In this document: positions 1-64,000 of the stretch, piece after piece
How the letters are laid out: each line of letters begins with the position of its first letter
Numbering within the stretch: position 1 is the first letter of the stretch
From: Gemmatimonadales bacterium
GTDB taxonomy: Bacteria > Gemmatimonadota > Gemmatimonadetes > Gemmatimonadales > GWC2-71-9
Assembly: GCA_039794085.1 (NCBI GenBank)
Contig: JBDIWC010000015.1
Location: 1-64,000, forward strand
Direction of reading: 5' to 3'
DNA: 64,000 nucleotides
Program-made: the position numbers and the translations under genes
Notes under the pieces: model-generated
Told to the model about the DNA's origin: nothing
What the model saw: only the letters and a program-made list of their open reading frames with translations
The model's database searches: none

Positions 1-309
1 TTCGATAGCCCAGTTACCTGGAACCACCGCCTGGTCGGCTACATGTCTCACAGGCATTTCACATGGCGAGCTCCTTTCAGCTCACAAGAAAGGCCAGGCT
101 TGGCCTGGCGCACCGAAAGACACGAAAGGCACGAACGACGCGATCGGGCCCAGTGCGCGGGACGGGAACGTCAACGGTGGTCGAATCGCTGCGGTTGGGC
201 TGGGCCTTCGTGGCGTGCCATCTACCCACACGAAACCCTGAAGAGCCTGAAAATCGGGGTATTGCCGACCAGCGCCTCGAGACCGCTCAGAAGGACGGGC
301 CCCATCTCC

Positions 310-1308
310 TCACCTCCCCCAGGGGTGCCAGCTCTGGAGCACCCGGAGGTAGCTCATCCTCTCGAACGCCCGCGGGTCGGGACAGTGCCGCAGATTCATG
401 CTCCCCCGCATCTGGTCGAGTGATTCGTACTCGTGGGCATCGACCCAGCGCGCGAACTCCTCTCGCAGGCCGGCCAGGTGCTCCGGTCCGTGCCGCAGGA
501 GCGCCGAGACGACCTGCACCACGTGCGCCCCCGCCATCACCGCCTTGACCGCATCCAACGCGGTGTGCACTCCGCCACTCACGGCCAGGTCGCCGTCGCC
601 GGTGGCGGAGAGAATCGCGAGCCATCGCAACCGGAGGAGCAGGTCCTCCGACCGGCTGAGATGCAGGACCGACCGGACCTGGAGCTCCTCCGGGTCGATG
701 TCGGCCTGGTAGAACCGGTTGAACAGGACAAGACCCCGGGCGCCCGCCTGCCCGAGGCGCCGGGAGAAGTGCGGAAGAGCCGAATAGAAGGGGGACAATT
801 TCACCGCGACGGGGATGGTGACCGCGCGGGCGACGGTGCGCACGACCTCCACCGCCCGATCCTCGATGGCCGCTGCCGGTTCCGCGGGGTCGGTGGAGAG
901 TCCGTACAGGTTGAGCTCGAGGGCCTCGGCTCCGGCGTCCTGCATGAGGCGGGCCCAGGAGAGCCACCCTCCGGGGGTCATCCCGTTCAGGGACCCGATG
1001 ACGGGGACGCGCACAGTCTGGCGGATCCTCCAGAGCTGCTCGAGATACTCATCGGGACCGAGTGCAAAGGGAGGGAGGGCTGGAAAGTAGCTCCGGGCTT
1101 CCGCCGAGGACTCCCCCGGCTCCTCCAGAAGCCGTTGCACGGCGAAGGCCTCGCCGGTGATCTGCTCCTCATACAGAGAGTGCATCACGATGGCGGCACT
1201 CCCCGCATCCTCGAGCCGCCGGACCATGCTCAGGTCATCCACCAGCGGCGACGCGCCGGCCATGAAGGGATGGGCGAGTTGCAATCCCAGGTAGCTGGTC
1301 GTCAGCAT
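310..1308 (-). CDS. Dihydroorotate dehydrogenase-like flavoprotein (PFOR-associated family)
   Basis: Start MLTTSYLGLQLAHPFMAGASP overlaps the PFOR stop. Carries ELNLY, VAVKLSPFYS, LVLFNRFYQ and SGGVH motifs typical of the DHODH-like TIM-barrel proteins found after nifJ. Confidence 0.85.
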   Translation of the reverse strand: MLTTSYLGLQLAHPFMAGASPLVDDLSMVRRLEDAGSAAIVMHSLYEEQITGEAFAVQRLLEEPGESSAEARSYFPALPPFALGPDEYLEQLWRIRQTVRVPVIGSLNGMTPGGWLSWARLMQDAGAEALELNLYGLSTDPAEPAAAIEDRAVEVVRTVARAVTIPVAVKLSPFYSALPHFSRRLGQAGARGLVLFNRFYQADIDPEELQVRSVLHLSRSEDLLLRLRWLAILSATGDGDLAVSGGVHTALDAVKAVMAGAHVVQVVSALLRHGPEHLAGLREEFARWVDAHEYESLDQMRGSMNLRHCPDPRAFERMSYLRVLQSWHPWGR

Positions 1309-4300
1309 GGGAGGTCCTCCGGATCCGCCGAGGGTGGGGGCGACGAGTCCGGCATGGTGAGACCGGCCAGGTATCGGTAGACGGCCTCTCGGCGCTCCAC
1401 CTCCTCCCGTGCGCGTTCCTCCAATCGTCGCGCCCGATCCCGGTCGAGACGGGTCACCATCCGGAACCGGGCCTCGTTCTGCTGATACTCCCGGAGGGGA
1501 ATCGACGGGGGTTTGGAATCGAGTTGGAGGGGCGGCTTCCCTTCGGCCACGCGCCGAGGATCGAACCGGTAGAGGGGCCACGCGCCGGAGGCGACGGCGA
1601 GGCGCTGCTGCTCCACCCCATGGCGCAGGTCGTACCCGTGGGCAATGCAGGGGCTGTAGGCGATGATCAGAGACGGGCCGGGCCAGGATTCGGCCTCGTG
1701 CATCGCCTTCACCACCTGGTTCATGTCCGCCCCGAAGGCCACCCGGGCCACATAGACGTGGCCGTAGCTCATCGCCTCGAGGCCCAGATCCTTCTTGGGA
1801 GTTCCCTTGCCGGCCATGGCGAACTTGGCCACGGCGCCCAGGGGAGTGGCCTTGGATTGCTGCCCCCCGGTGTTGGAGTAGACCTCCGTGTCGAGCACCA
1901 GCACATTCACGTCGCGGTCCTGGGCCAGCACATGGTCGAGACCGCCGTACCCGATGTCATAGGCCCACCCGTCCCCCCCGACCAGCCACACACTGCGCGG
2001 GACCAGCGAGTCGGCCAGGTCGAGCAGACGGGCGGCCGCCGGGTCGGCGAGGGTACGGCACCGATCCCGCACCGCCTGCACAGCTTCGCGCCGGGTGGCC
2101 ATCCCGGAGGCCGTGCGCTCCGCCACCGACGTCACCGCGTTCACGAGGGCATCTCCCAGGTGTGGAGCCAGGCTCCGCACCAGGCGCTGCGCCTCCAGGT
2201 TCTGGGCATCGAGTGCCAACCGGATCCCGAAACCGAACTCGGCGTTGTCCTCGAAGAGCGAGTTGGCCCAGGCTGGGCCCCGGCCCTCGGTGTTCGCAGT
2301 CCAGGGGGTGGTGGGCAGGTTGCCCCCGTAGATGGAGCTGCACCCCGTGGCATTGGCCACGACGGCGCGATCTCCGAACAGCTGGCTGAGCAGTTTCAGA
2401 TAGGGCGTTTCCCCGCACCCGGCACAGGCTCCCGAGTACTCGAAGAGCGGGAGGAAGAGTTGCGAGGTCTTGGCGTTGAGCCGATGGACGCGCGACCGAT
2501 CCACCTCGGGGAGCCCGAGAAAGTGCGCATAGTTCTCCCGCTCCCGCTCCACCACCGGCCGTCTCGGTACCATGTTGATCGCCTTGTGCCGCGGGTTTCC
2601 CTTGTCCTTGGCCGGGCAGACGGTGACACAGAGATGGCAGCCGGTGCAGTCCTCCGGCGCCACCTGCAGGACGTACCTGGCGCCGGGGAGGTCGGGACCC
2701 CGCCAGGGGGTGTGGCGGAAGGTCTCCGGAACGCCAGCCAGGGCGGCGGGGTCACAGGCCGTGGCCCGGATCGCCGCATGGGGACAGACGAGCGCGCACC
2801 AGTTGCACTGGATGCAGATCGTCGGATCCCACTCGGGAATCTCGGCGGCCAGATTCCGTTTTTCCCACCGGGTGGTGCCGGTGGGCCAGGTGCCGTCGGG
2901 TGGGAAGGCGCTCACGGGAAGGTCGTGCCCCCGTCCGGCCAGAATCACGGAGGTCACCCGCTGGACGAAGGCGGGAGCGTTCTCCGGCACGGGGGGGGGA
3001 CGCTGGCGTCCACGCCCGTCCACCTCCGGGATCGGGACCGGTTCCAGGGCGGCCAAGGTCCGTTCCACGGCCGCGAGATTCCGATCCACCACCGTCGATC
3101 CCCGTTTGCCCCACGTGGCCACGATGCTCTCCCTGATCCGGGCCATCGCCTGGTCCAGCGGAAGCAGGTGCGTGAGGGCGAAGAAGCAGACCTGCATGAC
3201 CGTGTTGATCCGCCCTCCCAGACCCGCCTCCCGGGCCACGGCATGGGCGTCGATCGTGTGGACCCGCAGCCCCTTGGCACGGATCTGATCTCGGGTGTCC
3301 TGGTTCAGGTGATCCCAGACCTGGGCGGCCGGCCACGGCGCGTTCAGCAGCAGAGTGGCCCCGGGTTCCGCCGTCTCCAGCACCTCATACCGATCCAGAA
3401 AATCGAAATGGTGACAGGAGACGAAGGAGGCCCGGTCGATCAACCAGGGCGCCCGGACCGGTCGCGGACTGAAGCGCAGGTGGGAGACGGTCATCGCCCC
3501 CGCCTTTTTCGAGTCGTAGACGAAGTAGCCCTGGGTATGGAGCGACGTCGCCTCCGCCACGATGCGGATCGTGTTCCGGGCCGCTCCCACGGTGCCATCG
3601 GAACCGAGTCCCCAGAACACCGCCCGGTGGACGTCGCCGGTTTCGATGGACAGGCCGGGGTCCCACGGGAGGGAACGATGGGTCACGTCGTCCACCAGAC
3701 CCACCAGAAAGCGCGCGCGCGGCTCCGGGAGGGCCATTTCCTGGTAGATCCCCGCCACCATCGCGGGGGTGAACTCCCGTGACGCGATCCCGTAGCGTCC
3801 CCCGAGCACGCGGGGTATCGTCGCACCGGGAGAGCTCTCGTGCAGCGTGGCCACCACATCGAGAAACAGGGGATCGCCCACGGCTCCCGGCTCCCGGGTT
3901 CGGTCCAGCACGGCCACGACACGGGCGGATGCGGGGAGAGCGCTCACAAAGTGTTGCATCGGAAACGGGCGGTAGAGCCGGACGGTGACCACTCCCACAC
4001 GTTCCCCCCGGGCGGTCATCCATGCCACTGTTTCGCGCACGGTCTCGGCCCCGGACCCCATGATCACGATCACCCGTTCCGCCTCGGGGTGACCGGTGTA
4101 CTCACAGAGCTGGTAGGGCCGGCCGGTGCGGACGGCGAGCCGGTCCATCGCATCCTGGACGATCCCGGGCACCGCCTCATGGAACGGATGGGACGCCTCG
4201 CTCGCCTGGAAGAAGGTGTCCGGATTCTGGGCGGTTCCCCGCACCACGGGATGATCCGGCGTGAGCGCCCTCCGGCGATGGGCGGCGATCGCATCCTCGT

Positions 4301-4883
4301 CGAGAAGATCGGCCAGATCGGCGTCCTCCAGGAGGGTGATCCGGTTCACCTCATGCGAGGTCCGGAACCCATCGAAGAAGTGCAGGACGGGAAGACGCGC
4401 CCGGAACGCGACCGCCTGTCCAATCAGCGCGAAGTCGTGGGCCTCCTGTACCGTGCCCGAGGAGAGGAGAGCCACGCCGGTCTGCCGAACGGCCATCACG
4501 TCGGAATGATCTCCGAAGATCGAGAGCGCATGGGTGGCCACCGTGCGCGCGGCCACATGCAGGCACACCGGGGTCAACTCGCCCGCGAGCTTGTACAGCG
4601 TCGGGATCATGAGGAGAAGACCCTGCGAGGCGGTGAAGGTCGTGGCCAGCACCCCGCCCTGCAGCGCTCCGTGCAGGGCCCCGGCCGCTCCCCCCTCCGA
4701 CTGCATCTGCACCACGTCCGGTACCGCCCCCCAGAGATTGGTGCGCCCCTCGGCCGACCACGCGTCGGCGTGCTCCCCCATCGCCGAGGAGGGAGTGATC
4801 GGATAGATCGCAATCACCTCGTTGAGGCGATGGGCCACCGTGGCCACTGCCTCGTTGCCGTCCATGATGGCGTGTCTGGGCAT
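1302..4883 (-). CDS. nifJ: Pyruvate:ferredoxin (flavodoxin) oxidoreductase, single-subunit
   Basis: DGNEA..YPITPSS, QMQSEGGAAG, two 4Fe-4S motifs (CIQCNWCALVCP, CTGCHLCVTVCP), ACAGCGE, TPP motif GGDGWAYDIG..NTGGQ, YSPCIAHG. Confidence 0.97.
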   Translation of the reverse strand: MPRHAIMDGNEAVATVAHRLNEVIAIYPITPSSAMGEHADAWSAEGRTNLWGAVPDVVQMQSEGGAAGALHGALQGGVLATTFTASQGLLLMIPTLYKLAGELTPVCLHVAARTVATHALSIFGDHSDVMAVRQTGVALLSSGTVQEAHDFALIGQAVAFRARLPVLHFFDGFRTSHEVNRITLLEDADLADLLDEDAIAAHRRRALTPDHPVVRGTAQNPDTFFQASEASHPFHEAVPGIVQDAMDRLAVRTGRPYQLCEYTGHPEAERVIVIMGSGAETVRETVAWMTARGERVGVVTVRLYRPFPMQHFVSALPASARVVAVLDRTREPGAVGDPLFLDVVATLHESSPGATIPRVLGGRYGIASREFTPAMVAGIYQEMALPEPRARFLVGLVDDVTHRSLPWDPGLSIETGDVHRAVFWGLGSDGTVGAARNTIRIVAEATSLHTQGYFVYDSKKAGAMTVSHLRFSPRPVRAPWLIDRASFVSCHHFDFLDRYEVLETAEPGATLLLNAPWPAAQVWDHLNQDTRDQIRAKGLRVHTIDAHAVAREAGLGGRINTVMQVCFFALTHLLPLDQAMARIRESIVATWGKRGSTVVDRNLAAVERTLAALEPVPIPEVDGRGRQRPPPVPENAPAFVQRVTSVILAGRGHDLPVSAFPPDGTWPTGTTRWEKRNLAAEIPEWDPTICIQCNWCALVCPHAAIRATACDPAALAGVPETFRHTPWRGPDLPGARYVLQVAPEDCTGCHLCVTVCPAKDKGNPRHKAINMVPRRPVVERERENYAHFLGLPEVDRSRVHRLNAKTSQLFLPLFEYSGACAGCGETPYLKLLSQLFGDRAVVANATGCSSIYGGNLPTTPWTANTEGRGPAWANSLFEDNAEFGFGIRLALDAQNLEAQRLVRSLAPHLGDALVNAVTSVAERTASGMATRREAVQAVRDRCRTLADPAAARLLDLADSLVPRSVWLVGGDGWAYDIGYGGLDHVLAQDRDVNVLVLDTEVYSNTGGQQSKATPLGAVAKFAMAGKGTPKKDLGLEAMSYGHVYVARVAFGADMNQVVKAMHEAESWPGPSLIIAYSPCIAHGYDLRHGVEQQRLAVASGAWPLYRFDPRRVAEGKPPLQLDSKPPSIPLREYQQNEARFRMVTRLDRDRARRLEERAREEVERREAVYRYLAGLTMPDSSPPPSADPEDLPC

Positions 4884-5117
4884 GCTGCCAAGGTAGGAGC
4901 CATTCCATGAAGGCATGGTGAAGGAATGGCCGGGATTGTTTCACAGTGGAATGGCCCGGATCGGAGGTCGTACCGGGAAGTTCCCGCGTGGTGGTTCCGA
5001 ACCCTTTCGGGCTCTTCAGGGTTTCGCGAGGGTGAGAGAGACGTTGATCGGGCGTTGTCCGGAAGGTGCAAGGGGACGACCCCCGATCCTCTCCGGGTTC
5101 CCGCCCGTCCGACGAGT

Positions 5118-5240
5118 GAGGGGAATGGCCACACAAGGCACAGAAGGCGCAAGAGGCACGACCCTCTGCGGGGAGAGGCCCACCCAGGGGTGATATCGGT
5201 CTTGTGTCTTTTGTGCTTCTTGTGGTGAGCGCTGGGGGTG
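5118..5240 (+). repeat. Partial copy of the dispersed intergenic element (GAGGGGAATGGCCACA arm ... TTTTGTGCTTCTTGTGGT arm)
   Basis: Visibly similar to 12141-12260 and to the reverse complements of 38850-38972 and 36240-36463. Confidence 0.8.
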
Positions 5241-5517
5241 CAGAGAGGTGTGTCGGCTGGGATGAACCCACGCCAATGGCTGAAGAGCCCACTTTCGTGT
5301 CCTCTCGTGCCTTTCGTGGTTGACTTCTTCTCCTCCGCGCCTCCGCGTCTCCGCGTGAACAGCCGTGCTTTCGCCAGCCCTGGGCCCAAACGGATGGTCT
5401 CCCTGTGGGCTCGTGAGGTTGGCGCCGACACCTCAACCGGCACCGTGGGGGGCCTCGGTTCCCCGCGGGCTCAGCCCGCGAAACCCGGAAAAGCTGAAAC
5501 AAGACCTGACCCCAGAC

Positions 5518-6579
5518 TCAACGCAGGAGACTCCGCCACCCGCGGATCGACTTCACCTCGGCGGCTCGCATGGGGCACTCGTCGGCGCACTGCAACCGGG
5601 CGAGGAGTTCCCCCACATCCCCGTCCTTCTTGAGCCGAAGGAGATACATCAGCACCTGGCTCCGGTCGGGACCGTCGAAGGATTCGATCCATCGCCAACG
5701 CGAGGCATACTCATCGAGCATGGCGTCGAGGGCCGTGCGCGCGAGTGCCTCATCGGCGGCGTACACCAGCAGCAGAGTGTCATACTTGCGCTTGCTCTTC
5801 AAGGCATCGGCCCGGACCCAATGGGCCAGCTTCTCGGCGTGAGGAGCCAGATCCCGCAGGGCGGCGCCATCGAGCTTGGCCACGAGGGTGGGGCTTCCCA
5901 CCGCGACCGACGGCTGAGACTCCCCGGGCACGAGCGCTTCGGACAGATGCATGGGCCCGGCGGGGAGGGTGAGGGCGGGCTCCACCCCCCCGACGTTGAT
6001 CCGCCAGAGCAGGTAGGTGAGCAGGGTAAACCCGATCGAGAGCACGGCGGACAGCTCCCAGTGTCCGGTCCCCGAGGTCAGACCGATGGCGATCGCCGCG
6101 AAGGCGAAGACGGCGTTCTTGATGTCGCGGAAGGTGGTCCGAAACCGGATCGCAGCCACGATCCCGGTGAGGGCAAAGGCGAGAGCCAGGTCGGTCCGAA
6201 CCACCTGGACCACGGCCGCCACCACCACCGGGAGCAGGAGGAGCACCTGGATGAAGGTCTTCTGGTATCCCTCCTGGCGCTTGGTCACCATGTAGATCCA
6301 GGCGATCGGGGCCACATACAGAAGGCTGGCGACCAGCACCAGCACCGCGGCCAGGGCCCGCTCGGTGACCGTGCTCACGGGAGCGGTGAGACCCCCGGGG
6401 CCGGGCAGGCCGAGCCCGGTGGAGGACGACCCAGCGCCGAGCACCGTTTCAAGGAGCGGACCCAGGGTGGGGAAAAGTCGGAACAGCGCGGATACCCCGA
6501 GGCCCAGAGCGGTGAAATAGACCAGCACCCGGAGGACGGGAGAGGAACGCGAACGTTCCAGGAAGGACGGGCTCGCCAT
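5518..6579 (-). CDS. DUF4956-like membrane protein
   Basis: Several hydrophobic helices and LALAFALTGIVAAIRFRTTFRDIKNAVFAF..IAIGLTSGTG, matching my recollection of the DUF4956 signature. Confidence 0.7.
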   Translation of the reverse strand: MASPSFLERSRSSPVLRVLVYFTALGLGVSALFRLFPTLGPLLETVLGAGSSSTGLGLPGPGGLTAPVSTVTERALAAVLVLVASLLYVAPIAWIYMVTKRQEGYQKTFIQVLLLLPVVVAAVVQVVRTDLALAFALTGIVAAIRFRTTFRDIKNAVFAFAAIAIGLTSGTGHWELSAVLSIGFTLLTYLLWRINVGGVEPALTLPAGPMHLSEALVPGESQPSVAVGSPTLVAKLDGAALRDLAPHAEKLAHWVRADALKSKRKYDTLLLVYAADEALARTALDAMLDEYASRWRWIESFDGPDRSQVLMYLLRLKKDGDVGELLARLQCADECPMRAAEVKSIRGWRSLLR

Positions 6580-6764
6580 GGAGCGACAATCCTGATGTGA
6601 GGAAGTGGTACCCTACACGCGAGAGGATCTTCCTGCAACTCTGTCCGGCGGGGTCCGGCTGTTCTCCCATGTCCCATCATGCCCCATGTCCTTCGTCCTT
6701 CGTCCCCCGTCCCGTCGATCTCTGTGTCTCCCTGGTCAACCCCACCACTCACGGAAGGAGGATC

Positions 6765-6932
6765 AACCACAGAGACACAGAGAACATAGAGGGTACGTTC
6801 GCACCGACCAAGACCTCGTGAGCCGGTCCCGGCCCTGAGAGGGGTGGGTGGCCCCTCCCCATCACCTCTGCCAGGCAGGCCGGAGCCCCTCGCCTGCGCC
6901 GGACTCTCTGTGCCCTCTGTGTCTCCGTGGTG
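6765..6932. repeat. Inverted 9-nt-periodic arms (AACCACAGAGACACAGAGAACATAGAG / CTCTGTGCCCTCTGTGTCTCCGTGGTG)
   Basis: Arms at 6765-6791 and 6906-6932, with an extra arm at ~6719-6740. Same type as 55730-55910. Confidence 0.8.
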
Positions 6933-6998
6933 AATCCCCGTTCCCCTCCAGATCCCCTTGCGCAGGTCGGCTCTCATCGGGGAGAGGGACGCGTTCTC

Positions 6999-8930
6999 CT
7001 ACCGGGGGACGACCGTCATCGTCACCAGGGAGGGATGTTGGCTCCCGTGATGGATCACGTTGCGTGCCACCACCCCCGTCGCTTCATCGTAGTTGCGACC
7101 GCCGGTGTTCAGGTTCCGGTCAAACCGGGGGAAATTGCTGGACGACACCTCGATCCGGATCCGATGACCGGGCGCGAACCAGTTGCTCGTGGACAGCGGT
7201 CCGAGCACGACCTTGGACACCTTCCCCCGCTCCAGCATGACCTCCCGGTCATACCCCTCCCGATATCGCACCCGTTGGATCGTCTCGTCGAGATTCCACG
7301 CCTTCCCCTCGCGATCCACATCGAGAAGCTTGACGGTCAGATCAGTGTCCCGGGCATCCGACGACAGGTAGAGGGTGACCTCCACCGGACCGGAAATCTC
7401 CACGCCCTCCGTAAGGGGATCGGTCGTGTACACCAGGATATCCTGCCGGGTTTCCATGCGCCGCTGGTCGAACGATCCCGCCTGCACCGCGTTTCCCGTA
7501 CAGCAGACGTTCCCCCCGTAGGAGGGTACGGGGTTCATCGGATCGTACACGAAGGCATCGCGTCCAGCCCGCCCCGGAAGATCCGACACCAGGCGTCCGT
7601 CCCCATGGAGGCTGTTGGCCCCGGCGGACCCGCTGGTGAGATACCATGTCCGTGCCTGGGATCCCGCCGGCGGCCATGCCGAGGACGTGTGCCACGCGTT
7701 CTCGCCCATGGTGTAGTAGCGCACGCGCGGCAGGGTGTCGAGCAGCCCGTTCTTCGCTCCCTTGAGCCACCGGTCGAACCAGCCATAGATCAGGGCGTTG
7801 TAGTCCATCCGGGCATCTCCCATGCTTCGCTCCCCCACCACGGTGTTCTCCGTGGCCCGCTGGAACGCGCAATGGGCCACCGGGGCCACCACGGCGTACT
7901 GGTTGTTCGCCACCTCGGGGTCGGTGGCCGACTGACGGACGTGGTTGAACAAAGCCAGGTTGGGGCCGATGGACACGTCATACCAGGACATGAACCAGAG
8001 GCTCGGCACCCCGAAGGGCATGTCATCATGATAGAGCCCCCCCTTGTACCAGGCGGGATCGTTGGGTGTCCGCTGGATCATCCTCCCTCCCGTGGCCACC
8101 GGAGCCGCATCGGCAAAGATTCCCCGGGGTCCGTTCACGTTGCGCAGAATGTCCTGCACCGGGAGGTGGCGCAGTGCCACGTCCCAGTCCACCGGCGGCA
8201 TCTGGGCCGCGAGATCGTAATAGGTGGAGAGACGAACCATGTCCTCGCGGGGGATATCCGCCGGGAACTGGGGGCGCTGGGTGTTCTGCACTCCATAGAG
8301 CCAGGCGATGAAAAGCATCTGCACGGACCCGCCGCGGTACCAGTTCCCCTGCTCGTAGAATCGGCCCACCCGACCGACGCCCGCTCCGAACCCCTGGGGA
8401 ATCATGGCCGCATGGGCGGGGTGATCCAGGGCCGCGACCGCCATCTGCCATTCGGCCGTGGAGGAACAGCCGATCGTGCCCACCTTCCCGTTCGACCAGG
8501 GCTGACGGGCCAACCAATCGATGGCATCGTACCCGTCCGTCGTGGGGGGTCCGAGAATGTCCCATTCCCCCTGGGAGAAGAACCGGCCCCGTTCATTCTG
8601 CACCACGTAGGCGTATCCCCGGCGCACCGCATCGAGCATCGCCGTGACATTGCGCGCCCGATGGTTCCGGGTGTCCCAGTAATTGAAGTTGTACGGGGTC
8701 CGCACGAAGATCACCGGAACGGGCCCCGAGGCGTTCCGGGGGCGGTAGATGTCGGTGGCCAGCGCCACGCCATCCCGCATCGGCATCATCACCTTGCGTT
8801 CCACGATCGCAATCGATTCGAGTTCGGCGAGAACGGGATCGCGGGCGGTGGGCGCCTGACCGCGGAGGGGGATCGGGGTCACCGAGGCGAGGGCCACGGC
8901 GACGAGGGAGGGCAGAAACAGAACTCGCAT
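6999..8930 (-). CDS. CocE/NonD family (S15-like) exported hydrolase
   Basis: Signal peptide, [32 protein letters not shown] nucleophile elbow, C-terminal [28 protein letters not shown] before ATG 8930. Confidence 0.92.
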
Positions 8931-9076
8931 GGTCTCTCCGGGGGTCACGGGAAGAATCCCACACCGCACAGGCGGTGCAGGATGCCATGTTCTATATCAC
9001 GACGGGGATGAACCCGCCGTGAAGTTCCCATGAAACCGGGCCACGGCGGCCACAGGCGCTCGGAGTGCCGGAACGG

Positions 9077-10177
9077 CTATTGGAACTGGAGGCTGCGGGC
9101 GAAGTCGTCCGGGCTGCTGGCCGCGGACATCGCCACGTCCAGGGAGATCAGTCCCTGCTGGTAGAGCTCACTGATGTGCTGGTCGAAGGTCTGCATCCCG
9201 TACTGGGTTCGGCCCTCGGCGATGTGATCGCGCATTTCCGAGGTTCGGGTCGCATCGGCGATGCAGTCCTCGATGGTCGAGGTGCGTCGCATCACCTCCA
9301 CGGCCACGACACGCCCCTGGCCGTCGGCTCGCGGCAGCAGTCGCTGGGACACGACCGCCCGGAGATTTTCCGCCAGGCGCAGGCGGGCCTGCTGCTGCTC
9401 CGACGGATCGAAGACGCTGATCAGGCGGGAGATCGACTTCATGGCATCGGTCGTGTGGACCGTGCTGAACACGAGGTGTCCCGTCTCCGCCGCCTGCAGG
9501 GCGATGTCGATGGTGGCCTTGTCGCGCATCTCCCCCACCATGATCACGTCGGGGTCCTGCCGGAGGGCCGCGCGAAGGGCCCCCCCGAAGGAGTCGGTGT
9601 CACTGCCCAGTTCCCGTTGCACGATGATCGACTTGCTGTCGGGGAAGAGAAACTCGATCGGATCCTCGATCGTGATGATCTTTCCCGCCTTGGAACGGCT
9701 CGCATGGGACACCATCGCAGCCAGGGTGGAGCTCTTCCCGCTTCCGGTCACCCCGGTCAACAACACGAGGCCCCGATCCTCCACCGCGATCTCCGGAAGC
9801 ACAGAGGGGAGGCCCAACTGTTCGAAGTTCGGAACCGCGAGAGGGATGTTGCGAAGCACCGCCGCGACCGACCCGCGCTGGCTGCAGAGGTTGACCCGAA
9901 ACCGTCCCGCCTCGGGGAGGGAGTAGGAGCAATCCACCTCGCGCAGCCCATGCACCACCTCGTCGACGTTTTCCGGAGTCGCCTTTTTCGACTCCACCAG
10001 AATGCGCCGGGCGATCTGGTTCATCTCCTCCGCCCCGAGGCGGGGAGTGCCCTGCACGTTGATGATCGCCCCCCCGACCCGGAGCCGGAACGGACCACCG
10101 GCACTCAGGTGAACATCGGAGGCATTGACCTCGACCGCCTTGCGCAGAACGGCATGGAACGCATTGAGAATCGACAT
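9077..10177 (-). CDS. pilT: Type IV pilus retraction ATPase, PilT/PilU family
   Basis: ASDVHL, Walker A GVTGSGKSS, TIEDPIE, ALRQDPDVIMVGEMRD, AETGHLVFSTVHT, GMQTFDQ. Confidence 0.92.
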   Translation of the reverse strand: MSILNAFHAVLRKAVEVNASDVHLSAGGPFRLRVGGAIINVQGTPRLGAEEMNQIARRILVESKKATPENVDEVVHGLREVDCSYSLPEAGRFRVNLCSQRGSVAAVLRNIPLAVPNFEQLGLPSVLPEIAVEDRGLVLLTGVTGSGKSSTLAAMVSHASRSKAGKIITIEDPIEFLFPDSKSIIVQRELGSDTDSFGGALRAALRQDPDVIMVGEMRDKATIDIALQAAETGHLVFSTVHTTDAMKSISRLISVFDPSEQQQARLRLAENLRAVVSQRLLPRADGQGRVVAVEVMRRTSTIEDCIADATRTSEMRDHIAEGRTQYGMQTFDQHISELYQQGLISLDVAMSAASSPDDFARSLQFQ

Positions 10178-10446
10178 CTGGTTGGCGAACCCCGAGCAAG
10201 AGGACAGAACACGGCGGGAAGAAGCCGGTGGCACTCCGGTGTGAGAAAAGCAGGAAGCATGCCGCCGGACGCAGGATCATGCATGCACCCAAACCTCTTG
10301 ACGCACAATGACTTGCCTGCGGCATCCCTGAGGGCGCTCCCGGGCACCCCGGACCGGGATGGCACAATGCCGGTTCCGCGGGACGATCTCCCGGTTACTA
10401 TTCCCCCGCCCTGAACGGGCACCGTCCGTCCCCCGGATCGAGCTGC

Positions 10447-11793
10447 ATGTCCCCTCTGACCCGTGCCGCCGCATTTCGTCTTGCCTGGCCCATGATCTTC
10501 GCCAACGCCGCCATTCCCCTGGCCGGTGTGGTGGACACCGCCGTCATCGGTGCCGTGGGCGACAAGGCCGCCCTGGGGGGTGTGGCCCTGGGCGTGACCC
10601 TGTTCAACGTCTTCTACTGGAGCTTCTACTTTCTCCGGATGGGATCCACCGGCCTCGCGGCCCAGGCCTCCGGGGCGGGGAACCTTCCGGAATTGCAGAG
10701 AATCCTCCTGCGGGCCCTGGGGCTCGCGGGCCTGCTCGGTCTCGCGGTTCTTCTCCTGCGGACGCCGATCGGCACGGCGGGGTTTGCCCTTCTGCAGGGG
10801 GGACCCCTCGTGGAGTCCGCCGGACTCGAGTACTGGAGGGGACGGGCGTGGGGGGCACCGGCCGCGTATGCGGTCTTTGCCCTCACCGGATGGCTCATCG
10901 GGGTGGGATGCACCCGGGCCGTGCTCGTGGTGAATCTCGTCTTCAGCGTCACCAACATCGTGCTGGATCTGTGGTTCGTGCTGGGACTCGATCTCGGAGT
11001 GGCCGGGGTGGCATGGGCCACGGCGGCGGCGGACGTCGCCGCGGCCGGCGTGGGCCTCCTGTACTGCGCCCTCATCATCCGGGACGAGGGAGGACTCCAG
11101 CCGGACGCCCTCGCCTGGGCCCGGCTCACCGACCTGCCCGCCCTGCGCCGGCTCCTCGCGATCAACACCGATATGATGATCCGGAGCTGGGCTCTTCTGG
11201 TGGGGTTTTCCTGGTTCGCCAACACCGGGGCCCGACAGGGAGCGGCGGTTCTGGCCGGCAATCACGTGCTGTTGCAGGTCGTCACTCTCTGGGCCTTCGT
11301 GCTCGATGCCTTCGCCTTCACAGCCGAAACCGCGGTGGGCCGGGCGATCGGAGCGCGCTCCCTCCCCGCCTTGCGCCAAGCCATCCGCGTCACCAGCGAG
11401 ATGGCTCTCGGCGCCGGGGCCCTCTTCTTCGTCATCACCCTGGTGGCCGGCCCTACCGTTCTCGAGGCCGTGATCGCCGACCCCGAAGCCCGCGCCTCGG
11501 CCCTCCGATTCCTCCCCTATTGTGCGGTCATCCCCTTCATCGGCGCCGCCGCCTGGCAGCTCGACGGGATCTTCATCGGTGCCATGCGATCCCTGGCGAT
11601 GCGCAACGCCTCGATCGCCGCCACCGCCCTCTATATCGGGGGAGACCTTCTGCTCACCCCTCGCTGGGGAGCTCAGGGAATGTGGATCGCGTTCGTGTTC
11701 TTCTATGTGGCCCGGGCCGGGACGCTGGCCGTGGCCTATCGGGGGGTTGAGATGGAGGCGGGTCGGCGGTCGGCGGTGGGAGGTAGGCGGTAG
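10447..11793 (+). CDS. MATE family efflux transporter (DinF-like)
   Basis: LAWPMIFAN..PLAGVVDTAVIG, FLRMGSTGLAAQA, ~12 hydrophobic segments, LDGIFIG. Confidence 0.92.
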   Translation: MSPLTRAAAFRLAWPMIFANAAIPLAGVVDTAVIGAVGDKAALGGVALGVTLFNVFYWSFYFLRMGSTGLAAQASGAGNLPELQRILLRALGLAGLLGLAVLLLRTPIGTAGFALLQGGPLVESAGLEYWRGRAWGAPAAYAVFALTGWLIGVGCTRAVLVVNLVFSVTNIVLDLWFVLGLDLGVAGVAWATAAADVAAAGVGLLYCALIIRDEGGLQPDALAWARLTDLPALRRLLAINTDMMIRSWALLVGFSWFANTGARQGAAVLAGNHVLLQVVTLWAFVLDAFAFTAETAVGRAIGARSLPALRQAIRVTSEMALGAGALFFVITLVAGPTVLEAVIADPEARASALRFLPYCAVIPFIGAAAWQLDGIFIGAMRSLAMRNASIAATALYIGGDLLLTPRWGAQGMWIAFVFFYVARAGTLAVAYRGVEMEAGRRSAVGGRR

Positions 11794-11872
11794 GCTCCTC
11801 TGTCCTCTGTTCTACGTCCTCCGTCCTATGTTCTGGGTGGTGGGTGTTGGGTATTGGGTGTTGGGTATTGGG
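11762..11872. repeat. Degenerate heptamer arrays (GGCGGTV, GTYCTCY, GGGTRTT)
   Basis: ggtcggcggtcggcggtgggaggtaggcggtagg, ctctgtcctctgttctacgtcctccgtcct and gggtgttgggtattgggtgttgggtattggg are visible directly. Confidence 0.7.
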
Positions 11873-11975
11873 CGCTTCTCAGCCGGCTCGCCGCTGGCGG
11901 AAGGACTCGGCCCGGTCCCGGTTTCCGGTCCGCTCATCGTAGCGGATGACCGGTTCGAGCGCGGCGCGGGCCCGG

Positions 11976-12349
11976 TCCCTTACGGACAAAGTTGAACGCA
12001 AAACGGCAACAGAATTTTGGGCGACTCCCGCCCCCCCGTCGGCCGTGCGGGTCACCGCGTTTGTGACGGCTGGCCCTTGGGAGGCTCTTCACGGTGTCGG
12101 GTGGGTGAGAGACACGTCGATCGCATCGGCCGCGCCGTGCGAGGGGAATGGCCACAATACGCACAGAAGTCACAAGAGGCACACCCTCTGTGCGGAGAGG
12201 CCCTCCCTCGAACGCGAGACGCTTGTGCCTTTTGTGCTTCTTGCGGTGGGCTCTGGGGCTGTGGAGCGGTACTCGGGCAGGACCGGAACCCATGCCGAGG
12301 AAAACCCACGCACGACCCCGAGGCGCCTCTGTGGTTCCGGCTCCGCCGA
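11976..12349 (+). repeat. ~370 bp dispersed intergenic element, copy A
   Basis: Colinear with the reverse complement of 38761-39080 from TCCCTTACGGACAA to GAGGCGCCTCTGTGGTTCCGGCT. Copy A has a ~60 bp insertion. Confidence 0.9.
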
Positions 12350-12438
12350 CAGAGGGAGAGGGAGCTTTGTCAGGGTGACGGGCGGGTGGGGTGTCTCTCT
12401 GAGGACCGCGCATGGAGCGCGGCCATCCTGGAGGCAAC

Positions 12439-13641
12439 ATGACAACCCCCACCCACCGTCTCTCAGCAGCAGCCGGGTCTCTTCTGGCGATCCTGACCCT
12501 GGCGGCCGGATGCAGCACCCCCACGGAATCGCGCCCCCCGGCGCCGATGGACGGGGGGACCGGTGCACCAGTGCCGCCCCCACCGCCACCCTCCCCGAAT
12601 CAAGATCCCACCTATCGGTTCGGGGCCAAATTCGAGCCACCCGTCGGTCGGGTGGTCCATGGCGAAGGCCAATGGAAAGCGTACAATGACAAGTACGAGG
12701 CGCTTCTGCCCGCCGACCGCCAGCCGGCCGCCGAACTCCGGTTCGTGGATCTGGGCGACACCCCTCGGGGGTGGGAACCCGACAAGATCGCGGCATCCCT
12801 CGCCGCGATCGACGGGGCGGGGCGGATCCCGAGCATCGACATCTCCCTCCGTGGGCTGAAGCCCACTCCGGCCGAGCTGGCCACACTGCCCGACCCGCTC
12901 TTCGGGATCGACCATGACGTGGCCAACAGCACCACGTACGACGCTCGCATTCTGGATCTGATCCAGATGGCCAAGGCGTTCCGGAAACCGATCATGCTCC
13001 GGATTGGCGGTGAGTTCAATGGGTGGTGGAACGGGTACCATCCCTATGAGTATCCGAAGGCCTTCCGGAAGATCGTCTCGATGTTCCGGCAGGCCGGCGC
13101 CACCAACGTCGCATTCGTCTGGTGCTACGAGCCGGCCGCCCCGGATGATTTCGACGCGGTCAACGCCGCGGGCGAGCCGAAGTGGTATCCGGGAGCCGAT
13201 GTGGTGGACTGGTTCTCGATCGACCTCTTCGCCGCCCAGGACGTCGGCGGTCCGGTCGTGGGGCACAACGGGGCGGGAACGTCCCATGGTCGAACGCTCC
13301 GATTCCTCGACATGGCGGTGGCCCAGAACAAACCCGTGGTCATCGCCGAGAGTTCGCCGTCGCACTACAATCTCGGGAATCCCGCCTCCGCCGAGGCGGC
13401 CTGGGCCGAGTGGTTCACCCCCTACTGGGGCCTGATCGCATCCCGGCCCGAGATTCTCTGGTTTCATTACATCAACTACGACTGGACCCTGGCGAGCGAC
13501 TACCTCGCGAATGGGTGGCAGAACAACGACCTGGGGGCGAGCCCGTCGATCGCCTCACGGTACGTGGCGGAACTCGGTGCCCCGAAATACCTGCACGCCG
13601 GGGAACGGCATCTGCTGAAGGACTACCAGCTCTACCAGTGA
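12439..13641 (+). CDS. GH26-like glycoside hydrolase lipoprotein
   Basis: Lipobox LAAGC, Pro-rich linker, LRIGGEFNGWW (acid/base Glu), WYPGADVVDWFSIDLF, KPVVIAES (nucleophile). GGAGG RBS. Confidence 0.82.
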   Translation: MTTPTHRLSAAAGSLLAILTLAAGCSTPTESRPPAPMDGGTGAPVPPPPPPSPNQDPTYRFGAKFEPPVGRVVHGEGQWKAYNDKYEALLPADRQPAAELRFVDLGDTPRGWEPDKIAASLAAIDGAGRIPSIDISLRGLKPTPAELATLPDPLFGIDHDVANSTTYDARILDLIQMAKAFRKPIMLRIGGEFNGWWNGYHPYEYPKAFRKIVSMFRQAGATNVAFVWCYEPAAPDDFDAVNAAGEPKWYPGADVVDWFSIDLFAAQDVGGPVVGHNGAGTSHGRTLRFLDMAVAQNKPVVIAESSPSHYNLGNPASAEAAWAEWFTPYWGLIASRPEILWFHYINYDWTLASDYLANGWQNNDLGASPSIASRYVAELGAPKYLHAGERHLLKDYQLYQ

Positions 13642-13662
13642 CCCGCCCCGAGGTCGGGAGAC

Positions 13663-13699
13663 GGGAAAAGCCCGGGGTGCGGCCCCGGGCTTTTCCTGT
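13663..13699. terminator. Hairpin terminator between convergent genes (probably bidirectional)
   Basis: GGAAAAGCCCGGGG-tgcgg-CCCCGGGCTTTTCC, a perfect stem with A/T tracts. Confidence 0.8.
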
Positions 13700-13719
13700 T
13701 CGGGAGATTCGTCCGTGGC

Positions 13720-14022
13720 CTAGCGCTTCCTGGCCCGACTCTTCTTGACAGCCATTCCTGCCGCCACGGCGGCGCCCGCCACGGCCACCGCCGCGGCCGC
13801 AGCCCGGACCTTGGGGTTCTTGCTTGCCTTCTTGACGGCCGTGGCGGCCCGGCTCCCCGCCTTCTTCGCCGCCGTGGCGGCCCGGGAACTCGCCTTCTTC
13901 AGACCGCGCCCCGCCTTCGATGCGGCAGCCTTGACGCGTTCTCCTGCGGTGGCCGACTTTGTGGCCACGATCTTCTTGCCCTTCACCGAAGCCTTCTTGA
14001 CCTTCCGTCCGCTGAGTGCCAT
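13720..14022 (-). CDS. Small Lys/Ala-rich basic protein with C-terminal hydrophobic segment
   Basis: Repeated KKAxSRAATAA blocks, GC-type codon usage, GAGG RBS before ATG. Confidence 0.75.
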   Translation of the reverse strand: MALSGRKVKKASVKGKKIVATKSATAGERVKAAASKAGRGLKKASSRAATAAKKAGSRAATAVKKASKNPKVRAAAAAVAVAGAAVAAGMAVKKSRARKR

Positions 14023-14263
14023 TGATCCTCACAAGTGTGGGTGGTCCGATACTCGTTGAAGATAGCGAATCGTCCGTCCTGGAGCATTGGGAACACCCGC
14101 GGAAACACCCGGCCTCGGGAACGTCGGGGATGCGGCGAGCACGCGGGAGCTTCCGGGAAGGGCTCCCATTGCGAAACCGCTCGGGAACGGTACTATGGAG
14201 TGGGACCGCGCCATCGGAGAACTCCCCGGGGTCGGAGTCAAATTCTCGACCGAGGGTGCCACG

Positions 14264-14645
14264 GTGACGCTTCTGGCAGTTCTGGTGGCTGCGATGCCCC
14301 TCCTCCCCGTGGCGTCGCTGTCCGCGCCCGGACAACAGGAAACCGCCGTCTTTGCCGGGGGGTGCTTCTGGGGGGTCGAGGCGGTCTTTGAGCCCATCGT
14401 CTTTGTAGGGGAAAGTCCCCAGCGCCGGGAGGCGGAATCGTTCATCGCGGAGCTCACGGCGCGCCGGGTCTTTGCCCACCCTGTCGTGACCGAGGTCCGG
14501 GCGCTCCGCCCCTTTTACCTCGCCGAGCCGTATCACCAGGACTATGCCGCGCGCCACCCGGATGACCCCTACATCGTGATCAACGATATCCCGAAACTGA
14601 AGCGATTGCGGAGGCTCTTCCCGGGGTTGTACCGCGACGAGGCCA
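14264..14645 (+). pseudogene. msrA: Internally deleted peptide-methionine (S)-sulfoxide reductase
   Basis: ETAVFAGGCFWGVEAVFE joins almost directly to ..VVTEV..FYLAEPYHQDY..PYIVINDIPKL. The central GY.GG/TGHAE/HDPT/QYRS region is absent. The frame runs on to 14818, into the convergent gene. Confidence 0.8.
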
Positions 14646-14714
14646 GAAGTCGCCGGCGGCCCTCCCCGAGCCGCCTGGCGACCGCACGAAAGTGCGTGTT
14701 TTCGAGGCGGGCTC

Positions 14715-15680
14715 CTACTCTCCCACACCCGATTCCGGACCCACCGGCTGAACGCGGCGGCGGCGGGCAACCACCACGAACGCCACCACCAGGGGGCCGA
14801 GGAGCAAGGCAAAGGTAGACGGCTCGGGCACCGCCGACACGCTCCCCTCGCTGAATCCCAGGCTGCCGAAGTCGTCGCCGCCCTCGACCTTGGCACAGTC
14901 GTTCGCGATCACGTTGTTGTCCATCGTCACCGCTCCATTCAGGGCGATGGATCTCCCACAGAGAATTTTCGCGCTGGTGTTCAGTGTGACGCTCTGGTCC
15001 GCGAGGATGTTCCCGAGGAATGACGTGCTGGTCCCCAGGGTGGCAGAGCTCCCGATCTGCCAGAACACTCCACCCCCTGGCGCTCCGTTGCTCACCGCCA
15101 CGGACGATCCACTGGCGGTCGTGAGGGCGCTCTGAACCAGAAACACGAAGAGGGAGTTCGAGTTGCCCAGGAAGTCGAGGGTGAGGGCTCCCGTCAACTG
15201 CGCCGAGGAGTTGAAACTGTAGACGCCCGGCGTCAGGGTCCGGTTCCCCAGGTCCAGGCCGGACAGGTCCGTGGCGGTGGACCGCAATGCGGCAAGGAAA
15301 TTGAATGCCGTGAGGGCGCACACCTGGCCTTGTTGTGCGACGGCATCGGTCAGATGCTGGGCTCCGGTGAGGGTCAGGCCCCCGGTGTTCGTGAACGAGG
15401 TTCCCGGCGAGAGCCCCAAGTCTCCCGTGATGGTGGTCGGCCCGGTATTGGTGACCGTCGAGGCCCCCAGGACGGCGAATGGCTGAGCACAGCCGAGAAG
15501 CCCCCCCCCGGAGGGCGTCTGGGCCAGACTCAAGGACGGGCCCCCGACCAGCACCGCGAGCGCGCCCACGGCGGAAGCGCCAATGGAGCGAACGCTGCGA
15601 GCCCCCATCATCCGGCGGGGTCTCGACGGCCTTACCGCACTCCCCACGGGAGATCGTGCGTACATTGTGGACCTGGACAT
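14715..15680 (-). CDS. DUF3494 ice-binding-like beta-helix protein with PEP-CTERM sorting signal
   Basis: [73 protein letters not shown]-terminal [25 protein letters not shown]. AAGGAGG RBS. Confidence 0.9.
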
Positions 15681-16016
15681 CGGCCTGTCCTCCTTGAAGG
15701 TGAATGAAACGTTGTCCGCTTACCGCCTGTTCGCCCCAACCCGACATCGTCCACCCAGTTCTCGGATGGCCGGGAACCAGGTGCTGATCTCACACGCATG
15801 CGGCGACTCCCAGGCACTCGCCTTCGCCTCGACGGGGGAGTGCCCCCACGGGGAAAAATCTCGCGCGGTTCGTGGAACGGAGCCATCGATCAAACGGATG
15901 TGATGTGATGGAGGAATGGCCTCCACCGAAAGGATGAAGGGGACCAGCTCGCGGTCCAGGGCGCAGAGACGGTCCCGCGGGTGTTTTGGGGGGAAGGGTG
16001 GGGTGGCCTGACCGGG

Positions 16017-17459
16017 TCAGGCCATGAGGTAGTCGAGCACGTCCTTCGCCGTGTAGTGAGTACGACCCGCCAGGAACCCACTGATCGATTCCAGGTCGTC
16101 TCCGCTGGTGAGAATGGGTGGCTCCACCACACCGGGGCCCCGGATCTGACCGAGCCCGATGTTGGCGGTGAGGGCGTTGCAGATGCACTGCCGTCCCACC
16201 GTGTCCTCCTCCCTCCCCCCCTTCCGGACATAATCCTCCACCGGTTCCCCGGGGCAGCGATACGCAATCTTCCCCTCCGGGGTCCGGTAGGCCACACGGA
16301 GCGCGCCGAGGTCACACAACCGCTCCCGCATCATCTCCCCGTCCCCACCGATTCCGGGAGCTCCGGGCCACCTCACCACCTTGAAGGGATACCCGGTGGG
16401 AGAGGCCCGCGGATCAGTTCGCACCGTCACCTCACCCCGTAGCGCGTGCTCCAACACCGATCGTTTCAGCGCCTCGGCGAGCCCCGACTCGTCACAATAC
16501 GCAAAAAGGGTCCCCACCTGGATACCGGCCGCCCCGGCCGCCCGGGCCTTGGCCAGGCTCCCCGTCCGTCCCGTGCCGCCCGCCAGCCAGAACGGGAGGC
16601 CGAGCTCGGACATCTTGGTCAAATCCACCACATCCCGCTCTCCGTAGAGCGGTTCGCCCTGTTCATTGAACCGGGCCTCCCCTCGGGGCGGCGCGTTGTG
16701 GCCTCCGGCCGTGGGACCTTCGATGACAAATCCATCGATGCGGCCCGTCGCCTTGCGCGCCAGCATGGTGGCCAGCGAGTTGCTGGCGATGATGGCCAGG
16801 AAATGGGGACGAGACAGATCCGACGGGGTCCCGCCGGACCAGAGATCCCGTGGATCGAGAGTCAGGTGTTCGACCTGACCCTCGGGCAGGCCCTCCACAT
16901 CGAACCGGAGCGAAGCGGGCTCGTGACGCGCGAGGCGATCGAGGGCGGCCGGAATGTCCCGGGGGATGCCGGCCCCCATCAGCACAACATCGACACCCGC
17001 GAGCATCGCGCCGTAGAGGGCCTCCAGCGTGGAGATCTGAATCTTGGTGAGCAGGTTCATTCCCACCTGGCCCCCGTGGCCCTCCTTGGCCAGGTACACC
17101 TCCACAAATGTGGCCAGCACGCTCACCAACTGCCTGGATCTGCTCATCACCTGCTTGTACGCCGGGAGCATCTTGTAGGGCGTCCCGGGCCGCCGCCCTT
17201 CGGGATAGAAATAGCGCCGGAGAACATCAGCCGCCACGCCCGGGATCGGGAAGGCCACCATCGCTCGTCGCATGTGCCCGCCAGGATCACCATCCTGGAG
17301 CCGGCGCACCATCAGGAGGTCGAGGGCGGTGCCGGAGACAACGCCGAGATGCCCCTGCTCGGCCACGGCCCGGGCCAGGCGCCAATCGGAGATACCGAAT
17401 CCCATTCCTCCCTGGATGATCGGAGGAATAGAGGGACCATGCCGATGCGATCCTGTCAC
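16017..17459 (-). CDS. Nitronate monooxygenase family flavoprotein
   Basis: PIIQGGMG, MGAGIP, IEGPTAGGHNAPPRG, FWLAGG, AAGIQVGTLF. GTG start with AGGAG RBS. Confidence 0.85.
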   Translation of the reverse strand: MTGSHRHGPSIPPIIQGGMGFGISDWRLARAVAEQGHLGVVSGTALDLLMVRRLQDGDPGGHMRRAMVAFPIPGVAADVLRRYFYPEGRRPGTPYKMLPAYKQVMSRSRQLVSVLATFVEVYLAKEGHGGQVGMNLLTKIQISTLEALYGAMLAGVDVVLMGAGIPRDIPAALDRLARHEPASLRFDVEGLPEGQVEHLTLDPRDLWSGGTPSDLSRPHFLAIIASNSLATMLARKATGRIDGFVIEGPTAGGHNAPPRGEARFNEQGEPLYGERDVVDLTKMSELGLPFWLAGGTGRTGSLAKARAAGAAGIQVGTLFAYCDESGLAEALKRSVLEHALRGEVTVRTDPRASPTGYPFKVVRWPGAPGIGGDGEMMRERLCDLGALRVAYRTPEGKIAYRCPGEPVEDYVRKGGREEDTVGRQCICNALTANIGLGQIRGPGVVEPPILTSGDDLESISGFLAGRTHYTAKDVLDYLMA

Positions 17460-17764
17460 AAGAAACACTCCTGGGATGTCATCTCGGGTTTGCAGCCACC
17501 ATCCACCGTCCGACTCCAAGTTTATGAAGGAAGAGCCGGATTGCGATGAATCGAACCTGAAAGAAAACTCATGAAGGGGCCCGTCTCCCGGGAACTACCC
17601 TCCTGGCTCACCGCTGATGGGTCGTCGCATGAGGAAAAGAATGCGGCGTGACGTACCAGACCCCCGATGTGACCCGGGTCACCGTCCATCTGCGTCAGGT
17701 GTTCGAGATTGGATGGTCCTGTGAGCCCCCTCGGCCCAGCCGAAACGCCGGAGGTCCGTCAAGC

Positions 17765-18442
17765 ATGCCACTCCATCCAATGCCCGGCGCCTGGAGCATT
17801 GCCCGAACCACGTGGCTGGTCCTCGCCCTGTTCCCCGACGCGGCGCAGGCCCAGATGCTGGGCGCCCGAGCCGTGATCGCAGACATCAATCACTCGCGGA
17901 TCGGCGGCCTGTTTGGAGCCGCTCTCGCGGCGGAGATACCGCTCGGTGACAGTCGGATGGCCCTGACCTTCGGACTCGAGCGAACCGCCGATGGATCCGA
18001 TGGCGTCGGGATCGCGTGCGGCGGGTTCATCCTCCCGGGCACCTGTCCCTCGGAACCGGTGCGGAACCACGCCTCGGCCACCACCGGCTCGGTGGGCGTT
18101 GCCGGTATCGTCCTCGACCGGAGAACCTGGGCCGTCCGCCTGCTCCTGGACGCCGGGATCTCCCGGGTCACGACAGAAACCCGGGGTCGCACAACCGGCA
18201 ACACACTCCCTGCAGCCAAGACCATGTTCCGTGGCGGGGCTGGTGCCGAAACCTCCTGGCACCCGGGGCGCAGAACACCGGTGGCTCTCGACGCCGGAGT
18301 GAGCCTCGGATTCCAGACCCCGTTTGACAAGGAGATCCTGGTGGATGGGTTCACTCCCCTCAATCGCAGTTCGCGCGTACTCAGGGTGTGGCTTGGAGCA
18401 AGTTGGCGCCCTGGACCGCGCCACCCTCCATCCGGGGAGTGA
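17765..18442 (+). CDS. Hypothetical exported protein, probable outer-membrane beta-barrel
   Basis: Signal peptide ending AQAQ, alternating amphipathic strands, near-terminal VWLGASW. Confidence 0.55.
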   Translation: MPLHPMPGAWSIARTTWLVLALFPDAAQAQMLGARAVIADINHSRIGGLFGAALAAEIPLGDSRMALTFGLERTADGSDGVGIACGGFILPGTCPSEPVRNHASATTGSVGVAGIVLDRRTWAVRLLLDAGISRVTTETRGRTTGNTLPAAKTMFRGGAGAETSWHPGRRTPVALDAGVSLGFQTPFDKEILVDGFTPLNRSSRVLRVWLGASWRPGPRHPPSGE

Positions 18443-18464
18443 TCGTTCCCCACTCTCCACCGGG

Positions 18465-18878
18465 TCAGGGCAGGAGTACGAGACTCGGGACGTGCCGGGG
18501 ACGGATGACGGGGAAGTGCCGACGATCCGTGGTGAGGACTTGAGGTGCACCGAGCCGCTCAGCCATGGCCACCAGGGATGCGTCGACCATGCCTATCGGA
18601 GTGTCGAGGTAGGTCATCACGAGATCCGCGATGCGGGGGACGTCGTCCTCCTCCAGAGGCTCGATCAGAAATTCCCCGTCCGCCACCGCCCGCGCAAAAG
18701 CCGACTCCGCCCTGGGACCGATCCGGGTGGCCAGGAGCCAGGAGACCTCGGCCAGGATGGTGACCGGGAGCCGAATCGGCTCCCGGTTCCCTTCCCACCA
18801 CAACCGCACCCGGTCATGCCATACGTCATCGCGGTCGATCAGGGCGTAGACCGCCCCCGTGTCCGCAAGAATGGTCAC
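18465..18878 (-). CDS. vapC: PIN-domain toxin (VapC family)
   Basis: ILADTGAVYALIDRDDVWH, ILAEV, IGMVDASLVAMAERLG, LTTDRRHF. GTGA overlap with the antitoxin. Confidence 0.92.
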   Translation of the reverse strand: MTILADTGAVYALIDRDDVWHDRVRLWWEGNREPIRLPVTILAEVSWLLATRIGPRAESAFARAVADGEFLIEPLEEDDVPRIADLVMTYLDTPIGMVDASLVAMAERLGAPQVLTTDRRHFPVIRPRHVPSLVLLP

Positions 18879-19111
18879 TGGTGCGGATCGGTCCAGAGCA
18901 GAGAGTCGACCCGTTCCGACGTGTCGGAACAGCCGCTGGCAAACCGTCCGGAAATGCTGGGCACATGGTCAGCCATTGTTTCCTCCTCAGTGAGATACAT
19001 GGCCAATGCCTCCCGAACCACCCGGGCAAAGCTCTTGCCGTCCCGCCGGGCCTGTTGCTTGGCCCGGGCAAGGAGCTCCTGGTCGACAAAGATCGTGGTG
19101 CGCTCCATCAT
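18875..19111 (-). CDS. Ribbon-helix-helix (CopG-like) antitoxin
   Basis: MERTTIFVDQELLARAKQQARRDGKSFARVVREAL, located directly upstream of the PIN gene. Confidence 0.88.
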   Translation of the reverse strand: MMERTTIFVDQELLARAKQQARRDGKSFARVVREALAMYLTEEETMADHVPSISGRFASGCSDTSERVDSLLWTDPHQ

Positions 19112-19145
19112 GCATATATCATACGACATATATATTCCGTGTCAA
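19112..19145 (-). promoter_or_regulatory. Sigma70 promoter of the TA operon (probably leaderless) with CATATAT repeats as candidate operator
   Basis: Minus strand TTGACA-16 nt-TATGAT-6 nt-ATG. CATATAT occurs at 19113-19119 and 19127-19133. Confidence 0.8.
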
Positions 19146-19338
19146 GAGGGCCAGGCGGAAGTCACCGGACGACAGAACCAGAATAGCCGCGGGCCATACC
19201 TGCACTGGTACCGGAAACGCGCCTCCGGGGTTTCCAAAACGCGCGACTTCAGGTCCGCCCCGGGCTGCAAGGGATTCCCCGTCTCCCGGGTTGGGTGATC
19301 AGGGGGGGGGAATGAGGAACGTATCGGCGGGGCGCGGA

Positions 19339-22300
19339 TCAGGGCCGATCCCGTCGGTCGGTGCGCAGGAGGTCACCGAGTTCGCGGAGAATGCGGTCCC
19401 GCTCGGGCACCAGAGCGGAATCGGCGGTGGCCCAGGCGTCCCGGTATCGTTCGGCCCATTGCCGGGCCTCGGCCGTCCGCCCTTCGGCGGCGAGGAGCAC
19501 GGCGCGCATGGGCCAGGAGCGGACCACGGTTACCCACCCCGGATCGGGGGCCTGGACGGTGAGCGGCCGGATGCTATCGGCCCGCGCCAGGTGATCCAGG
19601 GCTTCCTGACGAAGCCCGAGTCCCGCGGCGGTTTCCGCCAGAGCAACGCGGGTCACGACGCTTCCCCCCGTATCCGCGCGGGCGGTGAGGTACCGGCGTC
19701 GCGCGGTGGCCGTATCGCCGGCACGCAAAGCGGCAAGCGCATCGAGCCCCCGGATTCGCTCCTCGCCGAGGGCGCGGCGCCAGCGGGCCACGCCGGCGGT
19801 GTCCCCGAGCCCGGCGTAGCCCTGGATCAGGGCCCGCGAGGCCACCTCGGCAAGTTCATCACGTTCGTCGGGGGGGGCCTCGGCGATGCGGCCCTCGACT
19901 GTCCTCTCCAAGTCCTGGAGCGAACCCGGGGTCACCCGGTCGAGGGCGGCGTCAATCGTCACGCCGAGCGTCGCGGCGAACATCGCCGTCACCCGCTCGG
20001 CGGCTCCGGTCTGGCGATCGTCGAGGGAACCGAAGAGACGTTGTTCCAGCAGGCGGGCCTGGTCCACCTGGCCCGTGGCGAGCAATGCGTTGATGAGCCC
20101 GCTGAGGAGGATCTCGGGCACCGCGACGCGTCTCTGGTTTCCGTTTCTCTGGTCCAGGACCGTGGCGAGTTGGGCGGCCGCCGGAAAGCGCCGGGCCTGG
20201 AGGAGCACGATGAGCCGGAGCACCGCCGGGGGAACCGATCCCGATGCGCCGAGGGCCTCGGCGCGGTCGAGAGACGCGAGGGCTCCATCGTAGTCTCCAT
20301 CCGACTGGAGGAGCCGGGCCATCATCAGATGTGCTTCTCCCTCGTCGGGCGCCACGCCAAGCCATTGTTCCATGACGCCGCGAGCCCGGTTCCGAGCCGC
20401 GGCCCGGGAGGCCTCGATCACCGCCGGTGTGTAGCGGGTCGCGACGGAGTCGCGGGGGACGAGGACGAGAGAGTCGTTGAGGAGGAGGACTCGGTACAGA
20501 CCTGCGGGGACTCGTCCGAAGGCGGAGCGGATGTCGCCGGGAGGGGGATCCCGGTAGACGGGGATGGCGATGCCGTCATCAAGGAACACATATCCAAGAA
20601 TATTGGCGATGTTGGCGTAGAGCCGGTGATCGTTGCCGTTCTGGGAGAGGGCGCGTTCGTAGGCGCGCAGGGCAAGATCGTAGGAGGTGGAGAGTTGTCC
20701 GATCCCCCGGGAATCGGGACGGAGGGTCAGATCGAACTGGGCGGCATCCGCGAGCCCGGTCCAGGCGTCCCCCAGGGTGGAGTCGAGGGCCACCAGGGCC
20801 GAGTACCGTCGCCGCGCCTCCGGAAAGTCAGCGTGGAGTAGCGCATGCCAGGCCTCGATCAACCGTCGCTCCCGCTCGGGTCGATCCGTGGCGTAGCGCC
20901 GGGCCGAGTCGGCGAAGGCGACGAACTCCCCTCCCCCACCCAGCAGATCGCGGACGAGAAGTGCCTGGCTCAACTCATACCAGGCGAGGGCAAAGCGGGG
21001 ATCGGCGGCGAGCGCCGCCGCAAAGTGCGTCCGCGCGGCGGGCATGTCCCACCGGCTCCGGGCGGCCACGCCCTCGATGTAGGCCCGATAGGCGTCGATG
21101 GATGTGGTGGGTGGTTCCACCGACACGAGTTCTCCGGGGCGCGCGCCCGAGAGGTCGAGGATCTGATCCGCGAGCTGTTCGAAGGCCCGGGGGAGCGTGG
21201 AGTCATTCGGTGCCTCCACGCTCGCAGTGCGGAGGAGTTCCCGGGTTCGCACGTCATACAGCCTCACGCTCAATCGCAGTGCATTGCCGAGACGCACGAT
21301 GGTGCCGAGGGTGGCGGTCCCCATCGACGCGGCCCGGGCGAGGCGGAGAGCATCCTCCCGGCCCATCGGACGCGACTCGTCCAGATTGTCGCGGCGCGCC
21401 AGGTCGAGGAGACGCTCCACGTGCACGACCTCGAGATCCTGCCACCGTCCCAGGGACTGGGCCAGCTGTTCGACTCCCCCAATCCGGAGCCAGTCGAGCG
21501 CGGGATCGCCGGTGGCGTTCTCGAAGAATCCCACGAGGATGGAGCGCCGGGGGTCGGTTTCGGGTGGCGGGGACCGCGTCAGGGTGGCGAATATCCCGAC
21601 CACGAGCACCGCCGCGCCCAGGGGGCGGAGCATCCGGCGCCACCGCCCGGGGCGGGAGGGCGGCCCCGCGGGGCCCAAGGCCGAGAGTGCCTCACGGAGG
21701 GACTCCGCGGAGGGGTAGCGATCGGCCGGGTCCTTGGCGAGGAGCCGCCGGATGACGGTCTCAACGCTCCGCGGGAAGTCCCCGATGTGGGCAACCAGCG
21801 GGACCGGGGCTTGGGTCAGATGGGCCACGGGAAAGTTGGGCGGCGTTCCGACCCGGAAGGGATACTGCCCCGAGACCAGTTCGTAGAAGATGACGCCGAG
21901 GGCGTACAGATCGCTCTCAGGCCCGAGTTCCCGGGTGCCGGCCGCCTGTTCGGGGCTCATGTAGCGAGGAGTCCCCATCACGACGCCCGCCCCGGTGACG
22001 CTGTCGGGATCGATCCCGTCTCCCACGGTGACATCGGCCGCGCGGGCGATCCCGAAATCGGTCACCAGGGCCCGGCCCGTTTCCCGCTCGATCAGGATGT
22101 TGTGCGGCTTGACGTCCCGATGAATGATGCCCCGGCGATGGGCCGCTCCCAGGGCCGAGGCGATGTCGCACACCAACGCCACCGCTTCGTCGACCGTGAA
22201 TCGGCCTCGGTGGCGGAGACGATCGGCGAGTGTTTCTCCCTCGACATACCCCATGGTGAAGTAGGCGACACCGTGGATGTCGCCCACGCGGTAGATGGGT

Positions 22301-22548
22301 ACGATGTTGGGATGCTGGAGCTGCGCGGCGGTGGCGGCCTCCCGTTCGAATCGGGCACGGAACCCCGGACGGGCCGCCAGGTCAGGGGCAAGGACCTTGA
22401 GAGCAACGAGGCGCCCCAGGGACCGTTCCCGGGCCAGGTACACCGTGGCCATCCCTCCCTGCCCGAGCCGGGAGAGGATTTCGTATTCTTCCGCGAGCGC
22501 CGCCTGGACATCGGCGGGAATCCCGGAGGGAGCCAGGGGGATGGGCAT
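19339..22548 (-). CDS. Hanks-type Ser/Thr protein kinase with TM helix and TPR-like C-terminal region
   Basis: LGQGGMATVY, VALKVL, HRDVKPHN, VTDFGIA, GTPRYMSPEQ, SDLYALG; a TM segment near aa 305-325, then helical repeats. Confidence 0.93.
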   Translation of the reverse strand: MPIPLAPSGIPADVQAALAEEYEILSRLGQGGMATVYLARERSLGRLVALKVLAPDLAARPGFRARFEREAATAAQLQHPNIVPIYRVGDIHGVAYFTMGYVEGETLADRLRHRGRFTVDEAVALVCDIASALGAAHRRGIIHRDVKPHNILIERETGRALVTDFGIARAADVTVGDGIDPDSVTGAGVVMGTPRYMSPEQAAGTRELGPESDLYALGVIFYELVSGQYPFRVGTPPNFPVAHLTQAPVPLVAHIGDFPRSVETVIRRLLAKDPADRYPSAESLREALSALGPAGPPSRPGRWRRMLRPLGAAVLVVGIFATLTRSPPPETDPRRSILVGFFENATGDPALDWLRIGGVEQLAQSLGRWQDLEVVHVERLLDLARRDNLDESRPMGREDALRLARAASMGTATLGTIVRLGNALRLSVRLYDVRTRELLRTASVEAPNDSTLPRAFEQLADQILDLSGARPGELVSVEPPTTSIDAYRAYIEGVAARSRWDMPAARTHFAAALAADPRFALAWYELSQALLVRDLLGGGGEFVAFADSARRYATDRPERERRLIEAWHALLHADFPEARRRYSALVALDSTLGDAWTGLADAAQFDLTLRPDSRGIGQLSTSYDLALRAYERALSQNGNDHRLYANIANILGYVFLDDGIAIPVYRDPPPGDIRSAFGRVPAGLYRVLLLNDSLVLVPRDSVATRYTPAVIEASRAAARNRARGVMEQWLGVAPDEGEAHLMMARLLQSDGDYDGALASLDRAEALGASGSVPPAVLRLIVLLQARRFPAAAQLATVLDQRNGNQRRVAVPEILLSGLINALLATGQVDQARLLEQRLFGSLDDRQTGAAERVTAMFAATLGVTIDAALDRVTPGSLQDLERTVEGRIAEAPPDERDELAEVASRALIQGYAGLGDTAGVARWRRALGEERIRGLDALAALRAGDTATARRRYLTARADTGGSVVTRVALAETAAGLGLRQEALDHLARADSIRPLTVQAPDPGWVTVVRSWPMRAVLLAAEGRTAEARQWAERYRDAWATADSALVPERDRILRELGDLLRTDRRDRP

Positions 22549-22587
22549 TCCCCAAAACTACTTGGGATGCAGGACGCGGGACATAGG

Positions 22588-22630
22588 CCCTCACCCCCTG
22601 GCCCCCTCTCCCGCACACGGGAGAGGGGGA
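22588..22630 (+). repeat. Palindromic repeat CCCTCACCCC..CCCCTCTCCC-N-GGGAGAGGGG (left flank of DUF559)
   Basis: Inverted partner at 23137-23177. Confidence 0.85.
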
Positions 22631-23001
22631 AGGCACTCCCGTGCCTCCAGGACCTCGGCCACAACGGTCTCCAACCGGGAACGCCGGACGTCACTGTTCG
22701 CAAGACGGACGACGGTGAGCCCCAGCCGCTGGAGCAGAGCATCCCGTTCGAGGTCGTAGGCACGTTGCGCGGGCACCTCGTGAATCGGCCCATCGATTTC
22801 GAGCACGAGGTTCAGGTTCCCACAGTAGAAATCGACGATGAAGCCGCGGATGACCTTCTGTCGCCGGAACTTGACACCATGGATACCCCGGTTCCTCAGC
22901 AGCATCCAAGCCTGTTGCTCAGCCACCGTTGCTCTCCGGCGCAACTCTCGTGCGACGGCTGTCTTCTGCCGGCGTCGACCCTTCCGGCGTCGCGTTCCCA
23001 T
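22591..23001 (-). CDS. DUF559 / Vsr-like endonuclease
   Basis: ARELRRRATVAEQQAWMLLRN, KFRRQ, FIVDFYC, LEIDGPIH, DLERDALLQRLGLTVVR. GGGAG RBS. Confidence 0.92.
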   Translation of the reverse strand: MGTRRRKGRRRQKTAVARELRRRATVAEQQAWMLLRNRGIHGVKFRRQKVIRGFIVDFYCGNLNLVLEIDGPIHEVPAQRAYDLERDALLQRLGLTVVRLANSDVRRSRLETVVAEVLEARECLPPLPCAGEGARG

Positions 23002-23075
23002 CTCCCATGAATAACCCGGAGGCCGGGAAACCGGTCATCAATCGAACGCAGGCCCACCCGAAAAACTCGTGCCGG

Positions 23076-23177
23076 CCACTCTGTGGGAGAGCGGCCAGTG
23101 GTGAGGGCTGCGCTCGCCGGACCTCCAGGTGTCGTTCCCCTCTCCCACTCTGTGGGAGAGGGGTCAGGGGTGAGGGA
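23076..23177 (-). repeat. Two copies (one partial) of the DUF559-flanking palindromic repeat, inverted relative to 22588-22630
   Basis: ccactctgtgggagagcggccagtggtgaggg (23076-23107) and cccctctcccactctgtgggagaggggtcaggggtgaggga (from 23137). Confidence 0.85.
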
Positions 23178-24504
23178 CTTCCTCGACTCCCTCGGCCGTC
23201 ACCCGGTGGGAGATCAGGGGAGTGAGAGTGGCCTCCTCGCCCAGAGTAATCGCGTCATCGAGGGCGCGGCGTCCGAGGGCGAGCCCGGCGTCATCCGCGG
23301 CATGGATGGTGGCGAGGCACTCTCCCCGGGCGACCCGGTCCCCCGGCTTGGCCGTGATGACGAAGCCCACGGAAGGATCGATCCGGTCGGCGGAGGTTCG
23401 GCGCCCCCCGCCGAGTTCCACGATGGCATGACCGATCCGGCGCGGGGCGACGGCGGTGACCACGCCCTCGGCGGGAGCGCGCCACTGGGCGATGTGGGGG
23501 GCCACGGGGAGACGCGACAGGTCTTCCGTCACGCGGGGGTCTCCTCCCTGGGCCTCGATGAGACGCGCCAGGAGTGCCATCGCCTCGCCGGATTCCACCA
23601 CCGTCTCCAGCCGCGCCCGCGCGCGGGTCCGGTCGGCCTCGGCCCCTGCCGCCAGCAACATCTCGACCCCCAGAGCCCAGGTGACGTCCATCAGGTCTTC
23701 CGGTCCCTCGCCGGCCAGGCCGCGGATCGCCTCGGCGGTTTCCAGGGCGTTGCCGCAGGCGTGTCCGAGGGGGCGGTCCATGGCGGTGAGGAGGGCGACG
23801 GTCCGGCATCCATGTGACTCCCCGATGCCGATCATGGTGCGCGCCAGGGCGAGCGACTGGTCGAGGGACGTCAGGAACGCCCCACTCCCCGTCTTGATGT
23901 CGAGCACGAGCCCGGTGAGCGACTCGGCGAGCTTCTTCGACATGATGCTGGCCGAGATCAGCGGGATCGATTCCACGGTTCCGGTGACATCGCGGAGGGC
24001 ATACAGTTTCCGGTCGGCGGGGACGATCTCGGGAGTCTGTCCCAGCATGACGACGCCGAGGTCGTGGAGCTGGGAGACGGCCTGGTCCAGCGAGAGGGCG
24101 GTACGGAACCCGGGAATCGCCTCCAGCTTGTCGAGGGTTCCCCCGGTGTGGCCCAGGCCCCGCCCGCTGATCATCGGAACCGCCACTCCGCAGCAGGCCA
24201 GCATCGGGGCGAGGAGAAGCGAGGTCTTGTCCCCCACTCCCCCGATGGAGTGTTTGTCCACGGCGGGACGCCCGAGGCCCGACACCGGCAATCGCCGTCC
24301 GGAGTGAAGCATGGCCTCGGTGAGGGCCGCCAGTTCGGGCCCGGTCAATCCTCGAAACACGACCGCCATCGCGAGAGCGGCGATCTGGTAGTCCGGGATC
24401 GTCTCGTTCACATAGCCGTCGATCAGGGCCTTCCACTCCCCGGGGGTGAGCTCCTGACCATCCCGCTTGCGTTCTATCAGTCGCGGTACCACGATTGCTG
24501 TCAT
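23164..24504 (-). CDS. pdp: Pyrimidine-nucleoside / thymidine phosphorylase
   Basis: IERKRDG, DKHSIGGVGDKTS, MISGRGLGHTGGTLDKLEAIPG, LYALRDVTGTVESIPLISASIMSKK. Confidence 0.95.
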   Translation of the reverse strand: MTAIVVPRLIERKRDGQELTPGEWKALIDGYVNETIPDYQIAALAMAVVFRGLTGPELAALTEAMLHSGRRLPVSGLGRPAVDKHSIGGVGDKTSLLLAPMLACCGVAVPMISGRGLGHTGGTLDKLEAIPGFRTALSLDQAVSQLHDLGVVMLGQTPEIVPADRKLYALRDVTGTVESIPLISASIMSKKLAESLTGLVLDIKTGSGAFLTSLDQSLALARTMIGIGESHGCRTVALLTAMDRPLGHACGNALETAEAIRGLAGEGPEDLMDVTWALGVEMLLAAGAEADRTRARARLETVVESGEAMALLARLIEAQGGDPRVTEDLSRLPVAPHIAQWRAPAEGVVTAVAPRRIGHAIVELGGGRRTSADRIDPSVGFVITAKPGDRVARGECLATIHAADDAGLALGRRALDDAITLGEEATLTPLISHRVTAEGVEEVPHP

Positions 24505-25288
24505 GCGATGGCTCCCTCTGATCCTGTGGGGTCCGGGATGGTGGACCCTGGCGACCCCGACCATCGGGGCTCAGTCGGTGGACAGTCTGCTCGTGGCGGG
24601 CCGCCACCACGTGACGGCGATCGCACCCGCGGCGGCCCTGGAGGCCTTCAACGCCATCCTGGCGATCGACTCGACCCACTTCGAGGCCAACTGGCGTGCC
24701 TCACTCGCCCTGGTGGACCTGGGAAAGGGCGTGCCCGACCAGGTCCGCGATGCGCGCAGGGATTCCCTCTACGCCCTGGCGGAACGCCGGGCGCGGCGGG
24801 CGATCGCCACGGACAGCACCCGGGCCGATGGATATTTCGCCCTGGCGAACGCCGTTGGCAAGGCGGTCCTGACGCGAGGCAAGAGGGAACAGATGGACCG
24901 GGCGGGAGAGGTTCGCACCATCGCCCTCGCCGCGCTCGCCCGTGATCCAACCCAGGATGGGGCCCATCACATCCTGGGACGGTGGCATCTGGAGATCATG
25001 CGCCTCCCGGGCATCTTCCGGTTCATGGCCCGAAGGGTCCTCGGGCAGGACCTGATGGGGGAGGCCTCGTGGGAGGAGGGCATCCGACACCTGGAAGCGG
25101 CGGTGGCGAGCCGTCCTGACTGGATCTACCACCGCCTGGACCTCGCCCTGGCCTACGCAGACCGGGGCCGTTTCGCGGAGGCGCGGGCCCAGACCACGAT
25201 TCTGGACACCCTTCCTCTCGGCGACGTTCTCGACACCCTGTATCGCCGGCAGGCCCGGGACGTGGCCGCCACGCTTCGGGACCGCTAA
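24503..25288 (+). CDS. Exported TPR-like protein
   Basis: N-terminal signal-like segment and TPR-like helices (AHHILGRWHLE.., EEGIRHLEAAV..P.WIYHRLDLA). Confidence 0.75.
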   Translation: MRWLPLILWGPGWWTLATPTIGAQSVDSLLVAGRHHVTAIAPAAALEAFNAILAIDSTHFEANWRASLALVDLGKGVPDQVRDARRDSLYALAERRARRAIATDSTRADGYFALANAVGKAVLTRGKREQMDRAGEVRTIALAALARDPTQDGAHHILGRWHLEIMRLPGIFRFMARRVLGQDLMGEASWEEGIRHLEAAVASRPDWIYHRLDLALAYADRGRFAEARAQTTILDTLPLGDVLDTLYRRQARDVAATLRDR

Positions 25289-25320
25289 CTTACCGCGTCC
25301 TTCTTCCCGATGAGCTCCCT

Positions 25321-28124
<2,804 letters not shown>

Positions 28125-28164
28125 GAAACCGGCCGCCGTGAGCGGCCCTGACAAGAGACAGACC

Positions 28165-28725
28165 ATGCCCGACACCATGACCACCGGCACCCCGACGACC
28201 CCGCGTGTGGTTCATCTCAGCCCGCGAGCCCTGCACGCCCTCCGATCCGCGCTGGAACGTCACGCGGGACGGCAGGCGGCGGTTGTCCTCCAGGAGGCGG
28301 GGTTTGCCGATGGGGAGGCGCGATACCAGGCGTTCTGCGATCACCTGCGCGCGGAGTACGGGGTGGACCGCCCCGAGGATCTCGACATCGCCTTTCTGGG
28401 TGAGGCCCTCTCGGGGTGCCTCCAGGAGGCCGGCTGGGGCGGCGTCACGATCGAACGCCTGGGTACCACGGTCTTCGCGATCGATTCGGTGGACTGGGCT
28501 GAGGCCTCCGGTGGAGCGCAATACCCGTCGTGCCATTTTTCCACGGGAAGCCTGGCGGACCTCTTCACCCGTATCGGCGGGAGTCAGGCCGCAGTCATGG
28601 AGGTGGAGTGCCGGAGCAAGGGGGACACGCGCTGCCGCTTCCTGGTGGGTTCCCCGGGGACGCTGACCACCGTCTATGAGCGGATGGCCGCCGGGTTGAC
28701 GTACCAGCAAAGCCTGGGGTTGTGA
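28165..28725 (+). CDS. V4R (4-vinyl reductase) domain protein
   Basis: GWG, CHFSTGSLADLF, VMEVECRSKGDTRCRF. Confidence 0.85.
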   Translation: MPDTMTTGTPTTPRVVHLSPRALHALRSALERHAGRQAAVVLQEAGFADGEARYQAFCDHLRAEYGVDRPEDLDIAFLGEALSGCLQEAGWGGVTIERLGTTVFAIDSVDWAEASGGAQYPSCHFSTGSLADLFTRIGGSQAAVMEVECRSKGDTRCRFLVGSPGTLTTVYERMAAGLTYQQSLGL

Positions 28726-29178
28726 AGTTCGAAGTTTGAAGTTCGAAGGAGGAGGGGTAATATCCTGTCAATCCTGTTCATCCTGTCAAAGAAATACACG
28801 CTCACCAGGGATCGAATGGCCTTTTTCTGACAGGATGAACAAGATGAACAGGATGATCCCACCCGTCCCCGGCAATCTCCAGTCTGTTCACATTCAGTTT
28901 CAGTTCAGTATTCAGACCCTTCCACCCCCGTGCACGTCGGATGGGGATCCCTTCGTGAACTCCAAGCACCGTTGCGCCCCGGCGTCCTGGCGCCTTTGCG
29001 TTGAGGCAGTTCCATGAACATCAAGACCCGGACGACGGGAAGTACACCGGGAACCTCCTCAGATCCCTCGCTTTGCTCGGGATGACGACTAAACAGAGAT
29101 CACCTAAACCGGAGAAGAACCCACCCTTCGAACTTCACACTTCGAACTTCGAACTTCGAACTTCACACTTCAGACTTC
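28725..29178. repeat. Composite intergenic repeat region
   Basis: (GAAGTTY)n at 28725-28748 and inverted (ACTTCRA)-type array at 29127-29178; ATCCTGT/ACAGGAT 9-mer arms at 28762-28790 and 28828-28854; TTCAG heptamers at ~28885-28915; CGTC-tagged palindrome at 29061-29087. Confidence 0.8.
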
Positions 29179-29180
29179 CA

Positions 29181-30476
29181 TCATCGGTTCCAGGCCCGCA
29201 CCCGCACGCCCTCCACGGCCAGGCAGGGAAGTTCCTGGGCGCCCACCCACACGGGGGCGTCCCCTATCCCGACAATGCGGGAGAGAAGGTCGAACACATT
29301 CCCTCCGATTTCGACCCCGCTCACCCTCCCCACGAGTTCCCCCTCCCCCACCCGGGCGCCCCATCGCACGCGCGCCAGGAATCCCCCGCCGGCCACGTTG
29401 CCGGGGAGGATGTCGAGGTCACGGATAAAGAGGCCGTTCCCCACCCGGGTTCTCAGATCATCCTCGGTGTCATCGCCGGCATGCATCCTCACGTTTGACC
29501 ACCCCGGTCGAACGGGATCCGCTCCCCCCCGTCGTCCGTGGCCGGTGGAGGGTACCCCGCACCGGGCCCCGGTGGCCAGGTCGGCGATCCGCCCCACGAT
29601 TCTCCCGTCCGAGACCAGGAGGGACGGCGCCGTGACCACCCCCTCGTCATCCACCGGGCGACTGCCGGGACGGAGCGGCACCCAGGGATCATCCGTGATG
29701 GTGAGCCCGGAGGCGAGCCCCCCCTCGCGCCGCAGGGCGTCCTGCCCGGGACCGAGAGCTTCGGGCGCTGTCGCGGCCGCCCGCAGGGGGCGGAGGAGTT
29801 GGGCCACCGCGCCGGGAGCGAACAGCACGAGCATTCGGCTCGGCAGGGGTGAGTCCACCAACTCCGGCAGGGCGAGGCGCGCCTCGAGATCTGCCACCAG
29901 GGCCTCCAGGGATTGCAGCGAGGGGAACTCGCATCCCTGAATCTGGTCGCACACCCGGTGTCCGGTTGAGGAGGATCCCGGACAATCGACGGTGACGCCG
30001 ATTCCGGTGAGAGTGGAGGGAAATTCGGCCACCACGCCCCGGGTATTGGCCACCCGGGTCGATCCGAAGGATCTCTCGATCCAGACCGTCACCCGGCGAT
30101 CGTTGCGGCGCAGGCGGTCCCGGAGGGAACGAGCCCGGGCCTCGAGATCCGCGGGCCCGGAGCACTCCACCTCGGCGGACGCGGTCACCAGCGCCGGGAG
30201 CGGCGCGGGGGCGGGGAGGAGAAGGTCGCACACCTCGCCAGCGCGGAGGCTGTGCCATGCCTCATCCACCAGATCCGCATCGGGGCGGTGGTCCCCCCCG
30301 GCCCACCCCATCCTGCCATCGGCGAGAAGCCGGATCTGCCTTCGGACGTGCTCCGACTCGGACAGCGACACGAGGCCTCGGTCGTCGAGTTGCATCGTGA
30401 GGGTCTGATCGGTGTGCCGAACGGCATCGGCACCGGCGACTCGGCGCCGGACCGCGTCCAGGATCCGGTCCGTCAT
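29181..30476 (-). CDS. PmbA/TldE-like metallopeptidase family subunit
   Basis: RVANTRG, VLFAP.AV..LL, ITDDP..P..PGSRPVDDEGV, STGHGRR, IGGNVFDLL. Confidence 0.8.
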   Translation of the reverse strand: MTDRILDAVRRRVAGADAVRHTDQTLTMQLDDRGLVSLSESEHVRRQIRLLADGRMGWAGGDHRPDADLVDEAWHSLRAGEVCDLLLPAPAPLPALVTASAEVECSGPADLEARARSLRDRLRRNDRRVTVWIERSFGSTRVANTRGVVAEFPSTLTGIGVTVDCPGSSSTGHRVCDQIQGCEFPSLQSLEALVADLEARLALPELVDSPLPSRMLVLFAPGAVAQLLRPLRAAATAPEALGPGQDALRREGGLASGLTITDDPWVPLRPGSRPVDDEGVVTAPSLLVSDGRIVGRIADLATGARCGVPSTGHGRRGGADPVRPGWSNVRMHAGDDTEDDLRTRVGNGLFIRDLDILPGNVAGGGFLARVRWGARVGEGELVGRVSGVEIGGNVFDLLSRIVGIGDAPVWVGAQELPCLAVEGVRVRAWNR

Positions 30477-31861
30477 GGGTCCGGGTATCCTCCGTGACTA
30501 TGCGGCCCCCCGCCACGCAGGTCATTCACGGCGAGATCGATCAACCGGAGATGAGGCGCGCCGACCGTGACCGGCACGAGCCCGCCCCCCCCGCCGTGGC
30601 ACCAGCTGGCCGAGGAGTCCCAGTGGAAGTCGGTCCCGACCCCCTCGACGCGACCGAGACACTCCCGCAGGCTGGTGGAGATCACGAGATCCTTGATCGG
30701 TTCCGCCAGGGTCCCGTTCCGGATCAGGCGGCCCGCGGTGAGCCGGAGTCCCGCCAGTCCCTCATCCCCACGACACCCGACGGCCTCGATACCGTAGACG
30801 CCGAAGGTGACGTCTCCGATCAGATCGGAGAGAGCGGATTGTCCAGCCGCGATATAGGTGTTGGTCAATCGGAGGGCCGGTGCGGTGCCGGGATCCGCGG
30901 TGCGCAGGTTGCCGGTGGGAGCGCCCCCGTCTCGGGTCGCCGCCGCGGACTCCCGCGAGTGGATGACCCCGACCACCACACCGTTGCGGATCAGAATCGT
31001 GTTGTGCGCTGGGGTTCCCTCGTCGTCGACGGTGAGGGTTCCCCGAAGCCCGGGCACGGTTCCGTCATCCCCCAGGGTCAAGGATTCGGGCCCCAGCCGG
31101 GCTCCCACCGGAAGGGGCGGGATCCCTGGCGCACCGCCGAGGGCATGCCCCAGGGCGCGATGGGCGAGGAGTGCGGCGGCGGCCGGTGCGAGGATGACGG
31201 GATAGCGTCCCGGGGCCAGGGGGGTGGCCGTGAGCAACGCGACCGCGGCGGCGGCGGTGGATCGTGCCATCCGATCCCCCTGCTCGCCGTCGAGCGGAGT
31301 CCCCTTTCCCTGCGACTGGATCGCACGCTCCACGGTGCCGCTCTCCTCGGCGACCGCCGCCACCACCAGGTCATGCACCGGAGTCATGTCGTGCAGGGTC
31401 ACCCCGTCGCTGGTGACGACCCAGCGTTCGGTCAGGTGAACCGATTGCCGGACCCGGACCCGCACGATTCGACGGTCCTGGCTTTTCACCGTGCGCGCCA
31501 TCTCCTCCACGAAGGCATGAACCTGGTCGATCCCGGGGGTCCACGGCGCGACGTCCACCAGGGTTCGGTCGAGATGGCGGGCCGGCGTCGGAATTCGGGG
31601 AGTTCCCCCCTCCCGACGGAAGGAGCGGGCCAACTCTGCCGCACGGCGCACCGCACGGGGGGCTCCTTCGGGCGTGGCAAATCGGATGATCGCGGGCGCG
31701 CCCCCCTCGGCCACGCATCGCACGGTTCCCCCCTCGTCCCTCCCGGTGGTGGCCAGGCCATCGTCCCCGCCTCCGGACACGGCTCGGACAGACTGGCGGC
31801 GGTGGAAGTGAATGGCGGTGTGCAGGGACGCGTCGAGGGCGGCCTGGAACTCCGGGATCAC
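30473..31861 (-). CDS. TldD-like protein with degenerate active site
   Basis: PGRYPVILAP..LLAHRALGH, DDEGTPA.NT.LI.NG, PTGN.R, RLTNTYI, IRNGTLAEP, VPVTVGAPHLR. GTGA overlap with the upstream PRTase. Confidence 0.82.
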   Translation of the reverse strand: MIPEFQAALDASLHTAIHFHRRQSVRAVSGGGDDGLATTGRDEGGTVRCVAEGGAPAIIRFATPEGAPRAVRRAAELARSFRREGGTPRIPTPARHLDRTLVDVAPWTPGIDQVHAFVEEMARTVKSQDRRIVRVRVRQSVHLTERWVVTSDGVTLHDMTPVHDLVVAAVAEESGTVERAIQSQGKGTPLDGEQGDRMARSTAAAAVALLTATPLAPGRYPVILAPAAAALLAHRALGHALGGAPGIPPLPVGARLGPESLTLGDDGTVPGLRGTLTVDDEGTPAHNTILIRNGVVVGVIHSRESAAATRDGGAPTGNLRTADPGTAPALRLTNTYIAAGQSALSDLIGDVTFGVYGIEAVGCRGDEGLAGLRLTAGRLIRNGTLAEPIKDLVISTSLRECLGRVEGVGTDFHWDSSASWCHGGGGGLVPVTVGAPHLRLIDLAVNDLRGGGPHSHGGYPDP

Positions 31862-32355
31862 CCCTCGCCCTCGAACACGTCGTGATCCCAGGGGAGGAGG
31901 ATCGCCTGGTCGGATTCCATCGCGTGGTAGTCGGGCACCCACGGTCCGGTGCGGAAGGAGACCGCCGTGCGAACCTCGGCCGGCTGCCGGGCGCGCACTT
32001 CGTGCAGGGCCAGGCGGAGAGTATGGCCCGAGTCGCAGGTCTCGTCGACCAGGAGGACGCGACGACCGCGCAGGAGCGCCGGGGGCGGCGTCACGAGGGC
32101 GGGCAAGGCATCGGGAGTGCGGCGCGTGACGGTCATACTGGCAAAATCACGTTTGAGCATGGAGGCGATGATGGCGGCCGGGATGACTCCGGCCTTGGCG
32201 ATCCCCACGATAATGTCGGGATCGTACTCGCGATAGACCCGCAGGGCCAACACCCGGCAGAGCTCACCGAACAGGGGCCAGTCCACCTCCATCGCCCCCT
32301 GCGGGGCCAGCGGGACGGAAACCGGGCGTACGGGATCGGAGGGGAGAAGGGTCAT
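31858..32355 (-). CDS. Type I phosphoribosyltransferase family protein
   Basis: IIVGIAKAGVIPA, PRPP-binding loop VLLVDETCDSGHTL, ILLPW. Confidence 0.88.
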   Translation of the reverse strand: MTLLPSDPVRPVSVPLAPQGAMEVDWPLFGELCRVLALRVYREYDPDIIVGIAKAGVIPAAIIASMLKRDFASMTVTRRTPDALPALVTPPPALLRGRRVLLVDETCDSGHTLRLALHEVRARQPAEVRTAVSFRTGPWVPDYHAMESDQAILLPWDHDVFEGEG

Positions 32356-32534
32356 GGCGGGAACCTACCGACCCACCGAACGCGTGTCCATCCCGGGTCC
32401 GCGCCCCCCCCCGCCTCGGCGCGCAGAAGTCCGTTGCCTCCCCGGGACCCGTTGGGTAGCTTGTAGAGTACCACCGAGAATCGTCCGTCACCAACCGCCG
32501 TGATTCATCACCCCCCGGAGACCCCCACGTCCTG

Positions 32535-32972
32535 ATGAGCTTCTGGCGACGGCTGTTTGGCTCGTCATCCGCGGACACGCTGCGACCCCAGCGGATGGAT
32601 TATCTCAACGAGGCGCTCGCTCTGGAGCGCCAGGGCGACTACAGCGCGGCGCTGACCTCCTATCGCCTCGGGCTTCGCGACAACCCCAGCGATCCGCGGA
32701 TCCTCCAGAACATGGCGATTGCCTACACGCGCACCGGGCAACCCGACGAGGCGATCCGGCATTATCTCCGGGCCCTCGACATCGATCCCTCGCTGACCGG
32801 CGCCCACTACGGGGTGGCGTTCCTTCTCCTCAAGAGGGGTGACCGGGAGCAGGCGGCGTCCCACCTTCGGGCCTTCCTCGCGCGGCCCCCGCGCGGGTCC
32901 GATGCCGACCGGTGGATCCGCCACGCCGAGACGACGCTGCGGGAGCTTGACACTCCACCCGACGGCGAATGA
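32535..32972 (+). CDS. Tetratricopeptide repeat protein
   Basis: About three TPR motifs (A.ALERQGDY..A..Y; LQNMAIAY..G..DEA..Y.RAL.IDP). Confidence 0.85.
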   Translation: MSFWRRLFGSSSADTLRPQRMDYLNEALALERQGDYSAALTSYRLGLRDNPSDPRILQNMAIAYTRTGQPDEAIRHYLRALDIDPSLTGAHYGVAFLLLKRGDREQAASHLRAFLARPPRGSDADRWIRHAETTLRELDTPPDGE

Positions 32973-33715
32973 TCTCCCGTTCGGGGCTTGGTCTGGCCGT
33001 GTTGCTCGCCGGATGTTCCGACCTGACGTCGGTCCAGAACGGTGCGGTGACACTCGAGCTGAGCCCTCCTCCCCTCACTCAGTTGGAAGTGGGACAGACC
33101 ATCCGCCTCGTGGCCCGGGCACTGGACCTGGGTGGCAATGAGGTCGAGGCCACCATTCGCTGGAGCACACCGGATACCGTCCTGGTGGTGGACGAGACCA
33201 GCGGAGACGTCACCGGGAAGCTCGCAGGCGGGGGCTCGGGCCGGGTTCAGGCCATCCTGGATGGTACGCCCTTTCCCCTGGTCTCTCCCTTCCTCACCTT
33301 CACCGTGACCGCGAGAGCGGACACCCTCTTCGCCCCGGGCGACACCGTGGTGGTGGTTCCTCCGGGGGACGCATCCTCCCCGCCGCTGGTCACGGTTCTG
33401 GCCTCCCGGCAGCCGGAGGGGCCGCTCAGCGGCCGGACGGTCACGTACCGGGTGGTGTCGCCCTCCTTTGCCGATCCCGCGACCCGGACGGTGGAGTTCC
33501 CGGGCGGACTCCTCACGCTCACCGCCACCACGGATGGGGCCGGCAGCCCGGCGCCCGCCCTCACGCTCCTGAGCCGCCCCGGCATCCCTCCTCCCGACAC
33601 CGCCCTGGTGGAAGTGAGTGCCCTCCAAGCCACCGGAGCGACGGTCCCGGGATCCGGGATCCGCTTCGTGGTTGTGTTCGCCCCTCCCGCTCCCTCCCCC
33701 TCTCGCAGGCGGTAA
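32969..33715 (+). CDS. Lipoprotein with Ig-like domains
   Basis: Lipobox LLAGC and beta-rich Big-like segments. ATGA overlap with the upstream gene. Confidence 0.7.
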   Translation: MISRSGLGLAVLLAGCSDLTSVQNGAVTLELSPPPLTQLEVGQTIRLVARALDLGGNEVEATIRWSTPDTVLVVDETSGDVTGKLAGGGSGRVQAILDGTPFPLVSPFLTFTVTARADTLFAPGDTVVVVPPGDASSPPLVTVLASRQPEGPLSGRTVTYRVVSPSFADPATRTVEFPGGLLTLTATTDGAGSPAPALTLLSRPGIPPPDTALVEVSALQATGATVPGSGIRFVVVFAPPAPSPSRRR

Positions 33716-33720
33716 CGGCC

Positions 33721-35538
33721 ATGTCCTCCCCGGCCACCCTGACCCAACTTTACTTTCAGGCCATGGAGCGGTACCGGGACCGTCCGGTGTACCTGCGATA
33801 CCGGACCGCCGCCGGGTGGGTCGACTTGAGCTACCTCGCGGTGGCCCGGCGGATCCACCATCTCAGTCTCGGCCTGCGGGAACTGGGGCTCGCTTCCGGC
33901 GACCGGATCGGGATTCTCTCCGAGAATCGCCCCGAGTGGGGCATGTGTGACTTTGCGAGCCTGCTCCTCGGGTGCCCCAACGTCCCGGTCTATCCCACGC
34001 TTCCCGCCGCCCAGATCCGGACCATTCTGGCGGATGCGGAGGTCCGCGCGATCTGCGTCTCGACGGCGGCGCAGCTCGACAAGGTTCGGGCCATCCGGGA
34101 GGAGCTCCCGACGCTCGCGCATGTGATCGCTTTCGGCGCCACGGATGTCCGGGACGGCGAGCTCTCCCTCGAATCCGTGGAGGCGCGCGGGGCCCGGGTC
34201 GTCGAGGCGCACCCCGCCTGGCGGGACGAGGCCCTGGCCTTTCCTCCCGACGCCCTGGCCACGTTGATCTACACCTCGGGCACGACCGGCTCGCCGAAGG
34301 GTGTCATGCTCTCCCATGGCAACCTCACGTCCAACGTCCTGGCCGTGCAGGATCTGGTGACGACCCGGCCGGGCGACGAGACCGTGAGTTTCCTTCCCCT
34401 CTCCCATGTTCTGGAGCGGATGGCGGGCCATTATTCGCACCTGCACCGCGGGATCATCATCAACTTCGCCGAGAGTCCGGAGACGGTGATGCGGGACATC
34501 CAGGAGTGCCGGCCCACGATGCTCGCGGCGGTTCCCCGGGTTTTTGAGAAGATTCTCGACAAGGTGGTGGAGACGGCGATGGCGGGAGGACCCCTTCAGC
34601 GACAGATCTTTCGGCGTGCCCGCCGCGCCGGCGAGGCGTGGGCCACACTCACGCTCGCGGATCAGGGGGTGCCCTCCAGCCTGCGGTTCCAGCGGTGGTT
34701 GGCCGATCGCCTCGTGTTCCGGCGGTTGCGGGCCCGGCTGGGGGGCCGACTCCGATTCTTTCTCTCGGGGGGCGCCCCTCTGTCCCCCGACATCGCCAGG
34801 TTCTTTTTCGCGGCGGGACTTCCCATCTACGAGGGCTACGGCCTCACGGAAACCTCCCCGGTGATCTCCTTCAACCGCGAGGGGGCGGTCCGACTGGGGA
34901 CGGTGGGCCAACCAATCCCCGGCGTGGAGGTCCGGATCGCGGAGGACGGAGAGATCCTCTGCCGGGGGCCGAACGTCATGCTGGGGTACTACCGGCAACC
35001 TGAGGCCACCGCCGAAGTGCTGGACCCCGACGGGTGGTTCCATACCGGAGATGTCGGGGAGATCGACGCCGACGGATTCCTGCGCATCACCGACCGGAAG
35101 AAGGACATCCTGGTGACGGCGGGAGGAAAGAACATCGCCCCACAACCGATCGAGAGCCGTCTCAAGGCCAACCCCTACATCAGCATGGCGGTAATGCTGG
35201 GAGATCGTCGCAAGTTTCCCATCGTCCTCCTGGTGCCGGATTTCGGCCAGGTCCGGACCTGGGCCGAGGCACACCACCTCACCTTCGATTCGGACGCGTC
35301 GCTGGCGGCCCTTCCCGAGGTGCGAACCCACCTGGAGAACGAGGCACTCAAGCACCTCCGGGACCTGGCCCGGTTCGAGGTCCCCAAGCGCATGCTGATC
35401 CTTCCCCGCGAGTTGACGCAGGCCCAGGGTGAACTCACGCCGAAGATGTCGGTGCGCCGGAAGGTCGTGGCGGAGCACTTTCACGATGAGATCGAAGCGC
35501 TCTACGCCGACGCCGAGGAGGAGGGGAACTCGCGCTGA
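33721..35538 (+). CDS. Long-chain fatty acid-CoA ligase
   Basis: IYTSGTTGSPKGV, FLPLSH, YEGYGLTETSP, WFHTGDVG, ITDRKKD..GGKNIAP. Confidence 0.93.
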   Translation: MSSPATLTQLYFQAMERYRDRPVYLRYRTAAGWVDLSYLAVARRIHHLSLGLRELGLASGDRIGILSENRPEWGMCDFASLLLGCPNVPVYPTLPAAQIRTILADAEVRAICVSTAAQLDKVRAIREELPTLAHVIAFGATDVRDGELSLESVEARGARVVEAHPAWRDEALAFPPDALATLIYTSGTTGSPKGVMLSHGNLTSNVLAVQDLVTTRPGDETVSFLPLSHVLERMAGHYSHLHRGIIINFAESPETVMRDIQECRPTMLAAVPRVFEKILDKVVETAMAGGPLQRQIFRRARRAGEAWATLTLADQGVPSSLRFQRWLADRLVFRRLRARLGGRLRFFLSGGAPLSPDIARFFFAAGLPIYEGYGLTETSPVISFNREGAVRLGTVGQPIPGVEVRIAEDGEILCRGPNVMLGYYRQPEATAEVLDPDGWFHTGDVGEIDADGFLRITDRKKDILVTAGGKNIAPQPIESRLKANPYISMAVMLGDRRKFPIVLLVPDFGQVRTWAEAHHLTFDSDASLAALPEVRTHLENEALKHLRDLARFEVPKRMLILPRELTQAQGELTPKMSVRRKVVAEHFHDEIEALYADAEEEGNSR

Positions 35539-35551
35539 CGCCCGGGGGAGC

Positions 35552-36187
35552 TCAGGGGCGGCGACCGACCCAGCACCCCGGAGTTTCGGCGAGGATTTCG
35601 AATGGCATTTCCGGGAGGACGGGACCGGTGCCCACCACGCGGAGCCCCGGCAGAACCGCCCGCCCCGCCTCGGTGACCCAGACCGGGTCCCGGGCCGAGT
35701 CCCCCCCGATCACGGCTCCCCTCATGCTGGAGGACTTGATCGGCATCCGCGGTGACCGAATGATGCTGATCGCGATCGAGCCGGGGTGACTCCATTCTGA
35801 CAACACGAGCGGCACCGGGGGATTCAGAAGCACGAGCCCGACACCGGGGAGCAGGGTTTCCACCTCGGGTGCGAGCTGCGTGGCCTGGTCGACGAGCAGG
35901 AGATACCCTCCCGGCCCCTCGATTCCCAGCAGGGCAAGAGCCGCCTCCGCCGACAGGGGAGCCGAGGTTTCTCCGCCTCCTCCTTGCCCGGTCTCCGCGG
36001 GGTCTTGCCCGTCATCCCGACCGAAATCGAGGACCCCCTCGCGGAGAGTCACAACCTTTCCGCAGACCGGACACCCCATCTCTCCTCGCATCACGCGTCT
36101 CCCGTCCATCACCTCGGGCAACAGAACGAGGAACTGTTCCGGGTGGTCAGAGGGGCACTTGAGGTGATCGGTCAACTCGATGAACAT
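35552..36187 (-). CDS. Hypothetical protein with Trm112-like N-terminal module
   Basis: MFIELTDHLKCP..H..GCPVCG....EGVLDF. GAGGAG RBS. Confidence 0.65.
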   Translation of the reverse strand: MFIELTDHLKCPSDHPEQFLVLLPEVMDGRRVMRGEMGCPVCGKVVTLREGVLDFGRDDGQDPAETGQGGGGETSAPLSAEAALALLGIEGPGGYLLLVDQATQLAPEVETLLPGVGLVLLNPPVPLVLSEWSHPGSIAISIIRSPRMPIKSSSMRGAVIGGDSARDPVWVTEAGRAVLPGLRVVGTGPVLPEMPFEILAETPGCWVGRRP

Positions 36188-36199
36188 GGGCTCCTCAGG

Positions 36200-36465
36200 T
36201 CTTGGCATGGGTTCATGTTCAGCCCGGAGCGCCTCCCCCCATCCCCAAAGGCAACCACAAGAAGCACAAAAAGCACAAGACCGCGAGTCTGAGCACCGGG
36301 GCGCCTCCCTCCCTCCCCGGAATAAGCCGCCGATGACGCTGATGACACAGAGTGAGTTCTGCCCAGGTTGGTCCCGAATCGAGTCGGCCCGGGAAAAGCG
36401 AACCACCTGTCGCGGGATCTCGTGTTTCTTGTGCCTTTTGTGCCTCTTGTGGCCCTTCCCCTCCA
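36200..36465 (-). repeat. Dispersed element copy with a different internal spacer
   Basis: Arms aaccacaagaagcacaaaaagcacaag (36253-36279) and cttgtgccttttgtgcctcttgtggcccttcccctc (to ~36463); the flank cttggcatgggttc is shared with copies A and B. Confidence 0.8.
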
Positions 36466-36556
36466 CCGGAGCCCCTCACCTTGTTCCGAAATCCAAGCCC
36501 GGGAAGGCGTGACCCGCACGAAACCCGGAGGAGCCTGAACCCGGGGCCTGTCCGTG

Positions 36557-37288
36557 TCAGGCAGGAACGAGTCGCAGCCACTCGATGTCCACCCGGGCGG
36601 GCCGGGTGGCCGTGAAGAGCACGGCGTCCGCCACGTCTTCGGGGCGCAGCATCGATGCCCGGGGCGGGAACCCCTCCCGGGTGTCCGGGTCCCAGGGATC
36701 CCAGACCGCGGTGTCCGTGGGGCCCGGCGAGATCAGGGTGCACAGAACACCGGAGCCGTGACATTCCGCCCGGAGCACTTCGTGCAGGCCCCGCACCCCG
36801 AACTTCGAGGCGGCGTAGGCGGCATTGTCCGGAAAGCCCACATGGTCGGCGACACTGCCGATCAGCAGGTGCCTCCGTCCCAAGGCGTCCCGGTCCCCCT
36901 CGATCGCTCCCGTCGTCCGCATCGCGGGAACCAGAGCCCGGGCCACGAGATAGGGAGCTCGCAGATTGATGGCGATCTGGGCGTCGAAGACCTCCGGAGA
37001 GGTGGCCTCGAGCGGCGCCATCGTGAAGGCGCCCGCGTTGTTCACCACGAGACTCGGGACTCCGACCTCACGACAGACGCGCGCCATCACCGTGGTCACG
37101 GCTTCCGCATCCGTGAGGTCGCAGGCATAGCCGATTCCGTCGGGTGAACGGCCCTCCGGCACGGTGCGGGCGATCCGCACCACGGTGGCCTCCGCCGCCG
37201 CCAGCGCACGAGCCACGGCCGCCCCAATGCCTCGTGAGGCTCCGGTCACCACCGCCACGTAGCCCCGGAGGGAGAGGGGAGACGCCAT
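36557..37288 (-). CDS. Short-chain dehydrogenase/reductase (possible pterin reductase)
   Basis: VTGASRGIG, VNNAG, YAASKFG. TGATG overlap with folE. Confidence 0.9.
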   Translation of the reverse strand: MASPLSLRGYVAVVTGASRGIGAAVARALAAAEATVVRIARTVPEGRSPDGIGYACDLTDAEAVTTVMARVCREVGVPSLVVNNAGAFTMAPLEATSPEVFDAQIAINLRAPYLVARALVPAMRTTGAIEGDRDALGRRHLLIGSVADHVGFPDNAAYAASKFGVRGLHEVLRAECHGSGVLCTLISPGPTDTAVWDPWDPDTREGFPPRASMLRPEDVADAVLFTATRPARVDIEWLRLVPA

Positions 37289-37875
37289 CACTCGGGGGAC
37301 CGATGCCCGTGCACCAGTCGCAGAAACTCGTCCCGGGTCATCCCATCCTGCCGGAAGACACCCCGGAGCGCGGAGGTGACCGTCCGGGAGTTCTGCTTCT
37401 CCACCCCCCGCATCATCATGCACAGATGCACCGCCTCGATCACGACACCGCACCCCCGGGGATGGAGCACCTCCATGAGGGCATCCGCGATCTGGTCGGT
37501 GAGGCGTTCCTGCACCTGGAGCCGCCGGGCGAACACCTCCACGACGCGGGGAATCTTGCTCAGGCCGATGATGCGGCCGTTGGGCAGATAGGCCACATGG
37601 GCCCGCCCGAAAAACGGGAGGAGATGGTGCTCGCACATGGAGTAGAGTTCGATGTCCCGGACCAGAATCATGTTCTCGTGCGATTCCTCGAACACGCCGG
37701 TCCCCACCTCCTCCTCGACGGACATCCCGTATCCCCGGGTGAGCCACCGCATCGAGCGTTCCACCCGGTCGGGGGTCTGTGCCAGTCCGGCGCGATCGGG
37801 ATCCTCTCCCAGCGCGGTCAGGATGTGCCGAACCTCGGCGGCAAAGGGCGTGGTCCGGCGTTCAGGTTCCGTCAT
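37288..37875 (-). CDS. folE: GTP cyclohydrolase I
   Basis: [50 protein letters not shown]. Confidence 0.97.
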
Positions 37876-38275
37876 AGTCCACGAAGTTGCGAGGGGTCTC
37901 CCAGAGGCGCACCCGCGCCAACCGGCCAGCGGGAATGTGCGGTGCGAGAGCGTTCCAGCAGAAGAGGGCGATGTGTTCCGCCGAGGGAATGTGGTCGCGG
38001 AACCAGGGGACATCCAGATTCAGATTCCGGTGGTCGAGGACCGAGAGGATCTCGCGCTCGACCAGGGCGTGCAGAATTCCCACATCCAGGACATACCCGG
38101 TGGCCGGGTCGATCTCCCCCTCGACGGTGACCTCGAGTTCATAGTTGTGGCCATGATAGTTCGGATTGTTGCAGGGACCGAAGGTGTCCCGGTTCCACAC
38201 CTCGTCGCGTTGAGGGTTGTGGAGGCGGTGGGCCGCGTTGAAGTGCGCCTTCCGCGTGACCTGGCACCGGGGCAT
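37862..38275 (-). CDS. 6-pyruvoyl-tetrahydropterin synthase / QueD family
   Basis: [41 protein letters not shown]. Confidence 0.93.
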
Positions 38276-38560
38276 GGGAGTCCTCGCCGCGACGGAGTGT
38301 GAGAAACAGTGAGGCGCCGCCAGTCACGGAACCGGTCGGCGCCCCAGAGGTCGGCTGGTCACGGGGAGTATTATTGAAGCCCGATGATAACGCTTGGCGC
38401 CCTCGCCCCGGCGTTTGCCTTCCCCGAAGGGCATGACAGTAGCCACGGTATGTGGGCCCATCACCAGACCTGTTGGCACAATAATGTGGTTCCCCATGGC
38501 CAACCGACAGAGGTATTATACCGGTCCGCGAGAACCTCGTCAACGGATTCCGGAGTTCCT

Positions 38561-38710
38561 ATGTCCCCCCTGCTGATCGGAGCGGTTCTGGCCCTTGTTC
38601 TCTGGACCGTGTTCACCTTTGTCGTGCCGGCCGGGCTGGGGATCGTCCACGTGCTCCTGGCCGTGGGGGTGGTGCTGTTGATGCGGTGGTGGGTGGGGCG
38701 TAGGGAATAG
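38561..38710 (+). CDS. Small membrane protein (49 aa)
   Basis: GGAG RBS; two hydrophobic helices with IVHVLLAVGV. Confidence 0.6.
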   Translation: MSPLLIGAVLALVLWTVFTFVVPAGLGIVHVLLAVGVVLLMRWWVGRRE

Positions 38711-38760
38711 GCGGTAGGGAAGAGCCCCCTATTCCCCACTCCCCACTCCCCACTCCCTAA
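38700..38760. repeat. Heptamer arrays (CTCCCCA)n with a short inverted partner
   Basis: gtagggaataggcggtaggga followed by tattccccactccccactccccactcccta. Confidence 0.7.
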
Positions 38761-39080
38761 GCCGGCACAGCCGGAACCACAGAGGCGCCTCGGAGTCGCG
38801 CGTGGGTTTTCTTCGGCATGGGTTCCGGTCCTGCCCGAGTACCTCTCCCCACCCCCAGAGCCAACCACAAGAAGCACAAAAGGCACAGAAACCTCTCTCG
38901 CCCCTGGTGGGACCCCATGCGCACCGAGGTGTGCCTCTTGTGACTTCTGTGCTTTTTGTGGCCATTCCCCTTGCACGGCGCGGCCGATGCGATCGCCGTG
39001 ACCCGAACGGTCGGCGGGGGGGGGTCGGGCGTCGCCCACAATATTGTTGCCGTCTTGCGTTCAATCTTGTCCGTAAGGGA
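38761..39080 (-). repeat. ~320 bp dispersed intergenic element, copy B
   Basis: Its reverse complement aligns by eye with 11976-12349. Confidence 0.9.
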
Positions 39081-39094
39081 GTACTCCCTGCGGT

Positions 39095-40066
39095 TCAGAT
39101 TTCCCAGTTGGACAACAGGATCCCCCTTGCCGGCTCCTGCTCCGGATATCGATCGAGGGTCATCCTCAGGTCGGTCCAATGCACCTGGTACCCTCGATCA
39201 ATCAGGATCCTCCAGGCGGCGGGTCGAGCAGTCTGGCACCGGATCAGGAGTGAGGTGCCTCCGGCCCGGCGCGCCCCGGCCTCGGTGGCCGCCACCGTGG
39301 CGGCGAAGGCGGCCTCGGAGTCCGCGGCCACCTTGAGCATCCGCACCTCCTCCACGCCCCTCCCCTGCGCGAGGGGGACGGAGTGCCAGAGAGCCCATCC
39401 CGCTATCTCCCCCCCGGGCTCGTGGCGAACCACCGACAGCCCGCCCAACCCCAGGGCTCGCGTTTCCCGGATCTCCCCTTCCCAGGACACCCCGGGCAGG
39501 AGGCGATCCGCCAGAGCCAGGCAGGCCGCGTCCTCTGAGCACCCCGCCTCCGGATCCACCCCGAAGCCCTCCACCGGCCCGGGAATGCGGGCAAGGTCTC
39601 CGGCGAGCGTCACGGTGAGGGGGCGCGGAACGAACCCGAGTCGCGCATAGAACCCGATGTTCTCCGCCGTTCGCGGCATGGTTTCCAACCCGATCACCCG
39701 GGCCCCCCCGGCCAGGAGCCGAGCGATCCCCTCCTCCACGATGGTGGTTCCGATACCATGGCCCTGGGCGTCGGGACGAACCGCCAGGGGACCCATCCAC
39801 CCTTCAACCCCGGCCTGATGGACCATATTGAAGGCCAGCAACTGCCGCCGGTCGTCATGCCAGAGGAGAGCTCCCTCTCCGGCGGTGGCGAAGGCATACT
39901 GCCAGACCGGTTCGTTGAGGTATGGCACCCTCAAGGTGGTCAGGCCATCCCGCCGGTAGCGATCGGTGAAGGCCTCGGCAAAGAGCTGGTTGAGCGCCGG
40001 AATATCGTCCGGGCGGGCGACCCGGGGCCCGACCACCACGGGGGGCGCCGTGCTACGCCGCGGCAT
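39095..40066 (-). CDS. GNAT family N-acetyltransferase (tandem GNAT-like)
   Basis: GPLAVRPDAQGHGIG acetyl-CoA motif and NIGFYARLGF. Start overlaps the rad50 3' end by 14 nt. Confidence 0.88.
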   Translation of the reverse strand: MPRRSTAPPVVVGPRVARPDDIPALNQLFAEAFTDRYRRDGLTTLRVPYLNEPVWQYAFATAGEGALLWHDDRRQLLAFNMVHQAGVEGWMGPLAVRPDAQGHGIGTTIVEEGIARLLAGGARVIGLETMPRTAENIGFYARLGFVPRPLTVTLAGDLARIPGPVEGFGVDPEAGCSEDAACLALADRLLPGVSWEGEIRETRALGLGGLSVVRHEPGGEIAGWALWHSVPLAQGRGVEEVRMLKVAADSEAAFAATVAATEAGARRAGGTSLLIRCQTARPAAWRILIDRGYQVHWTDLRMTLDRYPEQEPARGILLSNWEI

Positions 40067-42476
40067 GATCCACCCCCCCGATGGGTTCATCCCGGGCGGC
40101 GGACACCCCTCGCGACACATCATGCGAGATCCGGATGACCCGGTCCACTCCCTCGCGCACTCCCTCAATGTGGGTGATGAGAATGACCTGGGGAAACCGA
40201 TCGGCCAGGGACCGCAACAGTTCCAGCACGGCACCCCGCCGGTCCTCATCGAGGGACCCGAAGACTTCGTCCAGGACGAGGAGGGAGAGGGGCTGCCCCG
40301 CCCGTTCCGCGATCATCTGGCTGATGGCGAGCCGGAGGGCAAGATTCGCCAGATCCTCCTCCCCTCCGGAGATCACCTCGAGGGGAACCCCGTCATCGAT
40401 GATCGTGGCGACGTAGTCCTCGGTCAGTTCCAGGTCGGTGTAGCGACCTCCGGTCAGGTCGCGCAGGAAGGTGGACGCGATGTCCGAGAGGTCGGGGCGC
40501 AAGGTCGCGTTGAGGTCGGTGCGGAGGTCGGTCAGGGCCCGGTCGAGCTCCTGGTTGAGCAACAGCTCCGACGCCACCCGCTCCCGTTCCCGAAGCCGCT
40601 CCTCCCGCTCCACGCGCCGCTCCCTCACTCGGGCCACCTCCGTCGCGGCGGCCTGGCGCTCCCCCTCGGCCCGGGTCCGGGCCAGTTCCGCCTCGCGATG
40701 ATCCTTCGCCGCCGCGCTCGCGTGGTCCCGGGCCGCCGCGTAGACCTCCGGACTCCATCCCAAGGACTCCAGCCGTCCGCGCAACGTCCGTTCCTCCGCC
40801 TCGTGGGTGCTCAACCGGGCTTCCGCCTCCGTCATCGCCGCAGTGAGCCGTTCGGCGCGTTCGGAAGCCGCCCGCAGCCGCTCGGCTTGGAGCACCACCG
40901 GCTCGAGCTCCGCGAACCGGCCCCGGAGCGCGGCATGGGCATCTGCGTCGTAGGCGATCTCCTCGGCGCCCGCGCCGACGGCCAAGGTGGCGATCCGAGC
41001 CATTACCGTCTCCCGTTCCCGGGTGGTGGTCTCGCGATCCTGCGCCGCGCGTTCGAGCCGTCCCAGGTCGGTCTGGAGCCGGGCCACGTCGGCCTCCACG
41101 CGAGCGCGTTCGGTTTCCGCGGTCTCCAGTTCCGCCGGCTCGCGGGAGAGCTGCTCCACGCGCTGGGCAAAGTACCGGCCATTGGTGGTGACCTCGCCCA
41201 TCTGACGATCGAGCACCGCCAGCACCTCGGCATACTCCCGGCCCAGGGGACGGTTGCACGTGGGACACGCCCCCTCCGGCCCCGCTTCCTGGAGGCGCTG
41301 GCGCTGGTCCTTGATGTCATTGTAGTGGTCGAGCAACTGCTGGCGACGGGTCATGGCTTCCGACCGATCGCTGATCCACGTGGACCGGAGACGCGCGGCG
41401 CGCTCCGTCGCCTCCGCAGCCTCGCGGCGGCGCGCCGCGAGGGTCTCGCGCGCCTCGATCAGGGCGGTCACCGCCGGAAGCGCCTCCAGGCGGGCCTCGA
41501 GCTTCCCCTGGTGGGCCCGCAGCATCTCGAGCTCCGCGCGCTCGGCATTCCGGGCATTGTACGCCGCGGCCCGGCGGTCAAGTTCGCGGAGTTCCTCGCG
41601 CAGGGGCGGCACGGTCTCGAGTTGCGGGCGGAGTTCATCGTACCGGGTCCGGGCCGTGATCGCTTCCGCGAGTTCGAGGTCGAGTGCCGAGCAGCGGGCC
41701 CGGGCGTCACCGACCTGGTGTTCGGCCACACGGAGATCACTTTCCAGAGTACGGACCTGCTCCTGGAGGGCCTGCAGCTCCTCCCACCGGGGGCGGGCCA
41801 GGGCCAGGGCTTCCTCGGCCTGGGCCAAGGCGGCTCGGGCCGCCGCCAGGCGGGACTCCGCCTGGGCGAGTCGCTCGGCGCCGTCGCGTTCCTCGGCGTC
41901 GAGCTGGGCGGCGTCGGGAATCGTGCTGGTGATCACCTCCAGACGCGCCCGCAGGCCGGCCCGCTCCTCCCGCAGAATGTCCTGGGCCCGGCGGAGCCGT
42001 TCATACCCCATCACCCGGGACAGGAACCGGGCCCGCTCGGCCGGCGGCGTGGCCGACAGGATGGCCAGCTCCTTCTGGCCCGTGAAATAGGTGTTGAAGA
42101 ACTCCTCGCGTGACATGCCGAGAAGCCGGGTGACCCGCTCACTGACCGCCCCGAGGGAATTGGCGACCGGTTCGCGGGCTCCATCCTGATAGAGCTCCGC
42201 CCCGTGCAACGATCGCGTCACCCGATACTCATGCGCCCCGACCCCGAACTCCGCCACCACCTCCACGCGGGATCGGGCGGGAGCCCCGCGCCGCCGGATC
42301 GAGTCCCGGGTCCCGCGCGCGGCCGACGTCCCATAGAGCGCCCACGCGAGCGCCTCCAACAGCGTGCTCTTCCCCACGCCGTTCGGACCGATGATCCCGG
42401 TGACCCCCAGACCAAACTCCAGGTCGGTGTCCTCGTGCTGCCGGAAATTCCGCAACTGGAGGCGATGGAGACGCAT
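40053..42476 (-). CDS. sbcC: Rad50/SbcC SMC-like ATPase
   Basis: Walker A GPNGVGKST, coiled coils, Zn-hook CPTC, signature ISGGE, Walker B LVLDEVFGSLD, LITH. Confidence 0.95.
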   Translation of the reverse strand: MRLHRLQLRNFRQHEDTDLEFGLGVTGIIGPNGVGKSTLLEALAWALYGTSAARGTRDSIRRRGAPARSRVEVVAEFGVGAHEYRVTRSLHGAELYQDGAREPVANSLGAVSERVTRLLGMSREEFFNTYFTGQKELAILSATPPAERARFLSRVMGYERLRRAQDILREERAGLRARLEVITSTIPDAAQLDAEERDGAERLAQAESRLAAARAALAQAEEALALARPRWEELQALQEQVRTLESDLRVAEHQVGDARARCSALDLELAEAITARTRYDELRPQLETVPPLREELRELDRRAAAYNARNAERAELEMLRAHQGKLEARLEALPAVTALIEARETLAARRREAAEATERAARLRSTWISDRSEAMTRRQQLLDHYNDIKDQRQRLQEAGPEGACPTCNRPLGREYAEVLAVLDRQMGEVTTNGRYFAQRVEQLSREPAELETAETERARVEADVARLQTDLGRLERAAQDRETTTRERETVMARIATLAVGAGAEEIAYDADAHAALRGRFAELEPVVLQAERLRAASERAERLTAAMTEAEARLSTHEAEERTLRGRLESLGWSPEVYAAARDHASAAAKDHREAELARTRAEGERQAAATEVARVRERRVEREERLRERERVASELLLNQELDRALTDLRTDLNATLRPDLSDIASTFLRDLTGGRYTDLELTEDYVATIIDDGVPLEVISGGEEDLANLALRLAISQMIAERAGQPLSLLVLDEVFGSLDEDRRGAVLELLRSLADRFPQVILITHIEGVREGVDRVIRISHDVSRGVSAARDEPIGGVDHAAA

Positions 42477-43654
42477 CAGGTCTCCTCCCGGTCGTCCTGC
42501 ACCCGGGCCAGGAGTTCCAGGCCCCGCGCAAGAACCGTGTCGCGATCGAGTTCCGCCGGCAGGGGGCGCTGCCGCAGGTACTCCTCCAGGAGCTCGGGAA
42601 GGGCCTGGCGCCGTCCCGCCGGACCGACTCCCACCAGGCCGGGTTGCACCGGCCGGCGCAGGTCGAGCCGGTAGTGAAGGGCCCGGGCCTTGGCCTGGCG
42701 AATGAAGGCGTGGTCGAGATCCCGGGCCACATGCCGGGGGATCCCCTCCACCACCTGGCGCACGAGATCATCCGCTCCCCCATTCGGCAGCCCCTCCACC
42801 TGCGCGCGAAGGAGAAGGTCCACTTCGGCGGGGGTGCGATCGGTGGCATCGATGACGGGGAGGTCATGCACCCGCCGGACCGGGGTGAGGAACTGCGGCG
42901 TGACGTCTCCGGTCTCCAGATCAACCAGAATCCACCCTTTCCCCGGGAGGTGGCGCGCCGTCTCGTCCCGCCGCTCGCCCCAGGGGTTCGTGGTCACATA
43001 GTCGAGGGCCCCCGAATACCAGATCCGCCCGGCCACCTGATGCATCACGTGGTAGTGGCCGAGGGCCACGTAGTGCCACGCCTCGGCTCCGAGGTCGGAG
43101 GCCTTCAGTACACCGGCACCGGGGTCGGCCGGGGAGCGGTCCGTGGGATAGGTCCCTTCGATCTCCCCGTGGAGCGCAAGCACCTGATACCGGGCGGACG
43201 ACCCGGGAGCCAGCACGGGCCGCTCCGGTCCCATCAGGGCCTGATGCGGCACCGCCAGCACCTCCAGATCGAGATGGGGGTAGACGAGCCGCCTCGCCTC
43301 GTCGGTGGCCACATCAATGCCGGCGGCTTCGAACAGTCGGAAGATGGTGCCGGTTTCGACGGACCGCGGCGTGTCGTGGTTTCCGGCCAGCAGGATGATC
43401 GCCGCCTCGGGAAGCGCCTCGCGAAGCCGTTGCATCTGCTGAAAGGCGAACACAATCGCCGCGTTCGGGGGACGCACGGTGTGGAAGAGATCTCCCGCCA
43501 CCACGACCACGTCAGGCCGCACCTCAAGCAGAGCGTCCACGACCGCCCGGAAGGCCGTGGCGACATCGGCCTCCCGCTGGTTCAACCCCGATGCGGTCTG
43601 CCGGTAGTACTGCCGGTAGCCGAGGTGCGTATCAGCGAAATGCGCGAGACGCAC
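42476..43654 (-). CDS. sbcD: Mre11/SbcD metallophosphoesterase nuclease
   Basis: AHFADTHLG, VAGDLFH, AGNHD, LALHG, YVALGHYH, YSGAL. TGATG overlap with rad50. Confidence 0.95.
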   Translation of the reverse strand: MRLAHFADTHLGYRQYYRQTASGLNQREADVATAFRAVVDALLEVRPDVVVVAGDLFHTVRPPNAAIVFAFQQMQRLREALPEAAIILLAGNHDTPRSVETGTIFRLFEAAGIDVATDEARRLVYPHLDLEVLAVPHQALMGPERPVLAPGSSARYQVLALHGEIEGTYPTDRSPADPGAGVLKASDLGAEAWHYVALGHYHVMHQVAGRIWYSGALDYVTTNPWGERRDETARHLPGKGWILVDLETGDVTPQFLTPVRRVHDLPVIDATDRTPAEVDLLLRAQVEGLPNGGADDLVRQVVEGIPRHVARDLDHAFIRQAKARALHYRLDLRRPVQPGLVGVGPAGRRQALPELLEEYLRQRPLPAELDRDTVLARGLELLARVQDDREET

Positions 43655-43680
43655 GCGACACCAGCGCGAAGGGGGCTCGA

Positions 43681-45642
43681 TCAGGAGGCATAGGGATCGG
43701 GGTCGGACCGGATCGGGCGGACTCCGCGCCGGGGAGCCCGGGCCTCGGGGACCACATGGGTTCCGAGGCATCCGATGAACCAGGCCAGAGGATCCTCGGG
43801 CCGGTGCCTCCGGGTGGAATGAAGCGCCGCCCGCACGTCCTCCGGCCGGTGTCCCTCCACGACGTCGCGGACCCGGTCGGTCCGGATCGCCGGGTCAAGG
43901 GAGCGAAGCCCGGCCGCGATGGCGTCGGCAAAGGGGAGCTCGGCGGCGGGAGGAAACCGATCCACTCCCTCCCGGCCGGAGAGCATGGCGGGACGGGGGA
44001 ACCGGACGAAGACGGGCTGCGTGAAGTGGGGGTGACGGATCATGAGCTCACCCTTGGGCAAGGCCGCCAGCTTCGCCTTGGTGGCGAGGGAGAGGGTTCC
44101 GTAGCCGGCCATCGCCAGCTCATCGGCGTCCATGCGCCCATAGAGCGCCGTGCCCGCGTTTCCCACCACCCGGCGATGCACCTGAGAGCGAAACTGCTGC
44201 GCGGAGAAGAGCACGAGACCAAGATACCGCCCCCGTTCGGAGAGATCGAGGAGCATCTTGCGCACGTAGGTGTCGGGGCCATCGCCGGGAGCATACTTGT
44301 TGAGCTCGTCAACGAAGACGATGACATGGTCCACGCCCAATGTCCGTCGCTCCAGATGCTCCCGCAGCTTCGACACCACGCGGGCAAAGACCAGATCCTG
44401 GGCCAGGGGGTCGAGACCCGCCACGTCGACGGTGTAGGCCGCCCGGTCCGTGAACGCCCCCCAGGGAAGATCGTTCACTTCGCCATCATCGGTGACGAGG
44501 CCCTTGGCGCGGGTGCTGATGTTGCCCAGCCGGTTCCGCACCTTGCGGATGGTGGCGATGTGATGGGTACGCCAGACCTCGCCTCCGCGCCCGAGCGCCT
44601 CCATCCAGTCGAAGATGGCGCGGAAGAAGACCTCGAGATCGGCGAAGCTCTGGACCCGGAACGGCGCCTCGCGGAGGGCGTCGTCCCGGTACTCGTGACC
44701 CACCACGCGCTCGGCCAGGAAATTGATGAAGGCGTCGGCCTTGGCATCGATGTCATCCCGGTTCATCAGCACTTCGGCGTAATCGAGCACCTCCCGCAGT
44801 CCCCAGACCAGGGGCTCGGTGCGGGAGGCCAGGGCCTCGTGGGTACGCAGGGTATTGAGATTGACCCCATCGGCCTTGTACGGGGCATAACAGCGGAAAT
44901 CGGCCAGGGGGACCGGGGAGAGCCCGAGCCGGTCGTAAATGCGCCGGTCGGCATCGGTGAGGGGCCCCGGCTGGTCGAGGAAGCAGAGGTCGGGGCCCTT
45001 CACGTTGAAGCAGAGGGCGGCGACGGAGCCCTTGGCGGCGGGGAAGGTCTGGAAGATGCTGGTGAGGAGGAACTCGACCGCGCTGGTCTTGGTGGCGAGG
45101 CCGCTCACGCCGGTGATGTTCAGATGGGCGGCCTCGGGGCCGAGGAGGAACTCCGCATCGAGGTAGACGGGAGCCTCGATCCCTCCGGCGGCGTAGAGCC
45201 CGACCGGGATGCCGGTCGAGGCGTCGCCCGTGGCATAGGCATCCATGCGGAGGGACACCATCACGTCGGTGTCCGAGGCGAGGTACACGGCGCCGAGGGG
45301 GACGGGCTGCAGCGGCTCCTCGGGCTCCTGCCGGAGGACGGCGGCGGCATAGAGCCGGATCTCGCTCCGGGCGGTCGGGGCGTCCGGTCCCGCCGGGTCA
45401 CCCTCCGCCGCGATGACCGCGTCGAGTGCAGTGGGAAGATCGGACCAGGCAAATCCGTCGGTGACAACGCCGTACACCGTGCGGCCCCCGCTCTCGGCCC
45501 GCACGATGGCCCCGATCCCCACGGGGGAGGTGGTCGCGGTCCAGAAGAAGAACTGGTGGGGCGTACTGGGCCGGAGTTCGGTGGCCACCACCTGGCCGAT
45601 CGGCGGGGAGACCGCTCCCGGAGGGGATTCCGGCATGGTCAT
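43681..45642 (-). CDS. herA: HerA-family ATPase / DNA translocase
   Basis: N-terminal HAS-barrel-like region, HLNITGVSGLATKTS (Walker A variant), FNVKG, IVFVDELNKYA, ERGRYLGLVLFSAQQ, LPKGE. Confidence 0.88.
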   Translation of the reverse strand: MTMPESPPGAVSPPIGQVVATELRPSTPHQFFFWTATTSPVGIGAIVRAESGGRTVYGVVTDGFAWSDLPTALDAVIAAEGDPAGPDAPTARSEIRLYAAAVLRQEPEEPLQPVPLGAVYLASDTDVMVSLRMDAYATGDASTGIPVGLYAAGGIEAPVYLDAEFLLGPEAAHLNITGVSGLATKTSAVEFLLTSIFQTFPAAKGSVAALCFNVKGPDLCFLDQPGPLTDADRRIYDRLGLSPVPLADFRCYAPYKADGVNLNTLRTHEALASRTEPLVWGLREVLDYAEVLMNRDDIDAKADAFINFLAERVVGHEYRDDALREAPFRVQSFADLEVFFRAIFDWMEALGRGGEVWRTHHIATIRKVRNRLGNISTRAKGLVTDDGEVNDLPWGAFTDRAAYTVDVAGLDPLAQDLVFARVVSKLREHLERRTLGVDHVIVFVDELNKYAPGDGPDTYVRKMLLDLSERGRYLGLVLFSAQQFRSQVHRRVVGNAGTALYGRMDADELAMAGYGTLSLATKAKLAALPKGELMIRHPHFTQPVFVRFPRPAMLSGREGVDRFPPAAELPFADAIAAGLRSLDPAIRTDRVRDVVEGHRPEDVRAALHSTRRHRPEDPLAWFIGCLGTHVVPEARAPRRGVRPIRSDPDPYAS

Positions 45643-46601
45643 GGAGTGTGTCCGCGGGATTCCAGGTAACGCTCCACCGCCCGCATGCCGTAGAGCTGAC
45701 GATCCCACCGGCGATCCGGCGTGCTCAGGGGGGCGCGTTCCGCAAGAATCCAGCGTGATATTTCATCTACCCTGCGGGCCGTCTCCTCTCCGGGCGCCGC
45801 CTCGATCCGCACCAGCCCATGGAACGGGTCCCGCCCTTCCCAGGCCCGGAGCCGCAACCCCCAGGACCAGACCGGGGCCACCCGGCGCGACGCCGGCTGG
45901 AAGATCGAGGTGCGGTGTCCCACCGGTAGCGCGAGGTACCGGTGCAGCGCGGGGCCCTCGAACGGAAGCGTCGCGTGACTCTTGGCGACACCGATCATCC
46001 GTCCATCCGCGGCCCAGGCGGGGCTTTCGGCGAGGGAACCGTCCACCACCATCCAGTCCCGGTGCCGTCGCCGGAACGCGTCTCCCACCTCCACCTCCAG
46101 AGTTCCGCGATGCTGGTCGAGAACCGCCCGGGCCCGGTCGAGATCCCGGGCGGCATGGGGGATCTCCTCGGCGTCCAGCGTGATTCGGTCGAACCCGTCG
46201 AGAGCCGTTCCCGCCGCGGCGAGGACCGCTTCCCGGGCAATGGCGAGCCGCCGAACGCGGACCTCCGCCGCCCGCAGGATCCTCCCCTCCCGGCGAAGCA
46301 CCGCGGCGGCCGCCGTGCCGATCACCAGCGGAAGCGGGCCGTCATAGGCCACGACCCGGTGGCGCTGGATGCCATCGAGAAAGGCCACATCTTCCGGACA
46401 GACAACCGGGAAACCACACTCATACCAGACCAGTTCCGGGTCGTGCACCAGGCGAGCGGGCCGGACGGCGGCGTCCTCCGCGCGGCCCAGGCCACCGGCG
46501 CTCCCGTCGGCAACGGGGACCAGGCCGCGGGCCGCGAGCTGCCGGCGCAGGCGAGCCAGGACAGGCGGAGAGGGCTCCGCAGCCGGGGCGATCACTCCCA
46601 C
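45639..46601 (-). CDS. nurA: NurA-like nuclease (RNase H fold)
   Basis: VAFLDGIQ, LEVEV, WMVVDGSL, IGVAKSH, W.LRLR, GLVRIE, LYGMRAVERYL. ATGA overlap with herA. The start is the GTG at 46601 or 46595. Confidence 0.8.
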   Translation of the reverse strand: MGVIAPAAEPSPPVLARLRRQLAARGLVPVADGSAGGLGRAEDAAVRPARLVHDPELVWYECGFPVVCPEDVAFLDGIQRHRVVAYDGPLPLVIGTAAAAVLRREGRILRAAEVRVRRLAIAREAVLAAAGTALDGFDRITLDAEEIPHAARDLDRARAVLDQHRGTLEVEVGDAFRRRHRDWMVVDGSLAESPAWAADGRMIGVAKSHATLPFEGPALHRYLALPVGHRTSIFQPASRRVAPVWSWGLRLRAWEGRDPFHGLVRIEAAPGEETARRVDEISRWILAERAPLSTPDRRWDRQLYGMRAVERYLESRGHTP

Positions 46602-46606
46602 CGGCC

Positions 46607-47815
46607 TCAGGCCCCGGGCACGGGGAGACCGGCCCGGGCCAGGAAGGGAATGACCCGGTCCAGGGCACGGGTCAGCTCGGCCTCGGACACCGCGAAGCTG
46701 AGGCGGACCCAGCGGTCGTCCCCGAAGGCGTCGCCCGGGACGGTACTGACCCCGGCTTCCTCCAGCAGGCGCTGACAGAAGGTCTGTCCGGTCATTCCGT
46801 CTCCCACGCCATCGACCCGGAAGAAGAGGTAGAAGGCGCCGTGAGGCTCCACGAACTCGATTCCCGGTGCCTCGCGCCGGAACCGCTCGACGATCAGGTC
46901 GCGCCGGCGGTGGAAGGCCTCGGTCATCCGCTGGACCTCGCGTTCCACCTTGTCGTCGGCGAAGGCGGTGGCCGCGGCCCACTGGGCGGGATGGTTGGCC
47001 CCCGTGGTGGTGTGGGACTGCAGGGCATCCATGGCCTTCACCAGGTCCGGGGGCGCCCACGCGGCTCCGATCCGCCAGCCCGTCATCGCATAGGCCTTGC
47101 TCGCCCCGGTGATCACCACGACGCGCTCCAGCAGCTCGTCGGGAAGATCGAGCAGGGACGGGGCGGCTCCGGATCCGAAGTAGATCCGCCGATAGATCTC
47201 GTCCGCGATGATCCAGATCCCGTGCGTCGCCGCCCAGGTGGCGATGGCCTTGAGTTCGCTCAGGGTGTACACCGACCCGGTCGGATTGTTCGGAGAACAG
47301 AGGATGAGGCCGCGCACCAGGCGATCCGTCTTTCGCTCCAGGTCGGCCACTCCCACCTTGAGGCCCCATTCCGGGTCGCCGGGCACGGGGACGGGCTCGG
47401 CCCGGGCCAGGCGCACAATCTGCGGATAGGACACCCACGCGGGCGAGGGGATCAGGACCCGGTCCTTCGGTCCGAAGAGGGAGAAGCAGGCATTGAAGAG
47501 GGACTGCTTCGACCCGGAGCTGATCATGACGCGCGCGGGGTCGACCGGCCGTCCGCCGGAAAGCCGGGAGAGGTTCCGGGCCACCGCGTGTCGCAGGGGA
47601 TCGATGCCGAGGTTGGGCGGGTAGCGGGTGTGGCCCTTCTGGATGGCCTGGATCGCGGCCTGGACCACGGGGCCCGGGGTATCGAAGTCGGGTTCCCCCA
47701 CGCCGAGGTCGATGATGTCCTCCCCCGCGTCCTTCCGCCGGCGCGCCTCGCGGCTCAGGGCGATGGTGGTCGAGGAGACGAGGTAGGCCAGATTCTGGGA
47801 CAGTGCGTCGGGCAT
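46607..47815 (-). CDS. PLP-dependent aminotransferase class I/II (AspC-like)
   Basis: GVGEPDFDTP, SPNNPTG, IIADEIY, GASKAYAMTGWRIG, PHGAFY, WVRLSFA. Confidence 0.95.
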   Translation of the reverse strand: MPDALSQNLAYLVSSTTIALSREARRRKDAGEDIIDLGVGEPDFDTPGPVVQAAIQAIQKGHTRYPPNLGIDPLRHAVARNLSRLSGGRPVDPARVMISSGSKQSLFNACFSLFGPKDRVLIPSPAWVSYPQIVRLARAEPVPVPGDPEWGLKVGVADLERKTDRLVRGLILCSPNNPTGSVYTLSELKAIATWAATHGIWIIADEIYRRIYFGSGAAPSLLDLPDELLERVVVITGASKAYAMTGWRIGAAWAPPDLVKAMDALQSHTTTGANHPAQWAAATAFADDKVEREVQRMTEAFHRRRDLIVERFRREAPGIEFVEPHGAFYLFFRVDGVGDGMTGQTFCQRLLEEAGVSTVPGDAFGDDRWVRLSFAVSEAELTRALDRVIPFLARAGLPVPGA

Positions 47816-47898
47816 CAATCTCCCCGGTCAAGGCGACAGTGGTGAGAGGGAAGGAACCCCGAAACCTTTCGAGCCACCCGCCGGAAGTCAATGCGGGG

Positions 47899-47929
47899 AA
47901 GTTCGAAGTTTGAAGTTTGAAGTTTGAAG
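47899..47929 (+). repeat. (GAAGTTY)n heptamer array
   Basis: gaagttcgaagtttgaagtttgaagtttgaag, the same unit as 28725-28748. Confidence 0.8.
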
Positions 47930-47994
47930 GGGCCCGCGCTACTTTTCCGCCCATCGTCGGAACGTGAACACGCTGTTTGAGAATCGAGGGGCCC

Positions 47995-49518
47995 GTGTCG
48001 GACTGTGTGGAACTGCATCTCGCGCCTGAGGAAGGCGCGGCGCTCGTCGCGTCGGGATGGCCGCTCTCTCTCCCCGCCGTGCGCCAGACAACCCCCGTTG
48101 CCGCTCGCGGGAAGCCGCTCGTGGTCCTGACACCCCCCGCTCCGGGTGGTGCCGCCCCGGCCCTGGCCGGCGTGGCCGCCTGGCTCCGTCACACGGAGAC
48201 CCGCGGGCTGATGCTGGTTCCCGACGCATCCCTCGACGCCTGGTCCCCTCTCCTCGGCACGCTCTGCTCCGGCACCCCCACGCACTGGTCGGTGATCCGC
48301 TCGGCCTCCGGACGAGGCCGTCGTCTCGCCCGGATCCCCGGTCCCCAGCTTCTCGTCACCACCGCCACCACCGCTCTCCAGCTCCACGCGGAGTCGGCGC
48401 TCGATCCCGCGACCCTTGGCGCCCTCGTTCTGGTCTGGCCCGAACAGTGGGATCACGAGACGCTCCTGCCACCGCTCCTGCAGGAGTTGCCCGAGGCCGC
48501 CTCACGCACCATGATCACCACCGCGTCGGCCTCCGCGGCGGACCTCGCGACCCGGTACTTCCATCGAGCCGCCACCATCGGAAACGATCCGGTGACCGGC
48601 GCGGAGTCGACGCTCCCCGCCGCCCAACTGGCCTCGGTGCCGTGGGGGGACCGGATCAGAGCGTGTGCCCATCTCCTCGAAATCACAGACCCCTCCACGG
48701 CCGTGATCTGGACGGCGGACACCACCCACCACGCCGCCCTGCATGCGGTGTTGACGGCGGGAGGGCTCCTGTCACCCGGGACCGATCCCGCCCATGCCAG
48801 CCGGATCATCGTGGGTGACGACGAGCCGGGCCCGACCGATCTGGTCATCGGATTCGATCTTCCGACGCGTGAGCAACTGGGATGGTGGGCCCCGGCGGGC
48901 CGGATCGTGCTCCTGAGTCCCCCGGGCACCGAAGGGTGGAGCCGGCGACTCGCCCCGTCCGCGACCCCACTCGACGCCGGCACCGACGTGTCCGCCGCCC
49001 TGCAGTCGGCGCACGGCCGGCGAGCCGAACTCCGGCAGATCCTGCAGACCACGGACCTGGAACCCACCCTGCTGGAACTCGCTCCCCTCTTCGAGCAGTA
49101 CGGTGCCCCGCGCGTGGCCGCCGCCCTCGCGGTGGCTGGCCGGCGCTCCGCAGCCGCGCCTCCGATCTCCTCGCCCACTTCGGCGTCCCCGGCACGGCCT
49201 GCGAGCCGCAGCGGATCGGAGGACCAGCGAATCTGGATTGGAGCGGGACGCAAGGACGAGGTGACCGCCAATGACATCGTCGGTCTGCTCACCCGGGAAC
49301 TCGGCGTGGAGCGGTCGTCCATCGGCCGCATCGAGCTGCGGGACACTTTCAGTCTGATCGAGTTCGCGGGGGACGCCGTCGGCCTGGCGGACCGGATCAC
49401 CGGCAAGAGCATCCGGAAGCGGCGGCTGGTGGCCCGGCTCGACCGGGGGGCGGGACCCCCGCGCCGTTCCGCCGGGCCGACCGGGCCGGGATCGCGGGAC
49501 CGGGGTCCCAAACGCTAA
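47995..49518 (+). CDS. Degenerate DEAD-box-like protein with C-terminal DbpA RNA-binding domain
   Basis: C-terminal RIWIGAGRKDEV..NDIVG......V....IGRIEL...FSLIEF..ITGKSIR.RRLVA. The N-terminal region keeps DEAD-box motif spacing but lacks the catalytic residues. Start uncertain. Confidence 0.75.
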   Translation: MSDCVELHLAPEEGAALVASGWPLSLPAVRQTTPVAARGKPLVVLTPPAPGGAAPALAGVAAWLRHTETRGLMLVPDASLDAWSPLLGTLCSGTPTHWSVIRSASGRGRRLARIPGPQLLVTTATTALQLHAESALDPATLGALVLVWPEQWDHETLLPPLLQELPEAASRTMITTASASAADLATRYFHRAATIGNDPVTGAESTLPAAQLASVPWGDRIRACAHLLEITDPSTAVIWTADTTHHAALHAVLTAGGLLSPGTDPAHASRIIVGDDEPGPTDLVIGFDLPTREQLGWWAPAGRIVLLSPPGTEGWSRRLAPSATPLDAGTDVSAALQSAHGRRAELRQILQTTDLEPTLLELAPLFEQYGAPRVAAALAVAGRRSAAAPPISSPTSASPARPASRSGSEDQRIWIGAGRKDEVTANDIVGLLTRELGVERSSIGRIELRDTFSLIEFAGDAVGLADRITGKSIRKRRLVARLDRGAGPPRRSAGPTGPGSRDRGPKR

Positions 49519-49542
49519 CGGGCCGCCCAGCGGGGCGGCCCG
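49519..49542. terminator. GC hairpin between convergent genes
   Basis: CGGGCCGCCC-agcg-GGGCGGCCCG, with no clear U-tract. Confidence 0.5.
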
Positions 49543-49578
49543 TAGAACAGCGATTGGCCGGGTTGCCCCGGGTGTGTC

Positions 49579-49872
49579 CTACTTCTTGGCCTTGTTCACC
49601 AGGTCCTTGAGGCCCTTGCCCGGACGGAAGGCCGGAACCACGGACGCCTTGATCTTGATGGCCTTGCCGGTGCGCGGGTTGCGGCCTTCGCGCGCGGCCC
49701 GCTTGCGGGTCTCGAAGTTTCCGAAGCCCGTAATCTGGATCTTGCCGCCCTTCTTGAGTTCACCTGCGATGATGCCGGTGGTGGCGAAGAAGGCGTCGAT
49801 GATCTCGCCCGCCTGCGCCTTCGAGGTCTCCAGCTTCTTCGCGACCGCTTCGACCAGCTCCTGTTTGTTCAT
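49579..49872 (-). CDS. hup: HU family DNA-binding protein
   Basis: MNKQELVEAVA, IQITGFGNF, R.AREGRNPRTG, PAFRPGKGLKD. GAGGAG RBS. Confidence 0.97.
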   Translation of the reverse strand: MNKQELVEAVAKKLETSKAQAGEIIDAFFATTGIIAGELKKGGKIQITGFGNFETRKRAAREGRNPRTGKAIKIKASVVPAFRPGKGLKDLVNKAKK

Positions 49873-49988
49873 GCCCCTCTCCTCTGGTGGATGTGACTGG
49901 GGGACTGCCGCGCCCCGAAGATGGCGCGTACCGGCCACAATATGGGGGTCAGGCGGGAAAAACCGCAAGATCTTTCGGGTTTCTTGCC

Positions 49989-50017
49989 TTGACCCCCGGC
50001 AACCGGGCCGCTAGACT
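49989..50017 (+). promoter_or_regulatory. Putative sigma70 promoter of tdk-coaE
   Basis: TTGACC-17 nt-TAGACT. Confidence 0.6.
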
Positions 50018-50052
50018 CGATTCCTGAGAACCCCCAGAACGAGTCCCTCCCC

Positions 50053-50658
50053 ATGCATCTCCGCGCCCGGCCCGGGTCCATCGAAGTCATTGCCGGCGTG
50101 ATGTTCAGCGGCAAGAGCGAGGAGCTCATCCGACGCGTCCGGCGGGCGGTCATCGCACGTCAACGGGTTCAGGTTTTCAAGTCACACCTCGACGAGCGCT
50201 ACACCGGCCTGCACCATGTGGCGAGTCACAACGGCACCGCCATCGCGGCGCTCCCGGTGCAATCCGCCGCCGACATCATGCGGCTGGTCCTGGCCGAGAC
50301 GGAGGTGCTCGGAGTGGACGAGGCCCAGTTCCTCGATGCCGGCATCGTGGAGGTGGCCACCGAGCTGGCCCACCGAGGAGTGCGGGTTCTTCTGGCCGGG
50401 ACCGACACCGACTTCCGGGGCGAGCCGTTCGGCGCGATGGGCACTCTCATGGCCATCGCGGACAGCGTGGACAAACTGAACGCCATCTGCCTGGTCTGCG
50501 GACAGCCGGCCTCGCGGAACCAGCGGTTGGTGGACGGCCGGCCGGCGCGGTACGACAGCCCGACGATCCTGGTCGGGGGCAGCGAGAGCTACGAAGCCCG
50601 TTGCCGGCACTGCCATCGGGTGCCCCGTCGCGATGAGGACCAGACCGCGCTCCTCTGA
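50053..50658 (+). CDS. tdk: Thymidine kinase
   Basis: [47 protein letters not shown]. Confidence 0.97.
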
Positions 50659-50684
50659 GCCGTCCTCCGCGGTCGACCCCCTCC

Positions 50685-51296
50685 ATGCTCTCCGTCGCGC
50701 TCACCGGGAATGCCGCCGCGGGCAAGTCCACGGTGGCCCGCTGGTTCACCGAGTGGGGTGCGACTCTCCTCGACGCCGACGCCATCGTCCGGGAGCTGCA
50801 GGAGCCGGGAACGGACGTGCACGCGGCGATCGTCGCCCACTTCGGCCCCGGCATCCTTGACGCCACGGGAGCCCTCCGGCGGGAGATTCTCCGGCACCGG
50901 GTTCTCGACTCCGCCGCCGACCGCGCCGCTCTCGAAGCGTTGGTGCATCCGGCGGTGCGACAGGTCACCGCCGCGCGAATGGCGGAGGCCCGCCGACGGG
51001 GCAATGCGATCGTGGTGACGGAGATCCCTCTCCTTTTCGAAACGGGACAGGAGCACCGCTTCGATCGCGTGGTGATGGTGGATGCACCTCCCGAGGTGCG
51101 ACGGGCCCGGCTCGTCGCGGAGCGCCTCCTCTCCCCCGAGGCGGCCGACCGCCTGATGGCAACCCAGCGGCCCGCCGCCACGACGCGCGCGGCCTGCGAC
51201 TTCGTGATCGACAACGACTCTGACCGGGACGCTCTGCGGCACCGGGCCCGCGCCGTCTGGGACACCCTCCTCCGCGAAGCCGGGGCCACCGCTTGA
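50685..51296 (+). CDS. coaE: Dephospho-CoA kinase
   Basis: VALTGNAAAGKST, LDADAIVRE, LEALVHPAV, EIPLLFE, DFVIDN. Confidence 0.95.
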   Translation: MLSVALTGNAAAGKSTVARWFTEWGATLLDADAIVRELQEPGTDVHAAIVAHFGPGILDATGALRREILRHRVLDSAADRAALEALVHPAVRQVTAARMAEARRRGNAIVVTEIPLLFETGQEHRFDRVVMVDAPPEVRRARLVAERLLSPEAADRLMATQRPAATTRAACDFVIDNDSDRDALRHRARAVWDTLLREAGATA

Positions 51297-51321
51297 CCCG
51301 GCGTTCCCGCCCACCTATCCT
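51293..51321 (+). promoter_or_regulatory. Putative sigma70 promoter of gcvH-gcvP
   Basis: TTGACC-17 nt-TATCCT, followed by a GGAGG RBS. Confidence 0.6.
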
Positions 51322-51348
51322 CAAGCGCAACTCATCTGGAGGCGTTTG

Positions 51349-51738
51349 GTGGCGAACATTCCCGACGATCTGACCTACACCGCCGAGCACGAGTATCTCC
51401 GCCCCACGGGCGACGCCGGTGTCTTCGAGGTCGGCATTACCGACTTTGCCCAGGGCGAACTTGGCGATATCGTGTTCGTCAACCTGCCCGCCGTGGGCGA
51501 CACCTTCGCCGCGAACGGTTCCTTCGGGACTGTCGAGGCGGTCAAGGCCGTCTCCGATCTCTACTGTCCCGTGGCCGGGGAGATCGTGGCCATCAATGAC
51601 GCACTCGATGCCGATCCGGCGGTCATCAACAAGGACCCTTACGGCGCCGGCTGGATGATCCGGCTCCGTGCCGACAACCCCGCCGACGCCTCGGGCCTGC
51701 TCGACGCCGCGGCGTACCGGGCACACATCGGCGCCTGA
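51349..51738 (+). CDS. gcvH: Glycine cleavage system H protein
   Basis: [23 protein letters not shown], lipoyl-Lys motif [18 protein letters not shown]. Confidence 0.97.
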
Positions 51739-51829
51739 TCACCCCGTCTCCCGAGCATCTCGCCATGTTCCGCATGCCCCGGGTGGTCTCGCCGCCGGGG
51801 CATGTTTCGTTTTCACGGAAGACCTCATC

Positions 51830-54692
<2,863 letters not shown>

Positions 54693-54706
<14 letters not shown>

Positions 54707-55514
54707 GTGGTGGCTCTGGCGGGACGGGCCCCGCGCGGGCCCGGACAACATGGCGATCGACCAGACCCTGCTGGAACGCGCGGGGGATGCGGGCATGGCC
54801 GTGCTTCGGCTCTACGCCTGGGATCCCCCCTGCCTCTCCTTCGGGGCCCATGAACCGGCCACCCGCCGGTACGACCGGGCCCGGATCGCCGCCTTGGAGC
54901 TTCCCTGCGTTCGGCGCCCGACCGGAGGCCGCGCCGTGTACCACCACGGGGAACTGACCTACTCGCTCGCCAGCCCGCTGGAGCGCTTCGGGTCGCTCCG
55001 GTCGGCCTATCAGGAGATTCACTCCATGCTCGCGGAGTCCCTCCGGTCGGTGGGCATCGCCGCCACCCTCGCGCCAACAGGGGGACCGGTTCCCGGAGTC
55101 GCGGCAGGTCCCTGTTTCGATGCGGCCGTGGGGGGCGAAGTGCTGGTGAGGGGAAGGAAGCTCATCGGGAGTGCCCAGGTTCGCACCCGCACTGCACTGC
55201 TCCAGCATGGCTCTCTCCTCCTGCACGACGACCAGACGCTGGTGCGCGAACTCGCGGCCGGAGACGGATCGACTCCCGGCTGCCTCCCCCCTCCGAACCC
55301 TGCCACCCTGGAATCACTCCGAGCCGAGAGAGTCCAGGCCGGGCCAACCGATCAACCGGAGGACACCTGGGAACTCATGGCCACCGCCATCGCCGAGACC
55401 GCCCCGCGGACCTGGCCCGGACGATGGCGGCCGCTCGACCCCGCTCCTGTCCTCCGGGATGCCACCCGGCGCCTCTCCCGGTTTTCCGACCCGGCGTGGA
55501 CCTGGGGACGATGA
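54693..55514 (+). CDS. Lipoate-protein ligase / octanoyltransferase (LipM-like)
   Basis: [45 protein letters not shown]. Confidence 0.9.
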
Positions 55515-55519
55515 ACCCG

Positions 55520-55715
55520 GTTTGTCCGTGCGGGGGTGTCGCCGATGATGACCAACTCGGCTCCCCGGGGACAGTACCCGAGCCGCGGCTCCGCCCGCGA
55601 GGTGGCGATCCTCGGGAGGGCGTCGCGCCGGGCATGATCCGACCCGTACGCGCCGACCGCACCCGGGCCGGGGCGAGTCCCACCGCGCGCAGCTTCCGGT
55701 CGGCGCCCCGCGCCT
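55520..55715 (-). pseudogene. Frameshifted internal fragment of a HAD-family hydrolase
   Basis: One frame reads ARGADRKLRAVGLAPARV and another continues GAYGSDHARRDALPRIA..ELVIIGDTPA (HAD motif IV). Confidence 0.65.
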
Positions 55716-55729
55716 CCCCTCCCCGATTC

Positions 55730-55910
55730 AACCACAGAGAACACAGAGGACGCAGAGGGTTGACGGTATCCGCGACACGCTCCTCGTCTCGGTTGGCGGG
55801 CGTCGACAGGATGGCCCCCCCCCCACAAAACATCCGAACCTCGGCGCGCGAGACACGGAGCACTGGACATCACACGGAGACCCTCTGTGACCTCCGTGTT
55901 CTCTGTGGTG
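55730..55910. repeat. Inverted 9-nt-periodic arms (AACCACAGAGAACACAGAGGACGCAGAG / CTCTGTGACCTCCGTGTTCTCTGTGGTG)
   Basis: Arms at 55730-55757 and 55883-55910, the same type as 6765-6932. Confidence 0.82.
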
Positions 55911-56003
55911 ATTCCTTCCCGCCTTACCCAATCCCGTGGGCCCGGGTCGCGCACCGCGGGCCTTTCACGTATCTTGGAGGGATCCCTCAACACCGTCTGC
56001 GCC

Positions 56004-57644
56004 ATGCCACCGTTCGTGACCCGCGCCCTCGTCCTGAGTCTCCTGACCACCGCCACCCTGAACGGGCAGGTTCCCGGGGAGCAGGGGACGATGGTCATCG
56101 TGGTCGGCCAGGAGGGATCTCTGCCCATCCCCACCCTGATTTCCGGCACCGCCAACCGCGACGTGGCCGATCTGCTCTTTCTCCGGCTCGCCGAACTCGG
56201 GCCCGCTCTCACCACCCGCGGCGACACCGGATTCGAACCCCGGCTCGCCCGGTCCTGGACCCGGCGAGACTCCCTTACCGTCGCCTTTGACCTCGACCCC
56301 CGGGCCCGATGGCACGATGGAACGCCCGTCACCTCCCGCGACGTGACGTTCAGTTTCGGCCGGTTCCGCGATCCCACCGTGTCCCCCCAGGTGGCCCAGG
56401 CGCTGCGCCATGTGAAGGAGGTCCGAACTGAGGGCATCCAACGCGTGGTCTTCACCTTCGACCGGGCCTACGGGGAGCAGGTCTACGATCTGATCCAGCA
56501 CGTTCAGATCCTTCCGGCGCACCTGCTGGCCAGCATCCCTCACTCCGCCCTCTCCTCCTCGGCCTTCGCCCGCGCACCGGTGGGAAGCGGTCCCTACCGG
56601 TGGGTCCGTCGCGATCCGGGGCGCCTGCTCGAACTGGCCGCGGTGCCGGAGTTCTTTCTCGGGGAACCGAAGATCAGGAGAGTGGTCTTCCTGCTCGCCC
56701 GCGACCCCGACGCCCAGCTCAATCTTCTTCTCGACGGCACGGGAGACGCCCTGCAGAACATCGCCGCCTCGGCGGTACCGCGGATCCGCCAGCGGGCCGG
56801 CCTGGAGGTGGTCCCCGTCCCCACCTTCTCGATCGGCTACCTGCTCTTCAACCTGAAGGCCCCCGGTGATCCCTCCCGGCCTCACCCCATTCTGGGGGAC
56901 CGCGAGGTCCGGCGAGCCCTTGCCCTCGCCACCGACCGCGAGACCCTGGTCCGCGCGGCCTTGGGGAACTTCGGGACGGTGCCCGAGGGTCCGGTGGCCC
57001 AGTTGCACTGGTTCCGCGATGCCACCGCCCGCGGGACCCCGTTCGACCCCTCGGCGGCCCGCCGCATTCTCTCCGAGCGGGGGTGGAGAGATACCGATGG
57101 AGACGGGATCGTCGACCGGAACGGAGTTCCTCTTGTGCTCCGCCTCAACTTTCCGGGCACCAATGTGATCCGTGGTGCCATGGCGCCCCTGATCCAGTCA
57201 CAATGGCGCGCCGTGGGTGTGCGCCTCGACCTGGTGCGTCTCGATGGACCGGTCTGGGCGGAGCGGCGGAATCGCGGGGAGTTCGAGGTGGATTTTTCCC
57301 AGGGCGCCTTCGACCCGTCGCCGATGACCCTGAATCAGGGGTTCTCGTGCGCGGCCATCGGCGGAGCCAACGTGGGCGGCTACTGCAACCCCGCGCTCGA
57401 CTCCCTGATTGCCCGCACCGCGGCGATGCCGGAACCGGGAGCCGCCGAGTGGCAGCGCGTGGTGCGCCAGATCGTGGACGACGCGCCCGCCGTCTTCGTG
57501 TACGCCCTCACCAATGCCATGGTCATGCACCAACGGTTTCAGCGCACCCGGATCCCCCCCACGAGCTACTGGTCCGACATCTGGCGTTGGTCGGTCCGCC
57601 CGGGCCGCCAGCTTTCCCGCGATCGCGACCAGGACCGCCGGTGA
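56004..57644 (+). CDS. Peptide ABC transporter substrate-binding protein (family 5)
   Basis: PRLARSW, RWHDGTPVTSRDVTFSF, PVGSGPYR, DREVRRALALATDRE, GWRDTDGDGI. Confidence 0.92.
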   Translation: MPPFVTRALVLSLLTTATLNGQVPGEQGTMVIVVGQEGSLPIPTLISGTANRDVADLLFLRLAELGPALTTRGDTGFEPRLARSWTRRDSLTVAFDLDPRARWHDGTPVTSRDVTFSFGRFRDPTVSPQVAQALRHVKEVRTEGIQRVVFTFDRAYGEQVYDLIQHVQILPAHLLASIPHSALSSSAFARAPVGSGPYRWVRRDPGRLLELAAVPEFFLGEPKIRRVVFLLARDPDAQLNLLLDGTGDALQNIAASAVPRIRQRAGLEVVPVPTFSIGYLLFNLKAPGDPSRPHPILGDREVRRALALATDRETLVRAALGNFGTVPEGPVAQLHWFRDATARGTPFDPSAARRILSERGWRDTDGDGIVDRNGVPLVLRLNFPGTNVIRGAMAPLIQSQWRAVGVRLDLVRLDGPVWAERRNRGEFEVDFSQGAFDPSPMTLNQGFSCAAIGGANVGGYCNPALDSLIARTAAMPEPGAAEWQRVVRQIVDDAPAVFVYALTNAMVMHQRFQRTRIPPTSYWSDIWRWSVRPGRQLSRDRDQDRR

Positions 57645-58615
57645 CACGGTGGCTCGTCCGGCGCCTGACGCATGCGGCGGCCACTTTCCTGGTGGTGACG
57701 ATCCTGCTCTTTCTTCTCATGAGGCTCGCACCGGGTGATCCCCTGAGTCGGCTGGTGGACCAACAGCAGATGTCAGCCGACGAGATGGCGGTGCTCCGGG
57801 CCCGCTTCGGCCTGGATCAGCCCCTGGGCCGCCAGTTCCTGACGTTCATGACGGGGCTCCCCTCGGGCAATCTGGGCGTCTCCATCGAACACTACCCCGA
57901 CCGGGTGTCGACCCTCCTGCGCGAGCGGCTCGGCCCCTCCCTGTTGCTCGGGGGCGTCGTGCTGGTGCTCAATTTCACGCTCGGCATCTGGCTCGGGGTG
58001 CTGCAGGCCACGCACCGCGGATCCCGGCTCGACCGGTGGCTCACCCGCCTCTCCCTGACCGGATATTCCCTCCCCAGCTTCTGGCTCGCCCTGATGCTGG
58101 TGGCCCTGGTGAGCCTCCAGTGGGATCTCCTTCCCGCCGCGCAGATGACCGACCCCCTGCTGAGCGCCGAGGCGCCGTGGTGGGAGAGAACAGCGGACAT
58201 CGGCCGGCACCTCATCCTTCCCGCCCTGACCCTCAGCATCGTCAGTCTCGCCACCACCATGCGGTACCAGCGCACCGCGATGCTGGAGGTGATGCGACTC
58301 GATTTCGTGCGGGCCGCCTCCGCCCGGGGGCTCTCCGCCACCCGGGTCCGCTGGCGTCATGCCTGGCGCAACGCTCTCTTCCCGCTCCTCACCCTCCTCG
58401 GGCTCTGGCTCCCCTTTCTGGTGACGGGCTCGGTCTTTGTCGAGGCGATCTTCAACTGGCCGGGAATCGGGTCCCTTGCGGCCGAAGCGATTCTGGGACG
58501 GGATTATCCGTTGCTGCAGGGAACCGCCATGCTCGCCGCCGCACTGGTGCTTACCGGCAACCTCCTTGCCGATCTCGGGCATCTCCTCCTCGATCCCCGG
58601 ACCCGCACCGCATGA
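57641..58615 (+). CDS. Peptide ABC transporter permease (OppB/DppB)
   Basis: LAPGDP, FGLDQPL, LILPALTL, DFVRAASARGL, HAWRNAL, RDYPLLQG. Confidence 0.93.
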   Translation: MTRWLVRRLTHAAATFLVVTILLFLLMRLAPGDPLSRLVDQQQMSADEMAVLRARFGLDQPLGRQFLTFMTGLPSGNLGVSIEHYPDRVSTLLRERLGPSLLLGGVVLVLNFTLGIWLGVLQATHRGSRLDRWLTRLSLTGYSLPSFWLALMLVALVSLQWDLLPAAQMTDPLLSAEAPWWERTADIGRHLILPALTLSIVSLATTMRYQRTAMLEVMRLDFVRAASARGLSATRVRWRHAWRNALFPLLTLLGLWLPFLVTGSVFVEAIFNWPGIGSLAAEAILGRDYPLLQGTAMLAAALVLTGNLLADLGHLLLDPRTRTA

Positions 58616-59454
58616 CCGGCGCGATCCTCGATACCATTCGAACCGCCTGGCGGAGCCCGAGTGGTCGGGCGGGGCTCCTGATCCTGGGGCTTCTGGTGGC
58701 AACCGCCATCCTGGCCCCTCCCCTGCTTCCCGATCCCCTGGCCACGCCCGATCCCATCGCCGGGGCCACTCCTCCCGCGCTGGCGCACCCGTTCGGGACC
58801 GACCCCTTGAGCCGGGACATCCTCGCGCGCGTGGTGGCCGGGGCCCGGGTGAGTCTGAGCGTCGCCGGGCTCGGGGTAATCATCGCTCTCACCACCGGCG
58901 CCCTGGTTGGCCTCGTGGCGGGGCATGTCGGAGGGCTCACCGATACCATTCTCATGCGGACGGTGGACGGTGCGATGGCCATTCCCCGGCTCTTCGCCCT
59001 TCTCCTCCTCACGCTCGCCTGGGAGCGCATTCCCCTCGGCGCCCTCATCCTCGTCATCGGCGCCACGGGATGGTTCGGCACCAGCCGGCTGGTGCGCGGC
59101 GAGGTGCTCCGCCTCCGGGGCGCCGGCCACATCACCGCGGCACGCGCCCTGGGGGCCGGTTCCTGGCGCCTCATCACCCGACACCTGCTGCCCAACACCA
59201 CGGGGCCTCTTCTCGTGGCGGCCACTCTGGGGGTGGGAGAGGTGATCCTCCTCGAGGCCGGCCTCTCCTTTCTCGGGGTCGGCGTACAGCCCCCGACTCC
59301 GTCGTGGGGAGGGATGATCCTCGATGCCCGCCCCGTGCTCCTCACCGCCCCCTGGGCCTCCCTCTTTCCGGGTCTTGCCATCGTGATCACCGTGCTGGCC
59401 GTCAACCTGGTGGGCGACGCCCTCCGCGCCGCCTTCGACCCCAGGAGCGCATAG
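58612..59454 (+). CDS. Peptide ABC transporter permease (OppC/DppC)
   Basis: HPFGTD.LSRDI.ARV..GARVSL, AARALGA, HLLPN, LSFLGVG.QPPTPSWG. Confidence 0.93.
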   Translation: MTGAILDTIRTAWRSPSGRAGLLILGLLVATAILAPPLLPDPLATPDPIAGATPPALAHPFGTDPLSRDILARVVAGARVSLSVAGLGVIIALTTGALVGLVAGHVGGLTDTILMRTVDGAMAIPRLFALLLLTLAWERIPLGALILVIGATGWFGTSRLVRGEVLRLRGAGHITAARALGAGSWRLITRHLLPNTTGPLLVAATLGVGEVILLEAGLSFLGVGVQPPTPSWGGMILDARPVLLTAPWASLFPGLAIVITVLAVNLVGDALRAAFDPRSA

Positions 59455-60420
59455 ATGCTTACGGTGCGCAACCTGCGAGTGGGGTTTCACCTGGGCGGTA
59501 CGCTGGTGACCCCGGTGGACGGGGTTTCCTTCGACATCGCGCGCGGGGAAACCCTGGCCCTGGTCGGCGAGTCGGGATGCGGAAAGAGCCTGACCAGCCT
59601 GGCGCTCCTCCGTCTCCTTCCTCCTCCGGGAGAGATCCTGTCCGGCAGCGAGATCCGTCTGGACGGGGAGGACATCCTCGCCCTGAAGGCCCCCGCCCTC
59701 CGGGCCATCCGGGGCGGACGGATCGGGATGATTTTCCAGGATCCGATGACCAGTCTCAATCCGGTCCTCACCGTCGGGTCCCAGGTGGCCGAAGCGATCA
59801 CCGCGCACGAAAGAGTGGGACGGCAGCAGGTCCGGGAACGGGTGCTTGCTCTATTCGACGAGGTGGGGATCCCCGACCCTGCCGATCGCTACCGCGCCTA
59901 CCCGCACCAGCTGAGCGGCGGGCTGCGGCAGCGGGTCATGATCGCCATCGCCCTCGCCGCCCAACCCGATCTCCTTCTCGCCGATGAGCCCACCACGGCA
60001 CTCGATGTCACGGTGCAGGCCCAGATCCTGGAGTTGCTCGATCGTCTTCGGGAATCCCGCGGCATGGGGATTCTCCTCATCACCCACGACCTCGGCATCG
60101 TGGCCGGTCGTGCCGACCGCATCGCCGTGATGTACGCCGGGCAGATCGTCGAGGAGGGGACCACCGCCGCCGTCTTTGCGAATCCGGGCCATCCCTATAC
60201 CCGCGGACTCTTCGGGTCCATCCCGTCGCTCACCGGTCCCCGGGTGCGACTGTCACCCATTCCCGGAGTGGTTCCTCAACCCAATCGCTGGCCCTCCGGA
60301 TGCCGGTTCCACCCGCGATGCCCCGAGGTGATGGATCGGTGTGCCCGCGAGGCGCCGGTCGTCTCGACCCCCGCCCACGGCGGATCCTGCCGGTGCTGGC
60401 TCGTCACGGAGGACCCATGA
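59455..60420 (+). CDS. Peptide ABC transporter ATP-binding protein (OppD/DppD)
   Basis: [41 protein letters not shown]-terminal GCRFHPRC. Confidence 0.95.
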
Positions 60421-61403
60421 CGAGCCCCACCCCCCTTCTGGCGGTCCGCGACCTGGTGAAGCACTATCGGAGCGGAGGGTGGCTCGCCGGACCATCGCGG
60501 ACGGTGCATGCGGTGAACGGCGTGAGTTTCGAGGTGGCACCCGGGGAAACTCTCGCGCTGGTGGGTGAATCGGGGTGCGGCAAGACCTCCGTGGGCCGCA
60601 CCGTGCTCCGGTTACAGGACCCGACGTCGGGGCAGGTTCTCTTCGAGGGCTCTGATCTCTTTGCACTCGACCGGCGAACCCTGCGCGCACTCCGGCGCCG
60701 GATGCAGATCATCTTCCAGGATCCCTACAGTTCACTCGACCCCCGCATGACGATCGGACGATCGGTGGGAGAGGGTCTGGAGATCCACCGTCTGGTTCCG
60801 GCCCGGGAGATCCCCGGACGGGTGGGGGATCTCCTGGCGGAGGTCGGTCTCGACCCCGACGCCGCGGGACGGTACCCTCACGAGTTCTCGGGAGGCCAGC
60901 GGCAGCGCATCGGGATCGCCCGGGCGCTGGCGGTCGAACCGGTGTTTCTCGTCTGTGATGAGCCGGTCTCGGCGCTCGACGTGTCGGTCCAGGCCCAGGT
61001 GCTCAATCTCCTCACCGACCTCCAGCGTGACCGGGGCCTCGCCTATCTCTTCATTGCCCATGATCTCGCGGTGGTCCGGCATGTGGCCCACCGGGTGGCG
61101 GTGATGTACCTGGGCCGGTTCATGGAGGTGGGGGAAACGGCGTCCCTCATCTCGTCGCCCCGTCACCCCTATACCCGGGCCCTCGTGTCCGCCGTGCCCG
61201 ACCCCGATCCCGGCCGCCAGTACACCCGCATCCTGCTTCCCGGGGACCCGCCAAGCGCCACCGTCCTACCCCCGGGATGTCCCTTCGCGGGCCGCTGCTA
61301 TCATCGGTTGAAGGACGCCCGGTGCACCTGCGAGCGCCCCGAGCTGCGGCCGGTGGGCGGGTCGCTGGTGGCGTGTCACTACGCTGAGGAGGAGCCGGTG
61401 TGA
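60417..61403 (+). CDS. Peptide ABC transporter ATP-binding protein (OppF/DppF)
   Basis: GESGCGKT, IFQDPYSSLDP, YPHEFSGGQRQR, CDEPVSALD, VACH. Confidence 0.95.
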   Translation: MTSPTPLLAVRDLVKHYRSGGWLAGPSRTVHAVNGVSFEVAPGETLALVGESGCGKTSVGRTVLRLQDPTSGQVLFEGSDLFALDRRTLRALRRRMQIIFQDPYSSLDPRMTIGRSVGEGLEIHRLVPAREIPGRVGDLLAEVGLDPDAAGRYPHEFSGGQRQRIGIARALAVEPVFLVCDEPVSALDVSVQAQVLNLLTDLQRDRGLAYLFIAHDLAVVRHVAHRVAVMYLGRFMEVGETASLISSPRHPYTRALVSAVPDPDPGRQYTRILLPGDPPSATVLPPGCPFAGRCYHRLKDARCTCERPELRPVGGSLVACHYAEEEPV

Positions 61404-61449
61404 CGCCTCCGCCCGCACTGGTCCATGGAGCCCAGGGCATCCCCGGGAC

Positions 61450-61680
61450 CGTCATTCCGGCGAAAGCCGGAATCCATGCTCAGTTTTCAGCTTTCAGTAT
61501 TCAGTTAGGGGCGGCTGAGTGCCGCACTGGAATCCGGGCCCTGTCATGCCCAACCCCGGGGGCGCTGGAACCACTCGTGTACGAGTATGGGTACGAGTAC
61601 GGGTACGTGCAGTACTCCGTCCTTCAGGACCCGTCACCGCAGGGGGCGTGGATCGGTTTCATCTGCGTCATCTGCGGTTC
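61450..61680. repeat. Composite intergenic repeat region
   Basis: CGTC-tagged palindrome cgtcattccggcgaaagccggaatcca (61450-61476), TTCAG heptamers (61480-61506), hexamer array tacgag/tatggg/tacgag/tacggg (~61580-61607), ATCTGCG 9-mer doublet (61661-61680). Confidence 0.75.
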
Positions 61681-61698
61681 CGCCAGAAAGGAAACATC

Positions 61699-62508
61699 AT
61701 GCCGACGGCACGACTGTGGCAGATCGACGCCTTCGCCGACCGCGTCTTCACCGGCAATCCCGCTGCGGTCTGTCTCCTCCCGCACGCGGTGCCCGACCTC
61801 TGGATGCAGCAACTCGCCGAGGAGATGAACCTGTCGGAGACGGCCTTCCTCCTCCCGGTCTCCGCGGGGAAATTCGGGCTCCGGTGGTTCACACCGACGA
61901 CCGAGGTGGACCTCTGCGGTCATGCCACCCTCGCCTCCGCCTGGGCCCTGGGCGATGCCTCCCTCGCGCCGCCGGATGCGCCGGTTCGATTTCTCACCCG
62001 CAGCGGGGTACTCACCGCCACGCGGGCAGCCGACGGACTCGTCTCCCTCGATTTCCCGGCGACACCCGTCGATCGCGAAGGCGACGAGGTCTCGGCCGCC
62101 CTGATCCGGGGTCTGGGAACGGACCGGTTCGAGGTGATCGGCCGCCATGAGGACATCCTGGTCTTCCTCCCCGGCGCGGCGGCACTCCGCGCGCTGCGAC
62201 CCGACATGACGGCGCTGGCCTCACTCGATGCACGCGGCATCATCGTCACCTCCGCGTCCGACACCGACGGGGTGGACTTCCTCTCGCGGTTTTTCGGACC
62301 CGCGGTCGGGGTGCCGGAGGACCCCGTGACCGGCTCGGCCCATTGCACCCTGGGCCCCTGGTGGGCGGCGCGCCTGGGCCGAAACCATCTGGTCGGCATG
62401 CAGGCGTCGCGCCGCGGGGGGCGGGTCGAGGTCCTCGTGAACGGTTCACGGGTGACCCTGCGCGGGACGGCGGTGCCGGTGTTCCGGACCTCGGTCGAGC
62501 TACCGTAA
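61699..62508 (+). CDS. PhzF family isomerase/epimerase
   Basis: QIDAF...FTGNPAAV, MNLSETAF, LRWFTP..EVDLCGHATLA, EDPVTGSAHC. AAGGA RBS. Confidence 0.93.
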   Translation: MPTARLWQIDAFADRVFTGNPAAVCLLPHAVPDLWMQQLAEEMNLSETAFLLPVSAGKFGLRWFTPTTEVDLCGHATLASAWALGDASLAPPDAPVRFLTRSGVLTATRAADGLVSLDFPATPVDREGDEVSAALIRGLGTDRFEVIGRHEDILVFLPGAAALRALRPDMTALASLDARGIIVTSASDTDGVDFLSRFFGPAVGVPEDPVTGSAHCTLGPWWAARLGRNHLVGMQASRRGGRVEVLVNGSRVTLRGTAVPVFRTSVELP

Positions 62509-62534
62509 TCGGGCTGGGTCCAAATGGAGGCCCA

Positions 62535-62736
62535 TTGTGGGTGCGCCGATTGGACACCTTGTGGGTGCGCCGATTGGACACCTTGTGGGTGCGCCGATTG
62601 GACACCTTGTGGGTGCGCCGCTTGCGGCGCACCAGAGGGGAAGCCCATTTCCTCGTTTCAGGGTGCGCCGCTTGCGGCGCACCAGAGGGGAAGCCCATTT
62701 CCTCGTTTCAGGGTGCGCCGCAAGCGGCGCACCCAC
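62535..62736. repeat. REP/BIME-like cluster: 3 x 24-bp half-REP units, 2 x 50-bp units, and a terminal inverted REP
   Basis: REP GTGGGTGCGCCGCTTGCGGCGCACC. The 24-bp unit TTGTGGGTGCGCCGATTGGACACC spans 62535-62606; cores recur with a 50-bp period at 62611, 62661 and 62711. Confidence 0.9.
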
Positions 62737-62778
62737 GGAAGGCAGCCGGAGGTTCTATCACCAGGGAGCAGGCACGGC

Positions 62779-63915
62779 TCAGGAACTGACGAGTCCTCGC
62801 ACCCGGATCCCCCCGTTCGACGTCAGGAACGCCGACCGGAGAGCAACCCCCGACACCCGGCTGACCGCAGTGGCCGTCTCCGGCGTCAGGAGGGCCAGCC
62901 CAGGCGCCCCGGGCCGCGCCGACCGTGCCAGCTCCCCCAGCTCGGCGTGGACCCCTCTCAGCGCCTCTGGACGCCCCACACGCACCCCATAGGGAGGGTT
63001 GCTCACTATCAGACTCCCGGACGACGAACCACGCCAATCACGCAGGTCGGCCCGTCTCCAGGTGACGTCCTCCGCCACACCGGCGCGCTCCGCGTTCCGC
63101 TCCGCGGCAGCCAGTGCAGTGACACTCCTGTCTCCCCCCATGATCGGAGCTGTTGCCCGGGGGAGGATTCCGGCCCGAGCCTCCTCCCGGACCCGCGCCG
63201 CCAGCGCCGGGTCATGGCCCGGCCACCGTTCGCAGGCGAAGGACCGGTTCAGCCCCGGGGGGATCCGTCGGGCGATGAGAGCCGCCTCGATGGGGAAGGT
63301 CCCCGATCCCGACATGGGATCGAGCAGCGGAGTGGTTCCACTCCATCCGGATGCCATGAGGAGTGCCGCGGCGATAGTCTCCCGAACCGGCGCCTCACCT
63401 CCCTCCGACCGGTATCCCCGCCGGTGCAGGTTGACCCCCGACGAATCCACCCGCACCTGGCATCGATCGTGGGACATACGGACGAGGACGAGCTGCGATG
63501 CGCTCTCCTCCACCTCCGACCCGGGGACAACCGTCCAGCCGGAATCCACCTTGGCGAGCACGCCAGCCACCCGCTCGGCGATCCCTCGTTGATGGTACAG
63601 GCGCGAAGTACGCGAGGTGACTCGAAGCGACACCGGGACGCCCTTCGGAAGGACCCGTGACCAAGGGAGTGCGGCCAGCCGATCCTCCAACTGGTAGAAG
63701 GTGGCCGCATGGAACTCCCCGATCCGCACCAAAATCCGGCTCGCGGTGCGGAGATGAAGGTTGGCCAGGAAGAGACCCCGCGAGTCGGTCCGGATCCCGA
63801 CGCCCCCCGGCTCCGTTCCATCCACCGTGAGTCCGAGGTCGCGACACTCGCCGGCCGTGATCTCCTCGACTCCCGGAGGCGTCACGACGTGGCACTCGAG
63901 CTGCTCAGCTTTCAT
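62779..63915 (-). CDS. THUMP-domain RNA methyltransferase (RlmL-like)
   Basis: LRTASRILV, DSSG.NLHRRGYR, APVRETIAAALL, LDPMSGSGT, IVSNPPYG.R. Confidence 0.92.
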   Translation of the reverse strand: MKAEQLECHVVTPPGVEEITAGECRDLGLTVDGTEPGGVGIRTDSRGLFLANLHLRTASRILVRIGEFHAATFYQLEDRLAALPWSRVLPKGVPVSLRVTSRTSRLYHQRGIAERVAGVLAKVDSGWTVVPGSEVEESASQLVLVRMSHDRCQVRVDSSGVNLHRRGYRSEGGEAPVRETIAAALLMASGWSGTTPLLDPMSGSGTFPIEAALIARRIPPGLNRSFACERWPGHDPALAARVREEARAGILPRATAPIMGGDRSVTALAAAERNAERAGVAEDVTWRRADLRDWRGSSSGSLIVSNPPYGVRVGRPEALRGVHAELGELARSARPGAPGLALLTPETATAVSRVSGVALRSAFLTSNGGIRVRGLVSS

Positions 63916-63947
63916 CGCGGGAATGTACTCGGGGATACCGATGCTTG

Positions 63948-64000
63948 GAGGGCGCCGCTTGCCGTCGTGGGTGCGCCGCTTGCCGTCGTGGGTGCGCCTT
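63948..64000. repeat. Tandem 21-bp half-REP units (truncated by the window end)
   Basis: GTGGGTGCGCCGCTTGCCGTC repeated, with the same core as 62535-62736. Confidence 0.8.

What the first reader, a model, noticed from the sequence alone, without database searches (positions are those of the whole stretch)
40053..46601. Complete archaeal-style nurA-herA-mre11-rad50 operon in a bacterium
Seen: four co-oriented genes with NurA motifs (FLDG, VVDGSL, GVAKS), HerA motifs (Walker B VDE, ERGR arginine finger, AQQ), Mre11 phosphoesterase motifs, and Rad50 motifs (CPTC hook, ISGGE). Two junctions are coupled by ATGA and TGATG overlaps and the third has a 26-nt gap. Known: NurA-HerA with Mre11-Rad50 is the double-strand-break end-resection machine characterised in thermophilic archaea, whereas bacteria typically use RecBCD/AddAB/AdnAB and keep SbcCD separately. 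Inference: this lineage may use a four-component resection pathway embedded among housekeeping genes. A HerA-nuclease anti-phage role is the alternative.
Basis: partly seen in the sequence, partly recalled or inferred. Interest (0 to 1): 0.82.

Follow-up and report, generated by a model that had tools for sequence, protein, structure and literature searches.

The report
Bacterial NurA-HerA beside Mre11-Rad50
This bacterium carries side by side the four genes that archaea use to trim broken DNA ends, but they are bacterial versions in two loosely joined pairs, it also keeps an ordinary trimming enzyme (AddAB-like), and the layout occurs in many other bacteria, so it is likely a helper repair route rather than an archaeal import or a replacement.

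Summary
Observation confirmed: nurA-herA-mre11-rad50 lie on the minus strand with the stated motifs and junctions. NurA and HerA escape Pfam but match Deinococcus NurA-HerA by fold and profile, so they are bacterial-type, not archaeal. This genome also encodes an addB-addA pair, RecJ, a RecQ-like helicase and Ku. In 108 sampled genomes of the order (likely Gemmatimonadales), 82 have nurA+herA and 74 show no RecB-family nuclease, against 43 of 43 with a hit outside the order. But 15 have neither, and RecJ is in 107 of 108. The cluster behaves as two modules: nurA-herA adjacent in 33/36 loci, mre11-rad50 in 54/55, herA-mre11 in only 18/45 (81). A distant version is common in Actinomycetota (54/57 loci), often behind a PafBC-type DNA-damage promoter motif. 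The layout is published for Oceanithermus (PMC5448004); a 2026 review denies such bacterial synteny (PMC13748450). The scan found this before on other DNA. Verdict: real, under-annotated, likely an auxiliary break-processing route; defence unlikely. Interest 0.4.

The parts
45639..46595 (-). nurA, bacterial-type RNase H-fold 5'-3' nuclease, 318 aa (alternative start GTG 46601); D74, D185, K205, R296
   Evidence: AlphaFold model pLDDT 87.8; Foldseek 7F6D_G E 1.4e-11; VIA Z 18.5, rmsd 4.0, 266 aligned to 7F6D_G, 17.9 to 1ZUP, 14.5 to 2YGK; profile A3 hits D. radiodurans NurA at E 4.7e-44; no Pfam hit
43681..45642 (-). herA, Deinococcus-type ring translocase, 653 aa; Walker A K185/T186, D218, Walker B D445/E446, R470
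   Evidence: Only significant PDB sequence hit is D. radiodurans HerA 7F6D, E 3e-40, profile E 2.6e-57; residues invariant in 42 orthologues
42476..43654 (-). mre11/sbcD metallophosphoesterase, 392 aa
   Evidence: PF00149 E 1.9e-9; NCBIfam Mre11/SbcD models, all under their cut-offs; best PDB hit 3AUZ E 2.9e-18
40053..42476 (-). rad50/sbcC ABC-ATPase with central CPTC zinc hook, 807 aa
   Evidence: PF02463, PF13476, PF13558; NF003034 Rad50 E 1.3e-60 vs TIGR00618 SbcC E 4.9e-28, both under cut-off; best PDB hit 5F3W E 4.6e-31
39095..40066 (-). tandem GNAT acetyltransferase, 323 aa, start inside the rad50 end; target unknown
   Evidence: PF00583 E 8.9e-12; model pLDDT 91.5; best fold match 3DDD Z 26.9, rmsd 3.1, 270 aligned; directly after rad50 in 48 of 51 loci
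46607..47815 (-). class I/II aminotransferase, upstream housekeeping neighbour; a conserved TTGAC-N17 promoter-like element at about 47891-47863 precedes it (seen by eye, inferred)
   Evidence: PF00155 E 2e-71; directly before nurA in only 3 of 27 loci; upstream sequences

Best explanation
The locus holds two inherited chromosomal gene pairs, nurA-herA and mre11-rad50 (plus an acetyltransferase), that likely form a helper route for processing broken DNA ends beside RecJ and, in this genome, an AddAB-like enzyme. Inferred mechanism, by homology to D. radiodurans NurA-HerA and to Mre11-Rad50: Mre11-Rad50 would bind a break through its hooked coiled coils and clip blocked or hairpin ends. A HerA hexamer capped by a NurA dimer would then thread the clean end, pump it with ATP and cut the 5' strand, leaving a 3' tail for RecA. 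The two pairs probably cooperate without being an obligate four-part machine. Shown here: gene identities, intact catalytic residues, order-wide inheritance, rarity of AddAB in the order, separability of the pairs. Inferred: oligomers, activities, co-operation, co-transcription.
For: Catalytic residues equivalent to drNurA D53/K201/R309 and drHerA K175/T176, D220 and Walker B (PMC9960219 passages) are invariant. In 108 sampled genomes of the order herA is in 97, nurA in 83, both in 82; the Mre11 orthologue is in 107. Housekeeping neighbours and genome-like composition (GC 0.70, tetranucleotide fit at the 44th percentile). The four-gene set recurs in other orders and with distantly related proteins (20-30% identity to this set): 12 of 16 genomes of another family carry herA and nurA, with mre11-rad50 beside herA in 11 of those 12 loci, and 54 of 57 GTDB loci, mostly Actinomycetota, have all four. 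There herA is preceded by the PafBC motif tGTCgg(N10)tA(N3)T (PMC8635444) with <=1 mismatch in 21 of 78, vs 1.4% of shuffles, 2 of 78 on the reverse strand and 21 of 537 control genes, which points to repair. Helper, not sole route: AddAB-like pair here and in 5 of 5 actinobacterial cluster genomes; RecJ in 107 of 108; 15 of 108 lack both a nurA+herA pair and any RecB-family nuclease.
Against: Co-operation rests on neighbourhood only. The herA-mre11 junction is interrupted in 27 of 45 loci, and mre11 has its own -10-like element in 13 of 56 vs 2 of 56 at a control offset. Gene order is conserved for unrelated neighbours too. nurA is lost while herA is kept in 15 genomes of 10 genera. No PafBC motif enrichment in this order: <=1 mismatch in 0/38 nurA, 0/47 herA, 1/56 mre11 and 0/43 aminotransferase upstream regions. 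Deinococcus and Thermus nurA/herA deletions give modest or improved damage resistance (PMC9960219 section 3; PMC4663267 passages).
Confidence: 0.5

Rival explanations
1. Two unrelated neighbours. mre11-rad50-gnat is the native SbcCD-like hairpin and cross-link nuclease unit; nurA-herA arrived next to it and acts alone or with RecJ (tuning or competing with RecJ resection, or aiding uptake recombination), as reported for Deinococcus.
For: mre11-rad50-gnat persists at the same site without herA. Insertions, some on the opposite strand, split herA from mre11 in 27 of 45 loci. drHerA binds and stimulates RecJ, and nurA and recJ mutants have opposite phenotypes (PMC4663267 passages). RecJ is near-universal here.
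Against: The same four genes are co-located in other orders and with distantly related proteins in other lineages (Oceanithermus, PMC5448004), which is hard to explain by chance alone. Archaeal HerA co-precipitates with Mre11-Rad50 (PMC2288612 passage).
Confidence: 0.27
2. The four proteins are the order's main double-strand-break resection machine and replaced AddAB, which most members lost; this genome's addAB is a relic or a re-acquisition.
For: 74 of 108 genomes of the order show no PF12705 hit, against hits in 43 of 43 outside it. 59 of 108 have nurA+herA and no such hit. In 18 negative genomes, the 11 long UvrD ORFs examined are UvrD-exonuclease (10) or IrrE-UvrD (1) fusions, not AddA. 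The same-genus genome G001 has no hit.
Against: No significant complementarity within the order: 7 of 18 genomes with a long AddAB-like pair lack nurA+herA, vs 19 of 90 without one; Fisher p 0.13, kin not independent. 15 genomes in 11 genera have neither. Family f7 has RecB-family nucleases in 16 of 16 and the cluster genes in 12 of 16. RecJ offers another route.
Confidence: 0.15
3. Anti-phage or foreign-DNA destruction by a HerA-driven nuclease.
For: PMC13748450 (passage) states that bacterial NurA-HerA mainly degrades viral DNA. HerA-effector defence systems exist (search listing only). Repeated loss of nurA.
Against: PADLOC: no hit for NurA or Mre11, and only a generic ATPase hit for HerA, no HerA defence model. 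Fixed housekeeping neighbourhood across the order. HerA relatives in 6 of 72,556 plasmids and 2 of 50,697 phages. DNA-damage promoter motif on the actinobacterial version.
Confidence: 0.08

Closest known systems
Deinococcus radiodurans NurA-HerA (PDB 7F6D, 7WRW/7WRX; PMC9960219) and Thermotoga maritima NurA TM1739 (1ZUP)
   Same: NurA fold and catalytic residues, HerA ATKT-type Walker A, overlapping nurA-herA pair; host lineage largely without RecBCD/AddAB but with RecJ.
   Different: Here the pair sits beside mre11-rad50; NurA is 15-16% identical in the structural alignment and invisible to PF09376; HerA has an extra ~90-aa C-terminal part not aligned to drHerA.
Oceanithermus profundus nurA-hepA(herA)-sbcD-sbcC (Blesa et al. 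2017, PMC5448004 section 3.1)
   Same: A bacterium with sbcD and sbcC directly downstream of herA, described as archaea-like architecture; the authors read it as later recruitment of SbcCD.
   Different: Single-genus remark there; order-wide here, with a welded GNAT gene. Sequences were not compared.
Archaeal herA-mre11-rad50-nurA resection operon (Sulfolobales, Thermococcales; PMC13748450 section 7, PMC2288612)
   Same: Same four families in one run; among solved structures Mre11 and Rad50 score best against archaeal-type chains (3AUZ, 5F3W; species recalled as M. jannaschii).
   Different: Different order, bacterial-type NurA/HerA, separable modules, frequent loss of nurA, and coexistence with RecJ and AddAB.
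Actinomycetota/Longimicrobiales herA-mre11-rad50-nurA cluster (not found in print in my searches)
   Same: Same four families and same HerA motif class.
   Different: Only 20-30% identical and a separate branch for all four genes; tight order; PafBC-type promoter motif that this order lacks.

Membership tests
NurA nuclease (bacterial type) | RNase H-like NurA fold | tested here: met
   best matches 7F6D_G (Z 18.5), 1ZUP (17.9), 2YGK (14.5); best non-NurA/Tdp row 10.4
NurA nuclease (bacterial type) | Two DG motifs plus the catalytic Lys and Arg (drNurA D53, K201, R309) | tested here: met
   D74, D185, K205, R296 invariant in A1 and A3; profile columns align to the drNurA motifs (numbering inferred from a 20-residue tag offset)
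NurA nuclease (bacterial type) | Pfam PF09376 above the gathering score | tested here: not met
   No hit for this protein or genome; three distant cluster relatives hit at 21.6-22.6 bits: a sensitivity limit of the model
NurA nuclease (bacterial type) | Dimer, Mn-dependent 5'-3' nuclease activity, 2:6 complex with HerA | not testable with these tools
   Needs biochemistry
HerA translocase | Walker A K/T, ASCE acid, Walker B DE, arginine finger | tested here: met
   K185, T186, D218, D445, E446, R470 invariant in 42 orthologues and aligned to 7F6D; the arginine-finger label is recalled
HerA translocase | N-terminal HAS barrel / DUF87 model | tested here: inconclusive
   No Pfam or NCBIfam hit; residues 14-284 align to drHerA 14-297, 52 bits; not folded
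Mre11/SbcD-Rad50/SbcC | Phosphoesterase motifs; ABC head with signature, Walker A/B, D-loop; central CXXC hook | tested here: met
Archaeal four-gene resection operon | Four genes adjacent and co-oriented | tested here: met
Archaeal four-gene resection operon | Archaeal-type NurA and HerA proteins | tested here: not met
   Profiles hit Deinococcus/Thermotoga chains only, no archaeal chain at E<=1
Archaeal four-gene resection operon | Mre11-Rad50 of archaeal descent | tested here: inconclusive
   Best PDB/NCBIfam scores are archaeal but far under cut-offs; 3 of 20 looked-up relatives had a taxon name, all bacterial; no archaeal sequence was in the trees
Archaeal four-gene resection operon | Stable unit across the lineage | tested here: not met
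   herA-mre11 adjacent in 18 of 45 loci; 26 of 108 genomes lack nurA, herA or both
Archaeal four-gene resection operon | Co-transcription and HerA contact with Mre11-Rad50 | not testable with these tools
   Needs RT-PCR and pull-down
Archaeal four-gene resection operon | Sole resection route (no RecBCD/AddAB/AdnAB, no RecJ) | tested here: not met
   addB-addA on contig C65; RecJ
HerA-effector anti-phage systems (Sir2-HerA, HerA-DUF4297) | Defence-type HerA with adjacent effector in a mobile or defence context | tested here: not met
   No PADLOC HerA model hit for the window HerA and none for NurA; housekeeping neighbours; phage protection itself untested

The most novel reading that the evidence does not exclude
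Gemmatimonadales are a whole mesophilic bacterial order that shed AddAB and resects double-strand breaks with an independently assembled archaea-like machine, in which bacterial NurA-HerA works with its own Mre11-Rad50 and the welded acetyltransferase regulates Rad50; bacteria built this four-part machine at least twice (here and in Actinomycetota, where it is wired to the PafBC damage response).
Probability: 0.15. Interest if true: 0.75.

Novelty: new variant of a known kind. Interest (0 to 1): 0.4.

Why it matters
The role of bacterial NurA-HerA is openly disputed: only Deinococcus and Thermus are studied, with weak or inverse phenotypes (PMC9960219). [quoted passage not shown] The data here contradict that for one order and for many Actinomycetota, and explain the oversight: Pfam and NCBIfam miss both NurA and HerA. 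The order supplies natural genotypes (cluster only, cluster plus AddAB as here, neither), and named Micromonospora and Actinoplanes strains carry the tight version, so it can be tested directly whether Mre11-Rad50 is the partner missing from the Deinococcus experiments. The parts and one bacterial precedent are known, which caps the surprise.

Tried and rejected
Pfam, NCBIfam and PDB sequence searches for NurA alone or with close homologues: nothing; the fold and a wider profile were needed. The TIGR02785 AddA search over 151 genomes failed its own control (missed G000's AddA at E<=1e-20) and was not used for counts. The single-protein AddB search finds one AddB type only, so PF12705 was used. 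RecC (PF04257) was not found in G000; it was not searched across the order. Complex prediction of HerA 14-570 with Mre11: no answer, score 0.00, not evidence either way. No RNA run was listed for the locus, so no reads were laid. LexA-type box upstream of herA in the GTDB loci: 1 of 77, rejected. Sigma-70 scan of the locus: no promoter called at the cluster start. addAB as a misbinned contig: C65 composition is genome-like, rejected. HerA as FtsK substitute: FtsK is present, rejected. Complementarity of AddAB and nurA-herA within the order: not significant. Trees are FastTree, midpoint-rooted, on 33-45 hand-picked rows with no archaeal sequences, so no origin or donor is claimed. Iyer 2004, Constantinesco 2004 and Cheng 2015 (J Bacteriol) were not held and may describe bacterial neighbourhoods. 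No supplements were opened.


Full report
Observation. The co-oriented run is longer: an aminotransferase ends 11 nt before nurA and a tandem GNAT gene starts 14 nt inside the rad50 end. Named homologues of the first gene come from Gemmatimonadales and Gemmatimonadetes, so the host is likely of that order; the genome is 94.7% complete.

Gene identities. Mre11 and Rad50 are plain by Pfam. NurA and HerA have no Pfam or meaningful NCBIfam hit. HerA's only significant PDB match is D. radiodurans HerA (E 3e-40; profile E 2.6e-57). The NurA model (pLDDT 87.8) matches D. radiodurans NurA (Z 18.5), T. maritima TM1739 (17.9) and S. solfataricus NurA (14.5). A 28-row profile hits the first two at E 4.7e-44 and 1e-20 and no archaeal chain. 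Residues equivalent to those shown to be catalytic in Deinococcus (PMC9960219 passages) are invariant. Mre11 and Rad50 score best against archaeal models and structures, far under the cut-offs. Of 20 of the 150 nearest representatives of an orthologue that I looked up, 3 carried a taxon name: two Armatimonadota and one Longimicrobiales. Archaeal descent is neither shown nor excluded.

Other resection genes in this genome. Contig C65 has adjacent 1058- and 1025-aa genes with C-terminal PD-(D/E)XK domains, best matching B. subtilis-type AddB and AddA (under the equivalog cut-offs), followed by two WYL/WCX genes. C65 is compositionally native. RecJ, a RecQ-like helicase, Ku and FtsK are present; RecC was not found. 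The cluster does not stand in for AddAB here.

The order. In an even draw of 150 genomes of the phylum (>=90% complete) plus G000, 108 belong to the order. herA is in 97, nurA in 83, both in 82, the Mre11 orthologue in 107 and RecJ in 107. PF12705, which rings in the E. coli, B. subtilis, Caulobacter and Corynebacterium controls, hits only 34 of 108, and only 18 of these are long AddAB-like pairs by my reading of the rows (17 weaker matches were not listed), against 43 of 43 genomes outside the order. In 18 negative genomes the 11 long UvrD ORFs I examined were UvrD-exonuclease or IrrE-UvrD fusions. Against a strict replacement: 15 genomes in 11 genera lack both systems, 11 of 18 AddAB carriers keep nurA+herA, and the association is not significant (p 0.13, kin not independent).

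Two modules. In 57 fetched loci (chosen by me, not at random; one from outside the order) genes were directly adjacent (gap <=250 nt) as follows: nurA-herA 33/36, mre11-rad50 54/55, rad50-gnat 48/51, herA-mre11 18/45, aminotransferase-nurA 3/27. mre11 has a TAnnnT element 10-16 nt before its start in 13 of 56, vs 2 of 56 at a control offset; the window has none. Genomes without herA keep mre11-rad50-gnat at the same site, and 15 genomes in 10 genera keep herA without nurA. Flanking housekeeping genes are syntenic too, so order conservation inside this lineage is weak evidence by itself.

Elsewhere in bacteria. In another family of the class (likely Longimicrobiales, by the title of L068), 12 of 16 genomes carry different versions, in the orders herA-mre11-rad50-nurA or nurA-herA-mre11-rad50. 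A scan of 7 of 64 parts of the GTDB set estimated about 5800 stretches with this HerA motif class. The 80 kept are those closest to one query, mostly Acidimicrobiia and Micromonosporaceae, so they are no census. Of 57 with >=6 kb downstream, 54 have all four genes in the Sulfolobales order (23 short loci set aside, some genes called in pieces). These proteins are 20-30% identical to the window's and form a separate branch for each gene. Their herA upstream regions carry the PafBC motif (PMC8635444 passages) with <=1 mismatch in 21 of 78 and <=2 in 54 of 78, against 1.4% and 20% in shuffles and 3.9% and 18% in 537 control genes; many rows are close kin. The motif is not enriched in the window's order. 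All 5 actinobacterial genomes tested also have a long PD-(D/E)XK gene pair. Recurrence with different parts and a damage-type promoter is the best evidence for a repair role and for some coupling.

Mechanism. Most likely (0.5) a helper route: Mre11-Rad50 cleans ends, NurA-HerA resects the 5' strand, in parallel with RecJ and, where present, AddAB. Every biochemical step is inferred from Deinococcus (PMC9960219 sections 3 and 15 part 1) and Sulfolobus (PMC2288612 passages). Rivals: unrelated neighbours (0.27), main replacement of AddAB (0.15), defence (0.08; searches gave no support).

Literature. PMC5448004 (passages and section 3.1) reports sbcD-sbcC downstream of herA in Oceanithermus. PMC13748450 (passages and section 7) states that bacterial nurA lacks stable four-gene clustering. 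PMC4663267 (passages) leaves the link to SbcCD open. Searches listed no paper on this cluster in Gemmatimonadota or Actinomycetota, judged from titles and abstract starts; three key older papers were not held and no supplements were read, so absence from print is not established. Earlier notes of this scan reach similar readings on other genomes. They are not independent support. My PafBC and AddAB counts were made before I saw the notes that mention them.

Verdict. Real and intact; a divergent, annotation-invisible variant of a known system with a published bacterial precedent. Its value lies in correcting a current review and in offering test strains for a disputed function. Interest 0.4.

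Noticed in passing
G000 contig C65 9703-17983 (L028:3704-11984); also L185 (G058): addB-addA is followed directly by two WYL/WCX genes, one with HTH_PafC: a PafBC-like pair outside Actinomycetota. In G058 a similar pair lies convergent to addA.
   Followed up: partly
L068-L147, about 40-180 nt before herA: PafBC-type promoter motif before the herA-mre11-rad50-nurA operon of Acidimicrobiia and Micromonosporaceae, including named strains.
   Followed up: yes
window 39095-40066: Tandem GNAT with many invariant residues and an invariant SNWE end, overlapping rad50 across the order but not after rad50 in two genomes outside it (L030, L157); closest fold is an uncharacterised Pyrococcus protein, 3DDD. 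Target unknown.
   Followed up: partly
G000 contig C49 (L179:3841-6756) and L168-L178: A ~970-aa UvrD helicase with a DEDDh exonuclease inserted in its C-terminal half is common in this order; a possible further end-processing enzyme in AddAB-less genomes. Ku lies two genes away in G000.
   Followed up: partly
L160-L163 (family f7): A second mre11, closer to the window's type, is followed by a ~480-aa gene with no Pfam ATPase hit in the one scanned, perhaps a degenerate or split Rad50, in genomes that also carry the four-gene cluster.
   Followed up: no
G138:C3 2178557-2184738: addB and addA appear broken into short frames in a genome that keeps nurA-herA: possible ongoing AddAB loss, or assembly error.
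   Followed up: no
L034 15216-15940; L036 4363-5087: An RHH + PIN toxin-antitoxin pair (scanned in L034; same-sized pair in L036) sits between rad50 and nurA.
   Followed up: no
G000 contig C72 925-8139: A Cas4-Cas1-like fusion and a Cas3-like helicase (read by eye from translations) indicate a CRISPR locus elsewhere in the genome.
   Followed up: no
window about 47895-47930 and 47940-47990: Short (T)TCAAAC(T) repeats in the intergenic region before the aminotransferase.
   Followed up: no
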